Assembly: GCA_017631585.1 (NCBI GenBank)
Contig: JAGBSZ010000003.1
Span: 1 to 41,580, forward strand
DNA from: Bacteroidaceae bacterium
GTDB taxonomy: Bacteria > Bacteroidota > Bacteroidia > Bacteroidales > Bacteroidaceae
Length of the DNA stretch: 41,580 nucleotides
Reading direction: 5' to 3'
Both the position numbers and the translations under genes were made by a program. Shown here piece by piece: positions 1 to 41,580 of this stretch (positions are counted from its first letter, which is position 1; each line of letters opens with the position of its first letter). The notes beneath the pieces are model-generated. The model was not told the DNA's origin, searched no databases, and was given only the letters and a program-made list of their open reading frames with translations.

Positions 1-1
1 A

Positions 2-217
2 CCCCAAGCTACAACTACACGCGTACAACCGGTACGTCATTCAAGAGTAGTATGCCTTGTCAGCGAGGAAGAGATGAAAATCATTGACGATTATCTGAAA
101 AAATACCGTATAACCAATAAAAGCAATTGGATGCGCGAGACTCTTCTGTCGTTCATATACAAGAACCTTGACGAAGACTACCCTACTCTCTTTGGTGAAC
201 ACGATATGCGACGTTGA
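2..217 (+). CDS. 3' end of an ORF entering from upstream of the window (71 codons visible); ribbon-helix-helix-like region, function unknown
   Basis: Frame 2 is open from the window edge to TGA at 215-217. It is absent from the supplied track because no start lies in the window. The visible peptide ..SRVVCLVSEEEMKIIDDYLKKYRITNKSNWMRETLLSFIYKNL.. has strand-helix-loop-helix spacing like RHH/CopG-type binders. The stop is 2 nt before the tadA ATG. Confidence 0.3.
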   Translation, partial: PQATTTRVQPVRHSRVVCLVSEEEMKIIDDYLKKYRITNKSNWMRETLLSFIYKNLDEDYPTLFGEHDMRR

Positions 218-219
218 CA

Positions 220-651
220 ATGACTGATACTGAATACATGAAATTAGCCCTCGCGGAGGCTAAAAAGGCATACGACGAGGACGAAGTACCCATTGGAGCT
301 ATCGTTGTTTGCAAAGGACGGGTAATTGCACGCTCACACAACCTCACAGAAGCCCTTAACGATGTAACTGCACATGCCGAAATGCAGGCAATAACCGCTG
401 CAGCCACAGCCATAGGCGGAAAATACCTGAATGACTGCACACTGTATGTAACGGTAGAACCATGCCCCATGTGCGCCGGAGCTATTGCCTGGTCACAGTT
501 AGGAAAGCTCGTATATGGTGCAACCGACGACAAACGAGGCTACAGAAAATATGCGCCTGACGTATTGCACCCAAAAACGGAAGTGATACAAGGAGTATGC
601 GCTGATGAGAGTACAGAACTGATGAAGAGGTTCTTCAACAGCAAAAGATAA
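220..651 (+). CDS. tadA: tRNA-specific adenosine deaminase TadA (CMP/dCMP deaminase zinc-binding fold)
   Basis: Carries the HAEMQA zinc/catalytic motif and PCPMCAGA motif, about 143 aa, collinear with TadA. The track ORF begins at TTG 214; the in-frame ATG at 220 is the more likely start. Confidence 0.9.
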   Translation: MTDTEYMKLALAEAKKAYDEDEVPIGAIVVCKGRVIARSHNLTEALNDVTAHAEMQAITAAATAIGGKYLNDCTLYVTVEPCPMCAGAIAWSQLGKLVYGATDDKRGYRKYAPDVLHPKTEVIQGVCADESTELMKRFFNSKR

Positions 652-691
652 TATTCTTTATCTTTTGTTGCTCAACCAATAGATGCAACTA

Positions 692-2158
692 CTAATTTCT
701 TTTTACTTTTTTACTTTTTAAATATACAGCCACTGTCACCACCAGTGTAAGCACTCCGCCTGATATATACGCCAAAGCGCGGTTTTCCATACCGAACATC
801 ATCGGAGAGATAAAGATATACGATGAACAGACGTATGTCATTATCAATGCCGGCACAGCACCTATGAGAACAGGCTTTTTGTTACGGAACAGATAAACTG
901 TTATACACCACAGTGTAACAACTGCAAGTGTCTGGTTGCACCATGCAAAATAGCTCCATATTGTCTGGAACGGCAAGGCAAAGATTATGAACAGCGCAAT
1001 AGCGAATAAAGGCAATGAGACAAGCACTCGCTTGAAAAGTCCTTTTTGGGAGATACCGAACATATCGGAAACAATAAGCCTTGCGCAACGGAATGCCGTA
1101 TCACCTGATGTTACCGCACAGCCAACCACTCCCAGAAGCACACAGGCTGACACCACTGTGCCAAGGGTTGTTTCCGTTATCACATCTACCAATTTCGCGG
1201 CACTGCCTCCATACTCGGCAATGGCAGCGTTAAGTCCTTCCACTCCACCCCAGAATGCCATGCCTATGGCAGCCCAGATAAGTGCAATTATACTCTCTGC
1301 AATCATAGCACCATAGAATATGCCGCGTGCCTGTTTCTCTGAGGTCATACAACGTGCCATCATCGGCGACTGGGTGGCATGAAATCCCGACAAAGCACCG
1401 CACGCAATGGTTGTAAAGAGCATTGGCACAATGGGGAATTTCTTGGGGTCGGCAATGCCGTTACTCAACGATGTAAGCTCAGGTATAGGATAGATATCGC
1501 TCTGTGTCAACAGAACAAAAAGGATACTCAACGCCATTATAAGCAATGCCACACCGAATACAGGATAGAAACGGCCTATAATCTTGTCTATCGGCAACAG
1601 CGTTGCAAGAATATAATATATAAGTATTACGGCAAGCACGGCAAACAGTTCCCATGTAACATCATCGAACGCCGTAACTTCGAGCGACGGCAAAGATATG
1701 TTGGACGCTATCAGTTCAGCCGGTTGCGACATGAACACAGCACCAACAAGCACCATAAGAAATACAGAGAATAGACGCATGAACATTCGTGTTCCGTTGC
1801 CAAGATATTTGCCTATGATTTCAGGCAAGCTCAATCCGTTGTTCTTCAAAGAGATTACACCTGCCACAAAGTCGTGCATGGCACCCATGAAGATACCGCC
1901 CAATGTTATCCACAGGAAGGCTACCGGGCCATATGCCGCACCAAGTAATGCACCGAAAATGGGACCAAGACCGGCAATATTCAGCAACTGGATAAGAAAG
2001 ACTTTCCAACGTGGCATAGGGAGATAATCCACACCATCGTACATTGTCTGTGAAGGTACCGGGTTGGCAGGGTTTATCTCACATGTTCTTTCAAGATACT
2101 TGCCGTATGTAAAATATGAAACGACAAGTGCAACAAGGCAAATCAAAAATGTTATCAT
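692..2158 (-). CDS. cstA: carbon starvation protein A family transporter (CstA, peptide/pyruvate uptake type)
   Basis: 488-aa polytopic membrane protein. The N-terminus ...YGKYL...DGVDYLPMPRWKVFLIQLLNIAGLGPIFGALLGAAYGP... is the characteristic CstA N-terminal signature. Confidence 0.88.
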   Translation of the reverse strand: MITFLICLVALVVSYFTYGKYLERTCEINPANPVPSQTMYDGVDYLPMPRWKVFLIQLLNIAGLGPIFGALLGAAYGPVAFLWITLGGIFMGAMHDFVAGVISLKNNGLSLPEIIGKYLGNGTRMFMRLFSVFLMVLVGAVFMSQPAELIASNISLPSLEVTAFDDVTWELFAVLAVILIYYILATLLPIDKIIGRFYPVFGVALLIMALSILFVLLTQSDIYPIPELTSLSNGIADPKKFPIVPMLFTTIACGALSGFHATQSPMMARCMTSEKQARGIFYGAMIAESIIALIWAAIGMAFWGGVEGLNAAIAEYGGSAAKLVDVITETTLGTVVSACVLLGVVGCAVTSGDTAFRCARLIVSDMFGISQKGLFKRVLVSLPLFAIALFIIFALPFQTIWSYFAWCNQTLAVVTLWCITVYLFRNKKPVLIGAVPALIMTYVCSSYIFISPMMFGMENRALAYISGGVLTLVVTVAVYLKSKKVKRN

Positions 2159-2163
2159 AGCTT

Positions 2164-4059
2164 TTATTTTTTATTCAATCTTATTTTCTCTCCACTAACG
2201 GATATTATCTCTTCGTCACACATTGTGCGCAAAAGACGGCTCATGGCTTCGCGTGGCAAAGCCAAAGCATCCAATTCAGTAATATCATGCCATTCGCCGT
2301 CAGAAAGCATGGCAAGCAGCGCATCGTGAGCATTGATTGGAGCAACCGGCTCAACTTCGCGCTTTGAAAGGCACACATCACAACGTCCGCAAACATCCGC
2401 ACGCTTCTCGCCAAAATAGGCAAGCAGTGAGGCACTGCGACATATTCTGTCGTTGGTGGCATAGTGTATCATGGCATTCAGACGTTCACCGAACATTGCC
2501 TTGCGCTCCTCATACACCTCGCGCTCAAAGCGCAACTCACTGCCAAGCACTCTGTGACGAGTGAATGTTATTATAGGACACTTCTTTGACGGAGCATACG
2601 ACACAAGTCGTTTGTTTGTCAAGGATACAAGAATCTCATACATGCGGTGACGCGAGAGCTTTGTAATACGCGAAAGATAACGTTCGTCGATGAAAGCGTA
2701 GTCGGTAAACAGACCGCTGTAATTGCGCAAAAGAGCATTTACAAGCAGTTCGTAATCGGCAGGCAATCCACGGAAGTGGAACAACGCATCCTTATCGACA
2801 ATGAAACGCACCCGTGAGGCATACTCCATCTCCTCGACATACTCGATGTACCCCATGCGTGTGAGCAGACGCAACGCGCTGTCGGTCTGATGCAACGGAC
2901 GATGATACTTCTTGCAGAAATCGGAAAGCGAGAATTCAAAGGTGCAGTTCAATCCGTCACCGAGTGCCATGCTATAGTAATAGCATATCTCATCGTATAT
3001 CTCGCGGATAAATTCCTTTGGAGGATAGTTATCGCCAAGACGACGCGCAACAACCTGCTTGTCGGAATGGGCGAAAAGAGTTACCGCATATGCAAGGTTT
3101 CCATCGCGTCCGGCACGTCCTGCTTCCTGAAAATAGGCTTCGATAGAACTTGGCAAGTCGATATGCACAACAAGGCGCACATCAGGCTTGTCTATTCCCA
3201 TGCCGAAAGCATTGGTGGATATCATTACACGGGACCTTCCGCTTTTCCATGCCTCTTCGCGGCTGTCCTTGACCTCGGGAGAAAGACCGGCATGGTAGAA
3301 TTCTGCCGTTATGCCTCGCGACACAAGGAAGTCGCACACCTCTTTTGTCTTTTGGCGGTTCTGCGTATATACAATGGCTGAACCTTGTACCTTATCCAAT
3401 ATATGCAGGAGTTCCTTCGCCTTGTTGTCGGTATTACGCACTACATAGACAAGATTCTTGCGTTCAAAACTCATGCTGTAGCAGTTCTCCTCCTTGAAAC
3501 CGAGCTGCTGCTGGATGTCCTTCACCACCTCGGGGGTTGCTGTGGCTGTAAGCGCAAGAACCGGAACACCGGGAAAGAGATTGCGCAACTCGCCTATGCG
3601 ACGGTATGCCGGACGAAAGTCGTGCCCCCACTGCGATATACAGTGAGCCTCATCGACTGTGATAAGCCGTACGTTTACCTTTTTTATCTTTGTAAGGAAG
3701 AGTTCGGACGACAGACGTTCGGGCGATATATAAAGAAACTTGTAATCACCGAAAATACAGTTTTCGAGAGCCTTTATTACATCGGCAGTTTTCATTCCCG
3801 AATATATTGCGGCTGCTTTTATACTGCGGCTGCGCAGGTTCGCCACCTGGTCTTTCATAAGAGCAATAAGCGGTGTCACCACAATACACAAACCATCCTC
3901 AGCAAGAGCCGGCACCTGAAATGTAATGCTCTTGCCACCACCGGTAGGCATAAGACCGAGCGTATCACGCCCGTTTCCTATACTCTCGATTATTTCGCGC
4001 TGTATTCCACGAAAATCATCGTACCCCCAATACCGTTTAAGGATTTCCCTATATTTCAC
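2164..4059 (-). CDS. recQ: ATP-dependent DNA helicase RecQ
   Basis: Walker A MPTGGGKS, DEAH box VDEAHCISQWGHDFRP, a RecQ C-terminal zinc-binding CGRCDVC motif and an HRDC-like tail; 631 aa. Confidence 0.95.
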   Translation of the reverse strand: MKYREILKRYWGYDDFRGIQREIIESIGNGRDTLGLMPTGGGKSITFQVPALAEDGLCIVVTPLIALMKDQVANLRSRSIKAAAIYSGMKTADVIKALENCIFGDYKFLYISPERLSSELFLTKIKKVNVRLITVDEAHCISQWGHDFRPAYRRIGELRNLFPGVPVLALTATATPEVVKDIQQQLGFKEENCYSMSFERKNLVYVVRNTDNKAKELLHILDKVQGSAIVYTQNRQKTKEVCDFLVSRGITAEFYHAGLSPEVKDSREEAWKSGRSRVMISTNAFGMGIDKPDVRLVVHIDLPSSIEAYFQEAGRAGRDGNLAYAVTLFAHSDKQVVARRLGDNYPPKEFIREIYDEICYYYSMALGDGLNCTFEFSLSDFCKKYHRPLHQTDSALRLLTRMGYIEYVEEMEYASRVRFIVDKDALFHFRGLPADYELLVNALLRNYSGLFTDYAFIDERYLSRITKLSRHRMYEILVSLTNKRLVSYAPSKKCPIITFTRHRVLGSELRFEREVYEERKAMFGERLNAMIHYATNDRICRSASLLAYFGEKRADVCGRCDVCLSKREVEPVAPINAHDALLAMLSDGEWHDITELDALALPREAMSRLLRTMCDEEIISVSGEKIRLNKK

Positions 4060-4061
4060 TA

Positions 4062-5786
4062 TTATCGGGTAAGTTTTGTGTGTATGCTCTCTATCTGCAG
4101 CTGAAGTTCACCGTGCTTGTAGGCATTTTCCTCGAGGGTGTAGCAGATATCGAAAGATTGTTTCGATTTGATATATTTTGCCTGACGGCTCTGACCGAAT
4201 GCTATGCCGTTGAATACTTTATTCGACATATCATCGACAAGTTCAAGTTTTATATGTTCCTGACGGCGACCTACAACCTTGCTTGTTCCGTAGTCGCAGA
4301 CGTTATGTGTGCAGAATACAGGCTTGGGGTTGTGAGGACCATGAGGCGAGAATTTCTTGAGGTCGTTGAAGAACTTGCGTGTTATCTGATGGAAACCAAT
4401 TTCGGCATCGATGTCTATTGTTGGCGATGTCTGTTCAGGCAATATGTTCTGAGTGACAAACTCCTCGAAACGTGCCGCAAAAGCCTCGATATTCTCCACT
4501 TTCAACGAGAAGCCGGCTGCATAAGTGTGACCTCCGAAATTGTCGAGCAGGTCGCGGCAGCTCTCCATAGCCTTGTAAAGGTCGAAACCGGTAACCGAAC
4601 GCGCAGAACCTGTAGCAATATCTCCCGTACATGTTATAACCACAGCCGGACGATGATAAACCTCGGTAAGGCGCGATGCGACAATACCTATCACTCCACG
4701 ATGCCAGTCAGGGTTGAAGATTACTATTGCACGACGCTCCTCGAAACTCTCAAGACCGGCAACAATATTGTTTGCCTCCTCGGTCATACTCTTGTCGATT
4801 TCCTTACGTGCCTCGTTGAACTCATTTATCTGATAGCTCATCTCAAGTGCCGCCTGCAAATTGTTCTCAATGAGCAAATCTACAGCCATTTTGCCCTGCT
4901 GTATGCGTCCTGAAGCATTGATACGGGGACCAATCTTGAAAATTATGTCATTTATGCTTATCTCCTTTTCTTCCAGCCCGCAAACATTGATAATAGCCTT
5001 GAGACCAATGCTCGGGCTATGGTTTATCTGCTTTATTCCATGGAAGGCAAGTATTCTATTCTCACCCACGATAGGAACAAGGTCGGAAGCGATACTCACT
5101 GCCACAAGGTCGAGTAACGGATATAGCTGGTCGGCAGGAATGCCGTTATCCATGGCAAAAGCCTGCATAAATTTGAAGCCGACTCCGCAACCTGAAAGAT
5201 GCGGACAAGGATATGTTGAATCGACACGTTTGGGATTTAGGATAGCCACGGCACAGGGCAACACCTCATCGGGGACATGGTGGTCGCAGACGATAAAGTC
5301 GATACCCAATGATTTTGCGTATGCTATCTCCTCTATAGCCTTTATACCACAATCAAGGACAATAATCAGCTTTACATCGGTGGAATATGCATAATCCACA
5401 CCGCGCTTGGAGATACCATAGCCGTCCTCGTTGCGGTCGGGGATATAATAGTCGATATTCGATGAGAATTGTTGCAGGAATTTATACACCAATGCAACGG
5501 ATGTTGTTCCATCGACATCGTAATCGCCATACACCAATATACGTTCCTTTTTACCGAGAGCCTTGTTAAGACGCTGCACAGCAATGTCCATGTCATTCAT
5601 AAGGAACGGATTATGGAGCATGCTCAATTTGGGACGGAAAAAGTTCTTTGCATCAGAAACAGAAGTGATATCCCTTTTCACAAGCAGACCGCACAGGACC
5701 GGACTGATATCCAGTTCCGCCGACAGTGTGTTTGCCAACACCATCTGCTCATGCGTCAAGGGTTCATATTTCCATTTCTGCTCCAT
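4062..5786 (-). CDS. recJ: single-stranded-DNA-specific exonuclease RecJ
   Basis: DHH family motifs (YGDYDVDGTTS, VLDCG, CDHHVP) and the DHHA1 motif GGHTYAAGFS; 574 aa. The stop is 2 nt from the recQ start. Confidence 0.95.
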   Translation of the reverse strand: MEQKWKYEPLTHEQMVLANTLSAELDISPVLCGLLVKRDITSVSDAKNFFRPKLSMLHNPFLMNDMDIAVQRLNKALGKKERILVYGDYDVDGTTSVALVYKFLQQFSSNIDYYIPDRNEDGYGISKRGVDYAYSTDVKLIIVLDCGIKAIEEIAYAKSLGIDFIVCDHHVPDEVLPCAVAILNPKRVDSTYPCPHLSGCGVGFKFMQAFAMDNGIPADQLYPLLDLVAVSIASDLVPIVGENRILAFHGIKQINHSPSIGLKAIINVCGLEEKEISINDIIFKIGPRINASGRIQQGKMAVDLLIENNLQAALEMSYQINEFNEARKEIDKSMTEEANNIVAGLESFEERRAIVIFNPDWHRGVIGIVASRLTEVYHRPAVVITCTGDIATGSARSVTGFDLYKAMESCRDLLDNFGGHTYAAGFSLKVENIEAFAARFEEFVTQNILPEQTSPTIDIDAEIGFHQITRKFFNDLKKFSPHGPHNPKPVFCTHNVCDYGTSKVVGRRQEHIKLELVDDMSNKVFNGIAFGQSRQAKYIKSKQSFDICYTLEENAYKHGELQLQIESIHTKLTR

Positions 5787-5937
5787 TATATCTCTTTTGC
5801 TATTTATTCAACGTGTAAAGATAATGGAAAAGAGCGAGAAAATACCACATTTTACAAAAAATAATTTATAACGACATCAAACAGGACGCAAAACCTGCTA
5901 TTATTGTCTGTTTGTTTGACAATATTAATTTTATTAA

Positions 5938-5945
5938 TATTTTTG
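5938..5945 (+). promoter_or_regulatory. candidate Bacteroides-type -7 promoter box (TATTTTTG) upstream of the large glycosidase gene
   Basis: Matches the TAnnTTTG consensus of the Bacteroides primary sigma factor. It lies 89 nt upstream of ATG 6034 in an AT-rich gap, further than for the other promoters here. Confidence 0.3.
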
Positions 5946-6033
5946 CATAAGTTTTTGTAACTTAGAGGAATTGTGGATTGATTTTTCACTCAACACAACA
6001 ATCACCATTACCAAACAATTAATCCAAAATAAA

Positions 6034-9000
6034 ATGAAAAAACTTTTGACTACCGCATTACTTGCACTGTCACTATGCTTTACACAAGCTGTACAGGCAA
6101 AAGTAACACACCTGTTGCCAAAGCCACAGGTAATTGAGTTGACGAATGGCAATGCGTTTGCACTGGGACGCACAGTTACCATCACCGACCCTACAGATTG
6201 TACATTGCTACGGGAATTCTTTACCGACAATGGCTGTACAATAGCAGATGGAGGTATCCCTGTAACAGTGACACTTGTAACCAGCATTGAGGGTGCTTAT
6301 GATTACGAGCTTTACGGTTATGAGAACGAGAGCTATTCACTTGAAATCACAGCAGATGCCATCAACATCAAGGCTGTTACAAAGACCGGAGTTATCCGCG
6401 CGGTGCAGACACTTTCACAGCTTGCGGAGGGATATGACGGTACACCACAGCTTGAATCGTTGACAATGACCGACTGGCCCGCATTCAAGCTTCGCGGTTA
6501 TATGCACGATGTAGGTCGTTCATTCATCACAACCGAAGAACTAATCAAGCAGATCAAGCTCTTCTCACGCTTCAAAATAAACACTTTCCACTGGCACTTG
6601 ACCGAGAACCAGGCATGGCGTTTCGAGGTTAAAGCATATCCTCAGCTCACAAGCAATGCTTCGATGACACGCTTTGCCGGACAGTACTACACACAGGAAG
6701 ATTGCAAGGCTGTAATGGCTGCCGCAAAAAAATATGGCATTGTTGTTATTCCCGAGATTGACATGCCGGGACACAGCGAAGCATTCAAAAGAGCCATGGG
6801 TTACGACATGCAGAGTACCGATGGAAAGAAAGCACTTAAAAAGGTTCTTGATGAAGTAGTAGAAGTTTTTGCAGACGCACCTTATATCCACATCGGTGGC
6901 GACGAGGTTGCAACAACAGCCGCGTACTTGAACGAAATGATTGCCTACGTTGAGAGCAAAGGCAAAAAAGCCGGAATATGGAACCGCATCAACGGCATAA
7001 ACCAGAGCGATTTGAATGCTTCAATCACACAGATGTGGGCATCGAGCGGCACACTTGCTGCCGGCAAGCCAAACATCGACTGCCGTTACAACTACACCAA
7101 CCATTTTGATGTTTTTGCCGACCTCGTAGGTATATACAAGAGTAACATATACTATCGTCAGCAGGGCGACCCGGAGGTTGCAGGCACACTCTCCTGCGCA
7201 TGGAACGACCGCAAGACCCCTACACAGGAAGATATTATTATCCAAAACAATGTCTATGCCAACGTGATTGCAAGTGGCGAGCGTGCATGGATTGGCGGTG
7301 GCAAAGAGTATATCGAGAAAGGCGGTACTACCCTTCCGAACAGCGGCAAGGAGTATGATGAATTCGCCGACTTTGAGCGTCGTTTCCTTTTCCACAAGGC
7401 AAACTCATTGAAGAACGAGCCTATTGCGTATGTAAAGCAGACAAATGTACGCTGGAGAATAACAGAGCCATTCCCCAACGGCGGTGACATGAACGCCTCT
7501 TTTGCACCTGAAACAGAAGGCTTGAAAGAGAGCTACACTGTGAATGGAACAACATACGGCACAGGCATTGCAACAGGCGCCGGTATCTATTTGCGTCACA
7601 CCTGGGGTAATAATACAGTACCTACATACTACGGCACCACAAACCACAACAATGTAACTTCGTATGCATGGACATACGTTTACAGCGACAAGACACAAAC
7701 CGTAGGCGCACAGATTGAGTTCCAGAACTATGGCAGAAGCGAAAAGGATTCAGCACCCGATGCCGGCAAATGGGACAGAAAGGGTTCAAGAATTTGGCTG
7801 AACGATTCTGAAATTCTCCCACCAACATGGGACAACACCGGCGTTGGAATAAACAACGAGGTTGATCTAAAGAACGAGAACTTCACAGCCCGCAAACCTA
7901 TTCAGGTTACACTCAAAGAGGGTTGGAACAAGGTGTTCATTAAGTTGCCATACGTTGGCGCAAGCGGTGTACGTCTGAACAAGTGGATGTTCACATTCGT
8001 TCTTACCGACCTTGACGGCAAGAATGCTGTTGAAGGTTTGGTTTACTCGCCAAATAAGAGAATGGATGTCGTAGCAGAACAGTTGGGTGCAACAATTACC
8101 GAAATAAAGAGAGAGATTGCAAACAGCACAGGCGAACAGCCGGGACAATACAGCCCGGAGCTTGCAGAAGATGTGAATGCAGTAATTGCAGAGATTGAAG
8201 CGACACTTGATACCACAATGAATGAAGAGGAGCGCGCCGCACAATTGGCACAGCTCAACGCCGCATTCGAGACTTTCAAGGCATCACTTGCCACTGCAAA
8301 GATAAACCAGCCAAAGGCAAGCAACAGCGAGGTTAGTTACTACTACACCATGTGTACTCCACAGCGCGAGAACCGTTATGCATCATCAAACGGAGCAAAT
8401 GCAGATATGACCGGCAACACAACAGTCTCTGATGCATCAAAGTGGAAATTCACACTACGCAACGACGGTAAATATAACATCATAAACAAGAGCAACGGCA
8501 CATATGTTTCACCGGCAAGCAGCAACAACACAGCACTTCGCACACAGGCAAATGAACCTGCAAGCGGATGGGAACTGAAAGAGGCTGCAACACAGGGGTT
8601 GTTCATCATTGTGAGCGGCAGCGCACAGTTCAACCAGACAAACAACAGCAGCTTAGGTTACAAGGTATATAACTGGGGAAGCGGTACAAACACCACCGAC
8701 ACCGGTTGCCAGTATCTTATAACAGAAGTTGAGACAATAGAAGAAGGCGGCGAAGTAACTCCTCCGGCAGAAGAGGATGATGTGACATCTGTTGAAATCC
8801 TTGCCTCAAAAGGACAATATACAGCAAGCAACGCCAACGGTACATGGCACTCACGATGGGAGAGCAATGAAGTTACAGGATTTTCATTCGCGGCAAGCGC
8901 GAACAATATGACAACATCAGGCGACTGCATTGCAGGATATTCGGGACAGTCACAATCATCGACATACACTATCACTGCCCCTGCCGGCTGGATGGTGACA

Positions 9001-11703
9001 GGTTTGCAGTTCGACTATGTAAACACCGATGCCGGCACACATACACTGCGCCTTGCTATCGACGGCAAGACACACACAAGCACATCTTCAAAACAAAGTC
9101 TGGAGGTTGCAGTTTCTGACCCACAGCGCACATTTTCATTCGTGCAGAGCGGTGAGAACAAGGGTATCACATTCAGTAATTTCATTGTAAAAATAAAGAA
9201 AGACACAAGAGTGCCTGAGATTGCACAGGAGATTTTCACCACAGCTACAGCCAATGATATACCTTACCGCATCCCTGCTATCGCAATGGCAAAGAACGGT
9301 GATTTGATTGCTGTTGCCGACTATCGTCACAGCCGTGCCGATATTGGTATGGCAAGCTATGGTCGTATAGACCTTCATGCACGCATAAGCAAGGATAACG
9401 GTGCAAACTGGGGCAACCGTTTCTCTATTGTTGACGGACAAGGCTCAAGTTCTCCCGACTTTATGCATGTAGGCTTTGGCGACCCATGTATCGTTGCTGA
9501 CCGCGAAAGCAACCGTGTTCTTGTGCTTAGCTGTGCCGGAAATGTTTCATTCCCCAACGGAACACGCAACAACCACCAGAACATAGCACGTTTCTACAGC
9601 GAGGACAACGGTGCCACATGGAGCGAGCCTGTTGACATTGCAGATGCAATATATGCAATGTGGGACAACAGCAACAACCACGGACCTGTACGCGCAATGT
9701 TCATCGGTTCGGGAAAGATTCACCAGAGCCGCTATGTAAAGGTAAACAACTACTATCGTCTGTACTGCGCTGTGCTTTTGAAGAATGTAAATAACATACA
9801 TACAAACTTTGTACTCTACAGCGACGACTTTGGCGGTAGCTGGGATGTTCTTGGCGGTGTTGAGAACGCCCCCGTGCCAAGCGGTGGCGACGAGCCTAAG
9901 GTTGAGGAGCTTCCGAACGGTAACGTTGTAATAAGTTCACGTATAAATGGCGGACGTTACTTCAACATATACACATTTACAGACGCAGAGAAAGCAGAAG
10001 GTTCATGGGGTGCTATGGCAACATCAAACAGCAGCAACAATGGTGTTGTGGCACAAGGCAACTCATGTAACGGTGAAATAATGATTATCCCCGTTGTACG
10101 CAACGAGGACAAGGCAGAGATGTGGCTTGCACTGCAGTCGTTGCCATTCGGTAACGGACGTGCCAATGTGGGTATCTACTACAAGGAACTTGCATCGGGT
10201 GCCGACTACAACACTCCTGCAAACTTCGCAAAGAATTGGGACGGTCGTCATCAGGCATCATTCCTGGCATCTGCATACTCTACAATGTGCTTCCAGAAGG
10301 ATTCTACAATAGCATTCCTTTATGAAGAGGACACATACGGCATCAACGCATACGGTGGCTACAACATCATATACAAGAACTACAGCCTTGAGCAGATTAC
10401 CAACGGCAAATACTCGGTTCTCAAAGGCAGAGAGCCTGAAGCACAGCCCGACCAGCCAAGCGATGCAACAATAGCAATGGTTGCAGAGGCAAAGAGTCTG
10501 CTTAAACTGAAAGGTGTGGGCTACCCTGCGACAGAACCACGCGAAACACTTAAGGCTGCAATAGCTGTTGCAGAGGAGAATCCTACTGAGAGCGCAGGCA
10601 GCGTGCTTGAAGCCGCTATCGAGGCATACCTTGGAACAACAGATGTGCAGTTGCCTGCCGACGGTGAGAAATATACACTCACCATGGTGGCGAAGAACGG
10701 CAACCGTTTCTACCTCAACTACACAGGCGACGACATTGCAATGGTAGCACGCGGTGATGAGGAGTTGCCCGAGAGTGCGCAATTCTTATGCAAGGATAAC
10801 GGCGACGGAACAGTAACCCTCACCACCAACGATGGCAAGTATCTTGTTTATCACACAAAATATGCCGGTGTGGACTGGTTGCAGAACAGAGGTGACACCG
10901 ACGGCTTGCAGGATGAGGAAAATGATATGACAAAGATTACCTTTGCCAAAATAGAGAATATCAACAATGTTGTAGCCAATGACAATAAGGATGTTTTCGG
11001 CATGCTTACATGGTATAGCAAACGCGGATACGACACCGGAAAGAATGAGGAGTGCTACGGATATATGGTACTAAAGAGCGACGGTAGCGACTATGATGGC
11101 GCAAGCGCACCATTCTGGAACGACAACTACTCATCGGCGTTCCTTGTAGAAAAGGTTGTAGTAGCACCTGTACAGTACCGCATAAAATCGGTTTCACAGA
11201 ACAAATATCTGAACATCGAAGCTGTCAATATGAATAACGCTACAGGTCCAAAGGGCTCGGTAGGCCTTGCGAATTATGCCGAAAACAACAATCAGATATT
11301 CACATTTGAGGATGCCGATGACGATAAGGTATATATTGTATCGGCAGAAGGCTACTACATTGTATGCCGTCAGTGGAACATAGATGCGAGCAACCAGGGC
11401 TTAAAATCACCTCTTGGCATAGAGTACAAGAACGATACAGAGTTCTACATTATGAACGGTTCACAGTACTTCAAGGTTGGTCCGGTGGATGGCAACGCAA
11501 GCAGCTATTATCCATACTGCGATGCTCCATTCAGCAATGCCGAACTATGGGTACTCGAAGAGGTTGGAGCAGCTACCGCTATTGAGAAAGTGGAAATAAG
11601 AGATGAGAAAGAAGAAATCTTCGACCTCACCGGTCGCCGTGTGAATGAAATTACCAAAGCCGGTATTTATATTATTGGTGGTAAAAAAACACTTGTGAAA
11701 TAA
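6034..11703 (+). CDS. secreted multidomain exo-glycosidase: GH20 beta-N-acetylhexosaminidase fused to GH33 sialidase, with lectin-like modules and a T9SS C-terminal sorting domain
   Basis: The start is placed at MKKLLTTALLALSLCFTQAVQA (signal peptide, ATG 6034) rather than the track start 5971. GH20 signatures: RGYMHDVGRSF (from 6493), HWHLTENQAWR, PEIDMPGH and HIGGDEV (6889-6909; the D-E catalytic pair at 6901-6906). GH33 signatures: YRIPAIA (from 9265); Asp-boxes SKDNGANW (9388-9411), SEDNGATW (9598-9621) and SDDFGGSW (9820-9843); then ..AFLYEED.. . Helical linkers occur at about 8070-8310 and 10460-10630. The tail ..EEIFDLTGRRVNEITKAGIYIIGGKKTLVK (about 11584-11700) is a typical Por/T9SS CTD. 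Confidence 0.9.
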   Translation: MKKLLTTALLALSLCFTQAVQAKVTHLLPKPQVIELTNGNAFALGRTVTITDPTDCTLLREFFTDNGCTIADGGIPVTVTLVTSIEGAYDYELYGYENESYSLEITADAINIKAVTKTGVIRAVQTLSQLAEGYDGTPQLESLTMTDWPAFKLRGYMHDVGRSFITTEELIKQIKLFSRFKINTFHWHLTENQAWRFEVKAYPQLTSNASMTRFAGQYYTQEDCKAVMAAAKKYGIVVIPEIDMPGHSEAFKRAMGYDMQSTDGKKALKKVLDEVVEVFADAPYIHIGGDEVATTAAYLNEMIAYVESKGKKAGIWNRINGINQSDLNASITQMWASSGTLAAGKPNIDCRYNYTNHFDVFADLVGIYKSNIYYRQQGDPEVAGTLSCAWNDRKTPTQEDIIIQNNVYANVIASGERAWIGGGKEYIEKGGTTLPNSGKEYDEFADFERRFLFHKANSLKNEPIAYVKQTNVRWRITEPFPNGGDMNASFAPETEGLKESYTVNGTTYGTGIATGAGIYLRHTWGNNTVPTYYGTTNHNNVTSYAWTYVYSDKTQTVGAQIEFQNYGRSEKDSAPDAGKWDRKGSRIWLNDSEILPPTWDNTGVGINNEVDLKNENFTARKPIQVTLKEGWNKVFIKLPYVGASGVRLNKWMFTFVLTDLDGKNAVEGLVYSPNKRMDVVAEQLGATITEIKREIANSTGEQPGQYSPELAEDVNAVIAEIEATLDTTMNEEERAAQLAQLNAAFETFKASLATAKINQPKASNSEVSYYYTMCTPQRENRYASSNGANADMTGNTTVSDASKWKFTLRNDGKYNIINKSNGTYVSPASSNNTALRTQANEPASGWELKEAATQGLFIIVSGSAQFNQTNNSSLGYKVYNWGSGTNTTDTGCQYLITEVETIEEGGEVTPPAEEDDVTSVEILASKGQYTASNANGTWHSRWESNEVTGFSFAASANNMTTSGDCIAGYSGQSQSSTYTITAPAGWMVTGLQFDYVNTDAGTHTLRLAIDGKTHTSTSSKQSLEVAVSDPQRTFSFVQSGENKGITFSNFIVKIKKDTRVPEIAQEIFTTATANDIPYRIPAIAMAKNGDLIAVADYRHSRADIGMASYGRIDLHARISKDNGANWGNRFSIVDGQGSSSPDFMHVGFGDPCIVADRESNRVLVLSCAGNVSFPNGTRNNHQNIARFYSEDNGATWSEPVDIADAIYAMWDNSNNHGPVRAMFIGSGKIHQSRYVKVNNYYRLYCAVLLKNVNNIHTNFVLYSDDFGGSWDVLGGVENAPVPSGGDEPKVEELPNGNVVISSRINGGRYFNIYTFTDAEKAEGSWGAMATSNSSNNGVVAQGNSCNGEIMIIPVVRNEDKAEMWLALQSLPFGNGRANVGIYYKELASGADYNTPANFAKNWDGRHQASFLASAYSTMCFQKDSTIAFLYEEDTYGINAYGGYNIIYKNYSLEQITNGKYSVLKGREPEAQPDQPSDATIAMVAEAKSLLKLKGVGYPATEPRETLKAAIAVAEENPTESAGSVLEAAIEAYLGTTDVQLPADGEKYTLTMVAKNGNRFYLNYTGDDIAMVARGDEELPESAQFLCKDNGDGTVTLTTNDGKYLVYHTKYAGVDWLQNRGDTDGLQDEENDMTKITFAKIENINNVVANDNKDVFGMLTWYSKRGYDTGKNEECYGYMVLKSDGSDYDGASAPFWNDNYSSAFLVEKVVVAPVQYRIKSVSQNKYLNIEAVNMNNATGPKGSVGLANYAENNNQIFTFEDADDDKVYIVSAEGYYIVCRQWNIDASNQGLKSPLGIEYKNDTEFYIMNGSQYFKVGPVDGNASSYYPYCDAPFSNAELWVLEEVGAATAIEKVEIRDEKEEIFDLTGRRVNEITKAGIYIIGGKKTLVK

Positions 11704-11882
11704 ATAAGTTGTTAAAAAGGTCAACTACTGCGTTACGCTTGCCGTCAAAATCCTCATTTACCAATCAGTAAACTGCGTTTTTCCAGCGTCGCAAGCCTTG
11801 TATTTGAACCTTTTTATCCCACTTATTATAATGCGGAATGTAGGGGCGGGGTTAGCCCGCCCATGCAAACACTGCAAACGCC

Positions 11883-11941
11883 AACCCCCTCCGAGGCAAG
11901 CCTCTCGTCCCCCTAAAACATGGGGACAATATAGGCAAACC
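11883..11941 (+). repeat. two-hairpin structured module, copy A1
   Basis: Sequence AACCCCCT-[GAGG CAAG CCTC hairpin]-GTCCCC CTAAAACAT GGGGAC-AATATAGGCAAACC. Collinear with copy A2 at 12456-12517. Confidence 0.5.
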
Positions 11942-12040
11942 CTGCCCCTACAGGTTGCAATCCACCTGCAAAAGGTAATGTCAAAAAGAAATCCGGCACC
12001 GTTTGAGCAACAGCGCGTGTCAGTTCCAATTGAGGAATAA

Positions 12041-12172
12041 GAACAAATTTGCTTTGCAAATCGACAATACCGCCAGCAATTAGTCGTGAGTAGCACAGCC
12101 GAAGGTTGTGCCTCACGGGATGCGACAAGGCGGTGTTGTCAAAGTGGCAGACACAAGCGACAAACGAGCGAC
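12041..12172 (+). ncRNA. candidate structured RNA, tandem unit 1 (small hairpin 12047-12061 plus three-tier hairpin 12063-12140)
   Basis: Outer stem GACAATACCGCC (12063-12074) pairs with GGCGGTGTTGTC (12129-12140). Middle stem CGTGAG (12085-12090) pairs with CTCACG (12112-12117). Apical stem GCACAGC (12093-12099) pairs with GTTGTGC (12105-12111). Repeated at an exact +132 nt offset in unit 2 with compensatory changes. Confidence 0.45.
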
Positions 12173-12274
12173 GAACGAATTTGCTTTGCAAATCGACAAT
12201 ACCGCCAGCATATAGTCGTGCGTAGTGCAGACGCAGTTTGCACCGCACGGGATGCGATAAGGCGGTGTTGTCAA
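12173..12274 (+). ncRNA. candidate structured RNA, tandem unit 2 (small hairpin 12179-12193 plus three-tier hairpin 12195-12272)
   Basis: Blocks identical to unit 1: 12178-12210 equals 12046-12078 (33 nt) and 12259-12274 equals 12127-12142. Stems: 12195-12206 with 12261-12272, CGTGCG with CGCACG, GTGCAGA with TTTGCAC. Confidence 0.45.
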
Positions 12275-12455
12275 TGCGATAACCCGAGCCGAGGAGTGAG
12301 TGACTTGCTCAACCCGTGTGCCGGGCGCTTTGGTTCTTTGCCTTTAGCCCCTACGGGCGGCGACCGATGGTTCACGCGATGAAAGAACGAAGAAGAAAGA
12401 CTACAAAATAAATATACGATAAAAGAAATAAGGTTAAAGACTGCGGAAGAATATT

Positions 12456-12517
12456 AACCCCCTGCAATGCAAGCATTGCTGTCCCCCTAAAACAGGAGGA
12501 CAATACAAGGGCAAACC
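12456..12517 (+). repeat. two-hairpin structured module, copy A2
   Basis: Sequence AACCCCCT-[GCAATG CAAG CATTGC hairpin]-TGTCCCCCTAAAACAGGAGGAC-AATACAAGGGCAAACC. It has the same order, the same CAAG loop and the same CTAAAACA loop as A1, but a different first stem sequence. Confidence 0.5.
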
Positions 12518-12548
12518 AAGATTCCGCCGTGCTAGGTGGGGATAAACA

Positions 12549-12596
12549 GCCTGCGTCTTTTGGGCAGACACACCAGTCTGCCCAAAAGACGCAGGC
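12549..12596. terminator. perfect 21-bp stem / 6-nt loop hairpin between the non-coding island and the sufE stop; probable terminator
   Basis: GCCTGCGTCTTTTGGGCAGAC - ACACCA - GTCTGCCCAAAAGACGCAGGC. It lies 24 nt downstream of the minus-strand sufE stop. The flanking tracts are weak: TGTTTAT after the stem on the minus strand, AAAAAG on the plus strand. Confidence 0.5.
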
Positions 12597-12619
12597 AAAA
12601 AGAACTATTCCTCTTTATA

Positions 12620-13048
12620 TTATAAGTTCATTTTTGTCTTGAATGCCAGAGCATACAATCGCATCTGCTTTATCATTGCAACAAGACCATTGCTACGGGT
12701 GGGTGAAAGATGTTCCTTCAACCCTATTGCCTCAACAAAATAAGGCTCTGCAACAAGAATCTCATCGGGTGTATGTCCTGAATATACCTTTATAAGCAAT
12801 GCGACAATACCTTTTACTATAAGCGCATCGCTCTCGGCACGAAAGATTATCTTTCCATCTACAACATCAGCCTGAAGCCAGACGCGACTCTGACAACCTT
12901 CGATGAGGTTGTTGTCGGTTTTGTACTCCTCGGGCAACGGTTCCTGTTCGTTTCCCAGGTCAATGAGCAACTGATAACGGTCGAGCCAATCATCAAAACC
13001 TGTAAATTCTTCTATAATCTCGTCCTGTATATCTTTTATATCTGCCAT
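12620..13048 (-). CDS. sufE: SufE-like cysteine desulfuration (sulfur acceptor) protein
   Basis: 142 aa with SufE family features: ..DDWLDRYQLLIDLG.., the conserved EGCQSRVWL cysteine loop, and ..SDALIVKGIVALL.. . Confidence 0.88.
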   Translation of the reverse strand: MADIKDIQDEIIEEFTGFDDWLDRYQLLIDLGNEQEPLPEEYKTDNNLIEGCQSRVWLQADVVDGKIIFRAESDALIVKGIVALLIKVYSGHTPDEILVAEPYFVEAIGLKEHLSPTRSNGLVAMIKQMRLYALAFKTKMNL

Positions 13049-14064
13049 TATTTCTCGTTATAAATTACAGTTAATACGGTTTGTCCCACAGCCTTGAGTG
13101 CAGACTTGTCAATCCATTGCATATCGTCCTTCATTGTGTGGTGATAAGGTCCGAAGCCGTTGGGGCTGTCGGGGTCACAATTGATTATATCTATACACGG
13201 CAAACCTAATATGCTGTTCACATAGTAGTGGTCGTCGGTGATTATACCGCCGTCCTCCTGTACAAAATAGTTGCCGTAGCCCAATTTGTCGGCATATTGC
13301 CACACTTTATATACAACATCCTCAGCAAAACGGGTTGAATATCCCTCGTATAAAAACTTGGAGTTGGGCGCGCCGACAATGTCAAGCAATATGCCATAGC
13401 GTGCATTGTATCCTGCCACATGAGGATTTATCGACCAATACTGCGAACCGAGTGCCCATGAATGTCTATGTTTTTTCCACAAATGGGAATCATTCTCGTG
13501 CAATCCGTAATCCTCGGCATCGAAAAGTATGATATCAACACCTACCTTTGAGGGTACAGCTGCTAATTGACGCGCTATTTCGAGCAACACGCCTACTCCA
13601 CTGCCACCGTCGTTTGCACCGGGCAGGGGCTTATAGTGATTGGCTTTGTCGGGGTCGCTGTCAGCCCATGGACGGGTATCCCAATGCGCACAGAGCATTA
13701 TGCGGTCACTCTTATCGGGATTGAACTGCGCAATAATGTTACGTGCCTTGAGCAAATCACCATTGTAGGCTCTAAGGTCAACATCCTGAGTAAGCACGGT
13801 TGCTCCGTAGCTCTCGAATTTTGATACAAGATAATCACCACATTTGCGATGTGACGGTGTGCTTGGCACACGCGGACCGAAGTTTACTTGTGCCTCAATA
13901 AAATTGTATGCACTGTCGGCATCAAATATAGGCACAATAACAGCCGGTTCAACAACAGTGGGAGCCTTTTGGGGTTGCCCGCTTTTTGCATTCTGCTGTT
14001 TGCCTGACGATGCTCCGCAACAGACAAACAACAGCGATACAAGGAATATATATATCCTGTTCAT
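13048..14064 (-). CDS. M28-family zinc enzyme, glutaminyl-peptide cyclotransferase-like lipoprotein
   Basis: The start is moved to MNRIYIFLVSLLFVCCGASS (lipoprotein-type signal, ATG at 14064). This removes the overlap with cysS that the track start 14100 creates. The body (..NIIAQFNP..IMLCAHWDTRPWAD.., ..GANDGGSGVGVLLE.., ..ILFDAEDYG..) matches M28 / animal-type glutaminyl cyclase as found in Bacteroidetes. The stop overlaps the sufE start as TAATG. Confidence 0.75.
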   Translation of the reverse strand: MNRIYIFLVSLLFVCCGASSGKQQNAKSGQPQKAPTVVEPAVIVPIFDADSAYNFIEAQVNFGPRVPSTPSHRKCGDYLVSKFESYGATVLTQDVDLRAYNGDLLKARNIIAQFNPDKSDRIMLCAHWDTRPWADSDPDKANHYKPLPGANDGGSGVGVLLEIARQLAAVPSKVGVDIILFDAEDYGLHENDSHLWKKHRHSWALGSQYWSINPHVAGYNARYGILLDIVGAPNSKFLYEGYSTRFAEDVVYKVWQYADKLGYGNYFVQEDGGIITDDHYYVNSILGLPCIDIINCDPDSPNGFGPYHHTMKDDMQWIDKSALKAVGQTVLTVIYNEK

Positions 14065-14081
14065 ATTTTGAAATGGTATTA

Positions 14082-15557
14082 TCAACGGTTCAGTTTCCAA
14101 GTTGAGCCATCCTTGCCATCCTTAATCTCAAAACCGAGAGCGGCAAGCTCGTCACGGATTTTGTCGCTTGTAGCCCAATCCTTGTTGGCTTTAGCCACCT
14201 GACGCTGTTGCAGGAGCATATCTACCACTTTACCGAAAGCCTCCTCGCGTCCGCTGTCAGAGCCACGCTCTTCCTTAAGACCAAGAATATCAAAGGCAAA
14301 GAGTTTGAATGTCTCCTTTAGTTCAGCAAGGTCACTTTCACTGATTGTAGCCTTTTTGTCGGCAATCTGGTTGATTGCACGGCAGGCATCGAACAGATGT
14401 GATATAACCAGAGCGGTGTTCATATCGTCGTTCATTGCATCGTAGCACTTTGTACGGAGCGATGCCACGTCAACAGTTTTTTCGCCTGAAGAAACAAGAT
14501 TGCAAAGAGTCTTATAAGCCTCAAGCAAACGTTGCATGCCCTTTTCAGCTGCCTGCAATGCCTCGTTGCTGAAATCGACAGTACTGCGATAGTGTGCCTG
14601 CAGTATGAAGAAACGGATTGTCATTGGCGAATATGGCTGTGCGAGCAGCTTATGTGTTCCGTTGAAGAATTCATCGAGGGTGATGAAGTTGCCCAACGAC
14701 TTACCCATCTTTGTTCCGTTGATGGTTATCATGTTGTTGTGCATCCAATATTTAACTACGTGCTTGCCCATTGCTGCCATACCCTGTGCAATCTCGCACT
14801 CATGATGCGGGAATACAAGGTCCATACCGCCACCGTGAATATCGAACTGCTCGCCAAGGTACTTGCGTCCCATTGCAGTACACTCACAATGCCATCCGGG
14901 GAAGCCATTGCTCCATGGAGAGGGCCAACGCATGATATGTTCGGGCTGTGCGCACTTCCATAGGGCAAAATCGGCCGGGTTACGTTTTTCGTTCTGCCCG
15001 TCGAGCTCTCGTGTGGTATTAAGCACATCCTCAAGATTACGACCTGAAAGAATACCGTAATGGTGTGCCTTGTCATACTTTGCAACATCGAAATACACCG
15101 AACCTTCGCTCTCGTATGCAAAGCCGTTGTCAAGAATCTCTTTGACGAGTTCTATCTGTTCGATGATGTGTCCTGAAGCATGTGGTTCAATGCTTGGTGG
15201 AAGAACATTAAGAGCCTCCATTACCTTGTGATAATGCAGTGTATAGTGCTGAACCACCTCCATAGGTTCAAGCTGCTCCAGACGGGCTTTCTTTGCAATC
15301 TTGTCCTCTCCGTCATCGGCATCATGTTCAAGATGACCTACATCGGTAATGTTACGCACGTAACGCACCTTGTAACCGATGTTCTGAAGATAACGGAACA
15401 GCACGTCGAATGTTATCGCAGGGCGTGCGTGACCAAGATGGGCAGGGCCATATACTGTGGGACCGCATACATACATTCCCACATTGGGAGCATGCAAAGG
15501 TTCAAACAGCTCTTTCTTACGCGAAAGCGTATTGTATATCATGAATTTATTTTCCAT
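14082..15557 (-). CDS. cysS: cysteine--tRNA ligase
   Basis: Class I aaRS motifs HLGHAR (HIGH) and KMGKSLGN (KMSKS); 491 aa. The start could alternatively be the M at codon 6 (15542). Confidence 0.95.
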
Positions 15558-15600
15558 ACTTTATTTATATTATTGTGATACTATTTGTTTTATGTCCAAC

Positions 15601-17514
15601 TCAAAATTTACGTGTAGCATTACGGTTCATCTTCTTGCGCTCCTTATCGGGCTTTTGCTTTGTAATCTCAAGAGGTTTCTGCTTGTCAAGCGGAGAGTTT
15701 ATGTCCCAATCGTCCTGAGAATATTCAAACAATGCCCTCAACTCGAGGGAACGGTTATAGTAATGTACCTTTTCGGGCTGTTGTCCCTTCTCATATTCAC
15801 CGGTATCCCATTTGCCGTTGCCATTTTCGTCAATGAACAAACGCAGATAATAGACACCCGGAGATATGAAATAGAAGGCACAGCGATTCTCATTTGTGCG
15901 CTCCGTCTGCACCACTGAACCGCTTTTGTTCAGTAGCTGTACATAAGCATTGTTGCCTGTTCCCGGAATATCAAGATAGAGTACAGCATATTCCTCCAAT
16001 GGGCGGAATTTCATCTCCTGTCTGAATGCATTTGACACTCCGCCGTATATGCCTTTGAACACAGCAGAATCAACCTCTACAAGATAGGTTTCATCAGGAC
16101 GCCATTCGGCGTACAGATTGAATTTCTTTATATCCCTGTCGGGACGGAAAAGATGTTCTATCGGCACCCATAGCGTATCGACTTTCTTTGACAGATGTAT
16201 CCCCATTGTATCAAGAGAGATAAGAGGCTCATCGAACATGAAGCTTACTGTCTTATTCACATCCATGGAAGAAGAACCGGTGAAACGCACCTTAAGTTCC
16301 TCGACGGGTGGAATATATTCGGGCGGATTGTTCTCGTCGTAATCATCGCGACGCTTTGCCTGCTTGAGAAAATCCTTGCGCGCCTTTTCCAATTTCTCAT
16401 TCTGCAACTCCATTACCTTAGCCCAGCGACGTTTTGCCGAAGCATAGACTGTATCAGTTTTTGCTACCATGTTGCCAAGAGAGTCGGCAATATTATATGT
16501 TGTCTTTAACAACAAAGTATCGGCACGATACACCAGAGAATCTTTGAACCAGAGTGTCAAAGTGTCATTATTCACACTGTTTTCAAGAATATATGCATCG
16601 TTATCGAAATTGATACCTTCTATTACAGGAGCCTCCTCGTTAGGTGCGGCAAAATAGAGTGTCAGCTTGTTGTGGCTGTCGCGAGGTGACTTCACAAGAT
16701 ATTGCGAATAGAACTCCTCTTTGAAAGCCCTGAGTACAATATCATCGGGCTGAAAGCGTGTATATGGCACATACTTTATGGTATCTATGGTGAGACTGTC
16801 GCGCCATACGGTATCAGGACGTATTGCAGGAGTTGCAAATGGAGACACGTATGTATCCATAAATGCCAGTTGCTCGCTCTTCTGGTCGAAAATATTGTTG
16901 CTGTTTGCATCAGCCAACGCATAAACGCGATACTTTCCGGGAGCAATGCCTTTTATAACAAAGTGACCTTTTGAATCGGTGCGCGACACTCTCTCGAAAG
17001 GCAACGTTGTAAGTACAGAATCCTCAAGCGATGAATGCAGACCTACGACGATACCTTTTATAGGCTCAAGGTCTTCGGCATTCAGAACTGTTCCCGACAC
17101 GGCAAGTGTATCAACCACATCTCCGGTTGAGAAGTAGTAAGCAAAATCCTCGTATGGGTTTCCTTCGTTATTATCGGCTATGGCATCGCCAAAATCTATC
17201 GAATATGTAACATTAGGTATGAGGCTGTCGATAAGCTCCACTGTGACACGTTTTGCCGATGACTTGATCTCGGGCATCTCCTTTTGCGGAGGGGATACAA
17301 TCACCTTTTCAAAAGCATTCACCAATTTGATGTTTTCATCAAAATCGAGAGTTATCTTGCCTGTTTTCACATTGGTTGCGCCAATAGCAGGCTTAGCCTC
17401 CACGAGAACAGGCGGTTCCTCGTCGTAAGGACCACCGTCAGGTGTTCCCATGCTTGCACATGCGACAAAAAGGAACAGTGATACTGCCAATAATATGTTA
17501 TAGTATATTTTCAT
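15601..17514 (-). CDS. Ig-like domain-containing lipoprotein, function unknown
   Basis: Lipobox LFLFVAC at the N-terminus, followed by a bacterial Ig-like (SbsA-type) region ..PPVLVEAKPAIGATNVKTGKITLDFDENI.. . 637 aa with a basic C-terminal tail. The start overlaps the stop of the upstream GH3-family gene (ATGA). Confidence 0.7.
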   Translation of the reverse strand: MKIYYNILLAVSLFLFVACASMGTPDGGPYDEEPPVLVEAKPAIGATNVKTGKITLDFDENIKLVNAFEKVIVSPPQKEMPEIKSSAKRVTVELIDSLIPNVTYSIDFGDAIADNNEGNPYEDFAYYFSTGDVVDTLAVSGTVLNAEDLEPIKGIVVGLHSSLEDSVLTTLPFERVSRTDSKGHFVIKGIAPGKYRVYALADANSNNIFDQKSEQLAFMDTYVSPFATPAIRPDTVWRDSLTIDTIKYVPYTRFQPDDIVLRAFKEEFYSQYLVKSPRDSHNKLTLYFAAPNEEAPVIEGINFDNDAYILENSVNNDTLTLWFKDSLVYRADTLLLKTTYNIADSLGNMVAKTDTVYASAKRRWAKVMELQNEKLEKARKDFLKQAKRRDDYDENNPPEYIPPVEELKVRFTGSSSMDVNKTVSFMFDEPLISLDTMGIHLSKKVDTLWVPIEHLFRPDRDIKKFNLYAEWRPDETYLVEVDSAVFKGIYGGVSNAFRQEMKFRPLEEYAVLYLDIPGTGNNAYVQLLNKSGSVVQTERTNENRCAFYFISPGVYYLRLFIDENGNGKWDTGEYEKGQQPEKVHYYNRSLELRALFEYSQDDWDINSPLDKQKPLEITKQKPDKERKKMNRNATRKF

Positions 17515-19022
17515 CTCTTGTTCATTAACAATAGTTCGTCTATATGTTGACGATTGTTGCTCAAACGCGGAACTTTATGCTGACCGCCCAGCTTACCCTT
17601 GCCTTTCAGCCAATCGTTGAACAACCCCTCTCTTGCAACCACAACTTCAAGTTGCTGCATGGTCTTGTTCTTGTATCGCTTTGCCTCATAATCCGAATTT
17701 ATCTGCTGCAGTTCGTCATCGAGGATTTCGGCGAATCGCTCAACAGAGCCAGGTTTCTTTGAAAACTCGATAAGCCACTGGTGGCGACACTTGGCATTTT
17801 CATCCATAAACACCGGAGCTGCAGTATAATCGAGAATACGGGCACCCGTAGCAGAACAGGCTTTTAAAAGTCCTTTCTCGGCATTGTCAATTATAAGTTC
17901 CTCACCGAATGCATTTATAAAATGCTTTGTTCTACCGGATATTACTATCTTGTATGGGTCTTTGCTTGTAAAGCGCACCGTATCACCCAACATATAACGC
18001 CATAAGCCGCATGATGTGGATATAAGCATCGCATAATTCTTGCCGACCTCAACTTCCCATAAAGGAAGTACTGTAGGATTCGGTGAATTCAGCTCTTCAA
18101 ACGGAATGAACTCATAGAACACGTCGTAATCAATCATTAGAAGCATTGCCGAATCTGACGGGTCGTTCTGAATGGCAAAGAAACCTTCACTTGCGTTGTA
18201 GGTCTCCATGTATTGCATCTTAGGATTCCTTATCAGATTGCGATACTGCTCACGGTAAGAGGAGAAAGCAACACCGCCATGAAAAAAGACTTCAAGGTTA
18301 GGCCATAGCTCATCAATATACTCTTTTCCTGTAATATCGAGCATGTGTTTTAGAACAGCCATCATCCACGAAGGAACACCCGAAATATTCGTAATGTTCA
18401 TTCCTGATGTGAGAGTGGCGATTCTGTCCATTTTCTCTTCAAAATCGCTCAACAGGGCAATATCTTTGCCGGGAACACGGAATTTATTTATCAACGACGG
18501 ACAATTCTCTATAAGTATTGCGCTCAAATCACCAACCAGGGTTCCCGGAAGATTGTAGTTGGGTGCATGACTGCCACCAAGAATCAAGCTCTTGCCGGAA
18601 AAGATACGGCTTGACGGATTATTTACCACATATTGTGCAACAACATCCGTAGCACCCCTGTAATGGATATTCCGTAATCCACGTGGAGTAACCGGAATAA
18701 ACTTACTCTTGTCGTTGGTTGTTCCCGATGATTTAGCAAACCATTTGCAACCGCCCTTCCAAAGCACATCCTTTTCCCCATGGCGCATACGGTCGATATA
18801 ACCTTTCAGGCTCTCGTAGTCCTGAACTGCAACAGATTGTGCAAACTGCTCATAGTTTGCAATGGCAGAATAGGAATGTTTGATGCCCCACTCTGTTGCT
18901 GAAGCTGTGCCAATGAGACGCTTAAGTACCTCGCGTTGTATTCGCTCGGTACTATAAGCGTATTTGGATATCTGCTTTACTCTACAACTCAAATATGGTT
19001 TTGCTATCGGTGTAAAGTTCAT
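17511..19022 (-). CDS. GH3 (auxin-responsive promoter) family acyl-adenylate-forming enzyme, substrate unknown
   Basis: 503 aa. The motif ..FAKSSGTTNDKSKFIPVT.. and overall collinearity match the bacterial GH3/JAR1-like adenylating superfamily that is common in Bacteroidetes. Confidence 0.8.
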   Translation of the reverse strand: MNFTPIAKPYLSCRVKQISKYAYSTERIQREVLKRLIGTASATEWGIKHSYSAIANYEQFAQSVAVQDYESLKGYIDRMRHGEKDVLWKGGCKWFAKSSGTTNDKSKFIPVTPRGLRNIHYRGATDVVAQYVVNNPSSRIFSGKSLILGGSHAPNYNLPGTLVGDLSAILIENCPSLINKFRVPGKDIALLSDFEEKMDRIATLTSGMNITNISGVPSWMMAVLKHMLDITGKEYIDELWPNLEVFFHGGVAFSSYREQYRNLIRNPKMQYMETYNASEGFFAIQNDPSDSAMLLMIDYDVFYEFIPFEELNSPNPTVLPLWEVEVGKNYAMLISTSCGLWRYMLGDTVRFTSKDPYKIVISGRTKHFINAFGEELIIDNAEKGLLKACSATGARILDYTAAPVFMDENAKCRHQWLIEFSKKPGSVERFAEILDDELQQINSDYEAKRYKNKTMQQLEVVVAREGLFNDWLKGKGKLGGQHKVPRLSNNRQHIDELLLMNKR

Positions 19023-19036
19023 AAAGCCACTATATC

Positions 19037-21136
19037 TTACTTCTCAAATTTTTTGAGTCCCTTTTCAAGGAAATTGATGTAAGCATCTACATCGAGGTTG
19101 AATGAATATGATCCGCAAAGAGGATTTCCGTCTGCATCAACCAATACATAGAAAGGCTGTGCGTTGGCTCCGAAACGGTGTCCCTGAAGATAGGTCCACT
19201 TGTCACCGACTGTTTCAAGCATAACCATCTTACCGTTAATCTCAACCTCGAAAGGCTCAGCAAGCGGTGTTCTGTCATCGACATACAACGAAGCTACGAT
19301 ATAATCATCGCGCATTATGTCTATAACACGGTCATCGCTCCATACCGAAGCCTCCATATTACGACAGTTCACACAACCATGACCTGTAAAATCGAGCAAC
19401 ACCGGTTTACCCTCACGACGACCCATCTCAAGAGCGAGTTCGTAATCATCTACATGAGGATGGAAGCTGTTGTCATACAAGCTGAAGTCCTGAGTACTCA
19501 TAGGTGGAGCAAAAGCGCTGACAGCCTTACATGGCGCACCCCAAAGACCAGGTATCATGTATATTGCAAAAGCGATAGAAACAAGTCCCATAAAGAAACC
19601 GGGAACAGAAGCCTTCTTGTCATCTTCGTCATCGTGTGGCAAACGTACAATCTTCAACAGGTACAAGCCAAGGATAGCAAACAATGCAATCCACAAAGCA
19701 AGGAATGTCTCACGGTCGAGCAATCCCCAGTGGTATGATAGGTCGGCTACAGAGAAGAACTTCAAGGCAAAAGCAATCTCAACAAAACCAAGAACAACCT
19801 TGATAGTATTCATCCAGCTACCTGAGCGTGGAGTCTGCTTGAGCAATGATGGGAAGAGGGCAAACAATGTGAATGGCAACGCCAATGCAAGAGCAAAGCC
19901 CAACATACCCACAGCAGGACCGAATATTTCACCTGATGTAGAAACCTCTACCAAAAGGAAACCGATGATAGGACCTGTACATGAGAATGAAACAAGAGTC
20001 AATGTGAATGCCATGAAGAATATGCTCAACAATCCGCTTGTATTTCCGGCTTTCTCGTCGATTTTGTTTGTCCATGAAGATGGCAATGTAATCTCGAAAC
20101 CGCCAAGGAATGATGCACCGAAGATAAGCAACATCAAGCAGAATATAATATTGAATACTGCATTTGTAGAGAGAGCATTCAATGCACCTGCACCGAATAT
20201 AAGTGTCACTGCCAAACCGAGGACAAGGTAAATAACGATGATTGAAGCACCATAGATAAGAGCCTCGCGGATAGCCTGCTTACGTCCTTTTGAACGCTTA
20301 AGGAAGAAACTTACAGTCATGGGGATGATTGGCCACACACATGGTGTGAGCAAAGCCAACAGACCACCGCCGAATCCCAAAATGAATGTAATCCAGATAG
20401 AACGGTTACCGGTTTCTTCTGCCTCGTTCTGCATTGCTATAACCTCAACTACAGGTTCCCACAAAGAGTTCTCTTTCTTGTTTTCAGCTACAGCAACAAC
20501 CTCAGCAGGTTTTGCCTCTTCCACCACAGGCGCAACGGGCTGTGCAACAGCAACAGGAGCCGGTTCTTCAGCTTTCTTGGCTGGCTGAACAGGTTCTTTC
20601 TTTACCGGCGCTGCAGGTTTCTCCTCTTTTTTCACAGCCGGTGCAGCAGGTTTTGCAACCTCCTTTACAACAGGTTTCTCAACAACAGCTTCGCCTGTTA
20701 TATCAAAGTCGTAACGTCCGGGAACACAATTTGAATCACTGCAAGACTGGAAACGCAAAGTTCCTTTGATGCGGTACTTTCCACCAAGGAATTTAACCTT
20801 CTGGGTAAATACTGCACTCTCGCTGAAATATGAAACCATCATCTCGAACATCTGGTCCATTTCTGTTACAGCACCATCACTCGGTGTAAGTTCACCTACA
20901 ATCTCAGCACCTTCGACAAGGCTGTAGTTAACCTCCATAGGGGCCGGACCACCCTCAGGAATGTTTGTCGAATAGAGATGGAAGCCATCTTCGATATAAG
21001 CCTCGAATTCAATAGTGCCGTCAGCACCATTGACAATTACATTCTCTTCGAAAGTCACAGGTTCTGCACCTCCGAACTGAGCACTCAAATTCAATGTTGT
21101 AACAAACAACAACAATGACAATAAAACTTTTTTCAT
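19037..21136 (-). CDS. thiol:disulfide interchange protein DsbD family (N-terminal domain, Pro/Ala/Lys linker, DsbD membrane core, C-terminal thioredoxin)
   Basis: Signal peptide ..LNLSA/QF. Membrane core with LLALLTPCVWPIIPMT. C-terminal thioredoxin fold with GHGCVNCRNME (CxxC). 699 aa. Confidence 0.88.
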   Translation of the reverse strand: MKKVLLSLLLFVTTLNLSAQFGGAEPVTFEENVIVNGADGTIEFEAYIEDGFHLYSTNIPEGGPAPMEVNYSLVEGAEIVGELTPSDGAVTEMDQMFEMMVSYFSESAVFTQKVKFLGGKYRIKGTLRFQSCSDSNCVPGRYDFDITGEAVVEKPVVKEVAKPAAPAVKKEEKPAAPVKKEPVQPAKKAEEPAPVAVAQPVAPVVEEAKPAEVVAVAENKKENSLWEPVVEVIAMQNEAEETGNRSIWITFILGFGGGLLALLTPCVWPIIPMTVSFFLKRSKGRKQAIREALIYGASIIVIYLVLGLAVTLIFGAGALNALSTNAVFNIIFCLMLLIFGASFLGGFEITLPSSWTNKIDEKAGNTSGLLSIFFMAFTLTLVSFSCTGPIIGFLLVEVSTSGEIFGPAVGMLGFALALALPFTLFALFPSLLKQTPRSGSWMNTIKVVLGFVEIAFALKFFSVADLSYHWGLLDRETFLALWIALFAILGLYLLKIVRLPHDDEDDKKASVPGFFMGLVSIAFAIYMIPGLWGAPCKAVSAFAPPMSTQDFSLYDNSFHPHVDDYELALEMGRREGKPVLLDFTGHGCVNCRNMEASVWSDDRVIDIMRDDYIVASLYVDDRTPLAEPFEVEINGKMVMLETVGDKWTYLQGHRFGANAQPFYVLVDADGNPLCGSYSFNLDVDAYINFLEKGLKKFEK

Positions 21137-21152
21137 ATATCTAATTTTTAAA

Positions 21153-22508
21153 TTATAAATCCATCAGATTCTTACGTATTCTCCACTCTGCCGGATAAAG
21201 GTTATTTGCTCTGTTGCCGACATTCTTTACAAAACCGATAGGCACATTCCTGTATGTAAGCAGAAGATAACCTATCGGATAGTCCTGCAACGCCAATGTT
21301 TCGCGATGCAGATACATCAAAGCACGGTCAAGTTCCAACTCAACAACGGTAAAAGCCTCTCTACGCAAAGAGGTACTCATTGCCAACGCATGCACCGGCA
21401 ACAGTTTATTGTTCTTTACCGTTGCCACAGGCAAGCCACAATGCAGCACACACAACTTCTGTTGCAGGGCAACCATTGCCGATGTATGTTCCTTGGGCAT
21501 AGCTGTAATCAACTCATCGTTCTGAACGAAATCGAACAATTCAGGACTCTCCACCATTGATTCCACTTCACCCATTATTTTTGCCGGCACTTTCTGCAAA
21601 CGCGGCTGACGCGGTTGAGCCAATGAGGCTTCGCCATCTTTTCTTAGCACTGCAAGAAAGAAACCCTCTCCATCGGTTGCACCGGGAATAAAACGATACA
21701 CCGGCAAATTTTCATCTGCAAGTGAGCCTGTAATTCCCCAATCGGGCGATACATTCAGTTCAAGCACCTCAGCACCGAGTTCCTCTGCTATCCAACGCAC
21801 ATTCTGTTCATTCTCTTCGCTGTTGAATGTACAGGTACTATAGACCAATAATCCACCCGGGCGTAAAGATTTCCAGATATCCGACAATATTTCTCTTTGG
21901 CGTTCGGCACACATCTCCACATTGGAAACGCTCCACTGCTCTACAGCTTTAGGCTCCTTACGGAACATACCCTCTCCCGAACAAGGTGCATCAACAAGTA
22001 TAAAGTCAAAGAAATCTCTGAAAGAGGCAAAATCAGCCGGCAGATTCTTTGTTACCACAGATGCCGGATTACCCCACTTGGTCACATTCTCGGCAAGTAT
22101 CTGCGCACGCAAAGGCATCGGTTCGTTTGAAACAAGCATACTGCCTTGTGGCAAAGCCGAAAGCAGATGCGTTGACTTTCCACCAGGAGCCGCACACAGA
22201 TCGAGGGCTCTGACAGGCTCGCTGACATACTGCTTGACAACCTGCTCGACGAACATCGATGACGCCTCCTGTACATAATAGCAACCGGCATGAAAAAGGG
22301 GGTCGGCTGTAAACAGAGGACGTTCCGGAAGATAATATCCCTGAGTTGCCCAAGGCACAGCCACTGCATCACGCTCTGCTGTATATTTCTTTACATTATG
22401 ACGAACACTGACTACAGGCTCTACATCGAGCGCCTGCGCAAAACGGGCATAAAGCTCTTTGCCGAAAAGAGCCTCTGTCCTGTTTGTAAAATCAGCATTC
22501 AGTTTCAT
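21153..22508 (-). CDS. RsmB/RsmF (NOL1/NOP2/Sun) family RNA cytosine-C5 methyltransferase
   Basis: SAM motif DLCAAPGGKST, catalytic cysteines in VDAPCSGEGMFRK and YSTCTF, and a C-terminal RsmF-like extension; 451 aa. Confidence 0.85.
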   Translation of the reverse strand: MKLNADFTNRTEALFGKELYARFAQALDVEPVVSVRHNVKKYTAERDAVAVPWATQGYYLPERPLFTADPLFHAGCYYVQEASSMFVEQVVKQYVSEPVRALDLCAAPGGKSTHLLSALPQGSMLVSNEPMPLRAQILAENVTKWGNPASVVTKNLPADFASFRDFFDFILVDAPCSGEGMFRKEPKAVEQWSVSNVEMCAERQREILSDIWKSLRPGGLLVYSTCTFNSEENEQNVRWIAEELGAEVLELNVSPDWGITGSLADENLPVYRFIPGATDGEGFFLAVLRKDGEASLAQPRQPRLQKVPAKIMGEVESMVESPELFDFVQNDELITAMPKEHTSAMVALQQKLCVLHCGLPVATVKNNKLLPVHALAMSTSLRREAFTVVELELDRALMYLHRETLALQDYPIGYLLLTYRNVPIGFVKNVGNRANNLYPAEWRIRKNLMDL

Positions 22509-22540
22509 ATTGAAAATAATTATATACCTCTCCTAATTTG

Positions 22541-22548
22541 CAAATATA
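22541..22548 (-). promoter_or_regulatory. candidate -7 box TATATTTG for the methyltransferase gene
   Basis: The reverse complement of CAAATATA matches TAnnTTTG; 33 nt upstream of ATG 22508. Confidence 0.4.
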
Positions 22549-22694
22549 ACATTTTAAATCGTTATACTATCCGTACAGAGAATATTTATTATAAATAATA
22601 ATTAAATTTAACTATTAAGAACAGGATTGAATATCAGCTCAACAATAAATGCTTATTAAACCGTTTTTCATTAGGAAAAAAAAATGCAAAACCA

Positions 22695-22702
22695 TATATT
22701 TG
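22695..22702 (+). promoter_or_regulatory. candidate -7 box TATATTTG for thyA-folA
   Basis: Matches TAnnTTTG; 28 nt upstream of ATG 22730. Confidence 0.45.
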
Positions 22703-22729
22703 CATATTATTTTAGAAAAAACAGACAAC

Positions 22730-23524
22730 ATGAAGCAATATCTTAATCTCCTTGAAAGAATCCTCAACGAAGGAGCAAAGAAAGAAGACCGCACCGGAAC
22801 AGGAACAATCAGTGTCTTTGGACACCAGATGCGTTTTAACCTTGAAGAGGGATTTCCTTGTCTTACAACAAAGAAGCTCCACCTCAAATCGATAATCCAT
22901 GAACTGCTATGGTTCCTGAATGGTGACACAAACGTTAAATACCTGCAGGAGAACGGTGTAAGAATATGGAACGAATGGGCTGACGAGAACGGCGATCTTG
23001 GACATATTTATGGTTACCAGTGGCGTTCATGGCCCGGATACAACGGCGAACACATAGACCAGATAAAAGAGGTTGTTGAGACAATAAAAAACAACCCTGA
23101 TTCACGACGCATTATCGTAAATGCCTGGAATGTAGCAGACATAAAGAATATGAATCTGCCACCATGCCATGCAATGTTCCAGTTCTATGTAGCCGACGGC
23201 AAACTGAGCTTGCAGCTATACCAGCGCAGTGCAGACTGCTTCCTAGGAGTTCCATTCAACATAGCATCATACTCATTGCTGCTGTTGATGATGGCACAGG
23301 TTACAGGACTGAAACCCGGAGAGTTCATTCACACATTAGGCGATGCGCATATATACCTGAACCATATCGAGCAGGTAAAGCTACAGCTCACACGTGAGCC
23401 CAAAAAGTTGCCTACTATGGCAATAAACCCGGATGTAAAGGATATATTCTCATTCAAGTACGAAGATTTTTCACTTGAGAATTACGATGCACACCCACAT
23501 ATCAAAGGCGTAGTAGCCGTATAA
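22730..23524 (+). CDS. thyA: thymidylate synthase
   Basis: [26 protein letters not shown].., the ..[13 protein letters not shown].. catalytic Cys loop, and ..DAHIY.NH.. . The start is placed at ATG 22730 (codon 28 of the track ORF), giving the canonical 264 aa. Confidence 0.96.
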
Positions 23525-23533
23525 GAATATAAT

Positions 23534-24031
23534 ATGCAAAAGATAGCACTAATAGCGGCAATCGCAAAAAACAATGCGATAGGTCTCGGCAACAAACTGA
23601 TATATTGGTTGCCGAACGACCTCAAACGCTTCAAGGAATTGACAACAGGACATACCATAATAATGGGCAGCAACACTTTCCGTTCATTGCCTAAAGGGGC
23701 ACTTCCCAACCGCAGGAACATAGTCCTTTCGCGCAAAGAGAACTCCTTCCCGGGAGCAGAGACATTCAAATCGTTAGAAGAGGCTCTTGCCAACTGCATG
23801 AACGAGGAGGTAATATACATAATCGGTGGAGAAATGCTATATAAGACAGCTATGCCCATTGCCGACATTCTGTGCCTGACCGAGGTCAACGACACGCCGG
23901 CAGAAGCAGATGCATTTTTCCCAGAGTTCACAAAAAGCGAATGGGAAGTCATACAGAACGAAGCACACCCAATAGACGAGAAGCACAATTTCGAATATCG
24001 CTTTGTAACTTACCTTAAGCGTAACAGGTAA
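23534..24031 (+). CDS. folA: dihydrofolate reductase
   Basis: ..IAAIAKNNAIGLGNKLIYWLPNDLKRFKELTTGHTIIMGSNTFRSLP.. is the classic DHFR N-terminal signature. 165 aa, 9 nt after thyA. Confidence 0.93.
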   Translation: MQKIALIAAIAKNNAIGLGNKLIYWLPNDLKRFKELTTGHTIIMGSNTFRSLPKGALPNRRNIVLSRKENSFPGAETFKSLEEALANCMNEEVIYIIGGEMLYKTAMPIADILCLTEVNDTPAEADAFFPEFTKSEWEVIQNEAHPIDEKHNFEYRFVTYLKRNR

Positions 24032-24047
24032 ACCACCACATATCAAC

Positions 24048-24080
24048 AAAAAAGCCACAACTCAGAGTTGTGGCTTTTTT
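24048..24080. terminator. bidirectional intrinsic terminator between folA and the exbD operon
   Basis: AAAAAA - GCCACAACT CAG AGTTGTGGC - TTTTTT. A GC-containing 9-bp stem with an A-tract on one side and a T-tract on the other, between convergent genes. Confidence 0.8.
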
Positions 24081-24099
24081 GTTGATTATAAGTATTCTA

Positions 24100-24570
24100 T
24101 TACTGTTTGTTTCTTTCGTCAGCAGAATACATGAGTGACAAAGCACGTGCTTTACGCAACTCCATCTTCACGTCTGTTATAATACCCATCTTTACATTCT
24201 GGTCGGTCTTCAACGCAACCTTCATTACAGCCTGGTCTGCCTGACGCATCAATGAACGCTCATTAACCACGAAAGGAGCAACCTCCTTGACGTTTGCAAA
24301 ACGGTCGTTCAACTGAACACGTGTACTCATACCCAACTGAGAAACATATTGCTTTGAAGGCGAACCGATATGAATGTTCACGACAGCTGTCTTACGTTCT
24401 ATCTTTGACAAGCCGGTTCCCTTTGGCAAGGTGTACTCCACCTTAACCTCCTCTTCACGCATAGATGTTACAATCATGAAGAAAAAGAGGATAGAGAAAA
24501 TCAAGTCAGGAAGTGACGAGGTATTCAATTCAGGCATTTCTGCCTTTCCTTTATTATTAAACTTACTCAT
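24100..24570 (-). CDS. exbD: ExbD/TolR family biopolymer transport protein
   Basis: 156 aa with a single N-terminal TM (..SLPDLIFSILFFFMIVTSM..) followed by a periplasmic domain; sits in the exbB-exbD cluster. Confidence 0.85.
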   Translation of the reverse strand: MSKFNNKGKAEMPELNTSSLPDLIFSILFFFMIVTSMREEEVKVEYTLPKGTGLSKIERKTAVVNIHIGSPSKQYVSQLGMSTRVQLNDRFANVKEVAPFVVNERSLMRQADQAVMKVALKTDQNVKMGIITDVKMELRKARALSLMYSADERNKQ

Positions 24571-24572
24571 AA

Positions 24573-25211
24573 TTACATTCCTCCACCAATAGAACGAGGC
24601 TCAGCCTCTGAAATCATAGTCTTGTAATAGAGACGGCACAACATCTGTTGAACCTCATCCAATTTGTTATACGGCTTACCATACTCCTTGCGAGCCAATT
24701 CGTCACGCAATTCGTCATAAGCGGCATACAACTCATTTGAAACCTCAAAATAAGTATTATAGCTTGTACCACGGTCAGTCTGCAAAGAAATCACATGTTT
24801 GCTTGTGATATTCTGCTGACGTCCGCTGGGAAGCGTATGCTCAGTACCGCCATCTTCAAACACAACATCCTCGGCATGCTTTTCAGGATAATCGGCACGA
24901 TTCTCATCATTTGAGATGAACTCCTTTGCCAACTGACGGAGATCAGACACGCTGATTTCGTAGGCAGGTCTTTCACCCTGAGTAATCATGATTTTATTAT
25001 CCAAGTTAACCAATACTATCAGGCTGTTGCGTTTCTTGATTTTAGGAGGATTCTGAAGGTCTTCATCCTCTGGAGGCTCAGGCAGACGCACATTCAAACC
25101 TGTAGATGAGTTCATTGAAGTCACGACCAAGAAAAAGATGAGCAAGATGAACGAGATATCGGCAGTAGAACTGGCGTTGATTCCCGGAACTTTTCTTTGT
25201 CCTTTTCCCAT
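24573..25211 (-). CDS. exbD: ExbD/TolR family biopolymer transport protein (long form)
   Basis: 212 aa. The N-terminal ..STADISFILLIFFLVVTSM.. TM segment is typical of ExbD; adjacent to a second ExbD gene. Confidence 0.8.
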   Translation of the reverse strand: MGKGQRKVPGINASSTADISFILLIFFLVVTSMNSSTGLNVRLPEPPEDEDLQNPPKIKKRNSLIVLVNLDNKIMITQGERPAYEISVSDLRQLAKEFISNDENRADYPEKHAEDVVFEDGGTEHTLPSGRQQNITSKHVISLQTDRGTSYNTYFEVSNELYAAYDELRDELARKEYGKPYNKLDEVQQMLCRLYYKTMISEAEPRSIGGGM

Positions 25212-25222
25212 TGTTTTACTTT

Positions 25223-25741
25223 TTACTTGTTACTTTTTACTTTTCTTGAGATGTTTAGCAAACTGAACATTGTAGCCAAGGTACAAACTGCAAACAAGGC
25301 ATACTGAACATAGATTACCACATCGGTCAAAATATAAGCAGAAGCAGCGATGGGGTTACCATCAGAATCAGACAATGGCTTGCCGTTTACAATGATAGGA
25401 GTATCTGATGCGAGGAAATAAGCGCCACCAAACAACACTACCAACAACAACACACCTGCCAAACCTTTAAGTGCGCCCATTGGGTCATCACTGAAGTTCT
25501 TTCCGAAGGAAATCAAACCGAACGAGACGACAAGCACCACTGTAATTCCGGTCAATGCATAAATCCAATATATCAATGCGTCAGTAAACTGAGGCGCACG
25601 CATATCATTATTATTTATAGTCTCTGTGTCATTGAAACCTACAAAGAAGAACAGCGCAATGAGAGCCACTGACACCGCCATAGCAATGTAGAAAACAATT
25701 TTTGAGACTCTTGAACAAATATCAGCTTTCATAATATACAA
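25223..25741 (-). CDS. four-TM membrane protein of unknown function embedded in the exbB-exbD cluster
   Basis: 172 aa with four hydrophobic segments and no motif I recognise. The start could be codon 1 or codon 4. Confidence 0.6.
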   Translation of the reverse strand: MYIMKADICSRVSKIVFYIAMAVSVALIALFFFVGFNDTETINNNDMRAPQFTDALIYWIYALTGITVVLVVSFGLISFGKNFSDDPMGALKGLAGVLLLVVLFGGAYFLASDTPIIVNGKPLSDSDGNPIAASAYILTDVVIYVQYALFAVCTLATMFSLLNISRKVKSNK

Positions 25742-25757
25742 ATTTATTTAGCTGTTA

Positions 25758-26573
25758 TTACTTCTTAAGATTGTATTTTGTCAAAAGGTCGAGAAGTGTA
25801 ATTGAACAATCCTCCATGTCTGCAACGATAGACTCAATCTTGGTCAAGATAAAGTTGTAGAATACCTGAAGAACAAGAGCAACGATAATACCGTAGATAG
25901 TTGTGATAAGAGCCACCTTCATACCACCTGCAACGATAGTTGGAGAGATATCACCCTTCTGCTGGATTTCGTCGAATGACATAACCATACCGATCACAGT
26001 ACCCAAGAATCCGAGTGATGGAGCCATCGCGATGAACAATGTAATCCATGAGCAACCCTTCTCAAGGTTAGCCGACTGAAGGCTACCATAAGAAACAACT
26101 GTACGCTCTACAGTCTCAAGACCCTCGTCGATACGGAGAAGACCCTGATAGCAGATAGAAGCAACAGGACCTGCTGTGTTGCGGCAGATTTCCTTTGCAC
26201 GCTCAACATCATTCTTTGAAAGAGCTGCGGCAATAGCCTCCATAAGCTTCTTGGTGTTAACCTGAGCCATGCTCAAATAGATGATACGCTCTACACAGAA
26301 AGCAAGACCGATAACCATAGCTACGGCAACCAATGCCATGAACTCGGCACCACCCTCAATGAACTTAGTCTTAAGAGACTTATGAACACCTACAGTCTCA
26401 GCAGCTTCAGTTACTTGAGCGGGAGCCTCTTCAGCTACAGCCTCTTCTTCAACAACTTCTTCCTGTTCTACTGTCTCAACAGGAGCAGCCTCAGCCGCAT
26501 CCTGAGCAAAAACTTGGGTTGTACCGAATGTAAACATACCCAACACTGCAACGATTGCAAAAAGTTTTTTCAT
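25758..26573 (-). CDS. exbB: MotA/TolQ/ExbB proton-channel family protein
   Basis: Signal peptide ..TQVFA/QD and an acidic Glu/Ala/Val-rich N-terminal extension. The MotA_ExbB core has ..MAPSLGFLGTVIGMV.. . 271 aa. Confidence 0.88.
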   Translation of the reverse strand: MKKLFAIVAVLGMFTFGTTQVFAQDAAEAAPVETVEQEEVVEEEAVAEEAPAQVTEAAETVGVHKSLKTKFIEGGAEFMALVAVAMVIGLAFCVERIIYLSMAQVNTKKLMEAIAAALSKNDVERAKEICRNTAGPVASICYQGLLRIDEGLETVERTVVSYGSLQSANLEKGCSWITLFIAMAPSLGFLGTVIGMVMSFDEIQQKGDISPTIVAGGMKVALITTIYGIIVALVLQVFYNFILTKIESIVADMEDCSITLLDLLTKYNLKK

Positions 26574-26623
26574 TGTGTGTAATTTTAAAAATTAGTATTT
26601 TAAGTTAATTTATTTCATTATCG

Positions 26624-26711
26624 CGGAAAGAGGGGGATTCGAACCCCCGATACGCTTTTGACGTATACACGCTTTCCAGGCGTGCCTCTTCAACCACTCG
26701 AGCATCTTTCC
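26624..26711 (-). tRNA. tRNA-Ser (anticodon GGA), class II with long variable arm
   Basis: Minus-strand read: GGAAAGATGCTCGAGTGGTTGAAGAGGCACGCCTGGAAAGCGTGTATACGTCAAAAGCGTATCGGGGGTTCGAATCCCCCTCTTTCCG. Acceptor stem GGAAAGA/TCTTTCC. Anticodon stem CACGC/GCGTG with loop CTGGAAA. T-arm GGGGGTTCGAATCCCCC. No encoded CCA. Confidence 0.9.
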
Positions 26712-26937
26712 CTAAGGAATAGTCAATAGCTAATCGGGTGCAAGTTACAACTTTTTTCGCGAAACCACACTCTATTTCACGGCAAAAATAATTTTTTTTT
26801 TCAAATCATTAAACATTTATCACAAAATGATTGTAACTAAACTAATATTTTAGCACTTATAAGATTTTTTAACACTTTAAAATGCAAAAAAAGCAAAACA
26901 TATAAACCAAGGTTGCAGGCAAACCAAATAAATTATT

Positions 26938-26945
26938 TAATTTTG
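26938..26945 (+). promoter_or_regulatory. candidate -7 box TAATTTTG for lpxK
   Basis: Matches TAnnTTTG; 24 nt upstream of ATG 26969. Confidence 0.45.
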
Positions 26946-26968
26946 CAATAAAGCAACCCAAACACCCC

Positions 26969-28039
26969 ATGATAGAAAAAAAACGAGGTTTTTTGAAGGA
27001 ATTTTGTGATATTGTAAATCCATACTCCTGGATTACAGCAACAAGAAACAGACTTTTTGATTGCGGACTGATAAAAAGCCATATTTTTTCAATTCCTACA
27101 ATATGCATAGGAAACATATCCGTTGGTGGCACCGGCAAGACCCCTCACACAGAATATCTTGTGAAATTATTGAAGGAAAAGTTTCATACAGCAGTATTAA
27201 GCCGTGGATACGGACGCAAAAGCAAAGGATATATTCTTGCCGATGAAAAAACTCCAATGAGCATAATCGGTGACGAGCCTTTTCAAATAAAGAGCAAATT
27301 CAAGCAGGGCATAAACGTTGCTGTATGCGAAAAGCGCGTAATCGGAATAGAGAAATTAACTAAGGATGCCAAGGAGACTGAGGTGATATTGCTTGATGAC
27401 GCATTCCAACACCGTCATGTTAAAGCCGGGTTAAACATCTTGCTTATAGATAGTTCACATCCGATATGGCAGGACTGCATTCTGCCCTTTGGACGTATGA
27501 GAGAAAGTGAAAACGGCATAAGGCGTGCAGACATTGTAATTATTACAAAATGCAAAAATCTGACAGATGAAGAGAAAAATTTCTGCAGAAATCATATAAA
27601 AAAGATAAAGGATATACCGGTTTTCTTCTCCCGCATGCGATACGGAGAACTTTATCCCCTGTTCGGATGTTATAAAAAAGAGATTTCACAGGAAACGGAT
27701 ATTTTGCTCGTTACCGGCATTGCACGTCCCGAGCCACTGATAAGACAAGTTGAGAGTATGTGCAAGAATGTTACAGTAATCAAATATGCCGACCATCACA
27801 ATTTTACATCAAACGACTTTAAAGAGATTGAGTACTGTTACAATAATATAAAAAACTGCAATAAAACAATTATAACAACCGAAAAGGATGCTACAAGAAT
27901 ATTACAGCATACAGATGTTGCAAAGGTTATAAAAGAAAGCATCCAAGTGCTACCCATAGATATTGAGATTTTGAACAAAAAAGAGATGTTTAACAAAATA
28001 ATTTTGGATTATGTTACAGAAAATTCAAGAAACCGCTGA
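26969..28039 (+). CDS. lpxK: tetraacyldisaccharide 4'-kinase
   Basis: P-loop GNISVGGTGKTP, then ..LSRGYGRKSKG.. and ..LLDDAFQHR.. ; 356 aa. Confidence 0.9.
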   Translation: MIEKKRGFLKEFCDIVNPYSWITATRNRLFDCGLIKSHIFSIPTICIGNISVGGTGKTPHTEYLVKLLKEKFHTAVLSRGYGRKSKGYILADEKTPMSIIGDEPFQIKSKFKQGINVAVCEKRVIGIEKLTKDAKETEVILLDDAFQHRHVKAGLNILLIDSSHPIWQDCILPFGRMRESENGIRRADIVIITKCKNLTDEEKNFCRNHIKKIKDIPVFFSRMRYGELYPLFGCYKKEISQETDILLVTGIARPEPLIRQVESMCKNVTVIKYADHHNFTSNDFKEIEYCYNNIKNCNKTIITTEKDATRILQHTDVAKVIKESIQVLPIDIEILNKKEMFNKIILDYVTENSRNR

Positions 28040-28820
28040 ATTCCTGAGAGGGAAGATGAATACAGCACCCGAAACAGCAATAATCCTTGGAACAGGACTT
28101 GGCAGTCTTGTCAATGAAATTACCGATAAATACGAAATTGAGTACAAGGATATACCCAACTTCCCCCTTTCAACAGTAGAAGGACACTCCGGCAAACTCA
28201 TTTTTGGAAAATTGGGTAACAAGGATATAATGGCAATGCAGGGACGTTTCCATTTCTACGAAGGCTACTCGATGAAAGAGGTGACATTCCCCGTGCGAGT
28301 TATGCGCGAATTGGGCATAAAGACATTGTTTGTATCAAACGCCGCAGGTGGTATGAATCCGGATTTCGTAATCGGAGACCTTATGATTATCAACGACCAC
28401 ATCAACTTCTTCCCGGAGCATCCGTTGCGCGGAAAGAATATCCCTTATGGTGACCGATTCCCCGATATGAGTGCGGCATACGACAAGAGACTTATTGCCA
28501 TGGCGAAAGAGATTGCTGCGGAAAAGAACATCCGCGTTGTTGAGGGTATATATTTAGGTACACAAGGTCCCACTTTTGAAACTCCTGCCGAATACCGTAT
28601 GTTCCACCGCATGGGAGGTGATGCCGTTGGTATGTCAACTGTACCCGAAGTTATAGTAGCGCGTCACTGCGGTATAAGAGTATTTGGTATTTCAGTTATT
28701 ACCGACCTTGGGCTTGAAGGCATAGTAGTAGAGTGCAGCCATGAAGAGGTACAGAAAGCCGCGGATGAAGCACAACCCAAAATGACTACTATTTTCCGTG
28801 AAATAATCAACAGAGCATAA
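28011..28820 (+). CDS. purine nucleoside phosphorylase (trimeric PNP/PunA-type)
   Basis: ..AIILGTGLG.., ..MQGRFHFYEGY.., ..VSNAAGG.., ..GPTFETPAE..M....GADAVGMSTVPEV.. . ATG at 28011 gives a 29-nt overlap with lpxK. Confidence 0.9.
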   Translation: MLQKIQETAEFLRGKMNTAPETAIILGTGLGSLVNEITDKYEIEYKDIPNFPLSTVEGHSGKLIFGKLGNKDIMAMQGRFHFYEGYSMKEVTFPVRVMRELGIKTLFVSNAAGGMNPDFVIGDLMIINDHINFFPEHPLRGKNIPYGDRFPDMSAAYDKRLIAMAKEIAAEKNIRVVEGIYLGTQGPTFETPAEYRMFHRMGGDAVGMSTVPEVIVARHCGIRVFGISVITDLGLEGIVVECSHEEVQKAADEAQPKMTTIFREIINRA

Positions 28821-28824
28821 TAAG

Positions 28825-29868
28825 ATGAACACGACAAAACGCACAGAAATTTCCACTTTGGGAGAGTTCGGTCTTATTGACCATATTACCAAAGAGATAA
28901 AAACAGAGAACAAGGAGAGCATAAAAGGCATTGGCGATGACGCAGCTGTTCTGCAATTCAGCAACGACGAGGAGGTGCTTGTCTCTACCGACTTGCTAAT
29001 GGAAGGAGTACACTTTGACCTGACCTACTTCCCGTTGAAGCACCTTGGTTACAAGGCTGTCGTTGCCAATATATCGGACATATACGCCATGAACGGTACC
29101 CCAAAGCAGATTACCGTATCGCTTGCGTTAAGCCGCAAGTTCTGCATCGAGGACGTTGAGGAACTATATTCCGGAATAAGACTTGCATGCCAACAGTACG
29201 GCGTTGACATTGTGGGTGGCGACACATCATCTTCTCTCACCGGACTTGCCATAAGCATCACAGCCATAGGCTCTGCTCCAAAAGGAACAACCGTGAAACG
29301 CAACGGAGCAAAAGAGACCGACCTTATATGCGTTACCGGCAACCTTGGTGCCGCATATATGGGATTGCAGCTTCTCGAACGCGAAAAGATTGCAACTGCC
29401 GGCAAAGATATTCAGCCCGACTTCCAAGGCAAAGAGTACATTCTTGAACGACAGCTTAAACCGGAGATATGCAAAGAGGTTCTTGAAAAGTTACGCGAGG
29501 AGAATGTAAGACCAACATCTATGATAGACATCAGCGACGGTTTGTCGTCAGAGCTGATGCATATATGCAAGCAGAGCGGTGTCGGTTGTCGAATATATGA
29601 GGAGCGTATCCCTATCGACTACCAGACAGCCATTATGGCAGAAGAGCTGAATATGAACGTTATCACTTGCGCCCTGAATGGCGGTGAGGACTTTGAATTG
29701 CTTTTCACAGTTCCCATAGCCGACCATGAAAAGGTTGCCGCAATGAAGGATGTCCGTGTTATCGGACACATTGTGAGCGACAACATGGGGCTTGCACTCA
29801 TCACACGCGACGGTGTGGAGATGGAGCTTAAAGCACAAGGTTGGACTGCACAAAACGAGCAGGCATGA
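28825..29868 (+). CDS. thiL: thiamine-monophosphate kinase
   Basis: AIR-synthase-related fold with IGDDAAVL, ..VANISDIYAMNG.. and ..GGDTSSS.. ; 347 aa. Confidence 0.9.
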   Translation: MNTTKRTEISTLGEFGLIDHITKEIKTENKESIKGIGDDAAVLQFSNDEEVLVSTDLLMEGVHFDLTYFPLKHLGYKAVVANISDIYAMNGTPKQITVSLALSRKFCIEDVEELYSGIRLACQQYGVDIVGGDTSSSLTGLAISITAIGSAPKGTTVKRNGAKETDLICVTGNLGAAYMGLQLLEREKIATAGKDIQPDFQGKEYILERQLKPEICKEVLEKLREENVRPTSMIDISDGLSSELMHICKQSGVGCRIYEERIPIDYQTAIMAEELNMNVITCALNGGEDFELLFTVPIADHEKVAAMKDVRVIGHIVSDNMGLALITRDGVEMELKAQGWTAQNEQA

Positions 29869-30080
29869 TAATGCATTATATTGTTCAAGCCATATTCCTG
29901 CTTACAGGATTGACAGCCCTTTCGGCTTCGATTTTCAACCAGGACTGGTTCTTCACCACAGACAATGCACGGTGGGTGGTAAACAGGTTCGGACGCAACG
30001 GCGCACGATGGGTTTATGGCGCGTTAGGCGGAATATTCATTTTTGCCGCAATATATTTCTACCATAAAGTAAGAATGTAA
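29865..30080 (+). CDS. small two-TM membrane protein, unknown function
   Basis: MIMHYIVQAIFLLTGLTALSASIF...GALGGIFIFAAIYFYHKVRM (71 aa). ATG 29865 overlaps the thiL TGA as ATGA, whereas the track start is TTG 29841. A strong terminator follows directly. Confidence 0.5.
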   Translation: MIMHYIVQAIFLLTGLTALSASIFNQDWFFTTDNARWVVNRFGRNGARWVYGALGGIFIFAAIYFYHKVRM

Positions 30081-30112
30081 AAAAGAGGTCCGAGGACCTC
30101 TTTTTTACATTC
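30073..30112. terminator. bidirectional intrinsic terminator (40-nt perfect palindrome)
   Basis: GAATGTAAAAAAGAGGTC CGAG GACCTCTTTTTTACATTC. The GC core is flanked by A6/T6. The palindrome includes the TAA of the plus-strand gene and abuts the stop of the minus-strand mrp gene. Confidence 0.85.
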
Positions 30113-31213
30113 TTACTGACCGACTATCTTTGTTTTAGGAAGTTCTGCGTTGCGTTTTTCTGTCTTTTCCACCAATGCCGCAGCCACCTGTATGAATGCC
30201 TGACCATCGGGGCTGTCTGCTCTCATGGCGATAGGTATTCCTGCATCACCACTCTCGCATATACTCTGCACCAAAGGAATCTGACCTATCAGCGGAATAT
30301 TATAAGCCTCAGCCATACGCTTTCCGCCCTCCTTGCCGAATATGTAATATCTGTTGTTGGGGAGCTCTGCCGGCGTGAACCAAGCCATATTCTCCACAAG
30401 ACCGAGTATGGGCACTGCCACCTTTTCGTTTATGAACATATTCACGCCTTTTATTGCCGCTGCGAGCGACACCTCCTGAGGAGTGGTTACAACAACAGCT
30501 CCTGTAAGAGCAAGGCACTGCACTATTGTCAAGTGTATATCGCTTGTTCCCGGTGGGAGGTCAATCAGGAAATAATCGAGTTCACCCCAATTGGCATCGG
30601 CAATAAGCTGTTTGAGGGCATTGCTTGCCATGCTGCCACGCCATAGGATAGCCTGCTCAGGATCGACAAAGAATCCGATGGACAGAATCTTTACGCCAAA
30701 TTTCTCTATAGGCTGTATAAGGTCACGACCGTCGATATTCTCACTGTAAGGACGCTCATCCTCCACGCTGAACATCTTTGGAATTGAAGGACCGAATATA
30801 TCTGCATCCAGCAGACCGACCTTGTATCCCAATCGTGCCAATGCTATCGCAAGGTTAGCCGATACGGTAGATTTACCGACACCACCCTTTCCTGATGACA
30901 CAGCAATGACATTCTTTACCTGTGGCAGGAACTTGCCCACCTCGGGACGTGCAGCCTGACGGCTCACCACGGTGATGTTGCCTTCTATTTCCACCTCTTT
31001 GCCCACATACATGTGTATGGCAGCCTCTGCCGATTTTACAACAGAGCGAATGAATGGGTCTGTAGGCTTGTCGAATATAAGAGAAAAACTCACCTTGTTT
31101 CCGTCGATGCGTATATTGTCATCCACCATTTCAGCTTCGACAAGATTCTTGCCATTGCCCGGATAGCGCACCTTTTCGAGCGCATCGAGTATAAGTTTGG
31201 GATATAATGCCAT
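30113..31213 (-). CDS. mrp: Mrp/NBP35/ApbC family iron-sulfur cluster carrier ATPase
   Basis: Deviant Walker A VSSGKGGVGKST and an N-terminal DUF59-like region. The start is moved to MALYPKLILDALEKV (ATG 31213), avoiding overlap with the upstream gene. Confidence 0.9.
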   Translation of the reverse strand: MALYPKLILDALEKVRYPGNGKNLVEAEMVDDNIRIDGNKVSFSLIFDKPTDPFIRSVVKSAEAAIHMYVGKEVEIEGNITVVSRQAARPEVGKFLPQVKNVIAVSSGKGGVGKSTVSANLAIALARLGYKVGLLDADIFGPSIPKMFSVEDERPYSENIDGRDLIQPIEKFGVKILSIGFFVDPEQAILWRGSMASNALKQLIADANWGELDYFLIDLPPGTSDIHLTIVQCLALTGAVVVTTPQEVSLAAAIKGVNMFINEKVAVPILGLVENMAWFTPAELPNNRYYIFGKEGGKRMAEAYNIPLIGQIPLVQSICESGDAGIPIAMRADSPDGQAFIQVAAALVEKTEKRNAELPKTKIVGQ

Positions 31214-31223
31214 AATTCTTTCT

Positions 31224-31526
31224 TTAAATATTATAGTCGGCTTCGGCACGACCTTCGGTTATACCCTTGAAATAGGCTGCAACAGCCACGTGCGCAGGAT
31301 GCACCTTGTAACGCTCCATGGCATCGGCATCATCAAAAGCACTTACAAGCACAGCATCGTATGCAGTACCTGCCATACATACATTAACACCCACTTCGAG
31401 CGATTTTATTTCAGGGATGATACCAACAAGAGCTTCGAGATTCTCTTTTACCCAAAGAGCATGCTCCTGCTTGCTTTTTCCGTTTGCGCCATCAATAAAG
31501 CGCCACATTACTATATGCTTGAACAT
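31224..31526 (-). CDS. Dabb (stress-responsive alpha/beta barrel) family protein
   Basis: MFKHIVMWRF...VHPAHVAVA.. is typical of about 100-aa Dabb proteins. The start is placed at codon 45 of the track ORF (ATG 31526), which removes the overlap with trmB. Confidence 0.75.
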   Translation of the reverse strand: MFKHIVMWRFIDGANGKSKQEHALWVKENLEALVGIIPEIKSLEVGVNVCMAGTAYDAVLVSAFDDADAMERYKVHPAHVAVAAYFKGITEGRAEADYNI

Positions 31527-31542
31527 AAAAAGAAATCCTTTA

Positions 31543-32301
31543 TCATTTACTTGTTTCGAGACTGCTGCGCTTGCTGCGGTTGTAGCTACGGTACTCATCG
31601 AGCTCAATCTCAACATTCGGCTCTTCATACTGTTCTTTCGCCGGCAGATTGAATGCAATATACTTGATTGTTATGCCGCGTGACAGCCACTGTGACTCGT
31701 AATAGGTGCGTATCTGCAGAACATCGCTGACTTCATCCTGACCATGCACATCATCAATACACTCCACAACAGGCAGAGCATTTACCTCTGTTATATACTT
31801 GGTGTAAGTGAACATGAAGTTACTGTCAGTCTTGAGATGAACGATTGCATCGGCAGAGAGGATATTTCTGTATCGAGCAAGGAAAAGCGACGATGTAAGA
31901 CGCTTTGTATATTTCTTCATCTGCGGGTCGGGGAATGTGAGCCAAATTTCACTCACCTCACCCTGCGCGAACAGACGGTCGATAATCTCGATATTGGTAC
32001 GCAAGAAACCTACATTTGTAAGTCCTTCGCTCTTAGCTTCAGTAGCACCGGTCCACATACGCGCTCCCTTAATATCGACACCTATAAAATTCTTTTCGGG
32101 GAAACGACGGGCAAGAGCTACGGTATATTCGCCTCTGCCACATCCCAATTCAAGCACTATAGGATTATCATTCTTGAAGAAATCGCGATTCCAATTGCCA
32201 CGTAAGGGGAACGCAACATCATCGATAACAGAATAGGGATGCTCGATGACATTGTCATATTGCGCCATATCGGCAAACTTTTTCAATTTTCCTTTACCCA
32301 T
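31543..32301 (-). CDS. trmB: tRNA (guanine46-N7)-methyltransferase
   Basis: SAM motif [16 protein letters not shown], then ..FPDPQMKK.. (FPDPW-like) and ..LKTD.. ; 252 aa. Confidence 0.88.
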
Positions 32302-32306
32302 AACGA

Positions 32307-33329
32307 TTATATGTCAAGCACAGTTACCCAACCATAAGAATCGGGAGCATCACCATACTGTATGGCACGCAGTTTCTCATAAAGTTTTGTACACACAGGA
32401 CCTGGTTTGCCATCCTTGGCAAATACGTAAGACTTACCCATTTCAAGGTCATCGATACGTTCGATTGGAGATATGACAGCCGCAGTGCCGCAAGCTCCTG
32501 CCTCCTCGAATGTAGATAGCTCCTCCTCGGGGATGGGGCGCACCTCAACTTTCATACCCATGTCTTTTGCAATCTGCTGCAGACTGCGGTTGGTTATAGA
32601 GGGAAGAATTGATGTAGAAAGAGGTGTCACGTATGTATTCTCCTTTATACCGATAAAATTTGCCGCTCCGCACTCATCGATATACTTCTTTTCACGTGCA
32701 TCAAGATAGAACTCGCATGAATAACCCTTGTCGTGGGCAAGTTTGTTGGCACGCAGACTTGCTGCATAATTTCCGCCCACTTTGTATTTTCCTGTTCCAA
32801 GAGGAGCAGAACGGTCGTATTCGCGAATTATCACATACGGATTAGTAGAGAAACCGCCTTTAAAGTAAGGACCAACGGGAGTTACAAAAATGATGAACAT
32901 ATACTCCGATGCCGGATGCACACCAACCTGCGCACTTGTACCAATGAGCAAAGGACGGATATAAAGCGAAGCACCGCTCTCATAGGGAGGAATAAAATCC
33001 TTGTTAAGCGCGACCACCTTTGTAACCATCTCGCGGAACAGCTCCACACTCACCTGGGGCATAAGAATACCATCACATGTGCTTTGCAGACGCTCTGCAT
33101 TAGCCTCAAGACGGAATATTCTCACCTTGCCATCTTTACCACGGAAAGCCTTAAGACCCTCGAAAGCCTCCTGACCATAGTGCAGGCAGGTAGCAGCCAT
33201 ATGCATGTTTATATACTCCGAAGAACTTACCTCAATCTCACCCCATGCACCATTGCGATAGCAACAACGCACATTATAATCGGTTTTTCTGTATCCAAAG
33301 CCAATATTTGACCAATCCAAATCTTTCAT
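32307..33329 (-). CDS. ilvE: branched-chain amino acid aminotransferase (fold type IV PLP enzyme)
   Basis: 340 aa with ..[14 protein letters not shown].., ..YIRPLLIGT.., ..[10 protein letters not shown].. and ..GTAAVISP.. . Confidence 0.9.
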
Positions 33330-33401
33330 AACAAATTTTTATTTTCCTGCGCGAAGTTACTCATTTTGACGGAAAAGAAAAAGCAGAGCAACAAAAGTTT
33401 A

Positions 33402-33608
33402 TCAGCAAAGAGTTTCGTCATCCATGTTTTCAAGCAACAATTTGACCTCTTCATCAACCTTATACAACTTGCCGCGACAAAATTGCACAAGCGCAGAAGC
33501 CTCTTTAAGGGCAACCGCCAATTTATCGACATCCATTCCACCACCCTGAATGGAACTCATTATCTCTTCGAGACGCTCCACCGCCTGTGTATATGTCAAA
33601 TTTTCCAT
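33402..33608 (-). CDS. xseB: exodeoxyribonuclease VII small subunit
   Basis: 68 aa helical protein, ..TYTQAVERLEEI...L......LDE...., immediately downstream of xseA. Confidence 0.85.
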   Translation of the reverse strand: MENLTYTQAVERLEEIMSSIQGGGMDVDKLAVALKEASALVQFCRGKLYKVDEEVKLLLENMDDETLC

Positions 33609-33614
33609 TGTTCG

Positions 33615-34802
33615 TTATTTTTTATCTGTTATCCTGCTTGTAAATTCACCACCGGAGACTGTTGTTATCACCTCATCACCGGGCTTAATATCATCTACTG
33701 AACGAATAGCCTTTCCGTTTAATCGTGTAATGCTGTATCCAAGGGCAAGAATACGCTCAGGGGATGATGCATCGATATATTTTTGCCAAAGGTCGAGTTT
33801 ATGATGCATACTCTGCATAAAGAGTGCCGTTGCCACCGGTATGCGCTGCACAAGCGACTGCAAACGGTTTTTCTCGCTATCAAGCCTGCCACGCACAGCA
33901 CCGGCTACACTCTGGCGGACATCAGCCAGCCAACCCGCCTGCGCAAGCATGGCATGAATAAGAAGTTCTGCAGCCGCAGTAGGTGTCTTTGCGCTTGTAT
34001 GTGCCACAATATCAAGGACACTCTCGTCGCGACGATGACCTATTCCCGTTATTATTGGCAAAGGGAACTGCGCACAGTTATTGGCAAGTTCGTATGTATC
34101 AAAGCAAGAGAGTTCACTTGTGGCACCTCCGCCACGTATAATGACGACTACATCCCAAAAATCCAAATTGCGGGCAATATTATCGAGTGCGGCTATTATA
34201 CCCTGCTCCACCGCACTACCCTGCATGGGCGCAGGAAAGAGCTTTGTATAAAAGACAAAACCATAGCTGTTTTTATGCAGTTGGTCACAGAAATCACCAT
34301 AACCGGCTGCTGTGGATGAGGATATTACGGCAACTCTTTGTGGCAACAAAGGAAATTGCAACTCCTTGTTCAGCCCGATTACACCCTCTTCGGTGAGCCG
34401 TTTTATGACAAGCTGACGCTTGCGAGCCATATCACCTATGGTATAAGCAGGCTCAATATCACTGACATCAAGAGTATAACCGTACAATTCATGGAAGTTG
34501 ACACTAACCTGAAGAAGCACTTTAAGCCCCTGCGCAAAATGATGCCCTGTCTGCTCAAGGAAATAGGGACGCAAAAGAGAGTATATACGCGCCCAGATTG
34601 TACCGCGTGCCTTTGCAACAAGTTCTCCTGTAGCCTCATCGCGTTGTACAAGTTCGATATAACAATGTCCGTTGACCGCCTCGCGTACCTCGCTCAGTTC
34701 ACCCGTTACCCAATAACGCATAGGTAAGGCTGCACTTACAGCCTCGCGAACGATATTATTCAACGAATACAGGGTCAGAGGATTTTCTATATCATTCATC
34801 AT
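33615..34802 (-). CDS. xseA: exodeoxyribonuclease VII large subunit
   Basis: N-terminal OB fold (..[11 protein letters not shown]....[10 protein letters not shown]....GHCYIELV..) and catalytic region (..VVIIRGGGA..). The start is placed at the ATGATG pair at 34802/34799, which overlaps the mnmA stop, rather than the track start 34874. Confidence 0.9.
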
Positions 34803-35884
34803 TCTTTTGGAATCCATTGGTTTATACCTCGCTGGTCGGCAATGAATGCTCCGCCTACAACCGTATTGCCACAATAGAACACAGCCGACTGCCCCGGAGT
34901 TATGGCAGAAACATGTTCATGCAAACAGACAAGCCAACGACCGTCACCCACAAGAACAGGCGCATCACATTCCACAGGACGACTGCGATAACGTACTCTT
35001 ACGGTAAGTTTTTCGGGAACACCGGCCACCCATTGTGGCTCCTCTACGAGCATATGGCGCGTCATTATCTGTTCCTCACTGCCAAGCATAACTGTATTTT
35101 TGGCAGGATTAATCTTTACCACATAAGCCGGATAACCAAGAGCAATACCAAGCCCTTTGCGCTGTCCTATTGTATAAAAAGGAAATCCTTTATGCTTGCC
35201 AAGGAAACGACCTTCGCAATCAACAAACGAGCCTCCACCGTAACGTTCCTCAATTCCCGAAACATTCTCTTTGAGAAAATCGCGATAATCACCGGGAATA
35301 AAACAGACCTCCATGCTCTCACCACCACCGGCAAGGGTTTCAAAACCATTTTTCTTCAGATACTCCACAACCGATGGTTTATCCATCCCCCCTAATGGCA
35401 GGATAAGCCGTGACAATTGTTGCTGGGTAAGCCTCCACAAGAAATAACTCTGGTCCTTGCGGTCATCATCCCCAGTGACTATATAATACTTTTTTTCATC
35501 ACCTGCATTTTCAGAAACCACCTTTACATAATGACCTGTGGCAATATATTCGCATCCAAGTTTGTCAGCCCACTCTTCGAGCAGGCGGAATTTGACCAGC
35601 GGATTGCAGTTGACACAAGGATTCGGGGTAAAACCTGACAAATAACTGTCGATAAATGGCTCAATGACCAATTTACGGAATTCATCGCGCACATCGGCGA
35701 TATGATGTTCCACCTCGAGCCTCGCGGCAAGTTCCTTTGCCGACTGCGCTGCCTTTTCACCGGCATCACACGTGATGAAAGTAAGACCTTTCACTTTGTA
35801 ACCTTGCGACAGCAGCATATGACATGTTGCAGTGCTGTCAATGCCACCGCTCATACCCACCAATACACTCTTTTCCTGCAACAT
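34799..35884 (-). CDS. mnmA: tRNA 2-thiouridine(34) synthase
   Basis: PP-loop [13 protein letters not shown], then ..NPCVNCN.. and ..ATGHY.. ; 361 aa. Confidence 0.93.
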
Positions 35885-35931
35885 ATATTATTACTGAAAC
35901 CTAGATATTATTATACTATCGTTTTTTTTGC

Positions 35932-35939
35932 TATTTTTG
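35932..35939 (+). promoter_or_regulatory. candidate -7 box TATTTTTG for the MATE transporter gene
   Basis: Matches TAnnTTTG; 71 nt upstream of ATG 36010. Confidence 0.3.
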
Positions 35940-36009
35940 CAAAGGCAAAAACACAATAGGACAAAGATATACTTTTTTTTGCCACAACATACAGACTTTA
36001 CATTTTTTT

Positions 36010-37392
36010 ATGAGCACAACAGTCAACAAGAAAGTACCGACAGAGCTTGGAACCGAGAGAATAGGCAAGCTCCTTATGCAATATGCCATCCCTGCCATCA
36101 TTGCACAGATAGCGGCATCACTGTACAACCTTATAGACCGCGCTTTCATTGGACACATCCCGAATGTCGGAACCGATGCTATATCGGGACTTACAAACAC
36201 TTTCCCGTTCATGAACCTCTCTGTAGCCTTCGGTGCGATGATAGGCGTCGGTGGTGCAACCATGATTTCGGTACGTCTGGGACAACGCGACTACGATTCG
36301 GCAAAAAACATTTTGGGTAACCTTGTAACACTGAACATCATAGTCGGTGTCATTTTTGCCGCAGTATCATTCTTGTTCATCGATGATATTCTTCTCTTCT
36401 TCGGTGCCAGCGAGAACACTCTGCCCTATGCACGCGACTACATGGAAGTAATTCTGCTCGGTAACGTCATTACACACCTCTATTTCGGCATAAATGCCGC
36501 ATTGCGCTCATCGGGTCACCCACAACAGGCAATGACGGCAACCATAATGACCGTATTGTTCAATGCGATATTGACCCCGATATTGATTTTTGTATTCGGC
36601 ATGGGAATACGCGGTGCGGCACTTGCCACCATCCTAGCGCAAGCCATAACACTTGCATGGCAGACAAAACTGTTGAGCAACCCCAACGAACTACTGCATC
36701 TTCAGAGAGGCATATACAGGCTGAGAGGCAATATCGTAAAGAAAGTGTTGCGTATAGGCATGTCGCCTTTCCTTATCAACACCGCCGCATGTATAGTGGT
36801 AATCATTATAAACAAAGGATTACGCGAGAACAGCATATCGATAGAAGACGGCGACATCTCAACCGCGGCATACGGTATTTCCAACAGCATGCAGTTCATT
36901 TTTGTAATGATTGTACTTGGACTTACACAGGGAATGCAACCTATCGTAAGTTACAACTATGGGGCCAAACATCCTGAAAGAGTACGCAAGGCACTTACAT
37001 TGACTATATTGTGGGCGACATTGATAACTACAGTAGGATTTGCTGTGTGCATAGGTTTTCCGGGATTCGTTGCACGAATATTCACATCAGAGCCTGCACT
37101 TATAGAGCGTGCATCATGGGCAATGAGAATAATGTGTATGTTCATGCCTATCATAGGCTTCCAGCTCGTAACGACCAACTTCTTCCAAAGCATAGGCAAG
37201 GTAAACAAATCGATATTCCTGTCGCTCACACGACAGGTGCTCATGCTGATACCTCTACTTATAATCCTTCCACACTTCTTTGGTGAAAAGGGTGTCTGGT
37301 ACAGCATACCGATTTCGGATTTGGTCGCAGCCATACTTACCGTTATAACACTCGGCATACAGTTCAAAGAGTGGAAGAAAGAAAAAATGTAA
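36010..37392 (+). CDS. MATE family efflux transporter
   Basis: 460 aa with 12 predicted TM segments. The N-terminus ..IGKLLMQYAIPAIIAQIAASLYNLIDRAFIG.. is the MATE/NorM-type signature. Confidence 0.88.
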   Translation: MSTTVNKKVPTELGTERIGKLLMQYAIPAIIAQIAASLYNLIDRAFIGHIPNVGTDAISGLTNTFPFMNLSVAFGAMIGVGGATMISVRLGQRDYDSAKNILGNLVTLNIIVGVIFAAVSFLFIDDILLFFGASENTLPYARDYMEVILLGNVITHLYFGINAALRSSGHPQQAMTATIMTVLFNAILTPILIFVFGMGIRGAALATILAQAITLAWQTKLLSNPNELLHLQRGIYRLRGNIVKKVLRIGMSPFLINTAACIVVIIINKGLRENSISIEDGDISTAAYGISNSMQFIFVMIVLGLTQGMQPIVSYNYGAKHPERVRKALTLTILWATLITTVGFAVCIGFPGFVARIFTSEPALIERASWAMRIMCMFMPIIGFQLVTTNFFQSIGKVNKSIFLSLTRQVLMLIPLLIILPHFFGEKGVWYSIPISDLVAAILTVITLGIQFKEWKKEKM

Positions 37393-37410
37393 ACCTAAAA
37401 GAAGATAACC

Positions 37411-38028
37411 ATGAAGAATTTCATCATTTCAATAGGACGCCAGCTCGGCAGCGGCGGCAAAGAGATTGCCGAAAAGTTAGGAGAGCTACTGAACATCAAG
37501 GTTTACGACAAGACTTTGCTTGAGGTTGCCGCAAAAGAGAGCGGTCTTGACACAACAGTATTCGAGACTGCCGACGAGCAGGACAATGTAGGTTTCTTCA
37601 GTGGTCTGTTCAGCATACATGGCTCTATGGGTGACTATATGCCTATCGGCGACTACATGGGAAACGACAAACTTTTCGAGATACAGAGCGAGACCATAAG
37701 GAATATTGCCGAAAGAGAAAACTGCATAATAGTGGGAAGATGTGCAGAATATGTATTGCGTGACCATCCAAGCATGATAAGCATATTCATTACCTCCGAC
37801 AACAACGACCGCATAGGACGTATTATGGAAAAAGAGGGGCTTGACTACGAAAAGGCTATAGATTTCATAGAAAAAGGCGACAAACGCCGCCGCTCTTATC
37901 ACGATTACTACGCTACAACACATTGGGGCGAGGCACGCAGTTACGACATATGCGTGAACTCATCAAAAATGGGAATAGAGGGTACAGTTGAATTACTTTA
38001 CAATTTCATAAAGAGCCGTTTCGCCTGA
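37411..38028 (+). CDS. cytidylate kinase-like family protein
   Basis: P-loop-like IGRQLGSGGKEIAEKLGELLNIKVYD, 205 aa; matches the Bacteroidetes/Firmicutes cytidylate kinase-like (AAA_33-type) family. The biochemical function is not established. Confidence 0.7.
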   Translation: MKNFIISIGRQLGSGGKEIAEKLGELLNIKVYDKTLLEVAAKESGLDTTVFETADEQDNVGFFSGLFSIHGSMGDYMPIGDYMGNDKLFEIQSETIRNIAERENCIIVGRCAEYVLRDHPSMISIFITSDNNDRIGRIMEKEGLDYEKAIDFIEKGDKRRRSYHDYYATTHWGEARSYDICVNSSKMGIEGTVELLYNFIKSRFA

Positions 38029-38519
38029 TGAAAAGAATCGGGGTTCTGTCGGATACCCACAGCTGCTGGGATGAAAAATTCGCTCATCATTTTGCCGATT
38101 GCGATGAAATATGGCATGCCGGTGACATTGGCAGCGGATTAATCATAGACCGTTTGGAAACCATTTGCCCGGTACGGGCTGTATATGGCAACATAGACGG
38201 ACAGGAGTTGCGTATGCGTTTCAGCGAGGTGCTACGATTCAAAGTAGAGAATTGCACTGTAATGATGAAACACATAGGTGGCTACCCCGGCAAGTACGAC
38301 CCATCAATCAGAAAAGCCCTTTACGAAGAGAAACCGGACATTTTCATTGCCGGACACTCGCATATATTAAAGGTAAAATATGACAACCTTATCGATTGTC
38401 TGCACATAAACCCCGGTGCAGCCGGCAAACAGGGCTGGCAACAGGTGCGTACACTTATAAAATTCACAATCGACGGCAAGGAGATAAAGGATCTTGAAGT
38501 GATAGAACTTTACAAATAA
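38028..38519 (+). CDS. YfcE/MJ0936-type metallophosphoesterase
   Basis: Calcineurin-like motifs ..GVLSDTH.., ..HAGD.., ..GNID.. and ..GHSH.. ; 163 aa. The start overlaps the upstream stop (TGATGA context). Confidence 0.85.
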   Translation: MKRIGVLSDTHSCWDEKFAHHFADCDEIWHAGDIGSGLIIDRLETICPVRAVYGNIDGQELRMRFSEVLRFKVENCTVMMKHIGGYPGKYDPSIRKALYEEKPDIFIAGHSHILKVKYDNLIDCLHINPGAAGKQGWQQVRTLIKFTIDGKEIKDLEVIELYK

Positions 38520-38900
38520 TCATTTATTACGTTCTATTTCGTTCGGAATACGATAGGCAGTGTAAAGTTCTACGAAAGCACCACATGAGAGCAGCACTAT
38601 CCATTCGTTATTCGTATGGGTAAACATCAATACTCCTGCAGCTACAAACAACAAACCGGCAAGCTGTTGTTGCATGACAAGACGACGGACTGTAACCGAG
38701 CCACCACGCGGACGCATCAAGAACTGCGCTACCGCAAAAACAACCGCACCTATTATATATATAAGAGCATAATATTCGGGCAAAAACATCCTTGCTACAG
38801 CGCCGAACAGCAATGCAGCGGCACCCAACATGTATAAAGCTTTAATTATTTTCATATCAAGAAGTTGTTTAAAAATCCAAAATAGTTTCCAATTATTCAA
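38520..38900 (-). CDS. small multi-TM membrane protein, unknown function
   Basis: 126 aa with 3-4 hydrophobic segments. It overlaps the stop of the ftsB-like gene. An internal start at MKIIKALYML is possible. Confidence 0.5.
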   Translation of the reverse strand: MNNWKLFWIFKQLLDMKIIKALYMLGAAALLFGAVARMFLPEYYALIYIIGAVVFAVAQFLMRPRGGSVTVRRLVMQQQLAGLLFVAAGVLMFTHTNNEWIVLLSCGAFVELYTAYRIPNEIERNK

Positions 38901-39195
38901 TTACAAAAACATCCTCGTTATCCTTATGCATATCGTACTTCTCACGGGCGAGTTCCTCGATAGCATCCACATCACCCCTATAATCCAGGCGGTTCTGACG
39001 TTTTACAATCTCGGCTGAATCACGTTTCATTGTTGCAATTTCGTCTTCAAGTTCCGAAATGACAGCCTGATTCCTGATATGTTTGAACATATTGTTATCA
39101 TCTATGACAACAATTATAAGAAGAAAGACAACGGTTACCGAAAGATACTTGTGTCTCTTTATCCAATCCAATACCGGAAGTATTTTTTTGAGCAT
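38893..39195 (-). CDS. septum formation initiator (FtsB/DivIC-like) family protein
   Basis: 100 aa with one N-terminal TM (..YLSVTVVFLLIIVVI..) followed by a coiled coil (..ISELEDEIATMKRDSAEI..) and the ..EELAREKY.M...ED.F tail typical of this family. Confidence 0.75.
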   Translation of the reverse strand: MLKKILPVLDWIKRHKYLSVTVVFLLIIVVIDDNNMFKHIRNQAVISELEDEIATMKRDSAEIVKRQNRLDYRGDVDAIEELAREKYDMHKDNEDVFVIE

Positions 39196-39226
39196 ACAGC
39201 AAAAGTAATATTTAAAGATTCATTCG

Positions 39227-39234
39227 CAAAGATA
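39227..39234 (-). promoter_or_regulatory. candidate -7 box TATCTTTG for the ftsB-like operon (within 17-mer CTATCTTTGCGAATGAA, 39219-39235)
   Basis: Matches TAnnTTTG on the minus strand; 32 nt upstream of ATG 39195. The 17-mer is identical to the one in front of dnaX. Confidence 0.55.
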
Positions 39235-39402
39235 GTAACAAATCTGCGGGTAAGCGAGTATAAATCAAATTTATTTGATTTTACCGCGAGCGAAAGCAGA
39301 TTCGGCAAAGCCAAACGAGCGAGAAAAATGAAGTTTACTTCAGTTTTTTCACAGCGAGTGCAGATAATGTTCGAGCTTTAGCTCAAAGATACTAAAATTT
39401 GC

Positions 39403-39410
39403 TATCTTTG
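39403..39410 (+). promoter_or_regulatory. candidate -7 box TATCTTTG for dnaX (within 17-mer CTATCTTTGCGAATGAA, 39402-39418)
   Basis: Matches TAnnTTTG; 30 nt upstream of ATG 39440. It is a mirror copy of the box at 39227-39234. Confidence 0.55.
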
Positions 39411-39439
39411 CGAATGAACTCCGAAAATTTGAAATAAAG

Positions 39440-41263
39440 ATGGAAAATTATATTGTTTCGGCAAGAAAATATCGTCCGGACACATTTGAATCGGTTGTAT
39501 CGCAAAAATCATTGACTACAACGCTCAAAAATGCCATACAAACCGGAAAACTGGCGCACGCATATCTGTTCTGCGGTCCACGCGGAGTGGGAAAAACCAC
39601 ATGTGCGCGTATATTCGCAAAGACAATCAACTGTCAGGCACTCACTGCTGACGGCGAGCCTTGCAATGAATGCGAATCGTGCCGTTCATTCAACGAACAG
39701 CGTTCCTATTCAATATATGAACTTGACGCGGCAAGCAACAACTCGGTTGAGGACATCCGATCACTGAACGAGCAGGTACGCATACCGCCGCAGGTTGGAA
39801 AGTACAAGGTGTATATCATCGACGAGGTACACATGCTGTCACAGGCTGCATTCAACGCATTCCTCAAGACTCTTGAGGAGCCACCTGCACATGCCATATT
39901 CATTCTTGCCACAACCGAAAAGCACAAGATTATCCCGACAATCCTTTCACGTTGCCAGATATATGATTTCAGCCGTATCGACGTGGCTGATATAATATCA
40001 CACTTGCAGAACATTGCCGGAAAAGAGAATATAAACACCGAATATGAAGCTCTTCGCATAATTGCGCAGAAATCGGACGGTTGCATGCGCGACGCACTAT
40101 CGCTGTTCGACCAGATGGCAAGCTTTACACAAGGCGACCTGACATACAACAAGGTGATAGAGAGCCTGAATGTACTCGATTATGAATATTACTTCAGACT
40201 CACTGATTTTATTCTTGAAAAGAAGATTTCACAATGCCTGTTGCTTTTCAATGAGATTCTCAACAAAGGATTTGACGGAAATATTTTCATAGAGGGAGCC
40301 GCATCTCACTTCAGAAACTTGCTTGTAAACAGCGATGAAGCCACCACAACCCTCTTCGAAGGCAGTGCGGAATTGCGAAACAGATACATTGAGCAGGCAA
40401 GAAGATGCAAGCCCCAGCTATTGTTCAAAGCCATAAAGCTCTGCAACAACTGCTGTATGAATTACCGAACAAGCCGAAACAAACGTCTGTTGGTGGAGCT
40501 GACACTGATAGAACTGGTACAATGTGGCGACAACGACAGCGACGATGGCAGTGGGCGTAGCCCAAAAATATTAAAACCAATTTTCAGCAGCCTCGCAAAG
40601 AGTGAGGTTGCCATGCCTCAGGCTAAAAATGAAGCAAGTGTTGCAAAACCGGCACAGGCAGTAACAGAGAGCCCCAGAACTGTTCAACGACCTGTAACAG
40701 CGACAGCTGAACCACAGACCGTCACACAACCCACAATGCAAGGCAGACCTGTCGAACTGCAGACAAGGCGAAGCGAAGGCACCAGCCTTGGAGGTATGTT
40801 CCGCAAGTCGAGGAGCATAATGGGAACAACCGACACAAACAGACCGGCAACAACGATAAGCACGAATACAACCATTGCCGAAAAGATTGAGACAAGAAAG
40901 ACGCTTACAAATGAACTGATTGGCAAAGCCTGGACTTCTGTAGCCCTGCAACTCCCTGAGAACGAAAGAGCTCTTGCCGACAGAATGAAGCTGATTATCC
41001 CTTCGCTTAGCACAGACAATACTTTTACTATCTCCGTAGATAACCAGATGGTAGCAGAATTGTTCGAAAGAGAAGCTCAGCGCATAATAAAAGGAATGAG
41101 GAGCGACCTTGGAGACGTTGATATAAAAATGGCTGTCAATGTAAACAAAGTGGTTATTGAGAGACATGTCAGCGACAAAGGAAAACAATATGAGATATTG
41201 AAAGAGAAGAATCCTCTAATAGAAAAATTGAGAGTGGAACTCAATCTGGAACTTGCAAGATAA
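39440..41263 (+). CDS. dnaX: DNA polymerase III subunit gamma/tau
   Basis: ..ARKYRPDTFESVV.Q......L.NAI..GKLAHAYLFCGPRGVGKTTCARIFAK.., a zinc module CNECESC, and the SRC motif ILSRCQ. 607 aa with a low-complexity middle region. Confidence 0.95.
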   Translation: MENYIVSARKYRPDTFESVVSQKSLTTTLKNAIQTGKLAHAYLFCGPRGVGKTTCARIFAKTINCQALTADGEPCNECESCRSFNEQRSYSIYELDAASNNSVEDIRSLNEQVRIPPQVGKYKVYIIDEVHMLSQAAFNAFLKTLEEPPAHAIFILATTEKHKIIPTILSRCQIYDFSRIDVADIISHLQNIAGKENINTEYEALRIIAQKSDGCMRDALSLFDQMASFTQGDLTYNKVIESLNVLDYEYYFRLTDFILEKKISQCLLLFNEILNKGFDGNIFIEGAASHFRNLLVNSDEATTTLFEGSAELRNRYIEQARRCKPQLLFKAIKLCNNCCMNYRTSRNKRLLVELTLIELVQCGDNDSDDGSGRSPKILKPIFSSLAKSEVAMPQAKNEASVAKPAQAVTESPRTVQRPVTATAEPQTVTQPTMQGRPVELQTRRSEGTSLGGMFRKSRSIMGTTDTNRPATTISTNTTIAEKIETRKTLTNELIGKAWTSVALQLPENERALADRMKLIIPSLSTDNTFTISVDNQMVAELFEREAQRIIKGMRSDLGDVDIKMAVNVNKVVIERHVSDKGKQYEILKEKNPLIEKLRVELNLELAR

Positions 41264-41283
41264 ACAAGTCAAAAAACATAGCT

Positions 41284-41317
41284 TATAGCGTTTCTTCCAA
41301 ATGGAGGGAACGCTATA
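41284..41317 (+). terminator. probable dnaX terminator hairpin
   Basis: TATAGCGTTTCTTCC - AAAT - GGAGGGAACGCTATA. A 15-bp stem including two T-G (U-G) pairs that only work on the plus strand, 21 nt after the stop. The following tract ATATTAAT is only weakly U-rich. Confidence 0.55.
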
Positions 41318-41580
41318 ATATTAATGAACATTCTGAAGATTTACAACTCTTTTCGAGACATTATTTTCTTCTCAAAATTATTTTCAAATAAAAAAATAAA
41401 TTGCCTTATATAGATTTATTCTAAATAAAAAGAACAACATCCACAAAAATGACAAAATAGTCCCAGAGAAAGCGAAAAACAAGAAAAACAGAGATAAAAC
41501 GGATGTTTCCGTATAGAATACCGACAGAAAAACTACACTTATTTCATTGATAATCAACGTATAAAAAATTTCACACAAAA

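Follow-up and report, generated by a model that had tools for sequence, protein, structure and literature searches.

A high-copy structured intergenic hairpin repeat in uncultured ruminant-gut Bacteroidaceae

Quite what two adjacent 132-nt units, each holding a multi-tier hairpin, represent between two protein genes of a Bacteroidaceae bacterium is the question raised by positions 12041-12274 of the stretch of DNA analysed here (the window, 41,580 nt of contig JAGBSZ010000003.1). An earlier note on this DNA had entertained a dedicated RNA gene, and that idea is not supported, since dozens to hundreds of dispersed copies adjoin unrelated genes. Both units of the window belong to a non-coding, structured intergenic repeat of high copy number, and the pair makes up one ordinary array of the family.

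The two units lie within a 917-nt gap between convergent genes. Upstream, a GH20/BNR/ricin protein with a T9SS-type C-terminal tail (+ strand; 1,889 or 1,910 aa, given an ATG start at 6034 and a TTG alternative) ends at 11703, and downstream sufE occupies 12620-13048 on the − strand. The pair sits 358 nt past the GH20 stop codon and behind other repeats, among them a repeat module at 11710-11825 and the first copy of a 25-nt direct repeat (11907-11931), the second of which is at 12481-12505 and is followed by a perfect 21-bp terminator palindrome at 12549-12596. Classical GTAG-type REPs coexist with the hairpins in the same intergenic regions as a separate family, the window holding one at 11839-11862 with an inverted partner at 11934-11952. 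That the hairpin belongs to no known RNA family, as the earlier note supposed, is upheld by Rfam 15: at E up to 10 the region 11600-12700 gives chance-level matches only (the best being mir-4520, which falls on the terminator palindrome, and c-di-GMP-II-GCG, whose 24.6 bits compare with a threshold of 47.9), and at gathering thresholds the whole window gives a tRNA-Ser only.

Comparison of the two units reproduces what had been described for them. The blocks 12046-12078 and 12178-12210 are identical, as are 12127-12142 and 12259-12274; the only differences between the hairpins 12063-12140 and 12195-12272 are at the 12 positions listed before, of which eight make up four compensatory pair changes and the other four are unpaired. 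All three of the stems described earlier do pair, and the wobbles T12068-G12135 and G12098-T12106 are retained in both units. A repeat search of the window returns a single direct-repeat family here, 102 nt long at 132-nt spacing and with 87% identity. The repeat unit proper is however shorter than 132 nt: BLAST depth across the window, from around 100 hits, bounds it sharply as 82 nt running from TCGACA to TGTCAA. Unit 1 is thus placed at 12061-12142 (+ strand), with a covariance model score of 100.9 bits, and folds into an outer helix P1 (12063-12074 with 12129-12140), P2 (12076-12078 with 12123-12125), P3 (12085-12090 with 12112-12117), a 2-nt bulge (12091-12092) and P4 (12093-12100 with 12104-12111) closed by a GAA triloop. 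P2 is the fourth, short helix, GCA(W)/(W)UGC, which lies between the outer stem and the middle one; the base of the latter holds a second invariant U-G pair. Unit 2, at 12193-12274 on the same strand (105.3 bits), adopts this fold with a different apical sequence. With copies from other species (loci L014 and L012) it shares 96% identity, with unit 1 only 87%, so the pair is no recent duplication of a single unit; the two are of different apical subfamilies with a common leader and outer stem. As + strand RNA unit 1 has a predicted folding energy of −43.6 kcal/mol (z = −8.2) and unit 2 one of −42.8 kcal/mol (z = −6.0), values equalled by 0 of 200 shuffles in either case, and the − strand RNAs reach −34.8 and −34.5 kcal/mol respectively, so the + strand is better by 8-9 kcal/mol. 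DNA folding parameters return an identical fold.

The covariance model finds only these two units within the 41.6-kb window, and the family beyond it is large. A strict pattern on the conserved loops recovers 10 loci in eight MAGs labelled 'Bacteroidaceae bacterium', from the hindgut of buffalo and yak, and a degenerate pattern at least 120 metagenome contigs; the covariance model, built from 24 copies, gives 166 cmsearch hits in 100 sources, and across 128 loci fetched from MAGs and metagenomes of ruminant-gut Bacteroidaceae nhmmer counts 220 copies that do not overlap, so that the family total is at least 220. Counted away from the triggering match there is about one further cluster per 49 kb, or one per 40-50 kb in round terms, which by extrapolation would give some 60-80 clusters per genome. 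Because the retrieval patterns fix several loop bases, those bases look more conserved than they are and decayed copies are caught too seldom; some contigs are also redundant. Viral contigs (searched with the strict and degenerate patterns), phage records and plasmids hold no match to the hairpin, and the element is therefore not phage- or plasmid-borne. The repeat is confined to a narrow clade of uncultured ruminant-gut Bacteroidaceae with T9SS-type cargo genes. Many metagenome contigs end inside these repeats.

Compensatory evolution of a multi-tier hairpin, first proposed from two copies, can now be read from 137 distinct ones. Across these 94% of cells pair and 27 of the 30 pairs have changed on both sides; 0 of 500 shuffles reach the observed values, and slid controls are 23-41% paired. 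A MAFFT-only alignment of 24 copies gives a matching picture. RNAalifold independently predicts the same fold, in which 20 of 29 pairs are compensatory. A caveat is that the alignment of 150 sequences is fitted to the model. The plan of the unit is 5'-UC-GACA...UGUC-AA-3', with four helices and the internal loops A / GAWWA and WWRGU / GG. Nearly invariant are the UC and AA flanks, the A before P2, the WWRGU / GG loop, the U-G pair at the base of P3, the 2-nt bulge (NA) and the GAWWA on the 3' side; the G-U pair of P4 is present in 131 of the 137 copies, and 82 of the 137 carry a G-N-A triloop. The C(GNA)G sequence is a notably stable DNA mini-hairpin. With the fixed P4 wobble left out, 142 cells are G-U and 31 are A-C, and since neutral decay would equalise the two, one strand is under selection. 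The fold is maintained on one strand only. The strand specificity claimed in the earlier note, from its wobbles, therefore holds, but the G-U asymmetry says that one strand matters and by itself fits RNA and single-stranded DNA alike.

What surrounds the hairpin is less constant. The leader, a mini-palindrome ATTTGC-TTT-GCAAAT, precedes unit 1 at 12046-12060 and recurs before unit 2 at 12178-12192 (+ strand, by sequence comparison), but it is optional, for it accompanies only about a third of family members. Its BLAST depth is around 34 hits and that of the inter-unit spacer (12143-12177, + strand, with the 11-nt near-repeat AGCGACAAACG) around 25, against around 100 for the unit; about a quarter of copies have the spacer. 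In other copies the leader position is taken by unrelated small stem-loops, some of them derived from the end of the upstream coding sequence. In the window both units are furthermore bracketed by a long-range inverted repeat, found by repeat search, with a 5' arm CCGGCAC-CG-TTTGAGCAA at 11993-12010 and a 3' arm TTGCTCAAC-CC-GTGTGCCGG at 12305-12324 that pairs with it (both + strand). In the paralogous composites L008 and L014 of another MAG the outer CCGGCAC/GTGCCGG is kept and the inner arm changes to TAAAAATAGT/ACTATTTTTA, still complementary. A variable hairpin, GGTTCTTT...AAAGAAC, follows the 3' arm at 12332-12388 (+ strand), here with a 36-nt insert, and at this site other composites have different yet complementary sequences. 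Together the 5' arm, the two hairpins, the 3' arm, the variable hairpin and an A-rich tail ending ...AAGGTTAAAGACTGCGGAAGAATA form a composite of around 500 nt (11953-12453, + strand). This context occurs in only some 6-8 of 129 arrays, and 109 of the 129 are without the leader, 3' arm and tail motifs; the bracketing helix was accordingly rejected as a general feature and is a minority context.

The composite also bears on the contig itself. Within the same species it stands at two or more loci: in sample ERZ27256965 one copy comes after GH20 and is followed by an acyltransferase (L136), and another, 94% identical to it, comes after sufE and is followed by a 427-aa gene (L002). In another strain (L005) the composite adjoins an identical sufE in the opposite orientation. 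The window contig links GH20 to sufE via one composite only and so must be either recombinant or collapsed in assembly; it may be a chimeric join, as other assemblies of this species have the two loci apart.

Turning to where the arrays lie, all but 3 of 157, which overlap a long ORF, are intergenic. Flanking genes are unrelated to one another and include tsaD, ftsH/rsfS, guaA, prmA, an EF-type GTPase (EF-Tu/EF-G domain hits), glycosidases, TonB-dependent receptors and AbiE. Among arrays with both neighbours resolved, 21 are in convergent gaps, 19 in tandem gaps in sense, 10 in tandem gaps in antisense and 4 in divergent gaps. Up to 60 nt past a stop codon 38 arrays are in sense and 8 in antisense (24 and 7 when related gene ends are collapsed, p = 0.003), with no bias farther out; upstream of genes the counts are 30 sense and 13 antisense. 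Terminator-like sites lie downstream of arrays 29 times and upstream 14 times. Antisense copies were considered as a possibly more decayed class, an idea that was rejected, as they are as intact as the sense copies. A search for a partner gene, in which 28 flanking proteins were compared with Pfam and 560 flanking ORFs were clustered against one another, yields as the sole recurrent family proteins joined by a T9SS C-terminal domain; 16 of 157 arrays lie downstream of such genes, 13 in sense and 3 in antisense. This may be a 2-4 fold enrichment, but as the figure is not normalised to whole genomes no link to T9SS is claimed from it.

Within arrays 70 of 82 close neighbour units are head-to-tail, and the gaps of 3-100 nt, often just 3-20 nt, have no ORFs. 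The earlier note had held that dozens of dispersed copies with target-site duplications would speak for a mobile repeat, and this picture is largely seen: the copies are dispersed, but no target-site duplication is found, matching k-mers at the two flanks being no commoner than by chance, with 17 of 156 at k = 2, one at k = 3, three at k = 4 and none at k = 5-6. The flanks prefer only W, as W|TC...AA|W. Longer direct repeats, of 12-71 nt, flank 19 of 114 arrays as against 1 of 114 in the control, and are often a second copy of the last codons of the upstream gene with its stop codon, which indicates either tandem duplication of a hairpin plus its flank or an insertion that duplicates its target. 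Orthologous sites differ in unit number (one unit at L030, three at L123), and at L021, L065, L092, L118 and L120 unrelated subfamily sequences with intact folds occupy orthologous sites; at another the cassette is inverted (L121 as compared with L043 and L089). No clean pair of empty and filled sites occurs among the loci compared. In a related species the gap after sufE is only 67 nt long (L091), yet the neighbouring gene is a different one as well, so the locus does not serve as a clean empty site.

The reading that we prefer, at a probability of roughly 0.55, is that of a REP/BIME- or BOX-like repeat which is recognised as a single strand by a trans-acting protein, has been amplified, and persists mainly in transcribed 3' regions. 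The hairpin, when single-stranded, would be what a trans-encoded protein recognises in order to copy or move the repeat, by a REP/RAYT-like or IS200/IS605-like chemistry of the HUH/Y1 single-strand type that leaves no target duplication. This partner we infer purely, because some 670 kb of flanks show no transposase, recombinase or reverse transcriptase. Arrays like the window's 132-nt pair would grow via local tandem duplication of a hairpin with its flank and by exchange between copies, and the copies that survive would be mainly those just past stop codons, in sense, more often upstream than downstream of terminators. Being placed in sense after stops and before terminators, such copies are probably co-transcribed into mRNA 3' ends, where the hairpin would serve as a barrier to 3' exonucleases as REP elements do. 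Two features tell against a reading by mobility. An 82-nt hairpin of four helices with conserved loops is far more elaborate than REP or IS200/IS605 ends, and an orientation bias confined to 60 nt past the stop is predicted by function at the RNA level and not by single-strand DNA transposition at replication forks.

A primarily RNA role is possible, though less likely: the hairpin would be a cis-acting 3' UTR module, the target of a dedicated RNA-binding protein or of RNase III, controlling stability, termination or processing of mRNA 3' ends and perhaps releasing 3'-UTR-derived small RNAs, and it would have been multiplied through use by the host at many genes, with spread at the DNA level secondary. 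The sense bias past stops (38 to 8, or 24 to 7 over independent gene ends), that upstream of genes (30 to 13), that after T9SS C-terminal-domain genes (13 to 3) and the greater frequency of arrays before than after terminator-like sites all argue for it, as do the 8-9 kcal/mol advantage of the + strand RNA fold and the conserved unpaired purines, fixed 2-nt bulge and two G-U wobbles, which are typical of RNA motifs making protein or tertiary contacts. It sits poorly with the quarter or so of gene-proximal copies that are antisense and equally intact, with the many copies far from gene ends or past a terminator (the window pair, at 358 nt, being one), with unrelated subfamily sequences at one orthologous site, and with a GNA triloop where stable RNA hairpins usually have a GNRA or UNCG tetraloop. 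By analogy with REP elements, which are both, mobility as DNA and a role as RNA would be compatible. A proposal that we regard as rather doubtful is that an undescribed, clade-specific nucleic-acid-protein system uses the hairpin as its recognition module. Such a system may take the form of a new kind of single-strand mobile element homing to within a few dozen bases past stop codons, in sense, and duplicating the gene 3' end on insertion, whence the long and variable flanking repeats, or may instead be a dedicated 3' UTR RNA signal that a protein of its own binds, with a possible link to T9SS-secreted proteins.

Three further accounts fare worse. Template RNAs for a trans-encoded reverse transcriptase, UG27- or retron-like, giving single-stranded DNA hairpins whose retro-insertion is the means of spread, would suit the strand specificity, the variable-length flanking duplications, which recall target-primed insertion, and the head-to-tail arrays of diverse sequence and conserved structure in Bacteroidota, as in UG27 (bioRxiv 10.64898/2026.09.22.753630); but none of 137 copies has the UG27 motif AUCN7UANAG, the units are of 82 and not 135-167 nt, viral contigs, phage records and plasmids give no match, the copies are dispersed beside housekeeping genes, and the loci examined have no reverse transcriptase, accessory genes or prophage context, so this is very unlikely. 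Highly improbable is the suggestion, in the earlier note, that each 132-nt unit is a small-RNA gene transcribed on its own from a Bacteroides-type promoter in its leader. The leader is indeed identical in units 1 and 2, and TTGCTTTG (12049-12056) is one mismatch from TAnnTTTG, the A at box position 2 being missing, though it ends 6 nt and not 7 nt before the stem base at 12063. An exact TAnnTTTG is absent from both strands of 11704-12620, however, and inspection finds no TTTG at the −33 distance; a scan for sigma-70 promoters and terminators returns nothing at the units, the hairpins being followed by no U-tract terminator and having no terminator-like site at their ends. Only some third of copies have the leader, others having unrelated mini-hairpins, many array units are only 3-20 nt apart and so leave no room for a promoter, and the copies are dispersed in their hundreds. 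Integron attC-type or other tyrosine-recombinase sites, recognised as folded single strands, would likewise combine arrays, irregular bulges, strand specificity and conservation of structure over sequence, and yet the ends TCGACAA/TTGTCAA are on inspection unlike RYYYAAC/GTTRRRY on either strand, no cassettes lie in the 3-100 nt gaps between sites, no integrase is nearby in the flanks examined and the sites are scattered across the chromosome, which makes this account scarcely tenable.

The family is previously undescribed, as judged from Rfam and the literature searched. A search of the literature on REP, MITE and RNA motifs in Bacteroides and Prevotella found no description of it, the UG27 preprint being the only conceptual relative. 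Dispersed structured repeats have been studied in depth in Proteobacteria and pneumococci; to our knowledge none has been described from gut Bacteroidota. With its unusually clear covariation, fixed wobbles, conserved loop bases and transcription-linked orientation bias the hairpin is a good handle for finding its protein partner, and the family could be used to learn whether repeats of this kind are host RNA elements, selfish DNA or both. On the practical side, the repeats break metagenome assemblies and can cause chimeric joins.

Among known systems, REP/BIME/REPIN elements of Enterobacteria and Pseudomonas are mobilised by RAYT Y1 transposases; they number hundreds of extragenic copies in a genome and flank a single-copy cognate RAYT gene, and in REPINs the mobile unit is the inverted doublet. 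The hairpin repeat resembles these in being a high-copy, extragenic imperfect palindrome that lacks a target-site duplication, is arrayed and persists in a lineage, and in its occurrence at gene 3' ends and in convergent gaps, where such elements are co-transcribed and form single-stranded hairpins. It departs from them in its length and make-up (82 nt, four helices and conserved loops, as against 20-40 nt for a REP), in starting with TCGACA with no 5' GTAG (a G-N-A-G is present at the P3/P4 junction only, as GTAG in 65 of 137 copies), in arrays that run head-to-tail rather than as the alternating or inverted doublets of REP and REPIN, and in having no RAYT in the fetched flanks. With BOX of Streptococcus pneumoniae (boxA-boxB(n)-boxC) it shares a modular, mosaic and intergenic character, variable tandem middle modules, a stable predicted structure and a place in regions that, for the hairpin, are probably transcribed, and the succession of 5' arm, two hairpins, 3' arm and tail in the window resembles the A-B(n)-C layout; sequence, host phylum and module structure are unrelated, though, and the hairpin module is mostly alone. 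PATE elements, derived from IS200/IS605, and Correia or MITE elements are similarly non-autonomous, structured and intergenic. PATE are in addition strand-specific and without target-site duplication, and the conserved TC.../...TCAA ends of the hairpin fit, but this is a single hairpin and not two distinct subterminal ones and has no fixed target tetranucleotide, whereas PATE insert 3' of a fixed tetra- or pentanucleotide; as against Correia and MITE elements, no terminal inverted repeats surround the core and there is no duplication of TA or other sequence. TwoAYGGAY RNA is likewise a covariation-supported hairpin with many copies per genome and an association with repeat arrays, but has no similarity to this one in sequence or structure, and none of the chance-level Rfam matches in 11600-12700 is to it. 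UG27 ncRNA arrays, of Bacteroidota phages, have an adjacent reverse transcriptase and two accessory ORFs, usually in a prophage, and in their units of 135-167 nt the motifs AUCN7UANAG and UUYA bracket a central stem (bioRxiv 10.64898/2026.09.22.753630). Tandem units of diverse sequence and conserved structure, short internal-loop motifs and gain and loss between related loci are common to these arrays and the hairpin repeat, which differs in being dispersed at tens of chromosomal sites. Overall the behaviour of the repeat is closest to that of REP/BIME and BOX elements, and in concept it is nearest to the UG27 arrays.

The composite, an element of about 500 nt built of a 5' arm, two 82-nt hairpin units, a 3' arm, a variable hairpin and an A-rich tail (window 11953-12453), connects as a single copy the GH20 gene with sufE in the window contig, the join lying at 11934-12123. 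In other assemblies of the window's species two separate composites are found, 94% identical to each other, one placed between GH20 and an acyltransferase gene (locus L136, in the order GH20, composite, acyltransferase) and one between a gene of 427 aa and sufE (locus L002, in the order 427-aa gene, composite, sufE), both loci coming from one and the same sample. The window contig, with its single composite, may therefore derive from a recombinant strain, or the two copies may have been collapsed into one during assembly. At L005, which belongs to a different strain whose SufE protein is identical, the composite (4458-4546, compared with window 11964-12043) also adjoins sufE and does so in reversed orientation, which is either an inversion or an independent insertion into the same intergenic site. 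Directly after sufE in the window is an inverted repeat (12549-12596) whose 21-bp stem is perfect and whose loop has 6 nt; it is a bidirectional intrinsic-terminator-like hairpin, and this palindrome is absent from L005. A match of the inverted repeat to the Rfam model mir-4520, on both strands, is spurious.

Past the GTGCCGG arm, the outer part of the composite's 3' arm, lies a hairpin whose sequence differs between composites with its complementarity kept (window 12332-12388; L006, L007, L011, L013, L014 and L136), and the window copy carries a 36-nt insert, GCCTTTAGCCCCTACGGGCGGCGACCGATGGTTCAC. On either side the composite is bracketed by members of a direct-repeat family with the core GTCCCCCTAAAACAKGRGGACAATA (11883-11941 and 12456-12517), 80% identical across about 60 nt and present also in a few other loci. 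The c-di-GMP-II-GCG riboswitch model weakly matches 12241-12323, a stretch that runs through the 3' half of unit 2 into the composite's 3' arm, and this is judged a chance match at 24.6 bits (E = 0.11), below the gathering score of 47.9.

Arrays of one or more neighbouring hairpin units are flanked by direct repeats of at least 12 nt in 19 of 114 cases, against 1 of 114 controls. Where a hairpin begins 6-14 nt past a stop codon, the final 5-35 codons of the gene, together with the stop codon, are often repeated behind it with the reading frame still open; such duplicated gene ends are seen at L082, L127, L095, L021, L092, L112, L133 and L135. The flanking repeats may reflect either tandem duplication of the hairpin with its flank or an insertion mechanism with a long, variable target duplication. 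At L006 about 140 nt separate the end of a 126-aa ORF (4773-5153), which holds sigma-70 region 2 only, from the hairpin unit downstream of it, and the ORF may be an ECF sigma gene truncated at a repeat insertion.

Some 16 of 157 arrays lie directly downstream of genes with a T9SS C-terminal sorting tail (...GIYIVNGKKVLVK*), 13 in sense and 3 in antisense, a possible enrichment in raw counts that are not normalised. In the window this tail occupies 11614-11703, and a separate module at 11710-11825 is found again in about ten loci; the loci with tail or module besides the window are L019, L036, L051, L055, L066, L075, L095, L111, L112, L117, L133 and L135.

The window also has a GTAG-type REP hairpin of the classical type, TGTAGGGGCGGGGTTAGCCCGCCC (11839-11862), and at a distance of 76 nt an inverted partner arm (11934-11952), an arrangement that resembles a REPIN. 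REP hairpins of this type are found again in many loci, among them L095, L111, L076, L103 and L036 (5896-5977); in L036 the REP lies within a hairpin unit, at its apex. This recurrence, together with the inverted partner, suggests that these genomes have a RAYT-type system, distinct from the 82-nt hairpin family.
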